Assembly: GCF_058153355.1 (NCBI RefSeq)
Contig: NZ_CM177019.1
Direction: 5' to 3' (one strand)
Length of the DNA stretch: 64,000 nucleotides
Positions within the stretch are counted from its first letter, which is position 1. Every line of letters begins with the position of its first letter. A program made the position numbers and the translations under genes. This document shows positions 1 through 64,000 of the stretch, piece after piece. The notes beneath the pieces were generated by a model. The model was not told where the DNA came from and did no database searches. It saw only the letters and a list, made by a program, of their open reading frames with translations.

Positions 1-285
1 TTGCTGATACAGCACCAGCTCTGCCACATCCGCAGGTAAATCATCACGATGTAAAAGTTCACCTTCCAGAGAATGCACGCGCGTTCCGTTGCCGGTAATC
101 AAATACGCATCCAGCGATAGCGCCCCGAGAATATGCTGCATCTCCAGCGCATGACGACCTGTGGCGAAAGTGAGGGTAATGTCGCGTTCACGCAGTCGTG
201 CCAAAGTAGAGAGTGTTTTCTCACCTAAATGATGGTCAGGCATCAATAAAGTGCCGTCCATATCAAATGCTGCCAGACGAGCCAT
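1..285 (-). CDS. cof: HMP-PP phosphatase Cof, 5' part of gene only (N-terminal ~95 aa; gene continues past window start)
   Basis: Reverse complement of 283-285 is ATG followed by [12 protein letters not shown]..., the HAD-family Cof N-terminus; open to position 1; synteny next to ybaE. Confidence 0.8.
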
Positions 286-384
286 TTCTTTCTCCACTCT
301 GTGACACGGTTAATAGTGATTGAGTATCACCTGATATATACGGAAGTAATAGTGAATAGTTAAATAATATTGTTCCGGGTTTAT

Positions 385-2085
385 ATGCGACTGCTCAACC
401 GTCTTAACCAGTATCAACGTCTGTGGCAACCTTCCGCCGGAAAGCCGCAAACCGTCACCGTCAGCGAACTGGCCGAACGCTGTTTTTGCAGCGAACGCCA
501 TGTTCGTACGCTGTTACGCCAGGCACAGGAGGCGGGATGGCTGGAGTGGCAGGCGCAGTCAGGACGCGGAAAGCGCGGTCAACTACGCTTTCTGGTCACG
601 CCAGAATCGCTACGCAATGCGATGATGGAACAGGCGCTGGAAACCGGAAAGCAGCAAGATGTGCTGGAGCTGGCGCAACTGGCCCCAGGTGAGCTGCGCA
701 CTCTGTTACAGCCGTTTATGGGCGGACAATGGCAAAACGATACGCCCACGTTGCGTATTCCCTACTATCGCCCGCTCGAACCGCTACAACCGGGCTTTTT
801 GCCCGGCCGTGCCGAGCAGCATCTCGCCGGACAGATATTTTCCGGCCTGACCCGCTTCGATAATCATACCCAGCGCCCGATTGGCGATTTAGCGCATCAC
901 TGGGAAACCTCTGCTGACGGGTTACGCTGGGACTTTTATCTTCGTTCAACCCTACACTGGCATAACGGCGATGCAGTAAAAGCCTCACACTTACACCAGC
1001 GGTTATTGATGCTGTTACAACTGCCAGCACTGGATCTATTATTTATTAGCGTGAAGCGTATTGAAGTCACCCATCCGCAGTGTCTGACCTTCTTTTTACA
1101 TCGCCCCGATTACTGGCTTGCGCACCGGCTGGCGAGCTACTGCAGCCATCTGGCGCATCCGCAATTCCCCCTGATCGGCACTGGTCCTTTTCGCTTAACA
1201 CAATTCACAGCGGAACTGGTGCGCCTGGAGAGCCATGATTATTACCATTTGCGTCATCCGCTGCTTAAAGCGGTTGAGTACTGGATAACTCCGCCGCTTT
1301 TCGAAAAAGATTTGGGAACCAGTTGTCGGCATCCCGTGCAAATCACTATCGGCAAACCTGAGGAGCTGCAACGGGTCAGCCAGGTCAGTAGTGGCATCAG
1401 TTTAGGTTTTTGCTATTTAACGTTGCGCAAAAGTCCCCGACTGTCCCTCTGGCAGGCGCGAAAAGTGATCTCCATTATTCATCAATCCGGTTTATTACAA
1501 ACGTTAGAAGTCGGAGAAAACCTGATCACCGCCAGTCATGCATTACTGCCTGGCTGGACTATTCCACAATGGCAAGTACCGGATGACGTCAAACTACCGA
1601 AAACCTTGACGCTGGTTTATCACCTACCGATAGAACTTCATACCATGGCAGAACGCCTACAGGCGACACTGGCCGCGGAAGGCTGTGAACTTACAATTAT
1701 TTTTCATAACGCAAAAAACTGGGACGACACGACCCTACTGGCACACGCAGACCTCATGATGGGCGACAGGTTAATTGGCGAAGCACCGGAATATACCCTG
1801 GAGCAATGGCTGCGTTGCGATCCACTGTGGCCACATGTTTTCAACGCTCCAGCATATGCACATTTGCAATCGACACTGGACGCGGTGCAAGTAATGCCTG
1901 ATGAGGAAAACCGATTTAATGCCCTGAAAGCGGTTTTTAGCCAGTTAATGGCAGATGCGACGCTGACGCCGCTGTTCAACTATCACTATCGCATTAGCGC
2001 CCCTCCCGGCGTGAACGGTGTGCGACTGACACCGCGAGGCTGGTTTGAATTTACCGAAGCCTGGCTTCCCGCGCCGTCGCAATGA
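385..2085 (+). CDS. ybaE: YbaE, SgrR-like N-terminal HTH plus periplasmic solute-binding-like domain protein
   Basis: ORF 370-2085; translation from MRLLNRLNQYQRLWQ matches remembered YbaE; start moved to ATG at 385. Confidence 0.85.
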   Translation: MRLLNRLNQYQRLWQPSAGKPQTVTVSELAERCFCSERHVRTLLRQAQEAGWLEWQAQSGRGKRGQLRFLVTPESLRNAMMEQALETGKQQDVLELAQLAPGELRTLLQPFMGGQWQNDTPTLRIPYYRPLEPLQPGFLPGRAEQHLAGQIFSGLTRFDNHTQRPIGDLAHHWETSADGLRWDFYLRSTLHWHNGDAVKASHLHQRLLMLLQLPALDLLFISVKRIEVTHPQCLTFFLHRPDYWLAHRLASYCSHLAHPQFPLIGTGPFRLTQFTAELVRLESHDYYHLRHPLLKAVEYWITPPLFEKDLGTSCRHPVQITIGKPEELQRVSQVSSGISLGFCYLTLRKSPRLSLWQARKVISIIHQSGLLQTLEVGENLITASHALLPGWTIPQWQVPDDVKLPKTLTLVYHLPIELHTMAERLQATLAAEGCELTIIFHNAKNWDDTTLLAHADLMMGDRLIGEAPEYTLEQWLRCDPLWPHVFNAPAYAHLQSTLDAVQVMPDEENRFNALKAVFSQLMADATLTPLFNYHYRISAPPGVNGVRLTPRGWFEFTEAWLPAPSQ

Positions 2086-2149
2086 ATAGCTGGTCCGGGT
2101 TAATCGCAGGCGTTACCATAACGCTTTTATTGTTCAAGCAGGATTATCT

Positions 2150-2845
2150 ATGAAACGTGCTGTCGTTGTGTTCAGTGGAGGCCAGGATTCCACCACCTGT
2201 CTGGTGCAGGCATTACAACAATATGATGAAGTCCATTGCGTGACGTTCGATTACGGTCAGCGACATCGCGCAGAAATCGACGTGGCACGCGAACTGGCGC
2301 TGAAACTGGGCGCTCGTGCACATAAAGTGCTGGATGTAACGCTGCTCAACGAACTGGCGGTCAGCAGCCTGACACGTGACAGCATTCCGGTGCCTGATTA
2401 TGAACCTGAAGCTGATGGCATCCCGAATACGTTTGTCCCTGGGCGTAATATTTTGTTCCTGACACTGGCGGCAATATATGCGTATCAGGTAAAAGCAGAA
2501 GCCGTAATTACCGGCGTCTGCGAAACGGATTTCTCCGGTTACCCGGATTGCCGCGATGAGTTTGTGAAAGCACTAAACCATGCCGTCAGTTTAGGCATGG
2601 CGAAAGATATTCGTTTTGAAACGCCGCTGATGTGGATTGATAAAGCGGAAACCTGGGCGCTGGCTGATTATTACGGCAAACTAGATTTAGTCCGTAACGA
2701 AACGTTGACCTGCTATAACGGCATTAAAGGCGACGGTTGCGGTCATTGTGCGGCGTGTAATTTACGCTCCAACGGTTTGCATCATTATCTGGCCGATAAA
2801 CCGACGGTGATGGCAGCGATGAAGCAGAAAACCGGGTTGAAGTAA
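2150..2845 (+). CDS. queC: 7-cyano-7-deazaguanine synthase
   Basis: 231 aa; [19 protein letters not shown]-loop ATPase motif and C-terminal Zn-binding Cys cluster (CGHCAAC). Confidence 0.95.
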
Positions 2846-2896
2846 TTATTCCGGGTGTCGCCGGATGCGGCTTGAGCATCCGGCACCACAAAACGT
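2846..2896. repeat. single REP-like unit (queC-fadM intergenic)
   Basis: GTCGCCGGATGCGGCTTGAGCATCCGGCACC. Confidence 0.5.
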
Positions 2897-3295
2897 TTAC
2901 TTAACCATCTGCTCCAGCTTTTCGCGCAATTCCCCTTCCAGAGCTAATGCTTTCTGCGTTTTAAGATCAATACAAACAAACGTAATAAGCGCATCCGCGA
3001 CCACCTGCCCTTCCGGCTCCAGTGTAATGACCTGGCTTAAGATGCCGCTTTTACCGTTTAATTGCTGCAACTGACTGGTAATGGTTAACAGGTCGCTTAA
3101 TACCGCCGGGCGACGATAGTTAATATTGATATTGACCACGACGAAGGCGATGTTATGGGCCGTCATCCACTGAAAACTGTCGCTATTTTCCAACCCATCC
3201 CAGCGGGCTTCTTCGAGAAACTCAAGGTAGCGGGCGTTGTTTACGTGCTGGTAAACGTCGAGATGATATCCACGAACTTTGATTTGTGTTTGCAT
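2897..3295 (-). CDS. fadM: long-chain acyl-CoA thioesterase III (hotdog fold)
   Basis: 132 aa ORF; MQTQIKVRGYHLDVYQHVNNARYLEF matches YbaW/FadM. Confidence 0.9.
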   Translation of the reverse strand: MQTQIKVRGYHLDVYQHVNNARYLEFLEEARWDGLENSDSFQWMTAHNIAFVVVNININYRRPAVLSDLLTITSQLQQLNGKSGILSQVITLEPEGQVVADALITFVCIDLKTQKALALEGELREKLEQMVK

Positions 3296-3348
3296 AGCGC
3301 AATAACCTTACGTTGTTGTTATAAGAACTGTTATAAGTGCAGAGGTCA

Positions 3349-3380
<32 letters not shown>

Positions 3381-3381
3381 T

Positions 3382-3827
<446 letters not shown>

Positions 3828-3828
3828 G

Positions 3829-5794
<1,966 letters not shown>

Positions 5795-5920
5795 GGTGTA
5801 ACAACACTCCGCTGTAGATGACTGTGTACCTCACGCAACGTATCGATGCGCGCAAAGGCCTATTGTGACAAGAAACGGGGGCAATTGTCAGCCCACAAGA
5901 CGCAGAAAGTCACCGAATAC

Positions 5921-5950
5921 AAATAAAAAAGGCACATCAGTAGATGCGCC
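5921..5950 (-). terminator. Rho-independent terminator of hupB
   Basis: GGCGCATC-tact-GATGTGCC hairpin followed by a U-tract on the minus strand, about 35 nt after hupB stop. Confidence 0.7.
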
Positions 5951-5985
5951 CTTGAACTTCGTCACATCCCCACTGGGGACAACGC

Positions 5986-6258
5986 TTAGTTTACCGCGTC
6001 TTTCAGTGCTTTACCTGCACGGAAGCTCGGTACTTTAGCGGCAGCGATGGTGATCTCTTTACCGGTCTGCGGGTTGCGGCCAGTACGGGCAGCACGCTCT
6101 TTAACGGCAAAAGTACCAAAACCTACCAGTGCTACATCATCCCCTTCTTTCAGAGATTCAGTTACGGAAGCAATAATAGCATCTAACGCACGGCCAGCCG
6201 CAGCTTTAGAGATATCAGCCCCTGCAGCAATCTTGTCGATCAATTGAGATTTATTCAC
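5986..6258 (-). CDS. hupB: DNA-binding protein HU-beta
   Basis: 90 aa; [50 protein letters not shown] is HU family. Confidence 0.97.
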
Positions 6259-6466
6259 TCTTCTCTTCCTCTTTATAATTTATATCGCACTTGAATCCTT
6301 CAAGGTACGAACGCGCAGCAGTTATATCAGGCCAGCCATCCCCTTACAACACCCCTTAATAAGGGCAAGCCCAATCCGCCATCTAACTTAGCGAGACAAA
6401 AAAAGGCTGGCAAGTCCGAATTAGCCTGCCAGCCCTGTTTTTATTAGTGCATTTTGCGCGAGGTCA

Positions 6467-8821
6467 CTATTTTGCAGTCACAACCTGCATGCCAGACGGT
6501 TCATTTTGCAGCGCCAGAGTCAGAACTTCCTCAATGCGTTTCACAGGATGAATGTCCAGATCAGCAATTACGTTGTCAGGAATCTCTTCCAGATCGCGTT
6601 TATTTTCGAACGGAATTAACACTGTTTTAATCCCGCCGCGATGCGCTGCCAGTAGTTTTTCTTTCAAACCACCGATCGGCAGTACCTGACCACGCAGAGT
6701 GATCTCACCGGTCATTGCCACATCGGCACGAACCGGGTTACCGGTCAGGCAAGAAACCAGCGCGGTGCACATAGCAATACCGGCACTCGGACCATCTTTC
6801 GGCGTCGCACCTTCCGGTACGTGGACGTGGATGTCGCGTTTTTCGTAAAAATCAGGGTTGATCCCCAGTTTTTCCGCACGCGCACGAACCACCGTTAACG
6901 CCGCCTGAATGGACTCTTGCATTACTTCGCCGAGCGAACCGGTATAGGTCAGTTTGCCTTTACCCGGAACGCACGCGGTTTCAATGGTCAGCAAGTCACC
7001 GCCCACTTCCGTCCACGCCAGACCAGTTACCTGACCGACACGGTTTTCGTTATCCGCGCGACCATAGTCGAAACGCTGAACACCGAGGTAGTCATGCAGG
7101 TTATCGCCGTTAATTTCGATATGTTTTAATGACTTATCGAGCAGTAACTGCTTAACCGCTTTGCGACACAGTTTGGAGATTTCACGCTCCAGGCCACGCA
7201 CGCCCGCCTCACGGGTGTAGTAACGAATAATGCCGATAATGGCGCTATCGTCGACGGTCAGTTCACCTTTTTTCAGTGCATTACGTTCAATCTGCTTCGG
7301 CAGCAGGTGACGTTTGGCGATGTTCAGTTTTTCATCTTCGGTATAACCGGAGAGGCGAATCACTTCCATACGATCCAGCAGCGGTGCCGGAATGTTCATG
7401 GAATTCGACGTCGCGACAAACATCACGTCGCTGAGATCGTAATCCACTTCCAGGTAGTGGTCGCTGAACGCTACGTTCTGCTCTGGATCCAGCACTTCAA
7501 GCAGTGCGGAAGCCGGATCGCCTCGCATGTCAGAAGACATTTTGTCGATCTCATCGAGCAGGAACAGCGGGTTTTTCACGCCCACTTTCGCCATTTTCTG
7601 GATCAGTTTACCCGGCATAGAACCGATGTAAGTACGGCGGTGACCACGGATTTCCGCTTCGTCACGCACGCCGCCCAGCGCCATACGAACATATTTACGT
7701 CCGGTAGCTTTGGCGATGGACTGACCAAGAGAAGTTTTACCTACCCCCGGCGGCCCTACCAGGCAGAGGATCGGTCCCTTGATTTTGTTGACACGGCTTT
7801 GAACCGCAAGATACTCAAGGATGCGATCTTTCACGCGCTCCAGACCATAATGGTCGGTATCAAGGATTTCCTGCGCCTGACGCAGGTCTTTTTTGACCTT
7901 GCTACGCGCATTCCACGGTACCTGTACCATCCAGTCGATATAACCACGCACTACGGTCGCTTCTGCCGACATCGGAGACATCATTTTCAGCTTCTGCAAC
8001 TCTGCTTCCGCTTTCTCTTTTGCCTCTTTCGGCATTTTCGCCGCGTCGATTTTGCGCTTCAGGGCTTCGTTTTCGTCCGGCGCGTCGTCCATTTCACCGA
8101 GTTCTTTCTGAATAGCTTTCATTTGCTCGTTCAGATAGTACTCACGCTGGGATTTCTCCATCTGCTTTTTAACGCGGTTGCGAATGCGTTTCTCAACCTG
8201 CAGCAGATCGATTTCCGATTCCATCATTGCCATCAGATATTCCAGACGTTCGTTGACGTCGGACATCTCCAGAACGGACTGTTTGTCAGCCAGTTTCAGC
8301 GGCATATGCGCAGCAATGGTATCCGCCAGACGCGCCGGATCGTCGATGCTATTCAGCGACGTCAGCACTTCTGGTGGAATTTTTTTGTTCAGCTTGATGT
8401 AGCCTTCGAACTGGCTGATTGCAGTACGCACCAGCACTTCCTGTTCCCGCTCATCAATGGTCGGCGACTCCAGATACTCCGCCTTCGCAGAAAAGTGTTC
8501 GCCATTGTCAGAGAGCGCAGAAATACGCGCGCGCTGTAACCCCTCGACCAGCACTTTGACGGTGCCGTCAGGCAGTTTCAGCATCTGCAATATAGAGGCC
8601 ACGGTCCCGACGGTGAAAAGATCGTTTACACCCGGCTCATCCGTTGAAGCTTCTTTCTGCGCGACCAGCATAATTTTTTTATCATGGTCCATCGCCGCTT
8701 CCAGACAACGGATAGATTTTTCCCGCCCGACAAATAAGGGGATGACCATGTGCGGATAAACCACCACATCGCGCAGCGGCAATACGGGGATTTCAATGCG
8801 TTCAGAACGCTCAGGATTCAT
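6467..8821 (-). CDS. lon: ATP-dependent Lon protease
   Basis: ORF 6467-8866; conserved Lon start [25 protein letters not shown], Walker [10 protein letters not shown], protease Ser motif PKDGPSAG; start set to 8821. Confidence 0.96.
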
Positions 8822-8954
8822 AGAGCTCTCTCTTAGTTTAATTTCCGCCAGGTAATCAGATGACACGACTGTGCTTCACGCCATCTATTAACATGTACGT
8901 CAGTATATGGGGATGTTTCCCCCACATTCAACGCCGAGAATAGAGGAAAAATTA

Positions 8955-8982
8955 AAGGGGAGATAAAATCCCCCCTTTTTGG
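8955..8982. terminator. bidirectional hairpin terminator between clpX and lon
   Basis: GGGGA-gataaaa-TCCCC followed by T-tract on plus and A/T-rich run on minus. Confidence 0.6.
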
Positions 8983-9008
8983 TTAACTAATTGTATGGGA
9001 ATGGTTAA

Positions 9009-10283
9009 TTATTCACCAGATGCCTGTTGCGCTTCCGGCTTGCCATAAATCAGCAACGGCTTGCTTTGACCATCAATTACCGATTCGTCGATAACCACTT
9101 TTTCGACGTCTTCCATGGACGGCAGATCGTACATGGTATCGAGCAGTGCGGCTTCTACGATGGAACGCAGGCCACGAGCACCGGTTTTACGCGCCATCGC
9201 TTTCTTAGCGATAGCATCCAGCGCCTCGTCACGGAATTCCAGATCCACGCCTTCCAGATTAAACAGCGCCTGATACTGCTTGGTCAGGGCGTTTTTCGGC
9301 TCTTTGAGGATCTGAATCAGAGCTTCTTCGCTCAGTTCATTCAACGTTGCGACAACCGGCAGACGACCAATGAACTCAGGGATCAGACCAAACTTGATCA
9401 GATCTTCCGGTTCAACCTGCGCCAGCAGCTCGCCTTCACTTGCTTTGTCAGATTTCGCTTTTACCGTCGCGCCAAAACCAATGCCGGAGCCTGTTTCTAC
9501 ACGATGGGAAATCACTTTATCCAGACCGGCAAACGCACCGCCACAGATAAACAGGATCTTAGAGGTATCAACCTGCAAGAATTCCTGCTGCGGATGTTTA
9601 CGCCCACCTTGCGGTGGAACAGCAGCTACCGTACCTTCGATCAGTTTCAACAGTGCCTGCTGTACGCCTTCACCGGAAACGTCTCGGGTAATGGACGGGT
9701 TGTCTGACTTACGAGAAATCTTGTCGATTTCATCGATGTAGACAATCCCGCGCTGCGCTTTCTGTACGTCGTAATCGCACTTTTGCAACAACTTCTGAAT
9801 GATGTTTTCAACGTCTTCGCCCACATAACCGGCTTCGGTCAGCGTGGTTGCATCGGCCATGGTGAACGGGACGTCCAGCAGGCGCGCCAGCGTTTCGGCC
9901 AGCAGCGTTTTACCGGAACCGGTCGGACCGATCAGCAGAATGTTACTTTTGCCCAACTCGACACCATTGCTGGTATCGCCGTTGCGCAGACGTTTGTAGT
10001 GGTTGTATACCGCGACCGCCAGCACTTTTTTCGCCTGTTCCTGACCGATAACGTAATCGTCCAGGTGGTTGCGAATTTCATGCGGCGTCGGTAGCGCACT
10101 GCGTTCACGATGCGGTGCAACTTCTTTAATCTCTTCGCGAATGATGTCGTTACATAAATCAACACATTCGTCGCAGATATACACGGATGGACCGGCAATC
10201 AGCTTGCGCACTTCATGCTGGCTTTTGCCGCAAAAAGAGCAATACAGCAATTTGCCTGAGCCATCTTTGCGTTTATCTGTCAT
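9009..10283 (-). CDS. clpX: ATP-dependent Clp protease ATP-binding subunit ClpX
   Basis: 424 aa; N-terminal zinc-binding CSFCGK...CDEC, Walker A GPTGSGKT. Confidence 0.97.
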
Positions 10284-10409
10284 GGGTCAAAACCTCTTCT
10301 TTGTTCTTTGTGCCGCACACGACGACGCAAATGCCATTCTCAGGCGCAAGCCGCTTTATAGCGTTGTGCCGCCCTGGATAAGTATAGCGGCACAGTTGCG
10401 CCTCTGGCA

Positions 10410-11033
10410 TCAATTACGATGGGTCAGAATCGAATCGACCAGACCGTATTCCACCGCTTCAGGGGCGGAAAGGAAGCGATCGCGCTCGGTGTCACGTTCA
10501 ATCTGTTCTAATGATTGACCCGTATGAAGCGCCATAAGTTCATTCATACGCCCTTTAACTTTCAGAATTTCACGGGCATGAATTTCGATATCGGTCGCCT
10601 GGCCCTGGTAGCCGCCCAACGGCTGGTGAATCATCACGCGCGAATTCGGCAGGCAGAAACGTTTACCTTTTGCCCCGGCGGTCAGCAAGAAAGCGCCCAT
10701 CGAGGCCGCCTGGCCCATGCAGATGGTGCTGACATCAGGCTTGATAAACTGCATGGTGTCATAGATAGACATCCCGGCAGTGATCACCCCGCCTGGGGAG
10801 TTAATGTACAGATAGATATCTTTTTCTGGGTTTTCTGCTTCCAGGAACAGCATCTGCGCCACAATCAGGTTAGCCATGTGGTCTTCAACCTGGCCAGTCA
10901 GAAAAATGACGCGTTCCTTAAGTAGACGAGAATAGATATCAAAAGAGCGCTCACCACGTGAGGTCTGTTCAATGACCATCGGCACCAGCGCCATATGGGG
11001 TGCAAAGTTATCTCGTTCGCCGCTGTATGACAT
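10410..11033 (-). CDS. clpP: ATP-dependent Clp protease proteolytic subunit ClpP
   Basis: 207 aa; [45 protein letters not shown], active-site GQAASMGA. Confidence 0.97.
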
Positions 11034-11279
11034 TTCCGTCTCCTGGATAAAATTGAAAAAACCTGCTGTACCGATTGTAACCTTATGGACGGATTATCAG
11101 CTAGTCCCTGTGTTATGGGTACGGCATCACCATATTTCAAGCATAACAATCTTTTGTTGTTACGCTAACACCGAAAGAGGCTTTTCGCACGGTTCCATGC
11201 AAAATTCATGACAAAAAAAAGGCCCACCACCTGGCGGTGATGGGCCTTTGTGCGAATTTAGCGCGTTATGCTGCGTAAA

Positions 11280-12587
<1,308 letters not shown>

Positions 12588-12921
12588 TCAAAAAATCACA
12601 GTGCTCGGTCAACTCTTACCCCGCAAGCACAGGTTGTTGGCTTCGCGGAACCGGGATGTTCTTATAATCAATCACATTCCCTGTTACCAGAATCATCCCG
12701 AAAGCATTCAAATAGGACGCGGCATTATAGCGGCATCACTTTTATGAGTCGAGAACGGTTATTGCGCGCTGTCGCGTATTTTTTCACAATTCCCGGGCAA
12801 TTTTCGTCTGAATGCTGGGCAAAAAGCGCAAAATCCAGACAAAACAAAACGGCCCGCAGGCCGTTTTTCATAAAATCTTTAGCAACATACTGGAAAAGCG
12901 CCGACAGTTGCAAATGCGTTT

Positions 12922-13240
12922 TTACGCGATGCTTCCTGCTCCACGACAGGGAGGAGAGGCAAAGACGGTGTCCTGCAACCCTTCCCACTCCTTAATAGTG
13001 TAAGTATGCAGAGCCAGCGCATGAACGGTAGTAGAGAGTTCCTCCGCTAAAGTACTGTAAATCATTCGATGACGATTCAGAAAACGTTCACCCGTAAAAC
13101 GATCGCTGACCAGCACAACTTTAAAATGGCTTTCAGAGCCGGCTGGGACATTGTGACGATAGCTTTCATCCACTACTTCGAGGAATACGGGTTGGAACGC
13201 CGCCCTTAATTTTTCTTCTATCCGCTCACGTATCATCATG
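12922..13240 (-). CDS. bolA: stress-response transcriptional regulator BolA
   Basis: ORF 12922-13272; conserved start [15 protein letters not shown]; start moved to 13240. Confidence 0.9.
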
Positions 13241-13543
13241 AAATATCTCCTCCGACAACGCTGAGATGTCATCCATCCCTTTAAATACTAGCCGCTTTTA
13301 CCGTTTCCATTGCAGCTTAACAACAAATATTTAGGTTTCGTCCTGGTTTTTCCGTCAAGCGTATGAAGTTTACTGATTTAAAGATTGAAACACAGGCCTC
13401 GCATCAGCGTTTCTTTTACCAGGGGCGATTATTTCGTCAACATGATGAATTTACATGCCTTACCCACTTCCCCTCGCCGTTGGCAATGTTATGATGGCGG
13501 GAATTTTTACCAAACACGCTTAAGAGTCTCTGAGAGCCCGAAC

Positions 13544-14122
13544 ATGTTCAAAAAAATCCTCTTCCCGTTAGTTGCTCTGTTTATGCTTGCAGGATGCGCA
13601 AAACCGCCAACAACTATTGAAGTTTCACCGACGATAACACTGCCACAGCAGGATCCAAGCCTGATGGGCGTCACCGTAAGCATTAATGGTGCCGATCAGC
13701 GTACCGATCAGGCGCTGGCAAAAGTCACCCGCGATAATCAAATCGTTACCCTGACTGCCTCCCGAGATCTGCGTTTCCTGCTGCAAGAAGTGCTGGAAAA
13801 ACAGATGACCGCGCGTGGTTACATGGTTGGTCCGAATGGCCCGGTTAATCTGCAAATCATCGTTAGCCAACTGTATGCTGACGTGTCCCAGGGCAACGTG
13901 CGCTATAACATCGCCACCAAAGCGGATATCGCTATCATCGCTACCGCGCAGAATGGCAACAAAATGACCAAAAACTATCGTGCCAGCTACAACGTTGAAG
14001 GTGCGTTCCAGGCCTCCAACAAAAATATCGCCGATGCGGTTAACAGTGTGCTGACCGATACCATCGCTGATATGTCTCAGGACACCAGCATCCACGAATT
14101 CATCAAGCAGAACGCGCGTTAA
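13544..14122 (+). CDS. yajG: lipoprotein YajG
   Basis: ORF 13385-14122; lipoprotein signal MFKKILFPLVALFMLAGC with lipobox LAGC begins at ATG 13544. Confidence 0.85.
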   Translation: MFKKILFPLVALFMLAGCAKPPTTIEVSPTITLPQQDPSLMGVTVSINGADQRTDQALAKVTRDNQIVTLTASRDLRFLLQEVLEKQMTARGYMVGPNGPVNLQIIVSQLYADVSQGNVRYNIATKADIAIIATAQNGNKMTKNYRASYNVEGAFQASNKNIADAVNSVLTDTIADMSQDTSIHEFIKQNAR

Positions 14123-14165
14123 TTTCTGCCCTCTGGCCCGGTGCAAACCGGGCCTGTAGACGCCC

Positions 14166-15641
14166 ATGTCCAGTCAATATTTACGTATTTTTCAACAGCC
14201 ACGTTCAGCCATATTGCTGATTCTGGGTTTTGCTTCCGGGCTACCGCTCGCCCTGACATCCGGCACCTTACAGGCCTGGATGACGGTCGAGAATATCGAT
14301 CTTAAAACCATTGGTTTCTTCTCTCTGGTAGGCCAGGCTTACGTTTTTAAATTCCTCTGGTCACCGCTGATGGACCGCTACACGCCCCCATTTTTCGGGC
14401 GGCGGCGCGGTTGGCTGCTCGCCACGCAAATCCTGTTATTAGTCGCCATTGCGGCGATGGGTTTTCTCGAACCAGGCACCCAGCTCCGCTGGATGGCGGC
14501 ACTGGCGGTGGTGATCGCTTTTTGCTCTGCCTCCCAGGATATTGTCTTCGATGCGTGGAAAACCGATGTGCTCCCGGCAGAAGAGCGTGGTGCGGGCGCG
14601 GCAATCAGCGTGCTGGGTTACCGTTTAGGGATGCTGGTTTCCGGCGGGTTAGCCCTGTGGCTGGCAGATAAATGGCTGGGCTGGCAGGGCATGTACTGGT
14701 TGATGGCGGCGCTGTTGATCCCCTGTATTATCGCGACGTTGCTTGCACCAGAACCAACCGACACCATTCCTGTGCCAAAAACGCTGGAACAAGCGGTTGT
14801 TGCACCTCTGCGCGATTTCTTTGGTCGCAATAATGCCTGGCTTATTTTGCTTCTTATCGTGCTGTATAAGCTGGGCGACGCATTCGCCATGAGCCTGACA
14901 ACCACGTTTTTGATTCGCGGCGTCGGGTTTGATGCAGGTGAAGTAGGCGTGGTTAACAAAACGCTTGGCTTGCTGGCGACCATTGTTGGCGCGTTGTACG
15001 GTGGGATTTTGATGCAGCGCCTGTCACTGTTCCGAGCACTGCTGATTTTCGGCATTTTACAAGGTGCATCTAACGCCGGTTACTGGCTGCTGTCGGTTAC
15101 TGATAAGCATCTCTACAGCATGGGCGCAGCCGTCTTTTTCGAAAACCTCTGTGGCGGGATGGGTACATCAGCCTTTGTCGCGCTGTTAATGACGCTGTGT
15201 AATAAGTCATTTTCCGCTACTCAATTTGCCCTGCTCTCAGCGCTTTCTGCTGTAGGGCGAGTTTATGTCGGCCCCGTGGCGGGTTGGTTTGTTGAATCAC
15301 ACGGTTGGTCGACGTTCTATCTTTTTTCCGTCGCCGCCGCCGTACCAGGGCTTATTTTATTGCTGGTTTGCCGCCAGACGCTTGAATATACACGGGTAAA
15401 TGACAACTTTATCTCCCGCACCGAGTATCCGTCAGGTTATGCCTTTGCCATGTGGACACTGGCGGCGGGCGTCAGCCTGTTGACCGTGTGGTTACTGCTG
15501 TTGACGATGGACGCGCTGGATTTGACGCACTTCTCTTTTCTGCCTGCTCTGCTGGAAGTCGGGGTTTTAGTCGCCCTTTCTGGCGTCGTGCTTGGTGGTT
15601 TGCTGGATTATCTGGCGCTACGAAAAACGCATCTGACGTAA
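14166..15641 (+). CDS. ampG: anhydromuropeptide permease AmpG (MFS)
   Basis: 491 aa multi-TM MFS protein; synteny yajG-ampG-cyoA. Confidence 0.95.
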   Translation: MSSQYLRIFQQPRSAILLILGFASGLPLALTSGTLQAWMTVENIDLKTIGFFSLVGQAYVFKFLWSPLMDRYTPPFFGRRRGWLLATQILLLVAIAAMGFLEPGTQLRWMAALAVVIAFCSASQDIVFDAWKTDVLPAEERGAGAAISVLGYRLGMLVSGGLALWLADKWLGWQGMYWLMAALLIPCIIATLLAPEPTDTIPVPKTLEQAVVAPLRDFFGRNNAWLILLLIVLYKLGDAFAMSLTTTFLIRGVGFDAGEVGVVNKTLGLLATIVGALYGGILMQRLSLFRALLIFGILQGASNAGYWLLSVTDKHLYSMGAAVFFENLCGGMGTSAFVALLMTLCNKSFSATQFALLSALSAVGRVYVGPVAGWFVESHGWSTFYLFSVAAAVPGLILLLVCRQTLEYTRVNDNFISRTEYPSGYAFAMWTLAAGVSLLTVWLLLLTMDALDLTHFSFLPALLEVGVLVALSGVVLGGLLDYLALRKTHLT

Positions 15642-16101
15642 TCTGTAAATATTATTTAGCCGTAGTAATCACTCGCCGTAATTATTACGGCTAAATAAAC
15701 ATCAGCATCGCTTATTAATATTTGTTCTTTTGTGCGGCTTAGTGTTTGGAAATTATTGACGCCATTTATGAATTCTATTTTTTCTTACACGATTCAGCTA
15801 ATGAGACTTTATTTCCCCACCATCCAATTGTCACCTTAATGATAATTATTTGTTAAATAAATGTTTTATTTAGCATTGGTTATACCAATTGCCCGCTCAG
15901 ACTCCTTCTGCACTCCCCTTTCGTTATAACGCCCTTTTGCAACAGCTTCTTAAAATCAACTTGATATGTTTTGCAACATATGTAACCTGACAGCCAAATC
16001 CAAGTAACAGGAATTTAATCATGTTTACAGTAATGCAACCTTCCCGTAAAATGCCCACACACTTTAAACGCCACCAGATCCCGTGGAATTGAGGTCGTTA
16101 A

Positions 16102-17049
<948 letters not shown>

Positions 17050-17058
17050 AGGGGTTGA

Positions 17059-19995
<2,937 letters not shown>

Positions 19996-20006
19996 GAGCG
20001 GCGGTT

Positions 20007-20897
20007 ATGATGTTTAAGCAATACCTGCAAGTAACGAAACCAGGCATCATCTTTGGCAACCTGATCTCGGTGATTGGGGGATTCCTGCTGGCCTCAAAGG
20101 GCAGCATTGATTATCCCCTGTTTATCTACACGCTGGTTGGGGTGTCACTGGTTGTGGCGTCGGGTTGTGTGTTTAACAACTACATCGACAGGGATATCGA
20201 CAGAAAGATGGAAAGGACGAAGAATCGGGTGCTGGTTAAGGGCCTGATCTCTCCTGCTGTCTCGCTGGTGTACGCCACCTTGCTGGGTATTGCTGGCTTT
20301 ATGCTGCTGTGGTTTGGCGCGAATCCGCTGGCCTGCTGGCTGGGGGTGATGGGCTTTGTGGTTTATGTCGGCGTCTACAGCCTGTACATGAAACGCCACT
20401 CGGTCTACGGCACGTTGATTGGTTCGCTCTCCGGCGCAGCGCCGCCGGTGATTGGCTACTGTGCAGTGACAGGCGAGTTCGATAGCGGCGCAGCAATCCT
20501 GTTGGCTATCTTCAGCCTGTGGCAGATGCCTCACTCTTATGCCATCGCCATTTTCCGCTTTAAGGATTATCAGGCGGCAAACATTCCGGTACTGCCGGTG
20601 GTGAAAGGCATTTCGGTAGCGAAAAACCACATCACGCTGTATATCATCGCCTTTGCTGTTGCCACGCTGATGCTCTCTCTTGGCGGTTACGCTGGGTATA
20701 AATATCTGGTGGTCGCCGCGGCGGTTAGCGTCTGGTGGTTAGGTATGGCGCTGCGTGGTTATAAAGTTGCTGATGATCGAATCTGGGCACGCAAGCTGTT
20801 CGGCTTCTCGATCATCGCCATCACTGCCCTCTCGGTAATGATGTCCGTTGATTTTATGGTGCCGGACTCGCATACGCTGCTGGCTGCTGTGTGGTAA
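20007..20897 (+). CDS. cyoE: protohaem IX farnesyltransferase (haem O synthase)
   Basis: ORF 19962-20897; conserved start [18 protein letters not shown]; UbiA-family motif [18 protein letters not shown]. Confidence 0.95.
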
Positions 20898-20911
20898 CAC
20901 AACCTCTCTAT

Positions 20912-20938
20912 AAAAAAGGTGCTACGGCACCTTTTTTA
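20912..20938 (+). terminator. Rho-independent terminator of cyoE / cyoABCDE operon
   Basis: GGTGC-tacg-GCACC hairpin (20918-20931) followed by TTTTTT, 15 nt after cyoE stop. Confidence 0.8.
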
Positions 20939-20952
20939 TTGTCTGAGAACAG

Positions 20953-20977
20953 AGATACGGCTAATAGCCGTATCTCT
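20953..20977. promoter_or_regulatory. perfect 11-bp inverted repeat (operator candidate 1) abutting the -35 of the toxin-antitoxin promoter
   Basis: GAGATACGGCT-AAT-AGCCGTATCTC, perfect palindrome. Confidence 0.6.
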
Positions 20978-21005
20978 TGACAGAGTGAGTATATGCACAT
21001 AAATT
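20977..21005 (+). promoter_or_regulatory. candidate sigma70 promoter of the antitoxin-toxin operon
   Basis: -35 TTGACA (20977-20982), 17-bp spacer, -10 TAAATT (21000-21005). Confidence 0.5.
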
Positions 21006-21010
21006 AATCA

Positions 21011-21027
21011 TACGGTTGATAGCCGTA
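21011..21027. promoter_or_regulatory. second inverted repeat (operator candidate 2) just downstream of the -10
   Basis: TACGGTTGATAGCCGTA shares the TACGG...AGCCGTA half-sites of operator candidate 1. Confidence 0.55.
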
Positions 21028-21081
21028 TTATGCATGAGATCGACTCCCTACGATTTCATTCAGTTAATCAAAGAGGTCATA

Positions 21082-21393
21082 ATGCCTGGAAAAACAGTCG
21101 CTCTACCCGATATCGATAAAACGCTGAAAAATGCGCGGGTTGAACTCAAAACCAGTCCCGACGCCAAAAACAAACTTCGTGAAGCTGCGCAAGCCGTTGG
21201 GGTAGATTTAAGCGCTTTTATTTTGAGCGCAGCTATGGAACGCGCCGAAAGTGTGCTTGATAACCAACGTCGCCGTGAGCTTTCGAATCAAAGCTGGGAA
21301 CTGATGAACCAACTCATCGCTGAACCTGCTCAACCGACGCTCGCCCTCAAGGCGTTAATGAAAAGGAAAAACAGCGATGGTCGACAAGCATGA
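21082..21393 (+). CDS. DUF1778/ribbon-helix-helix type II antitoxin (TacA/AtaR-like), 103 aa
   Basis: ORF 21016-21393 trimmed to ATG 21082, which follows SD AAAGAGG (21071-21077); small protein with the SAFIL...A..AE.VL pattern typical of DUF1778 antitoxins; 17-nt overlap with downstream GNAT gene. Confidence 0.75.
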   Translation: MPGKTVALPDIDKTLKNARVELKTSPDAKNKLREAAQAVGVDLSAFILSAAMERAESVLDNQRRRELSNQSWELMNQLIAEPAQPTLALKALMKRKNSDGRQA

Positions 21394-21919
21394 AGAGATT
21401 ACTCTGCCCATAGTCCTCTCCTGTAATTATCAGTCTGATATTACTTATCCTGGGCAAAAACAGTTTGATTGCGGTAACCCTGTTATCGATAAATTTGTAC
21501 GCGCATCGCTAAAGAAAAGTGTGCGTAATAGCGACTGTGCTGCTAAAGCACTTATTGACAGACAAAGTGGTGAACTGATTGGCATCTGTACTTTTACGGC
21601 ATATTCGCTGGAAAAACAACGCGTTTCTGGCGTCCTTCAGGGTTCACAACCTTCAGAGATTGGTGTTGTCAGATTAGTCATGTTAGGGGTAGCGCGGAAA
21701 TATCAAAAGCGGGGCTTTGGTCAGGACCTACTATGTGATTTTTTTGAACATGTAAAAATAATTCACCGGGCATTACCAATTAAAGGGGTTTATCTTGATG
21801 CTGACCCTGCCGCCATTAACTTTTATACTCGTCTCGGCTTTGTTCAGCTTTCAGCGAGGCCCAATGTTTTCGGTGCTGTACCGATGTTTTTAGCGATTCA
21901 GCATATTCTCGCGGCTTAG
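21377..21919 (+). CDS. GNAT-family acetyltransferase toxin (TacT/AtaT/KacT-like), 180 aa
   Basis: N-terminal FDCG motif, acetyl-CoA binding RKYQKRGFGQ (Q/R-x-x-G-x-G), C-terminal FYTRLGF with conserved Tyr; translationally coupled to the upstream antitoxin. Confidence 0.8.
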   Translation: MVDKHEEITLPIVLSCNYQSDITYPGQKQFDCGNPVIDKFVRASLKKSVRNSDCAAKALIDRQSGELIGICTFTAYSLEKQRVSGVLQGSQPSEIGVVRLVMLGVARKYQKRGFGQDLLCDFFEHVKIIHRALPIKGVYLDADPAAINFYTRLGFVQLSARPNVFGAVPMFLAIQHILAA

Positions 21920-22909
21920 ATTATTATCGCCTCCGGCCATGGCAAGTTTTGCCTCAGCCGGGGACTGAGCAGCGTTACCACTTTTGTTCAATTGCCCCGC
22001 TTTCATCAGGTCCACATCCTTGCCTTTAATGGTTGCCGTTGCGGCAACGATTGTGGTCCTTATTGCTGCACAAGATTTTCGTTCAAATTCCGGTTTATAA
22101 AGAATAAGCAACGAATTACTGGTAAATGAATCAAGCCGGTAATCTGTAAAGTTAATATCCAGTCGGTTTAAGCCGAAAGGTGCAAAGCCGACCGTTTGAA
22201 TAGTTTCCTTACCTGACGGACTCTTGATGTTGTACGTAACACGAAGATTGGCCACTTCGCCTAATTTATTGGTTTTGGCAAAGAGGCTATCCATACAGGA
22301 AAAACCTTTATCTAAAAAATTATCCCGCATTCCAGAACGGGTAATCGTGATCACAGGTAACGTATCGTCAACCGTTTTTCTGTCAATCATATCTTTTCGA
22401 CAGGCGGCCATAAAGTCTTCCGGACCAGCATAAATGTGAACACCCTTATCAAGATATTCTTTCGCTTTACTACAATCCACCTCGACATACTGACCATTGG
22501 CGTACATCATGCCCAACCTGGACCATGCTAAATTCACACCGCGTTGCGTAGCCTGATTAAATAACGTATACGCTTTGGCGTAATCCACTCGCACCTGTTC
22601 ACCTTCGTAGTAGATATTCCCCAGCGCTAACGGAGCTTCTTCATCACCTTGTTTAGCGGCTAACTCGAACCATTTAATGGCTTCCTGAACGTTGGGTTTG
22701 GTATCGTAGCGGGGCTGATAATATTCCCAGCCTAACAGGCTTTGCGCGTCGACATCCCCCGACTCAGCCATTTTATGCAGTGTCCTTATCACATCGGGGG
22801 CAGGCTTTTCACTGTATATGCTGTCATACAATTCATGCGCTTTCTCGCTTGCCAGTGAACCTTGTGAGGCAATTAATAAAATAGCCAATAAACTCTTTTT
22901 ATTTAACAT
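21890..22909 (-). CDS. secreted Sel1-repeat (TPR-like) protein with ~170-aa C-terminal domain of unknown function
   Basis: 339 aa; signal peptide MLNKKSLLAILLIASQGSLA; Sel1-like repeats (AQSLLGWEYY..., EAIKWFELAAKQGDEEAPLALGNIYYEG, AKAYTLFNQATQRGVNLAWSRLGMMYANG); 3' end overlaps GNAT gene 3' end by 30 bp. Confidence 0.7.
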   Translation of the reverse strand: MLNKKSLLAILLIASQGSLASEKAHELYDSIYSEKPAPDVIRTLHKMAESGDVDAQSLLGWEYYQPRYDTKPNVQEAIKWFELAAKQGDEEAPLALGNIYYEGEQVRVDYAKAYTLFNQATQRGVNLAWSRLGMMYANGQYVEVDCSKAKEYLDKGVHIYAGPEDFMAACRKDMIDRKTVDDTLPVITITRSGMRDNFLDKGFSCMDSLFAKTNKLGEVANLRVTYNIKSPSGKETIQTVGFAPFGLNRLDINFTDYRLDSFTSNSLLILYKPEFERKSCAAIRTTIVAATATIKGKDVDLMKAGQLNKSGNAAQSPAEAKLAMAGGDNNLSRENMLNR

Positions 22910-23325
22910 AAATAACTTTTATGCATCCATCACTATATTTTTCAATATACCTAACCACCAAACATCCACTTCATGAATAAATACACAGCCATAACAACCT
23001 CAGGTAATAAGTAAACATTTAAGCTGAAGCAGAATAACCAGCACCTCCAACACCTCTATTTATTACGATAAAATAACATCATCCTTTAATAAAAAATCAC
23101 ACGCTCATCAACAAATCCGAAAATAATATCATTCGTGGCAGGATAAAATCAGGTGAGCTTTTCATTTGTTATATTTAACACACAAAGTATTAATGGCAAG
23201 AATACGAGAGAAGCGCATGCCTGACGTAAAAATCACGCTCTTATGTAATATTTACTCATTAACACTCTGTTTACCCAACATGCGCTCCGCACTACACTAT
23301 GTGGGCAATTTTTTAAGAGGTGGTA

Positions 23326-24690
23326 ATGAACGATTATAAAATGACGCCAGGTGAGCGGCGCGCGACCTGGGGTTTAGGGACCGTATTTTCATTGCGCATG
23401 CTGGGCATGTTTATGGTACTGCCGGTTCTAACTACGTACGGTATGGCACTGCAAGGTGCCAGTGAAGCATTAATCGGTATTGCCATTGGTATTTATGGCC
23501 TGACTCAGGCCGTTTTTCAGATTCCGTTTGGCCTGCTCTCAGACCGTATTGGTCGCAAACCATTAATTGTCGGCGGGCTGGCGGTGTTTGCTGCCGGTAG
23601 TGTTATCGCTGCGCTTTCCGACTCAATCTGGGGAATTATTCTGGGCCGGGCGTTACAAGGTTCTGGAGCGATTGCCGCTGCCGTTATGGCGCTACTTTCT
23701 GATCTCACGCGCGAACAAAACCGCACCAACGCGATGGCGTTTATCGGCGTGAGTTTTGGTATTACCTTCGCCATTGCGATGGTACTTGGCCCTATCATCA
23801 CTCACAAACTTGGACTGCACGCGCTGTTCTGGATGATCGCTATTCTGGCAACAACCGGCATTGCGTTGACCATTTGGGTGGTGCCCAACAGCAGCACGCA
23901 CGTACTTAATCGTGAGTCCGGGATGGTGAAAGGCAGTTTCAGCAAAGTGCTGGCAGAACCGCGACTGCTGAAACTCAACTTCGGCATTATGTGTCTGCAC
24001 ATGCTGCTGATGTCGACGTTTGTTGCCCTGCCCGGACAGTTGGCTGATGCGGGGTTCCCGGCGGCTGAGCACTGGAAGGTCTATCTGGCGACGATGTTAA
24101 TCGCCTTTGGCTCGGTTGTGCCTTTCATTATCTACGCGGAAGTTAAGCGCAAAATGAAGCAAGTCTTTGTCTTCTGCGTCGGGCTGATCGTGGTTGCGGA
24201 AATTGTGTTGTGGAACGCACAAACGCAGTTCTGGCAACTGGTGGTCGGCGTGCAGCTATTCTTTGTGGCGTTTAATTTGATGGAAGCCCTCCTCCCCTCG
24301 CTTATCAGTAAAGAGTCGCCAGCCGGTTACAAAGGCACGGCGATGGGCGTTTACTCCACCAGCCAGTTTCTTGGTGTGGCCATTGGCGGTTCGCTGGGTG
24401 GCTGGATTGACGGCATGTTTGACGGTCAGGGCGTATTTCTCGCTGGCGCAATGCTGGCCGCAGTGTGGCTGGCAGTCGCCAGCACCATGAAAGAACCGCC
24501 GTATGTCAGCAGTTTGCGCATTGAAATCCCATCGGACATTGCCGCAAACGAGACGTTAAAAGTGCGTTTGCTGGAAACTGCGGGTGTCAAAGAAGTGTTG
24601 ATTGCAGAAGAAGAACATTCGGCTTACGTGAAAATCGACAGCAAAGTGACGAATCGCTTTGAAGTTGAACAGGCAATTCGTCAGGCATAA
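23326..24690 (+). CDS. yajR: MFS transporter YajR
   Basis: ORF 23320-24690; conserved start MNDYKMTPGERRATWGLG; 12-TM MFS with soluble C-terminal domain. Confidence 0.93.
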   Translation: MNDYKMTPGERRATWGLGTVFSLRMLGMFMVLPVLTTYGMALQGASEALIGIAIGIYGLTQAVFQIPFGLLSDRIGRKPLIVGGLAVFAAGSVIAALSDSIWGIILGRALQGSGAIAAAVMALLSDLTREQNRTNAMAFIGVSFGITFAIAMVLGPIITHKLGLHALFWMIAILATTGIALTIWVVPNSSTHVLNRESGMVKGSFSKVLAEPRLLKLNFGIMCLHMLLMSTFVALPGQLADAGFPAAEHWKVYLATMLIAFGSVVPFIIYAEVKRKMKQVFVFCVGLIVVAEIVLWNAQTQFWQLVVGVQLFFVAFNLMEALLPSLISKESPAGYKGTAMGVYSTSQFLGVAIGGSLGGWIDGMFDGQGVFLAGAMLAAVWLAVASTMKEPPYVSSLRIEIPSDIAANETLKVRLLETAGVKEVLIAEEEHSAYVKIDSKVTNRFEVEQAIRQA

Positions 24691-24726
24691 AAAACGAGGC
24701 GAATTGCCTGTTGCGCTACGCTTTTC

Positions 24727-24800
24727 AGGCCTACAAAAGTTCCTGAGTGACAAACCTTTGTAGGCCGAATCAGGCGTTCATGCCGAATCTGACATGAACA
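24727..24800. repeat. REP-like palindromic element (yajR-yajQ intergenic)
   Basis: GGCCTACAAA...TTTGTAGGCC 10-bp inverted repeat followed by GCCGAATCAGGCG / GCCGAATCTGAC REP-like units. Confidence 0.6.
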
Positions 24801-24818
24801 AAGCGCAGGTTGTCGCGA

Positions 24819-25310
24819 TTAATCGCGGAAGTTTTTGAACTGGAACGGCTGACCCAGATCGCCACCACGTACCATCGCCATGACAGCCTGCAAATCATCA
24901 CGAGATTTGCCCGTCACACGGATCTCATCGCCCTGAATTTGCGCCTGCACTTTCAGTTTGCTGTCTTTGATCATCTTGACGATTTTCTTCTGGGTCGCGC
25001 TTTCAATGCCCTGTTTCAGTTTCGCTTCCACAAACCAGGTTTTACCGCTATGAACGATATTTTCCGGTACATCCAGCGAACTGCCTTCAATGCCGCGCTT
25101 CAGCAGCTTGGCACGCAGAATATCCAGCAACTGATTGACCTGGAAGTCGGACTCGCTCAACACTTTGATGGTTTTGCTGGCGTCGTTCAGCTCAAATGAG
25201 GCTTCAACGTTACGGAAGTCAAAACGGGACTCCACTTCGCGGCTCGCGTTATCGACCGCGTTTCGAGCTTCCTGAAGATCAACTTCAGAGACAATATCGA
25301 AAGATGGCAT
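24819..25310 (-). CDS. yajQ: nucleotide-binding protein YajQ (UPF0234)
   Basis: ORF 24819-25478; conserved start [26 protein letters not shown] at ATG 25310 (minus). Confidence 0.9.
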
Positions 25311-25388
25311 CTTTTCCTCTCCCTTCATTTTTGATGCGAAGCATAATACCTGCAAAGTTAAATAACCGACAGTCCTGCACCAGGACGT

Positions 25389-25434
25389 ATCCCTTAATTG
25401 TGCATAGTCGCAACAGCATGCACAATTAAGGGAT
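25389..25434. promoter_or_regulatory. 17-bp perfect inverted repeat in the divergent yajQ/panE control region
   Basis: ATCCCTTAATTGTGCAT-(12 nt)-ATGCACAATTAAGGGAT. Confidence 0.5.
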
Positions 25435-25477
25435 AGCCTTATTGAACACCCGGAGTGGTTGCGGGTGAGGAGGAACA

Positions 25478-26942
<1,465 letters not shown>

Positions 26943-26992
26943 TGTCGGATGCGGCAAACGTCGCATCTGACCAGATGCGACGTAAAAACCAC
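26943..26992. repeat. REP-like unit (yajL-thiI intergenic)
   Basis: GTCGGATGCGGCAAACGTCGCATCTGACCAGATGCGACG. Confidence 0.5.
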
Positions 26993-26995
26993 AAA

Positions 26996-28444
26996 TTACG
27001 GGCGATACACCTTCACATTGTTAAAGCCCTGCTCGCGCAGATAGAGCGCCTGCAGACGGCTCATCACCCCGCGCTCACACCACAACAGCCAGGTTTTGTT
27101 CTGGTCGAGATCGCCAAATTTGGTGCTCAGTTTATAGAACGGCAGAGAAACCACGTCGATACCTTCAACTTTCAGCGGCTTATCTTCTTGTTCATCAACA
27201 GAACGGATATCGAGGATCACGTCGTTCGGGCCGAAGCCGTTGACGGTTTCCACTTCCACCACTTCCTGCTCGGTCTGCTGAGCGATTTCGCGGATATCAA
27301 CGTTATTCGCTTCCTCAACCACTTTATCGAGAATGCTGAAGTCGAACTTCTCTTCTTCCGCTTCAATCTTCGACTTAACCGCTTTCACCGTCGGGCTTTT
27401 GGAGATCACGCCGCAGTATTCCGGCATGGTGCGGGCAAAATCTTCGGTGCCAATCTGGCGAGCCAGGTTGATGATGTGCTCTTTGTCGTAAGAGATCAGC
27501 GGACGCAGGATCAGCGTATCGGAGACGTTATCAATCAGGCGCAGGTTGGTTAGCGTCTGGCTGGACACCTGTCCCAGCGCTTCGCCGGTGACGAGCGCCT
27601 GTACGCCGTAACGTTCAGCCACTTTAGACGCGGCACGCACCATCATACGTTTGAGGATTACGCCCATCTGACCGTCGTCGATTTTCTCGAGAATTTCACC
27701 GACGACCGGCTCAAAGTTAATGGCGACAAAACGCACGCGGTGGGAGCTACCAAAACGGTTCCACAGATAATGCGCCACCTGACGAACACCAATTTCATGC
27801 GCCGCGCCGCCGAGATTAAAGAAGCAGTAATGCACGCGGCAGCCGCGACGCATCAACATATAGCTGGAAACTCCGGAGTCGAAACCACCGGAAATGAGCG
27901 AAAGCACATCTTCCTGAGTGCCGATTGGGAATCCGCCAATACCTTCGTAACGACCTTTGATCAGCAGGAGACGATCGTCTTCAACTTCCAGATGGACAGT
28001 CACATCCGGATTGGTCAGCTTCACGCGCGCGGATTCAATATGCTGATTTAAACCGCCGCCGACGTAACGTTCCACATCAATCGAGCTAAACTCATGTTTA
28101 CCACGGCGCTTCACGCGTACGCAGAAGGTTTTACCTTCCAGCTGATCGCGATACTGAACCAACGCTTTCTCGAAAATATCGTGCATGTCGGTAAACGGCA
28201 CGTCTTCGACTTCGAGAATATGGTGGATACCCGGAATACGGGTCAGGGCGTCGCGAATAGCCAGACGCTGGTTTTCATCTTTTGCGCGAACTTCGATGTT
28301 ATCCCAGTGACGGACGACAGCGAGCGTCTCATCATAGTGCTTTAAAACGTTACGAATGTTCCCGGTAAGGATTTTTATAAAGCGCAAGCGCACAGATTGG
28401 CTTTTGATGGTGATTTCCGGGAACAATTTAATGATAAACTTCAT
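26996..28444 (-). CDS. thiI: tRNA 4-thiouridine synthase / thiamine biosynthesis ThiI
   Basis: 482 aa; THUMP plus PP-loop (SGGFDSGV) plus C-terminal rhodanese-like domain. Confidence 0.96.
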
Positions 28445-28649
28445 GGCGGCAATGGTTCGTTGGCAAGTCTTAAGCGACTTGTATAGGGAAAAATACAGCA
28501 GCCCACACCTGCGGCTGCATCCAGGCGCGGAAGTATACCACTAACATCGCTTTGCTGCGCACATCACCTTACCATTGCGCGTTATTTGCTATTTGCCCTG
28601 AGTCCGTTACCATGACGGGGCGAAAAATATTGAGAGTCAGACATTCATT

Positions 28650-28892
28650 ATGCCGAAGAAAAATGAGGCGCCCGCCAGCTTTGAAAAGGCGCTGAGCGAG
28701 CTGGAACAGATTGTAACCCGTCTGGAAAGTGGCGACCTGCCGCTGGAAGAGGCGCTGAACGAGTTCGAACGTGGCGTGCAGCTGGCACGTCAGGGGCAGG
28801 CCAAATTACAACAAGCCGAACAGCGCGTACAAATTCTGCTGTCTGACAATGAAGACGCCTCTTTAACTCCTTTTACACCGGACAATGAGTAA
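28650..28892 (+). CDS. xseB: exodeoxyribonuclease VII small subunit
   Basis: 80 aa; [36 protein letters not shown]. Confidence 0.96.
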
Positions 28893-29791
28893 TGGACTTT
28901 CCGCAGCAACTCGAAGCCTGCGTTAAGCAGGCCAACCAGGCGCTGAGCCGTTTTATTGCCCCACTGCCCTTTCAGAACACTCCCGTGGTCGAAACCATGC
29001 AGTATGGCGCATTATTAGGTGGTAAGCGCCTGCGACCGTTCCTGGTTTATGCCACCGGCCATATGTTCGGCGTTAGCACAAACACGCTGGACGCACCCGC
29101 TGCCGCCGTGGAGTGTATCCACGCGTATTCATTAATTCATGATGATTTACCGGCAATGGATGATGACGATCTGCGTCGCGGTTTGCCGACCTGCCATGTG
29201 AAGTTTGGCGAAGCAAACGCGATTCTCGCTGGCGACGCTTTACAAACGCTGGCGTTCTCGATTTTAAGTGATGCCGATATGCCGGAAGTGTCGGATCGCG
29301 ACAGAATTTCGATGATTTCTGAACTGGCGAGCGCCAGCGGTATTGGCGGAATGTGCGGTGGTCAGGCATTAGATTTAGATGCGGAAGGCAAACACGTACC
29401 TCTGGACGCACTCGAGCGTATTCATCGCCATAAAACCGGCGCATTGATTCGCGCCGCCGTTCGTCTTGGTGCATTAAGCGCCGGAGATAAAGGACGTCGT
29501 GCTCTGCCAATTCTCGACAAGTACGCAGAGAGCATCGGCCTTGCCTTCCAGGTTCAGGATGACATCCTGGATGTGGTGGGAGATACTGCAACGTTGGGTA
29601 AACGCCAGGGTGCCGACCAGCAACTTGGTAAAAGTACCTACCCTGCACTTCTGGGTCTTGAGCAAGCCCGGAAGAAAGCCCAGGATCTGATCGACGATGC
29701 CCGCCAGTCACTAAAACAACTGGCTGAACAGTCACTCGATACCTCGGCACTGGAAGCGCTAGCGGACTACATCATCCAGCGTAATAAATAA
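28892..29791 (+). CDS. ispA: farnesyl diphosphate synthase
   Basis: 299 aa; DDLPAMDDDDLRRG and FQVQDDILD aspartate-rich motifs; start overlaps xseB stop. Confidence 0.96.
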   Translation: MDFPQQLEACVKQANQALSRFIAPLPFQNTPVVETMQYGALLGGKRLRPFLVYATGHMFGVSTNTLDAPAAAVECIHAYSLIHDDLPAMDDDDLRRGLPTCHVKFGEANAILAGDALQTLAFSILSDADMPEVSDRDRISMISELASASGIGGMCGGQALDLDAEGKHVPLDALERIHRHKTGALIRAAVRLGALSAGDKGRRALPILDKYAESIGLAFQVQDDILDVVGDTATLGKRQGADQQLGKSTYPALLGLEQARKKAQDLIDDARQSLKQLAEQSLDTSALEALADYIIQRNK

Positions 29792-29815
29792 ACAATAAGT
29801 ATTAATAGGCCCCTG

Positions 29816-64000: not shown

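Follow-up and report, generated by a model that had tools for sequence, protein, structure and literature searches.

The spacer between clpX and lon in E. coli raises the question of what a hairpin followed by a T-run does on the plus strand between two genes that are read from the minus strand, and whether a small RNA ends there. The window (the whole stretch of 64,000 nucleotides that was analysed) carries the E. coli block tig-clpP-clpX-lon-hupB-ppiD entirely on the minus strand, which confirms the orientation assumed for clpX and lon. Window positions were converted to K-12 coordinates as 467709 minus the window position, the K-12 minus strand corresponding to the window plus strand. The spacer occupies 8822-9008 (187 bp; K-12 NC_000913.3, 458701-458887), and a 271-bp segment spanning it is 100% identical to K-12 MG1655. 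The original prediction had placed the left boundary at 8867, a limit taken from the longest open reading frame with an in-frame GTG at 8866, and this was moved to 8822 according to the annotated lon ATG at 8821. The 187-bp spacer was at least 99% identical in 5411 of 5425 E. coli records, whereas a 451-bp segment including the coding flanks fell below 99% identity in 1190 records. The features of the locus are collected in Table 1.

Table 1. Features of the clpX-lon spacer and its borders in window coordinates
Feature	Position	Strand	Basis
lon start codon ATG (8821 = K-12 458888)	8819-8821	minus	annotated
Stem-loop near the lon mRNA 5' end, 11 bp, several G.U pairs	8858-8886	minus only	folding
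Best sigma-70-like promoter candidate, TTAACA (8888)-18 nt-GATGTT (8912-8917)	8888-8917	plus	relaxed scan, 8/12 matches
Full-length match to Rfam RF02029 sraA (model 1-95 of 95)	8893-8988	plus	106.7 bits
lon transcription starts	8894-8897	minus	Cappable-seq, SMRT-Cappable-seq
lon promoter, -35 TTGAAT (8931-8926), 18-nt spacer, -10 CCCCATATACT (8912-8902)	8902-8931	minus	promoter scan, 9/12 matches
GGGGATGTTTCCCCC palindrome in the lon promoter spacer; Rfam hairpin 1; IS186 insertion site	8909-8923	either	
U-tract of the clpX-sense terminator (TTTAATTTTT)	8947-8956	minus	Term-seq, SMRT-Cappable-seq and TRS 3' ends
Palindromic GC-rich stem-loop; clpPX intrinsic terminator hairpin, can form on the plus strand too	8954-8978	either	scan, folding
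Presumed SraA 3' end, T-tract TTTTT then GGTT	8976-8980	plus	complement of the A-tract upstream of the clpX terminator
clpX stop codon TAA	9009-9011	minus	
clpX gene	9009-10283	minus	

Within the 64 kb of the window, RF02029 (sraA) was the sole Rfam family detected; its plus-strand score (106.7 bits) exceeds the gathering score of 56, versus 21.9 bits on the opposite strand. Weaker matches (DapZ, L20 leader, OxyS and others; E-values 0.7-8) were rejected as chance or generic terminator similarity. The sraA match lies between clpX and lon, antisense to both, and this arrangement is repeated in 20 other Enterobacterales loci. Reviews likewise place SraA (psrA/t15) between clpX and lon. In K-12, the plus-strand 3' ends 458758 and 458831 have been labelled 'antisense to sraA (G0-8861)' (Adams et al. 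2021) under a criterion of opposite strand and a distance of no more than 50 bp from the gene; sraA therefore lies on the K-12 minus strand, i.e. the window plus strand, with its 5' end at or before window position 8928. The original placing of SraA in the K-12 spacer is borne out by the Rfam match and by this annotation, and both agree with the plus strand that had been proposed for it; the span proposed earlier, 8867-8985, gives way to the Rfam span given in Table 1. In locus, strand and sequence, the feature agrees with the SraA already catalogued in K-12 (RF02029; EcoCyc G0-8861; psrA3 or t15). The EcoCyc entry, which we take to be 57 nt long (K-12 458728-458784, window 8925-8981), is consistent with those antisense labels and with the promoter candidate in Table 1. 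A small plus-strand open reading frame beginning with ATG at 8893 (product MYVSIWGCFPHIQRRE) was rejected, as it has no ribosome-binding site and is stopped at codon 2 (ATGTAA) in Kluyvera.

Comparison with annotated sraA coordinates gave a divided answer. The EcoCyc gene G0-8861, as used by Adams et al. (2021), stands at the same locus and on the same strand, and sraA is missing from the RefSeq K-12 record: the spacer in NC_000913.3 (2026 copy) is without any feature, although the spf ncRNA is annotated in that record. In W3110 and 60 sampled E. coli genomes the spacer was devoid of any annotation. EcoCyc-derived annotations in papers of 2021 and 2025 list sraA and RefSeq MG1655 does not; in the 2025 paper SraA is still counted among the EcoCyc sRNAs. 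The omission from a RefSeq record that shows sRNAs such as spf favours a reading that we regard as rather improbable, namely that no discrete plus-strand RNA is made in vivo, that the T-tract is only the complement of the clpX-terminator A-tract and that 'SraA' is antisense noise or cross-detection; the continued listing of sraA in the EcoCyc-based papers of both years speaks against it.

The hairpin and T-run that had been described were present on the plus strand as GGGGA (8957-8961), GATAAAA, TCCCC (8969-8973), CC and TTTTT (8976-8980). They belong to a fuller stem-loop at 8954-8978, AAAGGGGAGAT-AAA-ATCCCCCCTTT, which has an 11-bp stem and a 3-nt loop, with GGAAAAATT to its left and TTGGTT to its right. 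An A-tract upstream of the hairpin generally makes intrinsic terminators symmetric. The terminator scan called the hairpin on both strands, and six terminator-like sites were counted in 1.1 kb versus 0.8 ± 0.9 in shuffled sequences, four of the six being registers of this hairpin. In the plus-strand geometry, at least five pairs are followed by CCTTTTTGGT. The fold energies were modest: the E. coli hairpin by itself gave −15.5 kcal/mol in the clpX sense (minus strand) versus about −11.1 kcal/mol in the sraA sense (plus strand), and the plus-strand segment 8893-8981 folded at −25.6 kcal/mol (z = −2.5).

On the minus strand the hairpin coincides with mapped RNA ends. A Term-seq 3' end with an intrinsic-terminator score of 6.2 was reported at K-12 458758 (+), both in LB at OD 0.4 and in M63 (Adams et al. 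2021); in SMRT-Cappable-seq, clpPX transcripts starting at 456576, 456604 and 456642 end at 458758 or 458759; and the TRS termini lie at 458759 or 458760. Together these three published data sets place the 3' ends at K-12 458758-458760 (window 8949-8951). Since this position is in the U-tract just past the hairpin, the hairpin is the terminator of the clpPX operon, and it ends most clpPX transcripts at 8949-8951 on the minus strand. The Rho score of the 458758 terminator end (1.66) was also significant (Adams et al. 2021). The original description of the site as a bidirectional terminator therefore holds for the geometry, which is found on both strands, while the mapped RNA 3' ends lie on the clpX-sense strand only.

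For the plus strand, no sraA-strand 3' end anywhere in the spacer appeared in the Term-seq lists (three conditions) or in the TRS lists, which are ordered by coordinate across both strands and hold dominant ends only. This result, too, would suit the reading that no discrete plus-strand RNA is made, as would a standard sigma-70 scan, which returned no plus-strand promoter above threshold; the candidate in Table 1 came from the relaxed scan. Because curated 3'-end lists retain dominant ends only and omit weak RNAs, however, the missing SraA end argues for low abundance rather than absence, and in E. coli the plus-strand hairpin followed by UUUUU is still a plausible terminator. RNA-seq studies moreover report SraA, which was seen in all conditions, unchanged, in one of them (PMC12266141), and whose homologue in Yersinia ruckeri was induced early in biofilm formation in another (PMC12112432). 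A full-text literature search with the alias psrA3 and with the presumed sraA coordinates returned nothing relevant. In the original screens of 2001, by Argaman and by Rivas, SraA is said to have been detected by Northern blotting.

The plus-strand promoter candidate has a predicted start near 8924-8925 and overlaps the lon promoter back-to-back. The lon promoter, an established one of the sigma-32 heat-shock type, overlaps a sigma-70-like TATACT. Its strongest start among the Cappable-seq sites listed was U00096.2 458039 (window 8894; score 189), and the SMRT-Cappable-seq start was 458812 (window 8897); lon transcription begins 55-60 bp downstream of the clpPX terminator. Minor lon-sense starts were also recorded upstream of the main one, at window 8929-8930 and 8985 (SMRT-Cappable-seq 458779 and 458724; Cappable-seq U00096.2 458004, among the sites listed); one of these starts precedes the clpX terminator hairpin.

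The overlap of the two promoters, which would admit one polymerase at a time, is an argument for SraA as a genuine regulatory RNA with its own promoter, acting either in cis, by interference or competition at the lon promoter, or in trans by base pairing. We consider such a regulator distinctly unlikely, for reasons given below. Another proposal, to which we attach very little probability, is that SraA transcription is not noise and that its promoter forms a back-to-back pair with the lon promoter, only one of the two being in use at a time. Sigma-70 polymerase starting rightwards at about 8925 would then cover the lon sigma-32/sigma-70 promoter and lower lon expression in the absence of stress, antisense read-through into clpX would be prevented by the bidirectional clpX terminator, and the Escherichia-specific GGGG-N6-CCCCC palindrome, the IS186 hot spot, would belong to the switch.

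Insertion at this palindrome was seen in one genome. In NZ_CP137696.1 (locus L086, 2440-2520), the end (...AAGTTAGCGCTTATG) of an IS4-like IS421/IS186 element lies within the GGGG run, abutting GGATGTTTCCCCC, and the region from lon through to the entD side is deleted. About 56 of the 5425 E. coli records were without an intact clpX-lon spacer.

The lon 5' UTR contains further elements on the minus strand. The stem-loop at 8858-8886 begins 8 nt from the 5' end of the lon mRNA and has no plus-strand counterpart; some compensatory change was found in it within the Enterobacteriaceae, where Citrobacter and Enterobacter keep the stem via two-sided changes, and it may serve to stabilise the 5' end or to regulate lon. 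In Yersinia, Rahnella and Pectobacterium a different repeat (CTCGTGAAAC...CACGAGTTTCAC) stands in its place. The last 30 nt or so of the 5' UTR (8822-8850) were nearly invariant in 28 Enterobacterales, reading ...CCTGGCGGA-N-TAAACTAAGAGAGAGCTCT-ATG in the lon sense, a conservation that far exceeds the requirement of a ribosome-binding site. A lon-sense region of Rho-dependent termination has been reported at window 8878 (K-12 458831; Rho score 1.78, p = 7.7e-8; Adams et al. 2021).

For the comparative analysis, 80 clpX-lon loci were gathered from Gammaproteobacteria. clpX adjoins lon in 79 of them, the remaining locus having only about 100 bases of sequence upstream of lon. Of 30 Enterobacterales spacers, 20 reached the RF02029 threshold, in every case on the strand antisense to lon, which is a point in favour of the regulator; none of the 10 loci scanned outside the Enterobacterales (Vibrio, Shewanella and other genera) did so. 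At 391 bp, the spacer of Budvicia diplopodorum (locus L029, 1110-1500) is roughly twice as long as the usual one of about 190 bp; the additional sequence separates the lon promoter from a different terminator-like hairpin (GGCCCGATAAACGTTTCGGTTTATCGGGCC).

An alignment of 28 Enterobacterales spacers (A2) was used to ask which parts of the sraA model are conserved. The blocks that proved invariant inside the model, ATATGGGG and ACATTCAA, give the -10 and -35 elements of the lon promoter when read on the other strand, whereas the promoter spacer that separates them is free to vary. It is with this variable spacer that the fixed GGGG pairs in Rfam hairpin 1 (8900-8930). None of its nine pairs showed a compensatory change across the 28 species, and on the sraA strand the real spacers folded on average no better than shuffled ones (−4.15 versus −3.97 kcal/mol). 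Hairpin 1 is strong in Escherichia only (−8.7 kcal/mol in E. coli), is weaker in Citrobacter and Enterobacter and decays beyond Escherichia/Citrobacter. Hairpin 1 does not behave as a conserved RNA structure.

Rfam hairpin 2, the terminator hairpin, gave two-sided changes in 9 of its 10 pairs, with 88.6% of the alignment cells paired across the 28 species. The pairing favours one strand: wobble cells were G.U in the clpX sense (A.C in the sraA sense) in 22 cases versus 8 the other way, and 285 of 308 cells were paired in the clpX sense versus 271 of 308 in the sraA sense. When a T-tail was defined as at least six T in the 9 nt after the stem, with the stem delimited by its GC core, it was kept in 26 of 28 species in the clpX sense versus 15 of 28 in the sraA sense (Wilcoxon p = 9e-5, the species not being independent). 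In the sraA sense the tail was down to four T at most in six species, among them both Yersinia, Providencia and Arsenophonus. The wobble pairs, the hairpin energies and the T-tails point to the clpX-sense strand as the one under selection. Taken together, it is mainly the terminator of clpX and the promoter of lon that selection maintains, and most of the sraA 'family' consists of these two elements read from the opposite strand. The A.C mismatches, which weaken the plus-strand hairpin, can be counted for the reading that no discrete plus-strand RNA exists.

The same comparison weighs against SraA as a regulator: the conserved positions are exactly those of the lon promoter elements and the clpX terminator, hairpin 1 is free of compensatory change, and Yersinia, Rahnella bruchi, Providencia and Arsenophonus have lost the T-tail on the plus strand. 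The E. coli plus-strand U-tail consists of five U followed by GG, which is probably short for an Hfq-dependent sRNA. Overexpression of SraA was without phenotype in biofilm, motility and fimbriae screens (PMC4606813), and SraA was among 34 Salmonella sRNAs dispensable for mouse virulence (PMC3384567); the absence of sraA from the RefSeq K-12 record points the same way. What remains on the side of a regulator, besides the antisense matches and the promoter overlap, is the RNA-seq detection in all conditions, the induction in Y. ruckeri biofilms and the Northern detection reported for the original screens. Evidence for SraA as a discrete, functional RNA is thin.

On balance we consider it probable that the clpPX terminator is symmetric on both strands and sets the 3' end of SraA, that SraA is a weak and functionless by-product, and that the conservation of the family comes from the lon promoter and the clpX terminator. 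The arrangement of A-tract, hairpin and T-tract would give the same hairpin and U-tract shape on either strand, and on the plus strand the hairpin would stop polymerase travelling from the lon promoter region toward clpX, this stop being the presumed 3' end of the catalogued SraA (RF02029, EcoCyc G0-8861). A weak divergent promoter overlapping the lon sigma-32/sigma-70 promoter would give rise to a short transcript, of about 57 nt if started near 8925. SraA is most likely a short, low-abundance antisense or divergent transcript, whose start site and abundance we infer; it is not known to have a target or phenotype and would have no function of its own. The conservation of the sraA family would then arise because the lon promoter elements and the clpX terminator are maintained, not from the structure of the SraA RNA. 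SraA may nevertheless have a regulated role, as the Y. ruckeri induction and the detection in all conditions count against the view of SraA as a by-product.

Bidirectional intrinsic terminators with an A-tract, a hairpin and a T-tract reportedly occur genome-wide in E. coli, in SEnd-seq work of 2019 attributed to Ju and colleagues. The present site resembles them in its symmetric GC hairpin, in its U-rich tails on both strands and in its position between a protein-coding operon and a convergent transcript. It differs in that the flanking protein genes are codirectional, the convergent partner being a small antisense transcript only, and in that termination is documented for one strand only. 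The lon heat-shock promoter with its IS186 hot spot is the second known system that is touched on here: the first 40 nt of the sraA model, counted from its 5' end, correspond in reverse complement to the lon -10, spacer and -35, and an IS186-type element was found in the GGGG run in one genome. That promoter differs from SraA in being a DNA-level element on the opposite strand and not an RNA feature. Relative to the SraA family there is no difference of sequence, and the doubt concerns the family itself, in which hairpin 1 is without covariation and the columns that are conserved belong to the lon promoter and the clpX terminator.

Earlier work had described the clpPX terminator, the heat-shock promoter of lon and sraA, and the feature is already known. 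Its discovery value is small, and the useful by-product of the analysis is a point of curation: what the Rfam sraA family represents seems to be a promoter together with the terminator of a neighbouring gene, read on the wrong strand. Because RF02029 seems to model these two elements, its matches in other genomes do not show that a small RNA is made there, and a terminator built of A-tract, hairpin and T-tract can produce an apparent 'orphan' sRNA gene.

Follow-up and report, generated by a model that had tools for sequence, protein, structure and literature searches.

What separates cyoE from yajR in this genome, and how did it come to be there? The spacer between the two genes measures 148 bp in K-12. 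In the 64,000-nt stretch of contig NZ_CM177019.1 analysed here (assembly GCF_058153355.1; hereafter the window), cyoE ends at 20897 and yajR starts at 23326, and three genes lie between them: one for a DUF1778/RHH antitoxin, one, overlapping it, for a GNAT toxin, and a Sel1-repeat gene that converges on this pair. An initial annotation had described this interval as an inserted accessory islet, in which a toxin-antitoxin module is physically coupled to a secreted protein, an arrangement that it did not recognise as characterised. We suggest instead that it contains two independent units, itaRT and the Sel1 gene, which share an old and decaying locus; we place the probability of this overall explanation at roughly 80%.

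Boundaries and composition of the interval

The block missing from K-12-type genomes corresponds to window positions 20941-23246, about 2.3 kb. The K-12-type genome L002 aligns up to 20940 and resumes at about 23238-23247, with some 20 unrelated nucleotides between, which places the left edge of the indel at 20940/20941, directly after the cyoE terminator hairpin, and the right edge at about 23238-23247, inside the spacer between the Sel1 gene and yajR. The features of the interval are as follows.

20910-20939, + strand: cyoE intrinsic terminator hairpin (perfect 13-nt inverted repeat, then a T-run)
20955-20973: palindrome of 19 nt, ATACGGCTAATAGCCGTAT, immediately 5' of the -35 hexamer, conserved in O111; candidate operator 1
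20977-21005, + strand: promoter-like site for itaRT (TTGACA, 17 nt, TAAATT; 10/12 matches)
21010-21028: repeat of the 19-nt palindrome, ATACGGTTGATAGCCGTAT, immediately 3' of the -10 hexamer; candidate operator 2
21082-21393, + strand: itaR, 103-aa DUF1778/RHH (TacA-type) antitoxin, matching the KacA and AtaR structures
21377-21919, + strand: itaT, 180-aa GNAT aminoacyl-tRNA N-acetyltransferase toxin
21890-22909, - strand: gene for a predicted exported Sel1-repeat protein (339-aa ORF in the window; canonical form 311 aa, with its stop at 21975)
21993-21998 (about 21995), - strand: 1-nt deletion in a C/G homopolymer, 4 bases not 5, from alignment with L001 and L003
22910-23325: AT-rich divergent spacer between the Sel1 gene and yajR (GC 31-35%)

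GC content is 0.40-0.48 over the block genes and 0.31-0.35 in the spacer (22910-23320), against 0.50-0.57 in the flanks, and the spacer (22910-23325) is hypervariable between alleles, with 63-74% identity to O111. Two traits of mobile islands, atypical composition relative to the flanks and a patchy distribution (25% of E. coli), are present. No tRNA or flanking direct repeats were found at the block edges, and no integrase or transposase among the ORFs at the block. An Rfam scan of 20700-23500 (E<=1) returned a single match, to STnc50, which is sub-threshold (E 0.95) and overlaps the cyoE terminator. Several elements of the initial annotation are upheld by these data: the lower GC (0.31-0.48 over the block), the K-12 spacer of about 150 bp, the lack of the block in K-12, whose alignment skips from 20941 to the right edge given above, and the edges free of the mobility signatures just listed. 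Its three gene identities (RHH antitoxin, GNAT toxin, Sel1-repeat protein) were also right, as family and structure matches indicate.

The toxin-antitoxin pair is ItaRT

By sequence, the toxin-antitoxin pair is the experimentally characterised, and hence already known, ItaRT. Window ItaT is identical at 175/180 positions, over the full length, to PDB 7BYY (E 1.3e-115), which is ItaT of E. coli HS (PMC7367177). The catalytic residue Tyr150 and the residues of the hydrophobic pocket for the aminoacyl group (V36, I37, F40 and M102), the roles of which have been established for ItaT (PMC6125619; PMC7367177), are all conserved, and the substitutions relative to HS (G115D, R131Q, T151A, R161T and V164A) are conservative to moderate. 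ItaR matches KacA (E 3.5e-11) and AtaR (E 8.6e-9) in a search against structures, is 97% identical to the O111 copy and is labelled a DUF1778 or TacA-family antitoxin in RefSeq. The start of itaT overlaps the end of itaR by 17 nt. The initial annotation had not recognised the arrangement of toxin module and exported Sel1 protein as characterised; the toxin-antitoxin part of it is. One practical consequence is a correction of annotation: where about a quarter of E. coli genomes list a "GNAT family N-acetyltransferase" and a "DUF1778 protein" at this site, the proteins are ItaT and ItaR.

ItaRT is known to acetylate Ile-, Val- and Met-tRNA and to repress the promoter from which it is transcribed (PMC6125619; PMC7367177), and it functions as a two-gene system when cloned alone (PMC6125619). 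For the allele in the window, this biochemistry is taken by analogy from the literature on a 97%-identical orthologue. With acetyl-CoA as donor, ItaT would N-acetylate the aminoacyl moiety of charged Ile-tRNA and, with lower efficiency, that of Val- and Met-tRNA, blocking translation, and ItaR would bind and neutralise it. The ItaR-ItaT complex would in turn repress the operon promoter, probably via the two 19-nt palindromes. A 172-bp fragment has ItaRT-repressible promoter activity (PMC6125619), and the promoter-like site in the window falls in the equivalent region; Wilcox 2018 reported, for the HS orthologue, that the ItaRT complex represses the upstream region and named no operator (PMC6125619). 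From their position around the promoter-like site, we suggest that the palindromes are probably ItaR/ItaRT operators 1 and 2.

The Sel1-repeat protein

The product of the convergent gene comprises a predicted signal peptide, three Sel1 repeats and a rare beta-sandwich C-terminal domain (CTD) of about 130 residues. The repeats (PF08238; residues 54-89, 95-124 and 131-155) include one strong and two weak matches; the protein strongly matches solved SLR proteins, and its model is helical over residues 40-178. The models of the full-length protein (pLDDT 82.7) and of the CTD (pLDDT 81.5) were both built on shallow alignments of 13-14 sequences. Read by eye, the N-terminus (MLNKKSLLAILLIASQGSLA|SE) follows the Sec signal peptide pattern, with a basic stretch, a hydrophobic stretch and small residues at -3/-1, and contains no lipobox Cys. 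Export is hence predicted, and to that extent the protein may be called secreted, as the initial annotation did. We propose that the gene may encode a Sec-exported, non-enzymatic binding protein.

The only significant structural match of the CTD model is E. coli IrmA, which suggests an IrmA-like (FnIII) fold. A profile of 14 CTD sequences run against PDB sequences (HMMER) gave no match to 5EK5 even at E<=10, and the resemblance, as predicted from the model, is structural only. NCBIfam yielded weak generic matches only, none over curated cut-offs. A literature search under guessed locus tags for BL21, REL606, HS and O111 found nothing on the Sel1 gene. Salmonella STM0438, mentioned once as a listed virulence-associated gene, was not used, its identity with the Sel1 gene being unconfirmed.

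Both L001, a 99.9%-identical genome, and O111 strain 11128 encode a Sel1 protein of 311 aa. In the window, the 1-nt deletion in the C-run accounts for the 339-aa ORF and for its 30-nt overlap with itaT: the last six residues (AIEQKW) give way to a tail of 34, the coding sequence of which extends into the 3' end of itaT. Between the window and O111, the Sel1 gene shows a dN of 0.085 and a dS of 0.45, the latter between two E. coli alleles whose backbone is 97-98.6% identical, while dS is 0.10 for itaT and 0.13 for cyoE. Truncated alleles of 248 aa occur on more than 200 contigs, and Shigella sonnei carries partial copies. A gene that evolves this fast and is so often broken is probably under relaxed or fluctuating selection, as would be expected of a factor that contacts the host or the envelope.

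A stronger claim could be made for this particular genome, namely that only itaRT is active, while the Sel1 gene is a relic without function that is turning into a pseudogene. The deletion alters the C-terminal strand of the CTD as well as adding the tail, truncation to 248 aa is frequent in the allele group of the window copy, and dN/dS is 0.19 for Sel1 against at most 0.10 for itaT, cyoE and yajR (window versus O111). However, 304 of the 311 residues are intact, the homopolymer indel could be a sequencing error, and a dN/dS well below 1 means that the family is still under purifying selection overall. We consider such a relic unlikely, if far from implausible.

Distribution of the block and origin of the empty site

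A census of 5,426 complete E. coli genomes found the whole block in 1,366, itaRT in 1,368 and the Sel1 gene in 1,371. The block is thus present, and annotated in RefSeq, in about 25% of complete E. coli genomes, BL21, SE11 and O111 among them, and is a common polymorphism and no private islet. An identity of about 90% raised the possibility that the window comes from another Escherichia species. This was rejected: the low identity is confined to the Sel1 gene, the spacer and yajR, the CyoB and CyoE proteins do not differ from those of K-12, and regions of the window far from the block match typical E. coli at 97-98.6% identity.

Sel1+CTD genes lie between cyoE and yajR in every Escherichia species or clade sampled. 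The order is cyoE, a 325-aa gene, a short Sel1 gene and yajR in E. albertii, and cyoE, short Sel1, long Sel1 and yajR in Escherichia sp. E4930, with itaRT absent from both. Escherichia sp. MOD1-EC7003 has the Sel1 gene, and tblastn finds no ItaR or ItaT match there; L007 likewise has Sel1 at this site without itaRT. Salmonella carries up to three long Sel1 paralogues and one short, in the order cyoE, Sel1 (496), a decayed short-form copy, a 326-aa gene, Sel1 (484), Sel1 (496) and yajR, again without itaRT. In Pseudocitrobacter (a MAG), cyoE is followed by itaR (86%), itaT (89%), Sel1 (59%) and a long Sel1 gene.

The presence of Sel1+CTD genes beside cyoE in other taxa, at most loci without itaRT, makes it most likely, on comparative sequence evidence, that the empty K-12 site is a deletion and not an insertion elsewhere, and the polymorphism is best read as a loss in K-12. 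The insertion that the initial annotation assumed is made unlikely by the paralogues in Salmonella, Pseudocitrobacter, E. albertii and the cryptic clades; that its mechanism was not evident is most likely explained by the block being no insertion. All empty sites listed in a rank-spread sample have a span of 820 bp, as would fit a single origin. The K-12 filler of about 20 nt was compared with the block and scored within the range of shuffled controls, save for the already homologous yajR-proximal part; with no recognisable remnant, it does not directly tell loss from gain.

The lower GC and the patchy 25% distribution also fit horizontal spread, and we weighed the possibility that the whole 2.3 kb is a recent horizontal islet in an ancestrally empty spacer. 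GC is below that of the flanks, the block occurs in only about 25% of E. coli genomes, and occupied and empty alleles are about 15% divergent at the junction next to yajR, all of which such an event would allow. Nevertheless, we regard this as improbable: none of the searched hallmarks of mobility was found, the homologues occupy the same site in several genera and throughout the Escherichia sampled, the empty sites in the sampled listing are all of one length, and ItaR and ItaT have diverged from the Pseudocitrobacter copies (86-89% amino acid identity) about as far as the Cyo proteins have (88-94%).

Under the preferred reading of two units on an old locus, the short-form Sel1 gene would belong to a small family of Sel1+CTD paralogues that resided between cyoE and yajR before Escherichia, Salmonella and Pseudocitrobacter split. 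In the E. coli lineage only one gene of this cluster would have remained, separated from cyoE by itaRT, and a single deletion of about 2.3 kb would have produced the empty K-12-type allele now found in about 75% of E. coli. Because the locus lacks itaRT in E. albertii, Salmonella and two cryptic clades, the pair itself was probably inserted or exchanged there at some stage; that E. coli and Pseudocitrobacter both carry it could be due to transfer through flanking homology and not to descent.

Linkage between itaRT and the Sel1 gene

The initial annotation had also pointed to the physical coupling of the toxin-antitoxin pair and the Sel1 gene. One may envisage the three genes as a single module, with the Sel1 protein as a third component, a sensor or a payload; their near-perfect co-occurrence in E. 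coli (1,366 blocks for 1,368 itaRT and 1,371 Sel1 genes) and the adjacency of the trio in Pseudocitrobacter would both follow. That adjacency does provide co-occurrence elsewhere, although most other loci lack itaRT. At least five lineages (E. albertii, E4930, MOD1-EC7003, Salmonella and L007) have the Sel1 gene at this site but no itaRT there, and in L004 itaT is decayed while Sel1 is intact. An Achromobacter homologue of the CTD has no toxin-antitoxin neighbour; for the other distant CTD homologues, P0040 and the Providencia-like P0057, contigs are too short to show neighbours. The two units are separate and convergent, the toxin and antitoxin reside in the cytoplasm, whereas a signal peptide is predicted for the Sel1 protein, and ItaRT, as noted, works without a third gene. 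A PADLOC scan of all three proteins found no defence-system match, with zero matches for ItaR and ItaT and a spurious one for the Sel1 protein (E 3e-4). We hence find a single module highly improbable. The coupling looks non-functional because Sel1 occurs at this locus without itaRT in other lineages, transcription is convergent, the products would work in different compartments and the genes evolve at very different rates; itaRT and the Sel1 gene are linked by position and not demonstrably by function, and nothing in the block suggests a new mechanism.

More speculatively, the Sel1+CTD proteins might constitute an undescribed exported family engaged in host or envelope interaction, anchored between cyoE and yajR across Enterobacteriaceae and subject, as the dS of 0.45 might suggest, to diversifying or balancing selection; in E. 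coli, the ItaRT addiction module next to the one copy left might slow the loss of that copy. We hold this to be a rather long shot.

Comparison with known systems

ItaRT of E. coli HS and BL21(DE3) is the same gene pair with the same overlap; the HS toxin is 97% identical to that in the window and has the same residues at the catalytic and pocket positions, the promoter region upstream is likewise conserved, and BL21 carries the same chromosomal block. The papers on ItaRT (PMC6125619; PMC7367177) do not cover where the pair lies on the chromosome, the Sel1 gene beside it or the palindromes proposed here as operators. TacAT of Salmonella, KacAT of Klebsiella and AtaRT of EHEC share the arrangement, in which the gene for an RHH/DUF1778 antitoxin precedes and overlaps that for a GNAT toxin acetylating aminoacyl-tRNA, but their sequence similarity is distant (E 1e-5 to 1e-9) and other tRNA specificities have been reported for them.

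For the Sel1 protein, the repeats of EsiB (c5321) align with the N-terminal half (E 3.7e-43 summed), and the window protein, like EsiB, would be an exported helical-repeat scaffold. It has only three repeats, and these are followed by a beta-sandwich CTD, which EsiB does not have. IrmA (C1275) is a secreted interleukin-receptor mimic of uropathogenic E. coli (PMC4807369; PDB 5EK5). It is a stand-alone, domain-swapped dimer encoded beside agn43, whereas the window CTD is fused to Sel1 repeats, contains conserved cysteines and shares 18-19% identity with it. What is of interest is that a family with a CTD structurally resembling cytokine-binding IrmA has kept one address in several genera while evolving fast and often decaying; should the Sel1 protein prove to act in host interaction, enterobacterial biology would gain something new, if modest.

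The cyoE-yajR interval and its frequency in E. coli

An interval on the scale of 2.4 kb that carries genes and lacks a K-12 counterpart had been proposed between cyoE and yajR, and alignment with a K-12-type genome (L002) bears this out: the two sequences align to 20940 and resume at about 23238-23247; the stretch between these points, some 20 nt, is unrelated. The K-12 spacer is 148 bp, close to the value of about 150 bp first quoted. The interval is laid out as follows.

Features of the cyoE-yajR interval (window positions)
End at 20897: cyoE, left flank
20910-20939: cyoE terminator, a perfect hairpin
20955-20973 and 21010-21028: two copies of the 19-nt palindrome ATACGGYTRATAGCCGTAT, bracketing the itaRT promoter-like hexamers
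20977-21005: sigma-70-like site of itaRT (TTGACA, 17 nt, TAAATT), graded good
21082-21393, + strand: itaR, antitoxin gene, 103-aa ORF (ORF calling)
21377-21919, + strand: itaT, toxin gene, 180-aa ORF, overlapping itaR by 17 nt
21890-22909, - strand: Sel1 ORF, 339 aa, convergent to itaRT
22910-23320: Sel1-yajR spacer, GC 0.31-0.35
Start at 23326: yajR, right flank

The three genes are lower in GC (0.40-0.48) than the flanks (0.50-0.57), as the initial annotation had it, and its description of the edges also holds: no tRNA was found in the interval, no integrase or transposase ORF among the ORFs between cyoE and yajR, and no direct repeats flanking them. No Rfam family was matched in the interval. 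Elsewhere in the window, a short element in the secDF-tsx region (40812-40846) matches dozens of sites per E. coli genome (median 38) and is presumably a REP/BIME-type repeat.

Rather than an accessory islet, the block formed by itaRT and the Sel1 gene is a common, annotated E. coli polymorphism, present whole in 1,366 of 5,426 complete genomes, including BL21, SE11, O111, O26, O103 and O104:H4; itaRT is found in 1,368 of these genomes and the Sel1 gene in 1,371. RefSeq names the trio “DUF1778 / TacA family antitoxin”, “GNAT family N-acetyltransferase” and “tetratricopeptide repeat protein”. All the empty sites listed, a rank-spread sample of the census, span 820 bp, and this uniformity fits a single origin of the empty allele.

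The toxin-antitoxin pair is ItaRT

The assignment of the pair as a DUF1778/RHH antitoxin and a GNAT toxin stands, but its supposed uncharacterised status does not, given a 97%-identical solved structure and a published study (PDB 7BYY; PMC6125619). The GNAT protein matches 7BYY, the structure of ItaT from E. coli HS (PMC7367177), over its full length (175/180 identical, E 1.3e-115), with no change at the catalytic Tyr150 or in the pocket (V36, I37, F40 and M102), and the antitoxin matches the DUF1778 antitoxins KacA and AtaR. Judged by sequence, the pair is thus ItaRT, an already known system. The HS toxin is toxic and acetylates Ile-tRNA, its promoter lies in a 172-bp upstream fragment repressed by the ItaR-ItaT complex and not by ItaR alone, and the BL21(DE3) pair is virtually identical to it (Wilcox et al., 2018; PMC6125619); the substrates were later widened to Val- and Met-tRNA (Zhang et al., 2020; PMC7367177). 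The two ATACGGYTRATAGCCGTAT palindromes, on which the ItaRT paper (PMC6125619) is silent, are likely ItaR/ItaRT operators.

The same address in other taxa

Gene orders at the cyoE-yajR address (lengths in aa)
Salmonella enterica (L015): cyoE, Sel1 (496), decayed short form, exported 326-aa protein, Sel1 (484), Sel1 (496), yajR; no itaRT
E. albertii (L019): cyoE, 325-aa protein, short Sel1 (89%), yajR; no itaRT
Escherichia sp. E4930 (L021): cyoE, short Sel1, long Sel1 (499), yajR; no itaRT
Escherichia sp. MOD1-EC7003 (L008): cyoE, amidohydrolase-like ORF, short Sel1, yajR; no itaRT
Pseudocitrobacter MAG (L009): cyoE, ItaR (86%), ItaT (89%), short Sel1 (59%), long Sel1; itaRT present
Enterobacterial contig L007: from cyoE, short Sel1, long Sel1; no itaRT
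Enterobacterial contig L004: from cyoE, intact itaR, truncated itaT, short Sel1, long Sel1; itaRT decayed

These gene orders make the short Sel1 gene the constant resident of the address and itaRT one of several variable neighbours. The Pseudocitrobacter Cyo proteins are 88-94% identical to those of the window, and therefore its toxin-antitoxin pair has diverged about as much as the backbone, the Sel1 protein far more.

In Salmonella (GCA_006432735.1, 6001-12031), about 6 kb separate cyoE from yajR and hold three long paralogues with Sel1 repeats and the C-terminal beta-sandwich domain (CTD), of 496, 484 and 496 aa, and a decayed short form (10010-10529) with 50% identity over the CTD. Also kept at the locus is an exported protein without a Pfam match, about 325 aa long (L019 5048-6025, L015 9001-9981, L007 4998-5975). 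The E. albertii copy, 66% identical to that of Salmonella, lies between cyoE and the short Sel1 gene, in the slot that itaRT holds in E. coli; in L007 the frame is interrupted, leaving one ORF of 144 aa and another of 145 aa. In L008 the itaRT slot is occupied (4812-5759) by short remnant ORFs and an ORF whose translation, judged by eye, looks like an M20-type amidohydrolase, further evidence of the cyoE-proximal slot as a gene-replacement hotspot. In L004, an Enterobacteriaceae metagenome contig, itaR is intact (82.5%) and itaT is cut to residues 11-89 (6984-7544); this itaR is an orphan antitoxin remaining after toxin decay.

The presence of the Sel1+CTD family at the same site in Salmonella, E. 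albertii, other Escherichia and Pseudocitrobacter speaks against the insertion first envisaged. The most economical reading is that an ancient Sel1+CTD cluster in the interval would have shrunk stepwise in Escherichia, that in the E. coli lineage itaRT would then have taken up the slot next to cyoE, and that one deletion of about 2.3 kb would have produced the K-12-type empty site. Such a history would explain the absence of visible insertion machinery. The K-12 filler between the alignment ends holds no recognisable block remnant, and occupied alleles are about 15% divergent from empty ones over the roughly 100 bp that precede yajR. Deletion is the probable but not the proven direction of the indel. 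For the block, remnant of an old locus, since lost from K-12, is a better description than “islet”.

For functional, as opposed to physical, coupling of itaRT to the Sel1 gene, the evidence is confined to their co-occurrence in E. coli and a single Pseudocitrobacter genome. We consider such coupling very improbable. The two units are convergent and independently transcribed, their products are predicted to act in different compartments, five lineages carry Sel1 but no itaRT, and L004 has a decayed itaT beside an intact Sel1 gene. Moreover, cloned ItaRT works as a two-gene unit (PMC6125619), Achromobacter, the sole distant CTD homologue with enough flanking sequence, has no toxin-antitoxin neighbour, and no defence-system model was matched. 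It is a weaker idea that itaRT, as an addiction module, may slow the loss of the neighbouring Sel1 gene.

Divergence and decay of the Sel1 gene

The window backbone is, on sequence grounds, E. coli: CyoB and CyoE are identical to the K-12 proteins, and identity to typical strains is 97-98.6% in distant segments. The Sel1 gene shows only about 88% nucleotide and 84.6% protein identity to the common allele and the Sel1-yajR spacer 63-74%, against 97-98% for itaRT. This Sel1 allele is rare, found at 95% identity or more in 18 genomes only; its 90% cluster includes strains labelled E. coli M863 and Escherichia sp. TW15838. By Nei-Gojobori estimates against O111, dS is 0.45 for Sel1 (dN 0.085), 0.10 for itaT, 0.13 for cyoE and 0.23 for yajR, and both Sel1 alleles therefore belong to old lineages. 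Purifying selection acts on the gene (dN/dS 0.19), but less strongly than on its neighbours.

Divergence from typical E. coli peaks locally at 20400-26000, where identity is 94-95% over the cyoE 3' end, yajR and panE and 87-89% in the Sel1 gene; it is 97-100% in cyoABCD upstream and at about 25000-25600 (yajQ). The pattern points to a haplotype of old origin or to a tract brought in by recombination, with the Sel1 gene at its centre.

Relative to O111 (strain 11128) and to a 99.9%-identical genome (L001), the window Sel1 gene lacks 1 nt (about 21995) in a C/G homopolymer at 21993-21998. This deletion puts a 34-residue tail in place of the final six residues, lengthens the protein from 311 to 339 aa and accounts for the apparent overlap with the itaT 3' end. 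Either the frameshift is genuine or the homopolymer was misread in sequencing. Alleles truncated to 248 aa occur on >200 contigs, and partial copies are found in Shigella sonnei.

The Sel1 protein family

The gene convergent to the pair does encode, as first annotated, a Sel1-repeat protein that appears to be secreted: its N-terminus, MLNKKSLLAILLIASQGSLA|SE, reads on inspection of the sequence as a putative Sec signal peptide without a lipobox, Pfam detects three repeats, and residues 43-157 match solved SLR proteins such as EsiB. AlphaFold models, graded confident (pLDDT 82.7 for the full-length protein, 81.5 for the CTD alone), place a beta-sandwich of about 130 residues after the helical repeat part; its fold resembles that of E. 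coli IrmA (PDB 5EK5), with no relationship detectable at the sequence level. With 34 representatives among 1.84 billion clusters, the CTD family is very small, and in those full-length members that were inspected the domain follows Sel1 repeats on their C-terminal side. Its members come, by AFDB and cluster names, from Salmonella, E. fergusonii, Pectobacterium, Morganella, Proteus, Providencia, Affinibrenneria and Achromobacter. With the toxin-antitoxin pair assigned to ItaRT, the remaining interest of the locus lies in an uncharacterised, fast-evolving family that joins Sel1 repeats to an IrmA-like domain and is tied to the cyoE-yajR address.

Follow-up and report, generated by a model that had tools for sequence, protein, structure and literature searches.

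Directly after the terminator of cyoE in the 64-kb stretch of DNA analysed here (hereafter the window), two related palindromes bracket a promoter in front of a toxin–antitoxin gene pair, which raises the question of which protein reads them and how they control the genes downstream. The first-pass annotation had seen in this arrangement the geometry expected for autorepression by an RHH antitoxin complex, a view that is supported by the identity of the genes, by published reporter data, by the operator complex of the homologous KacAT system, and by a phylogenetic footprint. From the sequence and from these homologous systems we infer that the two palindromes, IR1 and IR2, are very probably bound by the ItaR–ItaT complex as the two operators of an autorepressed itaRT promoter. 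The original proposal of repression by an RHH complex accordingly held, with the refinements that the toxin is needed as co-repressor and that in some lineages just one of the two sites is retained.

The genes behind the promoter are the following:

21082..21393, plus strand: itaR, RHH (DUF1778/TacA1) antitoxin of 103 aa, assigned by Pfam and PDB matches.
21377..21919, plus strand: itaT, GNAT toxin acetylating aminoacyl-tRNA, co-repressor; overlaps itaR by 17 nt.

ItaR matches Pfam PF08681 (TacA1; 1.3e-17, residues 19–96) as well as DNA-bound KacA (PDB 5ZGN chain A, E = 3.5e-11), and ItaT matches E. coli ItaT (PDB 7BYY, E = 1.3e-115) with 175 of 180 residues identical (~97 %). A TacA1 antitoxin ORF together with a 7BYY-matching toxin ORF therefore identifies the itaR–itaT module, which was initially characterised in E. 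coli HS, and a DUF1778/TacA1 RHH domain with an overlapping GNAT toxin gene downstream marks it as a type II toxin–antitoxin system of the GNAT–RHH kind; NCBIfam offered no useful family name for either protein. Between 21016 and 21081, the choice of start codon differs among database entries, some of which (for example P0001, 125 aa, from E. coli IAI39) begin the protein at a TTG located within IR2. We favour the 103-aa form from the ATG at 21082, because this codon is preceded by AGAGG and because of the orthologue alignment. The β-strand of ItaR, KNARVELKTS, is invariant in 17 orthologues whose overall identity is 56–69 %, and its residues R19, E21, and K23 align with R8, D10, and R12 of KacA: the CpG-reading arginine is thus kept as R19, while E21 for D10 and K23 for R12 are conservative replacements.

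E. coli HS carries the same module at the same cyoE–yajR locus, with DNA identities to the window of 98 % for itaR, 97 % for itaT, and 95 % for the control region. When 172 bp upstream of itaRT from this strain were cloned before galK, they conferred ~40-fold promoter activity, which was silenced to background in vivo by ItaR together with either ItaT or a catalytically dead ItaT and was unaffected by ItaR alone (Wilcox et al. 2018, NAR 46:7873). Neither an operator nor a palindrome, inverted repeat, or footprint is mentioned in that paper, the ItaT structure paper (Zhang et al. 2020, NAR 48:7532) names no operator, palindrome, or start site, and the itaRT operator is named nowhere in the searchable open literature, a full-text search of which returned no further open paper on itaRT.

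In the window, the palindromes and the promoter (...cagAGAGATACGGCTAATAGCCGTATCTCTTGACAgagtgagtatatgcacaTAAATTaatcATACGGTTGATAGCCGTATtatg...) are laid out as follows:

20951..20977, no strand assigned: IR1, predicted upstream operator; perfect 27-bp palindrome of 12 bp + 3 bp + 12 bp.
20977..21005, plus strand: itaRT sigma-70 promoter; −35 TTGACA at 20977–20982, 17-nt spacer, −10 TAAATT at 21000–21005.
21010..21028, no strand assigned: IR2, predicted downstream operator; ATACGGTTGATAGCCGTAT, with one arm mismatch.

Repeat and promoter scans confirmed that the palindromes are real, IR1 being perfect and IR2 having a core of the same type, and that they flank a TTGACA-17-TAAATT promoter. The arms of IR1, AGAGATACGGCTA (20951–20963) and TAGCCGTATCTCT (20965–20977), are 100 % complementary according to the repeat finder. 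The inverted repeat had initially been described as a perfect one of 11 bp starting at 20953; its perfection stands, whereas the arms are actually 12 bp long, IR1 covers 20951–20977, and even the arm as then written out begins at 20952. The cores of the two sites, TACGGCT-AAT-AGCCGTA (IR1, 20956–20972) and TACGGTT-GAT-AGCCGTA (IR2, 21011–21027), form part of 19-nt copies that are 89 % identical and lie 55 bp apart centre to centre (repeat finder), and a distance of 11 bp separates the two CpG steps of IR1 (TACGGCTAATAGCCGTA) as well as those of IR2. Within the 64 kb, exact matches to the degenerate core TACGGYTNNNARCCGTA occur only at IR1 and IR2, against a chance expectation of ~0.002 per window by our own arithmetic.

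The order of elements noted at the outset, with a −35 beginning where IR1 ends and with a 17-bp spacer, a TAAATT, and a second palindrome following, agrees with these coordinates. IR1 overlaps the −35 by a single base, its final T (20977) being the first T of TTGACA, and the promoter itself agrees with the consensus at 10 of 12 positions and is the top promoter-like site found by the promoter scan in 20700–22100. IR2 begins 5 bp past the −10 and covers the predicted transcription start near 21012, 7 nt after the −10. Counted from this predicted start, IR1 would extend from about −61 to −35 and IR2 from about −2 to +17. Sites adjoining the −35 and following the −10 by 5 bp occupy positions expected of operators in an autoregulated type II toxin–antitoxin promoter, and this placement is kept with the module. 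Allelic variation spares the same features: HS carries two substitutions in IR1 (AACCGTATG versus AGCCGTATC in the window), which makes the window allele the more perfect palindrome, and across the HS and IAI39 alleles every CpG is intact and all IR1 changes lie outside the TACGG/CCGTA core. One of these IR1 changes, G to A, stays within the R position of the motif, and the sole core change affects IR2 of IAI39, the first base of which is C instead of T.

The surroundings of the module support the view that this control region belongs to it and not to cyoE. Two flanking features provide the context:

20910..20939, plus strand: cyoE intrinsic terminator hairpin, outside the module; 13-bp perfect stem ATAAAAAAGGTGC/GCACCTTTTTTAT.
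21890..22909, minus strand: gene for a Sel1/TPR-repeat protein, third gene of the islet, convergent with itaT.

The terminator hairpin, which folds as RNA with −17.2 kcal/mol (z = −8.2), is also present in K-12; the K-12 and O157 genomes match query positions 1–81 only, that is, 20860–20940. Aligned with K-12, the left junction of an islet falls directly after the T-run of the terminator at ~20940 and the right junction ~75 bp before yajR, so that itaR, itaT, and the convergent Sel1/TPR gene make up an islet of ~2.3 kb (~20941 to ~23245). Since shared K-12 sequence stops at ~20940, the palindromes lie inside the inserted islet and are not part of cyoE. The initial placement of the palindromes just past the cyoE terminator was correct, and the idea of a control region carried by the module itself is supported, for the motif is also kept with orthologous modules in other genomic contexts. 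At the cyoE–yajR locus, itaRT is present in 1,368 of 5,426 complete E. coli genomes, and the remaining ones, including K-12 and O157:H7, match only up to window position 20940. Comparison of 20600–23700 with IAI39 gave DNA identities of 100 % for itaR, 99.4 % for itaT, 95.6 % for the cyoE flank, 93 % for yajR, ~89 % for the TPR gene, and ~73 % for the spacer at 22910–23245; such a mosaic islet suggests, at the level of sequence, that diverged Escherichia lineages have recently exchanged itaRT. The Sel1/TPR protein has a signal-peptide-like N-terminus (MLNKKSLLAILLIASQGSLA), and its ORF overlaps the 3' end of itaT by 30 nt in the window allele but not in HS.

How an RHH antitoxin may read such sites is illustrated by KacAT of Klebsiella pneumoniae, which likewise pairs a DUF1778 RHH antitoxin with a GNAT toxin. 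In the crystal structure with the operator duplex AAATGTACGGTTATTAACCGTACATGA (PDB 5ZGN), one KacA4KacT2 hexamer places two RHH dimers on the two arms of a single ~27-bp palindrome; the KacA R8 pair reads the CpG guanines in each arm, D10 the adjacent cytosines, and R12 the G before TACGG. KacA alone binds the operator weakly, and excess toxin releases the KacAT repressor from it (Qian et al. 2019, NAR 47:7690). Set beside the 5ZGN DNA and the natural loci of the KacA clade, both IR1 and IR2 have the KacAT-type operator layout and lie within the module's own promoter: the core TACGG-N7-CCGTA is the same and the CpG steps are 11 bp apart in all. The TACGG/AGCCGTA elements that had been taken for shared half-sites are indeed common to both palindromes; by analogy with KacAT, however, each palindrome as a whole probably accommodates two ItaR RHH dimers of one hexamer, rather than being a pair of monomer half-sites.

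The two clades also differ in instructive ways. The KacAT palindrome lies at the start site, like IR2, and there is none on the −35 side. Correspondingly, KacA/AtaR-clade plasmid loci (L027–L031) contain one palindrome, GTACGG-N7-CCGTAC, directly after the −10, and the natural kacAT site reads TGTACGGAAAATAACCGTACA; as this differs from the 5ZGN duplex, the crystal DNA had been symmetrised. Whereas KacA needs the G before TACGG and the inner CT/AG pair is not conserved, the ItaR clade keeps TACGGCT/AGCCGTA. At the protein level, R8/D10/R12 of KacA face R19/E21/K23 of ItaR, and with two of the three base-reading residues changed (D10 to E, R12 to K), the contacts may differ. KacA alone binds weakly, whereas ItaR alone does not repress in vivo. 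AtaRT of E. coli O157:H7, whose antitoxin shares 73 % identity with KacA (Qian et al. 2019, NAR 47:7690), is described in summaries of the primary work (Jurenas et al. 2019, Nat Chem Biol; Yashiro et al. 2019, Structure) as a heterohexameric repressor on a palindromic operator that is derepressed by excess toxin. For TacAT of Salmonella enterica, two distinct sites lie in the ~75 bp ahead of the start codon, and it is the complex, not the antitoxin alone, that binds them (VanDrisse et al. 2017, mBio 8:e00708-17); its regulation involves acetylation of TacA, whereas no such acetylation of ItaR was detected by Wilcox et al. 2018. About 600 plasmids carry KacA/AtaR-clade modules, and judging by the common TACGG core, cross-recognition between co-resident GNAT–RHH modules is conceivable.

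A phylogenetic footprint ties the motif to the module itself. Scanning one genome per species with the ItaR alignment yielded 23 loci from other species, distributed over Pseudocitrobacter, Edaphovirga, Phytobacter, Rahnella, Buttiauxella, Trabulsiella, Chimaeribacter, Serratia, Kluyvera, Superficieibacter, Xenorhabdus, and one Pseudomonas. All 23 have an ItaT orthologue directly downstream and the operator motif (≤2 mismatches) upstream of itaR, and in the 70.9 kb of remaining sequence of these loci the motif does not occur with ≤1 mismatch. The full layout, in which IR1 is followed after 4–5 bp by TTGACn, 17 bp, TAnAnT, a further 4–10 bp, and IR2, is found in 12 loci with centre-to-centre spacings of 54–60 bp, mostly 57, although the promoter spacer and the outer flanks vary freely among them. 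An equivalent of IR1 lies 4–5 bp before TTGACn/TTGCnn in 21 of the 23 loci. Among 38 distinct sites compared, no variation was seen at the C, G, G and C, C, G positions or at the inner T and A.

Ten further loci have a single-site layout. Nine Xenorhabdus loci (L014, L017–L023, L025) possess the −35-side site only, without IR2, and Superficieibacter (L024, 1390–1450) the start-side site only, as TTGACG-17-TACTCT-5-site without IR1; two sites are therefore not obligatory. In the place of IR2, Xenorhabdus has CAGTACAATA, which may be a remnant half-site, and in Superficieibacter a perfect palindrome of 35 bp encloses the start-side site. In the Pseudomonas locus no promoter stands out clearly. 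The operator–promoter unit lies 215–290 bp before the start of itaR in Edaphovirga, Rahnella rivi, and Serratia sp. PL17 (L005, L007, L013; ~1210–1500), a distance that implies leaders of ~200 nt.

A mechanism modelled on KacAT would fit this anatomy. One ItaR RHH dimer would insert its β-sheet at each CpG, the two CpGs of a site, 11 bp apart, lying on one face of the helix; by homology, the R19 pair would read the two guanines, and E21 and K23 the neighbouring bases. ItaT would bridge two ItaR dimers into a KacAT-like A4T2 hexamer of high affinity, and an excess of toxin would lead to derepression as in KacAT. A complex on IR1 would block the −35 and the UP-element region, and one on IR2 open-complex formation or promoter escape; between two ~27-bp footprints, precisely the 29 bp spanning −35 to −10 would stay uncovered. 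As the footprints would bracket these elements, either complex should exclude RNA polymerase. The toxin requirement of this model agrees with the reporter result of Wilcox et al. 2018 and with TacAT. A spacing of 54–60 bp does not amount to integral helical turns, which argues against a phased loop between the sites, and it seems to be set by promoter geometry.

Beyond the 17-bp core, the flanks of IR1 are symmetric lineage by lineage (window 20945–20983; L009, L016, L018, and others), with sequences that differ among lineages: agaga/tctct in the window, atcgga/tccgat in Rahnella (L009), aaatgg/ccattt in Kluyvera, and atatg/catat in Xenorhabdus. Complementary flank pairs at IR1 number 69 versus 43.2 ± 5.2 on permutation, the sites being phylogenetically non-independent, and at IR2 there is no excess (36 versus 35.7). 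One explanation would be that the N-terminal arm of ItaR, which is variable, reads the flanks; others are that a hairpin is selected for, or that quasi-palindromes are corrected by template switching. Comparison by eye of the ItaR N-terminal arm with the IR1 flank sequences, among few independent lineages, revealed no obvious rule. A joint reading, which we regard as speculative and on the whole rather unlikely, would combine these features: the distant clades of ItaR and KacA/AtaR (~35 % identical) share the TACGG-N7-CCGTA core, the ItaR clade would have added the −35-side operator, and the IR1 flanks together with the inner CT/AG pair would form a specificity code, perhaps read by the ItaR N-terminal arm, that insulates co-resident GNAT–RHH modules or deliberately couples them; or else IR1 would double as a hairpin insulator of the mobile module.

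Among the alternatives, the one to be taken seriously is an additional or different role of IR1. That only IR2 is a working operator, as in KacAT and AtaRT, and that IR1 is otherwise used, for example as a hairpin insulating the module from upstream read-through, appears quite improbable. KacA/AtaR-clade modules with their single palindrome just after the −10 do lend themselves to this idea, as do the 12-bp hairpin that IR1 RNA would form (−19 kcal/mol, z = −5.4) and the restriction of the symmetric flanks to IR1, as if a stem had been selected. What is conserved at IR1, however, is its core sequence and not symmetry alone, and this core is of the very type found in IR2; moreover, IR1 keeps a fixed distance of 4–5 bp from the −35, it is the only site retained by the Xenorhabdus modules, and TacAT, too, has two protein-bound sites. 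The absence of a U-tract after IR1 likewise speaks against such a use. An intrinsic terminator in particular was considered and rejected: what comes after the stable hairpin is TTGACAGAG and not a U-tract, and IR1 is absent from the terminator scan.

The start of IR1 only ~10 bp inside the left islet junction could point to sites of a host factor or to a recombination scar of the islet instead of ItaR sites, which we nevertheless hold to be highly improbable, considering that the motif travels with itaRT across genera and unrelated genomic contexts, that its core equals the operator of the homologous KacA repressor, and that no Rfam family reaches threshold here (20800–21200). The islet scar or recombination site was discarded as a candidate also because the motif has no copy at the right islet junction and moves with the module in other genera. 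Chance resemblance, for which only the shortness of the motif could be adduced, is negligible given two exact matches 55 bp apart with none elsewhere in 64 kb, and given that every one of the 23 orthologous loci has the motif while their 71 kb of flanking sequence lacks it. Two operators read by the ItaR–ItaT complex remain by far the preferred explanation for IR1 and IR2.

Already known were the itaRT system and the complex-dependent repression of the 172-bp fragment, and the type of operator was familiar from KacAT and AtaRT; no new kind of system is revealed here. New are a base-level operator assignment for itaRT, as predicted from sequence, and the indication that a pair of such sites is typical of the ItaR clade. 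For a module whose autoregulation was shown only on a 172-bp fragment, this provides testable operator and promoter coordinates at base level. It further suggests that a distant clade follows the operator grammar of the KacAT crystal structure, with either one site or two, and it makes operator number, the sensing of the toxin:antitoxin ratio, and cross-talk between modules addressable via two CpG steps per site.

Follow-up and report, generated by a model that had tools for sequence, protein, structure and literature searches.

The question raised by this locus is whether two overlapping genes between cyoE and yajR are merely further members of the family of GNAT toxin-antitoxin systems, or whether they can be equated with one particular system for which mechanism and target tRNA have been established. 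The genes lie in a window of 64,000 nucleotides, that is the whole stretch of DNA analysed here, and all positions given below are counted from its first letter. RefSeq labels them generically: the 103-aa product of the upstream gene appears as 'DUF1778 domain-containing protein' or 'TacA family antitoxin', and the 180-aa product of the downstream gene only as 'GNAT family N-acetyltransferase'.

The gene pair and its protein families

The open reading frame listing and the sequence agree on an operon in which the antitoxin gene lies 5' of the toxin gene on the same strand and overlaps it. The antitoxin gene, itaR, extends over positions 21082-21393 of the plus strand (ATG at 21082, TGA at 21391-21393) and encodes a protein of 103 aa and 11.4 kDa. 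The toxin gene, itaT, for a GNAT-type aminoacyl-tRNA N-acetyltransferase, follows at 21377-21919 (plus strand; ATG at 21377, TAG at 21917-21919; 180 aa, 19.9 kDa). An overlap of 17 nt, which an earlier sequence-only reading of this DNA had described, links the two genes at 21377-21393 (plus strand), where they are read in different frames; the same overlap is annotated in Escherichia coli HS as well as in strains 2020CK-00188 and 2013C-4282. This arrangement makes translational coupling of itaT to itaR plausible. Independent initiation at itaT would also be possible, since a Shine-Dalgarno-like AAGGA is located on the plus strand within the 3' end of itaR (21363-21367), 9 nt ahead of the start codon of itaT.

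For itaR, the ATG at 21082 is preferred over a TTG at 21016 on the basis of a Shine-Dalgarno-like AGAGG seen by direct reading of the plus strand 5 nt upstream of the ATG (21072-21076), the RefSeq annotation and the published mass of 11.4 kDa. Initiation at the TTG would give a 125-aa ItaR, the start of which lies inside the second of two palindromes described below and some 10 nt downstream of the -10 hexamer. Toward its 3' end, itaT contains two terminator-like matches (21836-21861 and 21870-21884), which are weak and fall inside coding sequence; no feature is claimed for them.

The 103-aa protein combines a ribbon-helix-helix (RHH) N-terminal part with a TacA1/DUF1778 domain. Residues 19-96 match the Pfam family TacA1 (PF08681, E=1.3e-17), which we take to be the former DUF1778, and weaker RHH-type matches in Pfam and NCBIfam point to NikA-like, MobA and RelB proteins. 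The NCBIfam matches of the antitoxin are all sub-threshold and of the RHH type (MobA, RelB, TraJ). Among antitoxins of solved structure it resembles KacA (5ZGN, E=3.5e-11) and AtaR (6AJM chain C, E=8.6e-09). Together with the Pfam match, these similarities uphold the original description of the protein as DUF1778-type.

The 180-aa protein had been recognized as a GNAT toxin from three segments, all of which are found where they were said to be: FDCG at residues 30-33 (nt 21464-21475), RKYQKRGFGQ at residues 107-116 (nt 21695-21724) and FYTRLGF at residues 149-155 (nt 21821-21841). The acetyl-CoA loop of the type Q/RxxGxG/A reads Q110-K-R-G113-F-G115, and the catalytic Y150 is present. Three Pfam GNAT families match (PF13508, E=1.6e-07; PF13673, E=2.6e-06; PF00583, E=8.3e-06). 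In NCBIfam only generic GNAT models (RimI, PaiA, MshD) are hit, all of them below threshold, and no dedicated model passes, which leaves NCBIfam uninformative about the subfamily. The best match in the PDB is 7BYY, the structure of crystallised ItaT(G115D) from E. coli HS, which covers the full length of the protein (residues 1-180) at E=1.3e-115; with the Pfam matches, it confirms the assignment as GNAT toxin. Far more distant PDB matches follow to KacT, AtaT and TacT. The entries 6AJM and 6GTS, which we take to be AtaT, and 5FVJ, presumably TacT, are listed by the PDB search only as acetyltransferases.

Correspondence with itaRT of E. coli HS and predicted target tRNA

The match to 7BYY leads to the ItaR-ItaT module of E. 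coli HS (EcHS_A0500/A0501; RefSeq ECHS_RS02485/ECHS_RS02480), a module that BL21(DE3) carries as well. Over the 838 nt of the two genes, the alignment with HS is free of gaps and shows 97.4% DNA identity. ItaT shares 176 of its 180 residues with HS ItaT (97.8%; differences Q131R, A151T, T161R and A164V), and the itaT genes differ by 11 synonymous and 4 non-synonymous codons. ItaR is identical at 100 of 103 positions (97.1%); A6V, T7A and V11I are the only exchanges, and from residue 12 to the end the two antitoxins are the same. The masses computed for the products, 11.4 and 19.9 kDa, compare with published values of 11.4 and 19.8 kDa (PMC6125619). The two loci further agree in the lengths of 103 and 180 aa, the 17-nt overlap and the gene order. 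In HS, itaRT is inserted between cyoE and yajR, and a convergent gene for a 'tetratricopeptide repeat protein' separates itaT from yajR. The order in the window is likewise cyoC, cyoD, cyoE, itaR, itaT, a Sel1/TPR gene on the opposite strand, and yajR. This neighbouring Sel1 gene differs more from its HS counterpart, with 86% nucleotide and 84% amino acid identity and a 3' frameshift in the window copy.

The near-identity and the position between cyoE and yajR identify the locus as an allele of the characterised module and not as a mere member of the same family: it is very probably an allele of itaRT, a chromosomal type II toxin-antitoxin operon that would act like the HS copy. The sequence-only reading had listed ItaT among the characterised relatives of the toxin; the family was thereby correctly chosen, but it was overlooked that the locus is itaRT itself. 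The module is already known and has been experimentally characterised in HS, and the finding is correct but ordinary. While its significance beyond correct annotation is small, the names itaT and itaR connect generically labelled RefSeq genes with an established mechanism and tRNA target.

HS ItaT is toxic when produced alone, is neutralised by ItaR, with which it forms a tight complex, and loses its toxicity upon exchange Y150A; it acetylates Ile-tRNAIle (Wilcox et al., 2018; PMC6125619). Val-tRNAVal and Met-tRNAMet were later reported as further substrates (Zhang et al., 2020; PMC7367177). The latter study also assigned roles to individual residues, with V36, I37, F40 and M102 forming a hydrophobic pocket for the aminoacyl moiety, G115 belonging to the acetyl-CoA loop, Y150 acting as general acid, L133 residing at the dimer interface, and K39, R42, K46, K47, R50, K80 and R82 making up a basic patch for tRNA binding (PMC7367177). 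Ribosome profiling identified isoleucine codons as the primary pause sites caused by ItaT, the toxicity of which is counteracted by peptidyl-tRNA hydrolase (Pth), as described in a 2022 NAR study (PMC9177977). For the HS allele, induction with versus without antitoxin, a mutant of the catalytic tyrosine and mass spectrometry of aminoacyl-tRNAs are thus already published. That the HS toxin depends on G115 as well as on Y150 is likewise established by published experiments.

All 14 functionally implicated residues of ItaT, whether they belong to the aminoacyl pocket, the catalytic centre, the acetyl-CoA loop, the tRNA-binding patch or the dimer interface, are kept in the window copy. The sequence-only reading was therefore too pessimistic in stating that sequence does not reveal which tRNA is the target, because the experiments on the HS allele combined with the conservation of 14 out of 14 residues allow a prediction. 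From the conserved aminoacyl pocket and the HS data we infer that the window's ItaT would act mainly on Ile-tRNAIle and secondarily on Val- and Met-tRNA. Toxicity and its neutralisation by ItaR may be carried over from the 97.8%-identical HS toxin in the same way, given the protein identity of 97-98%, the synteny and the conservation of every functionally tested residue.

The window's ItaT is accordingly pictured as a dimeric GNAT enzyme that would acetylate Ile-tRNAIle as its main target and Val-tRNAVal and Met-tRNAMet as secondary ones. An aminoacyl-tRNA blocked in this manner should be unusable in elongation, ribosomes would pause with an isoleucine codon in the A site, and the pausing would inhibit translation and stop growth. 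Binding of ItaR would neutralise ItaT, and the resulting complex would repress its own promoter, presumably via two 19-bp palindromes that bracket the -35 and -10 elements.

Other systems of this kind share the architecture and not the locus. KacAT from Klebsiella pneumoniae (5ZGN) likewise pairs a GNAT toxin with a DUF1778/RHH antitoxin, and its operon is arranged in the same way. Of the antitoxins with a solved structure, KacA comes closest; the match between KacT and the toxin has E=1.7e-06, and the pair stems from another species and another locus with only a distant sequence relationship. AtaRT from E. coli O157:H7 and TacAT from Salmonella Typhimurium belong to the same family of GNAT toxins that acetylate aminoacyl-tRNA. 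Like ItaT, AtaT and TacT possess the catalytic tyrosine and the Q/RxxGxG/A acetyl-CoA loop, and their solved structures are matched with E values between 1e-05 and 1e-03. Substrate preference differs within the family, AtaT being broad with a bias for Gly-tRNA and TacT preferring Gly-tRNAGly, and in a tree of GNAT toxins ItaT falls into clade B, AtaT into clade A and TacT3/AtaT2 into clade D (PMC9177977).

Candidate promoter, candidate operators and competing interpretations

A sigma-70-type promoter candidate precedes itaR on the plus strand at 20977-21005, with TTGACA (20977-20982) and TAAATT (21000-21005) separated by a 17-nt spacer. With 10 of 12 consensus positions matched, it is the best site in the region. 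Both hexamers are unchanged in HS, and the spacer differs there at three positions. The 172-bp region upstream of HS itaRT raised reporter expression about 40-fold; the ItaR-ItaT complex repressed it, whereas ItaR alone did not (PMC6125619).

Two palindromes bracket the -35 and -10 hexamers and are candidate operators for the ItaR-ItaT complex. Palindrome 1 (20951-20977) has perfect 13-nt arms, AGAGATACGGCTA and TAGCCGTATCTCT, abuts the -35 hexamer and contains, as found by repeat search, a 19-bp core, ATACGGCTAATAGCCGTAT, at 20955-20973. Palindrome 2, ATACGGTTGATAGCCGTAT, at 21010-21028, was detected by repeat and motif search as a second copy of this core and is situated shortly after the -10 hexamer, about where transcription should start. 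In the entire 64-kb window the core occurs only at these two places, while 0.02 matches would be expected by chance. Palindrome 2 is identical in HS, whereas palindrome 1 carries two mismatches there and is perfect in the window.

The text of Wilcox et al. (PMC6125619) does not mention operators, palindromes or inverted repeats, and a literature search for ItaR/ItaT from 2021 on returned only unrelated papers, with neither operator mapping nor a physiological role among them. The candidate operator palindromes, and likewise a 1-bp deletion in the Sel1 gene treated below, go beyond the reports in the literature searched.

The preferred interpretation, an itaRT allele that behaves like the one of HS, has to be weighed against three others. 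According to the first of these, the locus is itaRT, and A151T, Q131R and T161R/A164V have weakened or strengthened the toxicity or shifted the aminoacyl-tRNA preference of the toxin. The four substitutions are real, and two of them lie close to functionally tested residues: A151T adjoins the catalytic Y150 and Q131R is two residues away from L133 at the dimer interface, while T161R and A164V are C-terminal. Two of the four add positive charge to an RNA-binding enzyme, and the window form is in the minority, being found at an identity of at least 99% in 103 genomes versus 1265 genomes with about 97.4%. On the other hand, the residues for side-chain recognition (V36, I37, F40 and M102), G115, Y150 and the tRNA-binding residues are all unchanged, the antitoxin shows no difference beyond residue 11, and allele and antitoxin are intact in about 100 genomes. 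A functional shift of this kind is thus considered unlikely. There is an equally slim chance that the minority allele differs in potency or tRNA preference and that its perfected palindrome might alter the tightness of autorepression; if this were true, a natural allelic pair would be at hand for dissecting the specificity and regulation of GNAT toxins.

Much less probable still is a reading of the 180-aa product as a common GNAT without toxicity, such as a RimI-like or small-molecule acetyltransferase, that happens to be encoded beside a small DNA-binding protein. The NCBIfam matches to RimI, PaiA and MshD that speak for it are weak and sub-threshold, and the Pfam matches are generic for GNAT enzymes. 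It is effectively refuted by the 97.8% identity to an experimentally proven toxin, and the next solved relatives, KacT, AtaT and TacT, all originate from GNAT toxin-antitoxin pairs. In addition, the partner carries a TacA1/DUF1778 domain and the operon with its 17-nt overlap has the layout of the family. Hardly any weight can be given, either, to the idea that the module is decaying or silenced, for instance by read-through of the convergent Sel1 gene, whose frameshifted end runs into the 3' end of itaT. Loss of one base pair at 21994 indeed lengthens the minus-strand Sel1 reading frame to 21890, 30 nt into itaT, but itaR and itaT are full length, their products are identical to the ones found in strains whose Sel1 gene is intact, neither the promoter nor either palindrome is damaged, and the change in the homopolymer may simply be a sequencing error. 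The itaRT allele acting like the HS copy consequently remains the favoured interpretation.

The cyoE-yajR island and its Sel1/TPR gene

Of 5426 complete E. coli genomes, 1368 contain the 838-nt itaRT pair, and all matches but one are chromosomal. Identities of at least 99% define the window allele (103 genomes) and identities of 95-99% the HS-like allele (1265 genomes). The recurrence of the same pair with the same overlap in HS and in this number of genomes places the association of the two genes far beyond chance. About one in four complete E. coli genomes carries the module, a variable accessory island. In strain BHUCD02 the site is empty and only 148 bp separate cyoE from yajR; comparison with this strain delimits the island to about 20941-23246, or some 2.3 kb that comprise itaRT and the convergent Sel1/TPR gene. 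Its G+C content of 0.33-0.49 contrasts with 0.50-0.57 in the flanks. At 22800-23250, upstream of the Sel1 gene and at the island's right end in front of yajR, there is a very AT-rich stretch (G+C 0.33-0.38).

Directly after the cyoE stop codon, at 20910-20939, a perfect hairpin with 13-nt arms (ATAAAAAAGGTGC ... GCACCTTTTTTAT) is found, with an A-run on one side of its stem and a T-run on the other. It resembles an intrinsic terminator that works in both directions and is likely the one that serves cyoE. Genomes that lack the island retain the hairpin, as do those that carry it, and it delimits the island on the left. None of the defence-system models in PADLOC matches ItaR or ItaT, so that a catalogued anti-phage role receives no support here.

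The whole 2.4-kb interval between cyoE and yajR reaches an identity of at least 99% in only 15 genomes and lies at 80-90% in 1342. It is so rarely conserved because the Sel1/TPR gene is far more diverged than itaRT, and the island is therefore a mosaic. This suggests recombination inside the island or a much faster evolution of the presumed secreted Sel1 protein.

The Sel1-repeat (TPR) gene (21890-22909, minus strand, convergent to itaRT) encodes three Sel1 repeats according to Pfam, together with an apparent signal-peptide-like N-terminus. Compared with the closest genomes, the deletion at 21994 shortens a C-run from CCCCC to CCCC, by which the last 6 codons are frameshifted, the reading frame is extended from 311 to 339 aa and the 30-nt overlap with the 3' end of itaT arises. 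Strains 2020CK-00188 and 2013C-4282 have identical ItaR and ItaT proteins and an intact 311-aa Sel1 protein (WP_000932788.1). Possible origins of the frameshift are an error in sequencing the homopolymer and a genuine event specific to the strain. In E. coli strain C5 (NZ_CP010122.1) an IS3-family element splits the Sel1/TPR gene, which is annotated there as two TPR fragments; the gene has thus been disrupted independently in other lineages.

Follow-up and report, generated by a model that had tools for sequence, protein, structure and literature searches.

Introduction

Proteins with Sel1-like repeats (SLR; PF08238) are defined by repeated helix-turn-helix units of 36-44 residues that match the Sel1 hidden Markov model. 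Sel1 solenoids are protein-binding scaffolds, and a member from E. coli, EsiB (c5321), is named for its binding of secretory IgA. A second exported protein that bears on this report is IrmA (C1275; PF18673; PDB 5ek5), the interleukin receptor mimic protein A of uropathogenic E. coli. IrmA is a stand-alone protein of 13 kDa whose gene belongs to the agn43-yeeR-irmA operon of pathogenicity islands. Its long C-terminal tail mediates a domain-swapped dimer; the protein binds IL-2, IL-4 and IL-10 and has been found in culture supernatant. The paper that described its structure singled out the Cys21-Cys80 disulfide as unusual among FNIII-like folds. We found no relevant paper that names IrmA together with Sel1 repeats.

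The third known system is a neighbor of the gene treated here. ItaR/ItaT is a characterized type II toxin-antitoxin pair of E. coli HS in which ItaT acetylates Ile-tRNA-Ile (PMC6125619). The itaRT genes have been reported in the commensal strain HS and also in the laboratory strain BL21(DE3) (PMC6125619), and the structure of ItaT(G115D) is available as PDB entry 7BYY (PMC7367177).

In this report, we analyze a 64,000-nucleotide stretch of E. coli chromosome (hereafter “the window”) in which three genes are inserted between cyoABCDE and yajR-yajQ-panE. One of them encodes a protein with Sel1 repeats that faces the itaRT pair. Our overall account of this locus, which we hold with good confidence, is that the window carries a frameshifted allele of a gene for a Sel1/IrmA-like protein, that the overlap of this allele with the toxin gene is a by-product of the frameshift, and that itaRT is independent of it.

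Results

A low-GC island between cyoE and yajR

The insertion consists of two units between cyoE and yajR, i.e. the itaRT pair and a convergent gene for an exported protein. Its features in the window are as follows.

21082-21393, plus strand: itaR, antitoxin of the DUF1778/TacA type (RefSeq annotation; PMC6125619)
21377-21919, plus strand: itaT, GNAT aminoacyl-tRNA acetyltransferase toxin (PDB 7BYY; PMC6125619, PMC7367177)
21890-22909, minus strand: Sel1/IrmA-like open reading frame as read in the window, 339 aa, with a frameshifted 3' end (ORF list and genome comparison)
21890-21994, minus strand: out-of-frame tail of 34 codons and a stop, crossing the inter-gene hairpin and reaching 30 bp into itaT (genome comparison)
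21931-21963, no strand assigned: hairpin within the 55 nt that separate the stop of itaT from the native stop of the Sel1 gene (folding)
21975-21977, minus strand: native stop codon, TAA, of the 311-aa protein, out of frame in the window (genome comparison)
21995-21998, minus strand: G4 run, the site of the deletion; G5 in all 1368 matching complete genomes (comparison and 71-nt probe)
21995-22432, minus strand: linker helix and putative IrmA-like beta-sandwich, residues 160-305; the last strand, 306-311, is lost (model and sequence)
22439-22807, minus strand: Sel1-repeat solenoid, residues about 35-157 (Pfam and model)
22850-22909, minus strand: predicted Sec-type signal peptide, residues 1-20, MLNKKSLLAILLIASQGSLA, followed by SEK; no lipobox (sequence and hydropathy)

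The G+C content of the Sel1 gene is 43.7%, that of the toxin-antitoxin pair 45.6% and that of the spacer on the yajR side 34%, compared with 50.5% for the whole window. The insertion is thus a low-GC accessory island, and the Sel1 gene is an ordinary accessory gene of E. coli. A 2.4-kb probe located the insertion in 1373 of 5426 complete E. coli genomes, and the Sel1 gene itself is present in 1369 of them, the strains labeled AS19-RrmA- and B-DolR being among its carriers. These copies fall into two allele classes, one of 18 genomes with at least 95% identity to the window and one of 1351 genomes at about 88%. Although a quarter of the complete genomes carry the gene, its product is annotated in them only as “tetratricopeptide repeat protein”, and we found no paper that treats the Sel1 locus between cyoE and yajR. 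The 410-bp spacer upstream of the gene is simply AT-rich (34% G+C); tblastn detected just the one gene, with no remnant of the longer paralogs described below. A promoter scan gave no site on the strand of the Sel1 gene, and its total did not exceed that of shuffled sequence.

The GNAT gene is that of the characterized toxin, itaT, with itaR upstream. Its product matches PDB 7BYY over all 180 residues (E 1.3e-115), the two reading frames overlap at 21377-21393, and the identity of the antitoxin is backed by RefSeq names and by Pfam TacA1. The toxin is nearly identical to the characterized ItaT. The pair is a mere neighbor of the Sel1 gene. Between the genome closest to the window (L001) and strain CE10, itaRT is 99.6% identical in nucleotides but the Sel1 gene only 87%; the flanking genes cyoE and yajR are 97% and 95% identical, respectively. 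In one related metagenomic contig (L006), Sel1 genes lie directly beside cyoE and the toxin-antitoxin pair is missing; in another (L003), the antitoxin gene alone is called at the locus, with no toxin call. Because of the disparity in identity and the occurrence of Sel1 genes without the pair, itaRT and the Sel1 gene are judged to have separate evolutionary histories and no functional tie, and our literature search found no paper linking ItaR/ItaT to the Sel1 gene. A role for the three-gene island in defense was also considered and set aside: PADLOC returned nothing meaningful, with no defense-system match for ItaT or ItaR and, for the Sel1 protein, a sole match to PtuA that spans 40 residues (E 3e-4), no stretch passing by itself.

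A one-base deletion underlies the apparent overlap

A reading of this DNA from its sequence alone had described a 339-aa open reading frame on the minus strand at 21890-22909. That frame is present in the window, and its final 30 bp (21890-21919) do overlap the 3' end of the GNAT frame at 21377-21919. A base-by-base comparison with L001, which is 99.9% identical to the window over 2421 bases, reveals just two differences: a synonymous change at 22295, and the loss of one base from a homopolymer, C5 when read on the plus strand and G5 on that of the gene, six codons ahead of the native stop. The frame is shifted after G305, and the native end, AIEQKW-stop, gives way to 34 out-of-frame residues; the conserved last beta-strand, AIEQ, is therefore replaced, and the frame runs through the inter-gene hairpin into itaT. 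The RefSeq coding sequence of L001 and CE10 comprises 311 aa, and its stop is separated from that of the GNAT gene by 55 nt. Hence the convergent overlap is real in the window but is no property of the gene. The sequence-only reading had itself allowed that there would be no overlap if the true stop lay upstream, and for the gene at large this is the case.

The deletion is rare. We surveyed complete E. coli genomes with a 71-nt probe across the site, for which a one-base gap corresponds to 98.6% identity; the window allele matched none of the 1368 genomes found at 99% or better, and its best match, at 98.6%, was the one-base gap, so that the deletion occurred in none of them. Among Logan short-read assemblies, the exact 339-aa protein is encoded on 2-3 contigs (e.g. 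SRR8656992), and the 311-aa form sharing its first 305 residues is encoded on 657. The 30-bp overlap exists because one G is missing from the G5 run, and on these comparisons it is best described as a by-product of a rare one-base deletion, with no regulatory design. The mutation is probably damaging as well: it replaces the conserved last strand, which carries a G-x-L/I motif, and the frameshifted product is therefore expected to be destabilized or non-functional.

In the 55-nt spacer that normally separates the two stops, a hairpin at 21931-21963 folds with -26 kcal/mol (z -3.5) on the minus (gene) strand and with -20 kcal/mol (z -1.5) on the plus strand; it is without a clean U-tract. A hairpin between convergent stops is the usual layout for genes that share a terminator, and this one is likely the shared terminator of the convergent genes. 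In Pseudocitrobacter, the stops of the same two genes are 36 nt apart.

These facts bear on two other explanations of the 3' end. The sequence-only reading had proposed that the 30-bp overlap, through antisense 3' ends, couples the expression of the Sel1 gene to that of the GNAT toxin. The overlap is physically present in the window and convergent genes can, in general, interfere with each other, but we consider such coupling extremely unlikely. The overlap is owed to a deletion that is missing from every one of the 1368 probe-matching complete genomes; the stops are normally set apart, by 55 nt in E. coli with a stable hairpin between them and by 36 nt in Pseudocitrobacter; and the two partners differ in history, the Sel1 gene occurring also without the toxin-antitoxin pair. 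Further, the ends of transcripts are set by terminators rather than by stop codons, and an overlap of reading frames says nothing about them. The proposal is thus not supported. A different concern is that the deletion might be no biological event at all but a homopolymer miscall in the source assembly of the window. It does fall in a run of 4-5 identical bases, only one other position in 2.4 kb differs from the closest genome, and all of the probe-matching complete genomes are without it. However, Illumina data rarely miscall a G4/G5 run, and the identical 339-aa product is encoded on the 2-3 Logan short-read contigs, although these runs may be of the same strain as the window. On balance, a miscall seems to us improbable, and we prefer the reading of the overlap as the by-product of a rare but genuine deletion.

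Architecture of the 311-aa protein

Inspected by eye, the N-terminus resembles a Sec signal peptide: a basic n-region (MLNKK), a hydrophobic core (SLLAILLIA; Kyte-Doolittle 3.0) and a small-x-small cleavage motif in SQGSLA, ahead of SEK. Cleavage would likely occur between SLA and SE, and no lipobox is present. Pfam finds three Sel1 repeats (PF08238) downstream, at residues 54-89, 95-124 and 131-155, with E values of 6.6e-7, 2.4e-3 and 5.6e-3. In the structural model, this part of the protein comprises eight helices in four pairs, counting the linker helix (166-178), and adopts the right-handed alpha-alpha solenoid fold of SLR proteins. With phmmer, 17 Sel1 entries of the PDB were matched at E below 1e-4. 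The best PDB sequence match is EsiB/c5321 (PDB 4bwr), a protein of 467 residues that covers the Sel1 part alone (query residues 43-147). Indeed, in searches of the PDB with the whole protein, only residues about 35-157 align, to Sel1 proteins such as EsiB/c5321 and SEL1L, and no Sel1 entry, HcpC (1ouv) and LpnE (6deh) included, aligns beyond about residue 157. The Sel1 half is thus an ordinary member of its family.

AlphaFold modeled the full protein with a pLDDT of 83.5 and a pTM of 0.81, and the C-terminal domain alone, from an 18-sequence alignment, with a pLDDT of 82. In these models, the linker helix is followed by a beta-sandwich of seven to eight strands (about 183-311). The high pTM suggests that the Sel1 and sandwich modules pack together. 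There are three cysteines after residue 165 (C170, C205 and C280), all conserved. In the family alignment, C205 is invariant and C280 nearly so, while C146 in the last Sel1 repeat and C170 in the linker helix are both invariant.

The sequence-only reading had anticipated much of this arrangement: the Sec signal peptide, three or more Sel1/TPR-like repeats (three by Pfam, within residues 54-155) and a distinct C-terminal part with three cysteines are all borne out. It had also held that the C-terminal domain could be placed in no family. This is accurate insofar as Pfam, NCBIfam and the PDB give no direct match, but the evidence below points to a distant relationship with IrmA.

The C-terminal domain resembles IrmA

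In its predicted structure, the domain has the FNIII-like, seven-stranded beta-sandwich of the IrmA family, and IrmA is its best structural match, three Z units above the next (19% identity, 106/120 residues). Direct sequence searches are less generous. Pfam gives no match for the E. coli domain even at E 10, and the same holds for the Pfam IrmA model against three of its relatives (P0082, up3 and P0079). NCBIfam has no match for the domain, a library that gives none even for IrmA itself; PDB sequence searches with the single sequence and with a profile yielded chance matches alone for this domain; and a local model built from a narrow IrmA alignment did not detect it. Foldseek against AFDB50 recovered the protein's own family, with no IrmA-family protein among the 50 matches at E <=0.001.

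The sequence link to IrmA is instead transitive. When family members were scanned singly against PF18673, two matched at E 1e-3 or better (best 6.4e-5) and four at E <=0.1. The good matches sit in one group of longer paralogs (P0068/P0070/up6), three of whose four members match at E <=0.1 and two at <=1e-3; in turn, E values of 2e-24 and 6e-22 connect paralogs of this group with the E. coli domain. When the alignment of the domain was compared with one of IrmA by hhalign, the result was E 0.002, at a probability of only 14%, with C205 and C280 placed opposite C46 and C105 of the IrmA precursor. The latter are Cys21 and Cys80 of mature IrmA, and we predict that a C205-C280 bond would be equivalent to the disulfide that they form. 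The four conserved cysteines probably form two disulfides, which would fit an extracytoplasmic location; a C146-C170 bond is a guess.

Taken together, fold, disulfide and transitive sequence evidence, each modest in itself, indicate that the C-terminal domain is very likely a remote homolog of IrmA. Since the E. coli domain is neither a stand-alone protein nor encoded in the agn43 operon, and itself falls below the Pfam threshold, it is filed as IrmA-like and not as IrmA.

A small family of Sel1 fusions

With residues 160-311 as query, a small family of 25 matches was recovered from 1.8 billion representative proteins. In the full-length matches (390-598 aa, besides some fragments), the domain is C-terminal and, where checked, follows Sel1 repeats. 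A further search with a domain profile added little, mostly E. coli fragments. Foldseek against AFDB50 places the domain at the end of Salmonella enterica Sel1 proteins of 440-617 aa and also recovers it from E. fergusonii, Morganella, Proteus, Pectobacterium, Affinibrenneria and Achromobacter. When species-representative genomes were scanned with a 6-sequence alignment, it was detected in Escherichia, Pseudocitrobacter, Pectobacterium and Affinibrenneria. In all, forms from 311 to about 617 aa are found in E. coli, Salmonella, Pectobacterium, Proteus, Morganella and others.

The long paralogs (390-617 aa) share their C-terminal domain and final Sel1 repeats with the E. coli protein but are extended at the N-terminus by about 170-300 residues that contain additional Sel1 repeats. 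They occur in Pseudocitrobacter, Salmonella, Pectobacterium, Affinibrenneria, E. fergusonii and Morganella, and also in Achromobacter. In Pseudocitrobacter and on two metagenome contigs, the cyoE-yajR locus holds both forms, a long paralog (478-494 aa) lying directly upstream of the short ortholog. The short E. coli protein is equivalent to the C-terminal ~280 residues of the long forms, with 41% identity to one of them (up6) over 280 residues. The UniProt names “putative zinc-dependent hydrolase” and “EsiB” given to some paralogs were unsupported by any search that we ran, and we found no characterized long paralog with Sel1 repeats and an IrmA-like domain in the literature. The fusion of these two modules appears to be an undescribed architecture.

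Beyond the cyoE locus (in Pectobacterium, Affinibrenneria and two further contigs), we found no conserved neighbor that would point to a partner. The genes there include LysR and AraC regulators, guaAB and YcaO genes, which are mutually unrelated.

Selection and decay

Between the two E. coli alleles, which are 87% identical, dN/dS is 0.20 in the Sel1 part and 0.21 in the C-terminal domain. Values of about 0.2 in each half argue that the gene is real and that both halves are under purifying selection. It is nevertheless dispensable and often inactivated. Truncation to 248 aa is seen on 197 and on 35 contigs, a form of 198 aa is represented by 110 member sequences, and only partial copies occur in Shigella sonnei. 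The frameshift in the window is one further decay event of this gene.

Discussion

The protein encoded between cyoE and yajR departs from IrmA in several respects. IrmA stands alone and belongs to the agn43 operon, as in the irmA context of CFT073, whereas the domain described here is neither a separate protein nor part of such an operon but forms the C-terminal half of a Sel1-repeat protein. What follows the last aligned strand in the E. coli Sel1 protein is also much shorter than the segment that IrmA swaps. A Sel1-like gene lies 10 kb from irmA in the CFT073 island and was considered as a further carrier of the same domain; the domain is missing from it.

Two alternative views of the protein deserve consideration. 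The C-terminal domain could be one more Ig-like or FN3-like sandwich, of an orphan family that has converged on a common fold. We think this improbable, if not negligibly so. Convergence would leave unexplained that IrmA stands three Z units clear of the next structural match, that three of four members of one paralog group match the Pfam IrmA model at E <=0.1, and that the unusual disulfide pair of IrmA aligns with two conserved cysteines of the domain; further, both families are signal-peptide proteins of Enterobacterales. Remote homology to IrmA remains our preferred reading. By analogy with IrmA and EsiB, the protein might be a host-interaction factor, i.e. a secreted antigen that binds host immune molecules. 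Both of its modules have E. coli relatives that have been investigated as vaccine antigens, namely EsiB for the Sel1 part and IrmA for the C-terminal domain, and the divergence between the two E. coli alleles is deep (87% identity). However, itaRT, which flanks the gene in carrier genomes, has been reported from the commensal HS and from the laboratory strain BL21(DE3), and the carriers of the Sel1 gene include the strains labeled AS19-RrmA- and B-DolR. Homologs are found in plant pathogens (Pectobacterium and Affinibrenneria) and in Achromobacter, a dN/dS of 0.2 betrays no diversifying selection, and the gene has been inactivated repeatedly. A role in host interaction is thus unlikely in our view.

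We favor a more general function. The 311-aa protein would be exported by the Sec pathway to the periplasm, and possibly beyond, where DsbA would make its two disulfides. There, it may act as an extracytoplasmic protein-binding adaptor, with the groove of the Sel1 solenoid and the Ig-like module engaging a putative partner jointly. We infer this role from the two modules: solenoids of the Sel1 type serve as scaffolds for protein binding, and the fold of IrmA binds ligands.

The apparent antisense overlap with a toxin gene vanishes on comparison with sister genomes, being the result of a single missing G, and this locus may serve as a cautionary case. The unannotated half of a protein found in a quarter of complete E. 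coli genomes gains a domain assignment, and the assignment extends to relatives in Salmonella, Pectobacterium and others, some of them doubtfully named “zinc-dependent hydrolase”. The outcome is a modest one that opens no long-standing question, but the link to IrmA does furnish testable hypotheses on disulfides, dimerization and ligand binding. It also ties the vaccine candidate IrmA, hitherto described as standing alone, to a wider family fused to Sel1 repeats. We raise, tentatively and with more doubt than conviction, the possibility that the IrmA fold is one branch of a wider, undescribed family of Sel1 fusions in Enterobacterales, and that IrmA itself is a module released from it. If this were true and a ligand-binding role had been kept, these proteins would constitute a new class of exported two-module binders, with host proteins or components of the cell envelope as their targets.

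Allelic variation of the Sel1 gene

The Sel1 gene exists in E. coli as two deeply diverged allele classes, represented by positions 21975-22909 of the window and by 5076-6011 of L002, a comparison locus bearing the diverged allele. Among complete genomes, 18 carry a window-like allele, while 1351 harbor one that is about 88% identical to it. The nucleotide divergence between the classes (13%) is well over the 3-5% of the adjoining core genes, and their dS is 0.37. The window-type allele is also present in cryptic Escherichia lineages. In a search of complete E. coli genomes, a single one of approximately 1370 matching places was on a plasmid instead of a chromosome.

Independent inactivating alleles of the gene are common in E. 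coli and Shigella (protein alleles P0041, P0042, P0014, P0017, and P0055). Forms truncated to 248 amino acids are found in 197 and 35 contigs, and a 198-residue truncation has 110 member sequences; in Shigella sonnei, the gene occurs as partial copies.

Flanking noncoding elements

Noncoding features adjoining the Sel1 gene in the window
21931-21963, stable hairpin within the 55-nt spacer that separates the itaT stop from the Sel1 gene's native one; -26 kcal/mol with a z of -3.5 on the minus strand
22910-23319, 410-bp spacer from the Sel1 gene to yajR; 34% G+C

The hairpin is a candidate bidirectional terminator; a clean U-tract is absent from it on both strands, and the window's frameshifted Sel1 ORF reads through it. 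On the other side of the gene, a promoter scan of the spacer returned zero sites on the Sel1 strand, and inspection of the sequence revealed no clear Shine-Dalgarno element ahead of the Sel1 ATG. This spacer might be silenced or regulated.

Relatives of the Sel1 protein

Loci with long paralogues or SEL1-like genes
L006 (metagenome contig), 5001-5978; L003 (metagenome contig), 4542-6927; L010 (Pseudocitrobacter), 4015-6447: long and short Sel1/IrmA-like genes
L007 (CFT073 PAI-serX), 34724-36438: 378-aa SEL1-like repeat gene and 180-aa hypothetical gene, both some 10 kb upstream of agn43-irmA

Pseudocitrobacter-like genomes carry a long paralogue of 478-494 aa, likewise made of Sel1 repeats and an IrmA-like domain, directly upstream of the short form. 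In L006, a pair of short ORFs, of 145 and 144 aa, stands between the long and short genes; neither product has a Pfam match, and the start of the first resembles a signal peptide. The 378-aa SEL1-like protein of CFT073 is unrelated and has no IrmA-like domain.

The AFDB entries A0A0H3MM38, A0A376ZPS8, and A0A6S7AH26 belong to this family; the public names given to its members include “putative zinc-dependent hydrolase” and also “secretory IgA-binding protein EsiB”. These names, which every search in this analysis left unsupported for the family, look like propagated misannotations.

The convergent itaRT pair

The neighboring “GNAT toxin” is the already characterized ItaT (match to PDB 7BYY, E 1.3e-115), with the antitoxin gene itaR upstream; together they occupy 21082-21919 (+). 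Between L001, the closest genome, and CE10, another E. coli, itaRT is 99.6% identical, whereas the flanking genes there are only 87-97% identical. This disparity suggests that itaRT alone has recently spread horizontally or been swept through by recombination.

Follow-up and report, generated by a model that had tools for sequence, protein, structure and literature searches.

The long AT-rich spacer between a Sel1-repeat gene and yajR is very probably an inherited two-way regulatory region with the scar of a deleted gene

Introduction

What occupies a long, AT-rich and apparently gene-free gap between a Sel1-repeat gene and yajR? The question is raised by the 64-kb window analyzed here (the whole stretch of DNA under study, 64,000 nucleotides, to whose positions all coordinates refer), in which cyoBCDE is followed by a small islet and then by yajR on the plus strand. 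The initial annotation had described about 415 bp of AT-rich sequence without an open reading frame (ORF) above 60 aa, had considered this longer than a divergent promoter needs, and had suggested that it might hold an H-NS-silenced promoter, a small RNA or a very small protein. We consider it highly probable that the spacer is a composite, inherited two-way regulatory region that carries the scar of a selA deletion and hides no gene. The ~85 bp beside yajR would carry the yajR promoter, a short leader and a ribosome-binding site, and the other ~330 bp would be the upstream control and leader region of a onetime selA-selB operon for paralogous secreted Sel1-repeat proteins. A long AT-rich gap is thus explicable without a hidden gene or RNA, which matters little outside annotation.

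Throughout, we use two names coined for this study: selA for the Sel1 gene of 478-499 aa found in relatives, and selB for the Sel1 gene of the window.

The spacer and the islet that contains it

The genes of the islet, the spacer and yajR are arranged as follows.

21082-21393: antitoxin of the DUF1778/TacA type
21377-21919: GNAT toxin, matching PDB 7BYY (ItaT) with E=1e-115
21890..22909, minus strand: selB, encoding a secreted Sel1-repeat protein whose C-terminal domain has no known function
22910..23325, no strand assigned: the whole selB-yajR spacer, 416 bp
23326..24690, plus strand: yajR, encoding an MFS transporter, present as a divergent allele

With the Sel1 gene beginning at 22909 (minus strand) and the ATG of yajR at 23326, 416 bp lie between them, in agreement with the gap first described. 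The G+C content of the spacer is 34.4% against a window average of 50.5%, at the 2nd percentile of 416-bp windows, and the long A/T runs reported earlier are likewise present, with nine runs of at least 8 nt. Further 416-bp windows under 36% G+C lie at ~15500 and at 47500-48500. The longest stop-free run in the spacer is 56 codons, as expected from the earlier statement that no ORF exceeds 60 aa; because 61% of composition-matched shuffles of the spacer also lack a 60-codon open stretch, this carries no signal.

The spacer is the longest among the 7 divergent spacers of the homologous BL21 neighbourhood, and the co-directional cyoA-ampG spacer nearby exceeds it at 461 bp; its length is unremarkable. 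What had seemed longer than a divergent promoter needs has a historical explanation, since the homologous yajR-selA spacer of two-gene relatives is already 393 bp long and a deletion scar of ~43 bp is added to it. K-12, whose cyoE-yajR spacer measures 148 bp, lacks only ~22910-23240; homology to K-12 restarts ~80 bp before yajR, the last ~85 bp of the spacer being a diverged homologue of the K-12 yajR upstream region.

The spacer and islet are found between cyoE and yajR in 1,367 of 5,426 complete E. coli genomes (~25%), always in single copy and at the same site, and BL21(DE3) has the same islet with a 416-bp spacer. Searches with the spacer gave no phage match, and its plasmid matches were to toxin-antitoxin genes only or to mis-filed chromosomes. 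A mobile or repeated element (IS, MITE, REP/ERIC) was rejected on the single location per genome in the 1,367 genomes and on the lack of a phage match.

The itaRT type II toxin-antitoxin locus has been described in E. coli HS and BL21(DE3), with the same locus tags (PMC6125619). The islet of the window resembles it in that its GNAT toxin matches ItaT and a DUF1778/TacA-like antitoxin lies upstream. That system, however, sits at the opposite end of the islet, where it is served by a promoter and operator palindromes of its own (~20951-21028); the 416-bp spacer is not part of it. Just before the antitoxin gene, the palindromes AGAGATACGGCTAATAGCCGTATCTCT (20951-20977) and ATACGGTTGATAGCCGTAT (21010-21028) lie on either side of a promoter-like site, TTGACA-17-TAAATT; as probable ItaR operators they fit the autoregulation reported for this locus (PMC6125619). 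Literature searches on the Sel1-gene locus tags, on yajR/cyoE together with toxin-antitoxin, and on Salmonella STM0437/0438 yielded nothing useful beyond the ItaT papers.

A probable former selA-selB operon and its deletion scar

Comparison with relatives divides the selB side of the spacer into two segments.

22953..23240, minus strand: upstream regulatory and leader sequence inherited from the onetime selA-selB operon, in its type I allele (BLAST match to relatives)
22910..22952, minus strand: selA deletion scar, in which the decayed selA ribosome-binding site, start (ATG GAT GCA TAA, 22930-22919) and initial codons are joined to selB at TATTT(T)AT (co-linear with the selA 5' end)

The relatives have yajR, a spacer of 393-441 bp, selA (478-499 aa), 10-22 bp and selB (308-312 aa), in this order. 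Such two-gene loci occur in Escherichia sp. E4694, E4930 and E4385, in record CP057686 and in the metagenomic locus L030; beyond selB most of them continue with itaRT and then cyoE, L030 having only the antitoxin and E4930 neither. The two-gene operon thus survives beside yajR in cryptic clades of Escherichia and in metagenomic loci related to them. The metagenomic locus L031 has selA and selB with yajR missing, and in Salmonella a 503-aa selA homologue adjoins yajR at the same position. SelA and SelB are paralogues that share 33% identity over mature SelB. No match to selA was found in any of the complete E. coli genomes searched (5,426 of 5,426).

On its minus strand, from 23340 down to 22945, the window has a 396-bp BLAST match of 90.9% identity to the spacer between yajR and selA in Escherichia sp. 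E4694 and E4930 (positions 583-977 of loci L032/L029), and this match stops 13 nt short of the selA ATG. Segment 22953-23240 diverges from E4694 by ~10-11.5%. The single-gene alleles aligned at the junction (window, common E. coli type, BL21, L035, EC7003, E. albertii and L026) follow the sequence upstream of selA co-linearly through the Shine-Dalgarno (SD) sequence, the ATG and ~7 codons, and then pass into the start of selB. In two-gene loci (L032) the 8-mer TATTTTAT stands at selA codons 7-9 and again directly before the selB ATG. A deletion between these copies predicts the junction AAAGTTATTTTATG, and the junction observed in the window is AAAGTTATTT-ATG. Both flanks are therefore co-linear with intact relatives and the endpoints carry microhomology, the two features by which we recognize a deletion scar. 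Spacer homology, junction co-linearity and the TATTTTAT repeats together lead us to assign 22953-23240 to the inherited selA upstream region and 22910-22952 to the scar.

The 1.5-kb selA would thus have been lost in E. coli lineages through a deletion between the two TATTTTAT copies, after which the selA upstream region would adjoin selB with ~43 bp between them, in which what is left of the ribosome-binding site and start of selA is decaying. Like other microhomology deletion scars of bacteria, this one has intact two-gene relatives, an 8-bp repeat at its endpoints and a remnant that decays faster than its surroundings: between pairs of alleles the divergence is 1-13% in the proximal 85 bp, 10-40% in the mid-spacer and 21-56% in the scar, the fastest segment. 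It differs from them in the age of the event, which is old, the scar being only 64-73% like the predicted junction.

The spacers fall into two deep clades: type I, to which the window and every two-gene locus belong (86-87% identity to the window), and type II, with all other single-gene loci (68-70%). Among the alleles compared, the window is the sole one to pair a type I spacer with the single-gene layout. Similarity of the window scar is 64-73% with scars of type II and 68% with the junction predicted for type I, about the same for every alternative, and the combination may reflect either recombination or a second, independent deletion of selA. The E. coli itaRT islet would be the eroded remnant of a larger and older yajR-linked locus (selA and selB, with or without itaRT) that E. 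coli shares with the cryptic Escherichia clades and Salmonella.

The yajR-proximal block

The remaining part of the spacer belongs to yajR and contains several candidate elements.

23241..23325, plus strand: yajR-proximal block (promoter, short leader and SD sequence), the slowest-evolving part of the spacer
23270..23298, plus strand: sigma-70 promoter-like site for yajR, TTTACC (23270-23275)-17-TACACT (23293-23298), from a position weight matrix (PWM) scan and conservation
23315..23328, plus strand: yajR SD sequence AAGAGGTGG and the ATG at 23326
23221..23249, plus strand: second promoter-like site, CTGACG-17-TGTAAT, present in the window and common alleles, not in EC7003
23286..23314, plus strand: weak terminator-like hairpin and T6 run from a consensus scan, with the -10 hexamer in its loop
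23256..23265, plus strand: TCATTAACAC, complementary to the yajR SD/ATG segment GTGGTAATGA (23320-23329)

The block is homologous to the yajR upstream regions of K-12, Citrobacter farmeri and Salmonella, and its 1-13% divergence among Sel1-linked alleles compares with 14-18% at yajR third positions in the same lineages. TTTACC-17-TACACT is the best plus-strand PWM site in the window and EC7003 alleles and the third in the common allele. Both hexamers are identical in all seven aligned sequences (window, common allele, K-12, L027, C. farmeri, L026 and Salmonella), no islet allele departs from them, and the 17 bp between them vary; the site thus shows the 17 +/- 1 bp spacing of sigma-70 promoters and hexamers that are kept while the flanks diverge. 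We infer from these sequence features that it is the yajR promoter; a literature search found no mapped transcription start for yajR.

The hairpin at 23286-23314 has a 6-bp stem with two G-U pairs (-8.3 kcal/mol, z -0.94). It is missing in K-12 and Salmonella, its T-run is interrupted in L026, and it is probably incidental. An intrinsic terminator or attenuator upstream of yajR was rejected, as a stable, conserved, G+C-rich stem followed by a U-run is not found there.

The promoter block exists in two old haplotypes, one Sel1-linked and Salmonella-like, the other carried by islet-free K-12 and by C. farmeri; one version of the yajR promoter region is thereby tied to the presence of the Sel1 genes. 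In common-type strains it is precisely at the start codon of yajR that the sequence becomes identical to K-12. The yajR of the window is 94% identical both to typical E. coli and to E4694. BL21(DE3) (L018), E. coli C and their relatives carry a 9-bp tandem duplication (TCTGTAATA x2) that aligns to ~23244-23252 of the window, just upstream of the promoter block, and this accounts for the 416 bp of the BL21-type spacer as against the 407 bp of the common B1-type allele.

A wider tract of the window is also unusual. From ~22800 to 24950, covering the Sel1 5' end, the spacer and all of yajR, the sequence is a divergent haplotype in which yajR third positions differ by 14-16%; in panE and the cyo genes on its flanks, identity to K-12 is 98-100%. 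The spacer type of the window was found in merely 18 of the 5,426 genomes. By its sequence, the tract looks like a recombination import from another Escherichia lineage.

The selB side

Two further elements lie in the inherited region upstream of the scar.

23063..23100, plus strand: two copies of a GATAAAA...CA motif, 22 bp apart, with copies in three allele lineages
23187..23205, plus strand: degenerate palindrome GTATT-N9-AATAC, perfect as GCATTCAT-N3-ATGAATGC in the common allele

Three blocks are invariant across seven sequences: TTTTATC (23067-23073), CTTATTAC (23004-23011) and TATTTATTCA (22974-22983). The GATAAAA...CA pair is possibly a protein-binding site. The palindrome at 23187-23205 folds with a z-score of -4.8 in the common allele and -1.2 in the window. 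In every allele the Sel1-sense strand has more G than C and more T than A over the proximal 200 bp (23110-22910), a strand skew that fits transcription through this region in the Sel1 direction.

Neither a consensus scan nor an alignment-aware PWM scan of the Sel1-sense strand found a convincing conserved sigma-70 promoter. TTGGTG-18-TATAGT was rejected as the selB promoter: it is found in the window allele only, and the mRNA would be nearly leaderless. A Fur box (23117-23135) and sigma-54, sigma-E and sigma-28 motifs were rejected by eye for mismatches at critical positions. The suggestion that the gap holds a promoter is plausible, given the conserved promoter-like site of yajR and the inherited region upstream of the Sel1 gene.

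In these respects the spacer resembles the divergent promoter regions of enterobacteria, in which genes point outward from an AT-rich spacer, a sigma-70-type promoter lies near one gene and conserved blocks stand amid fast-evolving sequence. It departs from them in that one arm once served a gene now deleted, selB standing today behind a foreign leader and a vestigial ribosome-binding site.

H-NS silencing of the spacer is plausible from its AT content. Xenogeneic silencing by H-NS would suit a sequence of 34% G+C in a 50.5% context, in a variably present islet, that flanks an often pseudogenized gene of unknown function; less typical are the one weak motif match and a locus that by its looks is no recent import but ancestral to Escherichia and Salmonella. 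The spacer has one 2-mismatch match (23065-23074) to the H-NS nucleation motif TCGATAAATT, a motif that is enriched across the 64-kb window (93 matches versus 67 expected) but not in the spacer. The only exact TCGATAAATT match in the window is at 21486-21495, within itaT.

Apparent erosion of selB and the question of decay

Relative to the closest genome, 2020CK-00188, the window has a 1-bp deletion at 21994 that lengthens selB from 311 to 339 aa by exchanging the final 7 residues of its product for 35 others, and the ORF then overlaps the 3' end of itaT. In SWHEFF_69 selB is frameshifted and in MFDS1022581 it has an internal stop, and from these three cases selB appears to be eroding. L026, with a YajR of 89% identity, has ATA as the start codon of selB (~1525), because of which the gene caller picked an upstream start and selB is reported as 348 aa.

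Such erosion bears on a reading in which most of the spacer is functionless, decaying DNA left by the breakdown of the Sel1 locus, with selection confined to the yajR promoter block. The state of selB as a pseudogene in several strains, the prior loss of selA, the fast evolution of the scar and the 30-40% divergence between the two spacer clades would all suit it. We nevertheless consider it very improbable, since invariant blocks of 7-10 bp survive between clades that otherwise differ by 30-40%, and selB is intact in most sampled genomes. Moreover, the 10-11% divergence of the window and E4694 spacers is below the ~17% estimated for yajR third positions, the quantity actually measured for this pair being only the overall yajR identity (94.1%).

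Alternatives with a hidden product

The spacer might instead encode a small regulatory RNA or a structured cis-leader, for example a yajR leader that begins at ~23256, pairs through its 5' end with the SD sequence and ATG, and includes the terminator-like hairpin. Several features would fit: transcription from CTGACG-17-TGTAAT would begin near 23256, 13 pairs are predicted between TCATTAACAC(TCT) and the complementary SD/ATG segment, a hairpin with a T6 run is present at 23286-23314, and the proximal block is very highly conserved across Sel1-linked alleles. The covariance-model check proposed in the initial annotation was run as three Rfam scans at permissive thresholds, but returned no match with E<1 inside the spacer; the best matches in or near it reached 15-17 bits against gathering scores of 40-100 (E 1.9-6.7). 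Folding of the whole spacer gave z-scores of -0.30 on the plus and -0.72 on the minus strand; the best of ~80 local windows reached -2.7, and the yajR leader has a z of -0.77, which is not significant and stands beside the similarly low value of the hairpin. RNAalifold on seven alleles assigned only small covariation terms, -2.15 and -0.18 kcal/mol; double changes in the folded alignment are few and trace back to a single split between lineages, and several of its pairs are broken. E. albertii and L026 have uncompensated changes in the SD region, and the SD/ATG pairing, like the hairpin, is missing in K-12 and Salmonella. TCATTAACAC would be transcribed solely from the upstream promoter-like site, whereas the promoter conserved across genera would initiate downstream of the supposed 5' arm of the leader. 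Without an Rfam match, a significant fold or covariation, the small-RNA suggestion is not upheld, and we think there is scarcely any likelihood that a structured RNA is the function of this DNA.

A hidden peptide has somewhat more to recommend it, although in the window its ORF is broken.

22951..23053, minus strand: broken copy of a small ORF, with its ATG changed to ATT (23035-23033) and one additional A at 23000

Elsewhere this hydrophobic ORF has 27-28 codons and is intact in 9 of 11 alleles, including those of BL21(DE3), E. coli C, E. albertii and the cryptic clades, with GGAGG or GGTGA 5-8 nt before its ATG. The spacer could accordingly specify a product of 27-28 aa, either a regulatory leader peptide or a small hydrophobic protein (BL21: MIMFQAKCVLITWTFMALYLFIKWIFGG); in two-gene loci the stop of the ORF is 22 nt upstream of the selA start, and the product might regulate the Sel1 genes that follow or function as a small membrane protein. 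The frame, the ATG and the position of the stop persist across two deep spacer clades, TAA, TGA and TAG are all used as the stop, and between the clades indels are frequent around the ORF with none inside it. Against this, the copy of the window has lost its start and, by the +1 frameshift, its frame, which leaves pieces of 17 codons (23053..23000) and 13 codons (22992..22951), and EC7003 has a premature stop. No purifying selection on the peptide was seen, pN/pS being 0.7-1.1 and the +1 and +2 frames scoring equal or lower. The hydrophobicity follows from the G+T-rich composition of the strand, L030, L031 and Salmonella have no similar ORF upstream of selA, and an exact look-up of four versions of the peptide found no match in a collection of 15 billion proteins. 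Of the 13 ORFs of at least 10 codons in the spacer of the window, just one, the 13-codon tail of the broken copy, is shared with other alleles, and an ORF overlapping the yajR start was rejected, its conservation being confined to the promoter-block DNA. The very small protein once suggested is thus not supported for the window, where the sole allele-conserved ORF is broken and pN/pS is close to 1. We judge a peptide-coding function of the spacer to be unlikely, and are equally doubtful that the ORF is a genuine unannotated small membrane protein or Sel1-operon leader peptide whose window copy was recently inactivated, though it may have some coding or leader-peptide role in other strains. BL21(DE3) carries both the islet and an intact copy of this candidate ORF.

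Other cargo at the cyoE-yajR site and a second insertion

The islet position holds other genes in some relatives. E. albertii has a gene for a 325-aa secreted protein of unknown function in the position of itaRT (L028, 3548-4525), and in L031 (2001-2978) the gene for that protein is split into two ORFs between selA and selB; from these loci we conclude that cyoE-yajR is a variable site with interchangeable cargo.

The window has a second AT-rich insertion, between yajO and pgpA (32850-34700), with an ORF of 511 aa at 33063..34598 on the plus strand that contains pentapeptide-repeat-like segments. The closest genome is without this insertion, and its yajO and pgpA are 53 bp apart.

Follow-up and report, generated by a model that had tools for sequence, protein, structure and literature searches.

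In E. coli, the 5' leaders of pnp, rnc and adhE carry hairpins that are cut by RNase III. The hairpin between the divergent genes yajQ and panE resembles them in having a long perfect double-stranded stem in a 5' leader, in being cleaved in vivo in an rnc-dependent manner and in vitro, and in altering the stability of the downstream mRNA. It is already known, as a published RNase III-cut RNA hairpin in the long yajQ leader. Gordon, Cameron and Pfleger (2017; mBio 8:e00128-17, PMC5371410) reported new RNase III sites that include "intergenic panE-yajQ, 444573"; there, the rnc mutant yielded 96 reads and the wild type 2-3. In their hands purified RNase III cut T7 transcripts of both the panE and the yajQ sense, with ends located by 5' RACE, and the half-life of yajQ mRNA was ~6 min in the wild type and ~3 min in the rnc mutant. 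They noted that transcription of either strand gives the same hairpin, and they suggested that a stabilizing 5' hairpin is left after cleavage; their in vivo RNA-seq was unstranded. Unlike the pnp leader, where cleavage destabilizes, cleavage at yajQ stabilizes the message, and, unlike the known RNase III leaders, the yajQ leader begins in the divergent neighbor gene, so that the same RNA also forms a duplex with panE mRNA.

The second group of related systems comprises the double-stranded RNAs (dsRNAs) formed where divergent transcripts overlap, and the 5' region of panE is present in two such datasets. Lybecker et al. (2014) described MS-115, a "divergent" dsRNA at 443638-443836, and Huang et al. 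(2020), using p19 capture of RNase III products, found cluster 46 at the 5' end of panE, which was equated with MS-115. The latter study gave a divergent overlap of 142 nt (443641-443783; these positions, like those of MS-115, are in the older K-12 numbering), with small dsRNAs at 443643-665, 443700-728, 443738-760 and 443755-776. These represent an intermolecular duplex beside the palindrome, whereas the palindrome gives the same leader an additional, intramolecular substrate. A third class, the bidirectional promoters described by Warman et al. from the Grainger laboratory, is similar in its DNA symmetry, in the ability of RNA polymerase to bind in either orientation and in its divergent starts; the likeness extends to the expectation that the two binding events should be mutually exclusive.

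What the present analysis adds to this picture is the transcript that bears the hairpin, the coincidence of the palindrome arms with the starts of panE and of a distal yajQ transcript, and the recent origin of the element. The reading that we favor, with a probability of about 0.75, is that, in the region that controls yajQ and panE in Escherichia, a lineage-restricted insertion of ~50 bp acts both as an RNase III-cut RNA hairpin and as a pair of mirror-image promoters.

A perfect inverted repeat between two gene starts

The window, i.e., the whole 64,000-nt stretch of DNA analyzed, was related to K-12 through the ATG codons of panE (444515) and yajQ (444683) in NC_000913.3, such that window position = 25310 + (444683 - K-12 position). 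Coordinates in the older numbering (U00096.2, marked "old" below) equal the new coordinates minus 776 at yajQ/panE. MG1655 is identical to the window over the whole repeat, and the published RNase III position, 444573, corresponds to window 25420, inside the right arm. The locus (25300-25490) was present at an identity of at least 95% in 5424 of 5426 complete E. coli genomes, where the genes are annotated as yajQ and panE. The features of the spacer and its flanking genes are as follows.

24819-25310, minus strand: yajQ coding sequence, with its ATG at 25310
25372-25386, minus strand: small hairpin GTCCTG-cac-CAGGAC, +5 to +20 of the yajQ P2 transcript
25388-25405, no strand: left arm of the inverted repeat, TATCCCTTAATTGTGCAT
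25406-25417, no strand: 12-nt spacer or loop, agtcgcaacagc; as RNA, two further G-C pairs are possible inside
25418-25435, no strand: right arm, ATGCACAATTAAGGGATA
25478-26389, plus strand: panE coding sequence, with its ATG at 25478

On the plus strand the order is GTCCTG (25372-25377)-cac-CAGGAC (25381-25386), then gt, then TATCCCTTAATTGTGCAT-agtcgcaacagc-ATGCACAATTAAGGGATA. The first-pass annotation of this DNA had described a perfect inverted repeat with a 12-nt spacer and 17-nt arms; the repeat and its spacer are as described, with arms of 18 nt each (25388-25405 and 25418-25435) that are 100% complementary. Its start coordinate of 25366 was set a few bases ahead of the small repeat, which begins at 25372, while the repeat itself stands, and it had correctly placed the element in the region between yajQ (ATG 25310, minus strand) and panE (ATG 25478, plus strand), a spacer of 167 bp between two divergent gene starts. 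The right end of the large repeat lies 42 nt before the panE ATG, and the repeat is 78-125 nt from the yajQ ATG. The palindrome is centered on 25411.5, and the centers of its arms are 30 bp apart.

A search of the 64 kb for the arm 18-mer, allowing up to three mismatches, found only two places, both of them the arms, where 0.07 were expected. No perfect hairpin repeat in the window is longer than the palindrome; the runner-up has arms of 13 nt, and 30 block shuffles gave arms of 8-13 nt. Chance does not explain the repeat. When the 75-nt region was compared by blastn with the 5426 E. coli genomes, there was one locus per genome among 5424 genomes, the two places detected being the two strands of the palindrome.

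Folded as RNA, the 48-nt unit gave -26.3 kcal/mol on the plus strand and -26.9 on the minus strand (z-scores -8.6 and -7.7, respectively). On either strand the stem consists of 18 perfect pairs plus the two G-C pairs in the loop, which corresponds to the dsRNA of about two turns (~20 bp) that RNase III recognizes. Rfam covariance models gave chance-level matches only (E ≥ 2.4), none of them over the repeat. An intrinsic terminator was considered and rejected; the scan found no terminator-like site, and there is no T run 3' of either arm. An internal duplication of the yajQ leader was also considered, but the 16/21 match between 25317-25337 and 25416-25436 was judged to be about what chance gives in a 300-nt region.

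Two other repeats in the vicinity deserve mention. A 6-bp hairpin (25447-25452 and 25462-25467) abuts the panE Shine-Dalgarno sequence, in the arrangement CACCCG-N9-CGGGTG-AGGAGG. Among 80 related loci, which were fetched through PanE, 41 carry CACCTG/CAGGTG, four carry the doubly changed CACCCG/CGGGTG, as does E. coli, and five have a G.U intermediate; the hairpin looks like a conserved panE leader stem-loop with a compensatory change. A 13-bp perfect inverted repeat (24668-24680 and 24700-24712) separates yajR from yajQ, whose 3' ends converge, and the 3' end of the yajQ unit mapped by SMRT-Cappable-seq (445326, window 24667) falls just past it; this repeat is probably a bidirectional terminator shared by yajR and yajQ.

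Within Escherichia the element hardly varies. The segment 25384-25439 was identical in 5351 of the 5424 E. coli genomes, while single-nucleotide polymorphisms at 25351 and 25376 are common in that species. E. whittamii has a G>A change at 25410, in the loop, and E. albertii shows no changes in the 36 arm positions versus four in ~119 flanking positions. Sequences within Escherichia have diverged too little to prove selection on the perfect symmetry. The small repeat, which in the long yajQ leader immediately follows the RNase III hairpin on its 3' side, gives no clear strand signal, because two of its changes point in opposite directions. The common T>C change at 25376 weakens the repeat as DNA and keeps it, as a G.U pair, in yajQ-sense RNA only, while the E. 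albertii change at 25386 has the opposite strand effect. In one strain, E. coli 13TMH22 (locus L082), a copy of IS1203 (IS3 family) sits inside the right arm, at the equivalent of ~25427, where it separates panE from its proposed palindrome promoter.

Mapped starts and the transcript carrying the hairpin

Published maps of transcription starts, together with the sequence, give the following features.

25335/6, minus strand: yajQ proximal start P1; SMRT-Cappable-seq 444657, forward, and Cappable-seq 443882 (old)
25335-25348, minus strand: yajQ P1 promoter, -10 TATTAT (25348-25343)
25390/1, minus strand: yajQ distal start P2; SMRT-Cappable-seq 444602, forward, and Cappable-seq (Ettwiller et al., 2016) 443827 (old)
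25397-25402, minus strand: putative yajQ P2 -10, CACAAT, in the left arm
25420-25425, minus strand: putative yajQ P2 -35, TTGTGC, in the right arm
25398-25403, plus strand: putative panE -35, TTGTGC, in the left arm; from the sequence and the start at 25433/4, below the consensus-scan threshold
25421-25426, plus strand: putative panE -10, CACAAT, in the right arm, after a 17-nt spacer
25433/4, plus strand: panE-yajL start; SMRT-Cappable-seq (Yan et al., 2018) 444560, reverse, and 443783 (old) in a table of divergent transcription units
25434-25576, no strand: 142 nt over which the panE transcript and the long yajQ transcript overlap, recovered as RNase III-dependent dsRNA (cluster 46/MS-115)
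25576-25589, minus strand: yajQ-sense promoter P3, inside and antisense to panE, -10 TACAAT (25589-25584), start at 25576/7

The first-pass annotation had offered a structured 5' leader as one of its two suggestions, with transcription start data as the means of seeing whether the palindrome is transcribed. Both the published RNase III cleavage and the start and dsRNA maps support this suggestion, since they place the hairpin within a long transcribed yajQ leader whose start lies inside panE, at ~25577 and antisense to it. The P3 start was recorded by Cappable-seq at 443640 (old), i.e., window 25577, 7 nt after TACAAT, and at 443641 (old) in the p19 and J2 dsRNA tables. Its strength is comparable with that of the other two yajQ-sense starts found by Cappable-seq (443827 and 443882). 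A public 5'-triphosphate start at 25576/7 on the minus strand is thus accompanied by dsRNA capture that reaches the hairpin. Among the mapped yajQ-sense starts P3 alone lies upstream of the hairpin, which identifies the P3 leader as the source of hairpin RNA; the panE and P2 transcripts do not contain the stem. Because the RNA-seq of Gordon et al. was unstranded, the strand that is cut in vivo has to be deduced from the start and dsRNA data, and from these the P3 leader is the natural in vivo substrate of the published cleavage. SMRT-Cappable-seq contains no full-length unit running from P3 to yajQ, which is expected if the transcript is cleaved and equally expected if it is rare. In its first 142 nt the P3 leader is complementary to panE mRNA, a stretch that takes in the panE ribosome-binding site, and the small dsRNAs cover the panE start codon. 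The box of the proximal yajQ promoter, GCATAATACC, is conserved across the Enterobacteriaceae.

The two remaining starts coincide with the arms of the palindrome, a point that the first-pass annotation had overlooked. The panE start at 25433 and the yajQ P2 start at 25390 are exact mirror images about 25411.5, at the two edges of the palindrome. Each arm carries TTGTGCAT, so that either strand reads TTGTGC-17 nt-CACAAT, and both starts lie 7 nt after CACAAT, as expected of a primary 5' end ~7 nt past a -10 element with A2 and T6. Escherichia and Citrobacter do not differ in the ATTGT/ACAAT cores. A consensus promoter scan of 25150-25650 returned no sites, the hexamers matching at 3/6 and 4/6 positions, and the promoter assignment therefore rests on the published start positions and not on motif strength; we found no mutagenesis of the hexamers, or in vitro transcription from them, in the literature searched. 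From the mapped starts and the sequence, we infer two sigma-70 promoters within the palindrome, divergent and overlapping. Since each -10 element overlays the opposite -35, the two RNA polymerase sites overlap almost completely, and the two promoters should compete. This arrangement differs from the bidirectional promoters of the Warman type, a class to which we do not assign it; there the -10 elements are shared or overlap and the starts are 10, 18 or 23 bp apart, whereas the palindrome starts are 42-43 bp apart and its -10 elements, 18 bp apart, do not overlap each other, each overlapping instead the -35 of the other promoter. A geometry of -10 over opposite -35, with starts 42 bp apart, is not described for bacterial bidirectional promoters.

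It could be argued that the palindrome works as RNA only, and that the starts at its edges are not promoter products at all, being technical or processing 5' ends at the base of a stable hairpin. Both 5' ends do fall exactly at the stem base, where reverse transcription or nucleases could stop, and the hexamers are weak and the promoter scan was empty. However, both start-mapping methods enrich 5'-triphosphate ends, and Cappable-seq ligates its adaptor to the RNA 5' end. The distal yajQ start (443827) was enriched about as much as the proximal one, and a third dataset places the start of the panE unit at 443783. On each strand the start lies at the canonical distance of 7 nt from CACAAT. Furthermore, 444560 is the only panE-yajL start found by SMRT-Cappable-seq (Yan et al., 2018), and, with the ancestral -10 destroyed in E. 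coli (see below), panE must start elsewhere than it once did. We consider an RNA-only role to be unlikely.

Distribution and history of the element

The first-pass annotation had proposed looking for conservation across the Enterobacteriaceae, and here the outcome was divided; the repeat is perfect in Escherichia, imperfect in the Citrobacter freundii complex and missing from most others, an absence that the first-pass annotation had not noticed. Among the 80 related loci the perfect 18-bp repeat occurs in Escherichia only (E. coli, E. whittamii and E. albertii). Salmonella enterica arizonae, C. koseri, C. sedlakii, C. amalonaticus, Enterobacter, Lelliottia, Klebsiella and others lack the element, and spacers free of it measure 113-125 bp in Salmonella, C. 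koseri, C. amalonaticus and Enterobacter, and 120-145 bp in Klebsiella and other genera. A TA lies on each side of the insertion (G-TA-[TCCC...GGGA]-TA-GCC), and the empty site in Salmonella reads T-TAGCGCC, which is compatible with insertion at a TA.

The site now occupied in E. coli by the small hairpin is that of the ancestral panE -10. In element-free genomes it reads GCGCTATACT, a good -10, where Escherichia reads GTCCTGCACC; the hexamer TATACT is kept everywhere except in Escherichia, where it has become TGCACC. Because this -10, to the left of the insertion, has decayed, panE would now depend on the palindrome promoter. The C. freundii complex, with a spacer of 174 bp, has kept TATACT and has a homologous insertion of ~60 bp right after it, the arms of which are only ~70% complementary as DNA. 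As RNA, the Citrobacter segments gave -22.7 to -32.5 kcal/mol in the panE sense versus -6.9 to -21.7 in the yajQ sense. For the consensus hairpin of a 12-sequence alignment, 98.5% of cells were paired on the panE-sense strand versus 84.3% on the other, all 29 asymmetric cells being G.U on the panE-sense strand. All of the seven variable stem pairs stay paired on that strand, by G.U wobble or compensatory changes; one pair changes from G-C to A-U between genera, and a further two each show one compensatory variant (C-G or U-A). The Citrobacter element thus has the appearance of an RNA hairpin that heads the panE message. Since this hairpin is conserved in the panE sense and not in the yajQ sense, the Escherichia arrangement would be derived and may be partly incidental.

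This history bears on a second alternative, that the element is a neutral relic, i.e., a small mobile or duplicated palindromic insertion that template switching between its arms made perfect in the ancestor of Escherichia, its cleavage and its starts being by-products without a selected function. In keeping with this, the element is restricted to a lineage, has TA on both sides and faces an empty site in Salmonella; other insertions have occurred at the same point (a 149-nt repeat in one of the related loci, L070, and more sequence in Kluyvera and Raoultella); and the divergence within Escherichia is insufficient to demonstrate constraint. However, the bias in pairing in the C. freundii complex, with every variable pair kept, is a signature of selection on RNA structure, the element holds the only mapped panE start in E. 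coli, deletion of rnc halves the half-life of yajQ mRNA, and the element is virtually invariant in the 5424 genomes when SNPs close by, at 25351 and 25376, are common. We regard a neutral relic as unlikely, on a par with a role confined to RNA.

The small palindromic repeats of enterobacteria (REP/BIME and MITE-like) are comparable with the element in being intergenic and palindromic, with an apparent TA insertion and a spacer that accepts other repeats elsewhere, and differ from it in that the palindrome is AT-rich and present in a single copy per genome. The first-pass annotation was right that it does not look like a REP unit, and we rejected membership of the REP/BIME family; the element lies between gene starts, whereas REP units are G+C-rich imperfect palindromes of ~35 nt in many copies, usually 3' of genes. 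A multi-copy or mobile element was rejected on the same blastn result of one locus per genome in E. coli.

The 149-nt repeat in L070 lies at the same point as the palindrome, after the panE -10, and its ends (TATCCCAGTAGGCGTAATTGT... and ...TAATGGGATAGGCTCTTA) resemble the palindrome arms. Kinship was not supported, as Smith-Waterman comparison against shuffled sequences gave p values of ~0.04-0.5 and the similarity to the E. coli or Citrobacter element is not significant; the resemblance of the ends may be treated as an unproven lead. A search with nhmmer, using a profile built on 34 copies that a metagenome scan had recovered, detected the repeat in L070 alone among 81 spacers, and not at the locus in the window. 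The termini of this repeat can pair, and its core (GGAGAAACCGGAGCGTAC...GTACGTGAGGATTTCGAGCAC) is highly conserved. It occurs in a median of five copies per E. coli genome, for example in the glrK-qseG spacer of MG1655 (L085:3517-3666), and the copy in L070 lies at 1287-1435. Its core is also found in soil and marine metagenome contigs with quite different flanks. It was unannotated in the records examined, with only a sub-threshold match to Rfam sX9.

Lineage-specific insertions are concentrated immediately downstream of the panE -10, with spacers ranging from 113 to 337 bp (loci L024, L045, L047, L055, L059, L060 and L063-L073), and unrelated inserts are found there in Raoultella, Kluyvera, Intestinirhabdus and others. 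At the other end of the spacer, an inverted repeat of 7-10 bp, GCGTTGCA-taatacc-TGCAACGC, straddles the proximal yajQ -10 (TATTAT, minus strand) in Klebsiella, Kluyvera, Raoultella and Pseudocitrobacter (loci L058-L080). It corresponds to 25333-25358 in the window and is degenerate in Escherichia and Citrobacter (GCGAAGCATAATACCTGCAAAG); it may be an operator or leader stem that was lost in the Escherichia/Citrobacter lineage.

A proposed dual role and its significance

A more ambitious proposal is that the perfect symmetry is itself functional. The palindrome would then be a compact switch in which the panE and yajQ P2 promoters are mutually exclusive, read-through from P3 yields RNase III-sensitive RNA, and a cruciform, extruded under the negative supercoiling of divergent transcription, hides both promoters. 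If true, such a switch would tie expression of the pantothenate/CoA branch to yajQ through promoter competition and DNA topology, and we consider it very unlikely.

The other suggestion of the first-pass annotation, a site for a dimeric regulator, was not borne out. An operator for a dimeric or tetrameric transcription factor serving the divergent genes would have NtrC as its candidate, for which an in vitro genomic SELEX (gSELEX) peak of modest intensity (41%) is centered on 443846 (old), i.e., ~25371, where the small hairpin contains a perfect NtrC half-site (TGCACCA, 25376-25382), and the GTGCA and TGCAC motifs in the arms resemble NtrC half-sites. We rate this the least probable of the alternatives, because no known operator is present in complete form, the element containing isolated half-sites and not the full 17-bp NtrC box (TGCACCA-N3-TGGTGCA), arm centers 30 bp apart fit a simple dimer poorly, a perfect 18-bp arm far exceeds what a half-site needs, gSELEX has a resolution of hundreds of base pairs with no reports of in vivo binding or regulation for this spacer, and most Enterobacteriaceae have the same two genes without the element.

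At the level of RNA, events at the locus follow from published work. Transcription from P3, inside panE at ~25577 on the minus strand, produces a yajQ-sense transcript that passes through the palindrome, whose RNA folds into a perfect stem of 18-20 bp and is cleaved by RNase III. Processing makes the yajQ mRNA about twice as stable, and downstream of its new 5' region comes the small GUCCUG/CAGGAC stem-loop. In the part of the P3 transcript that precedes the palindrome, 142 nt pair with the 5' end of panE mRNA, and this duplex is also cut by RNase III. At the level of DNA, where we rely on mapped starts and sequence, the rightward arrangement would fire at 25433/4, giving panE-yajL, and its mirror image would fire leftward at 25390/1, giving yajQ P2. 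In the history of Escherichia the element would have become a perfect palindrome, the old -10 (TATACT) would have decayed, and the panE start would have moved to the far edge of the insertion.

Beyond annotation the importance of this is small, the RNase III target that stabilizes yajQ mRNA having already been cataloged, and the palindrome opens no long-standing question. It offers a neat, small example of promoter turnover through an inserted palindrome, in which one sequence serves as both a DNA and an RNA signal.
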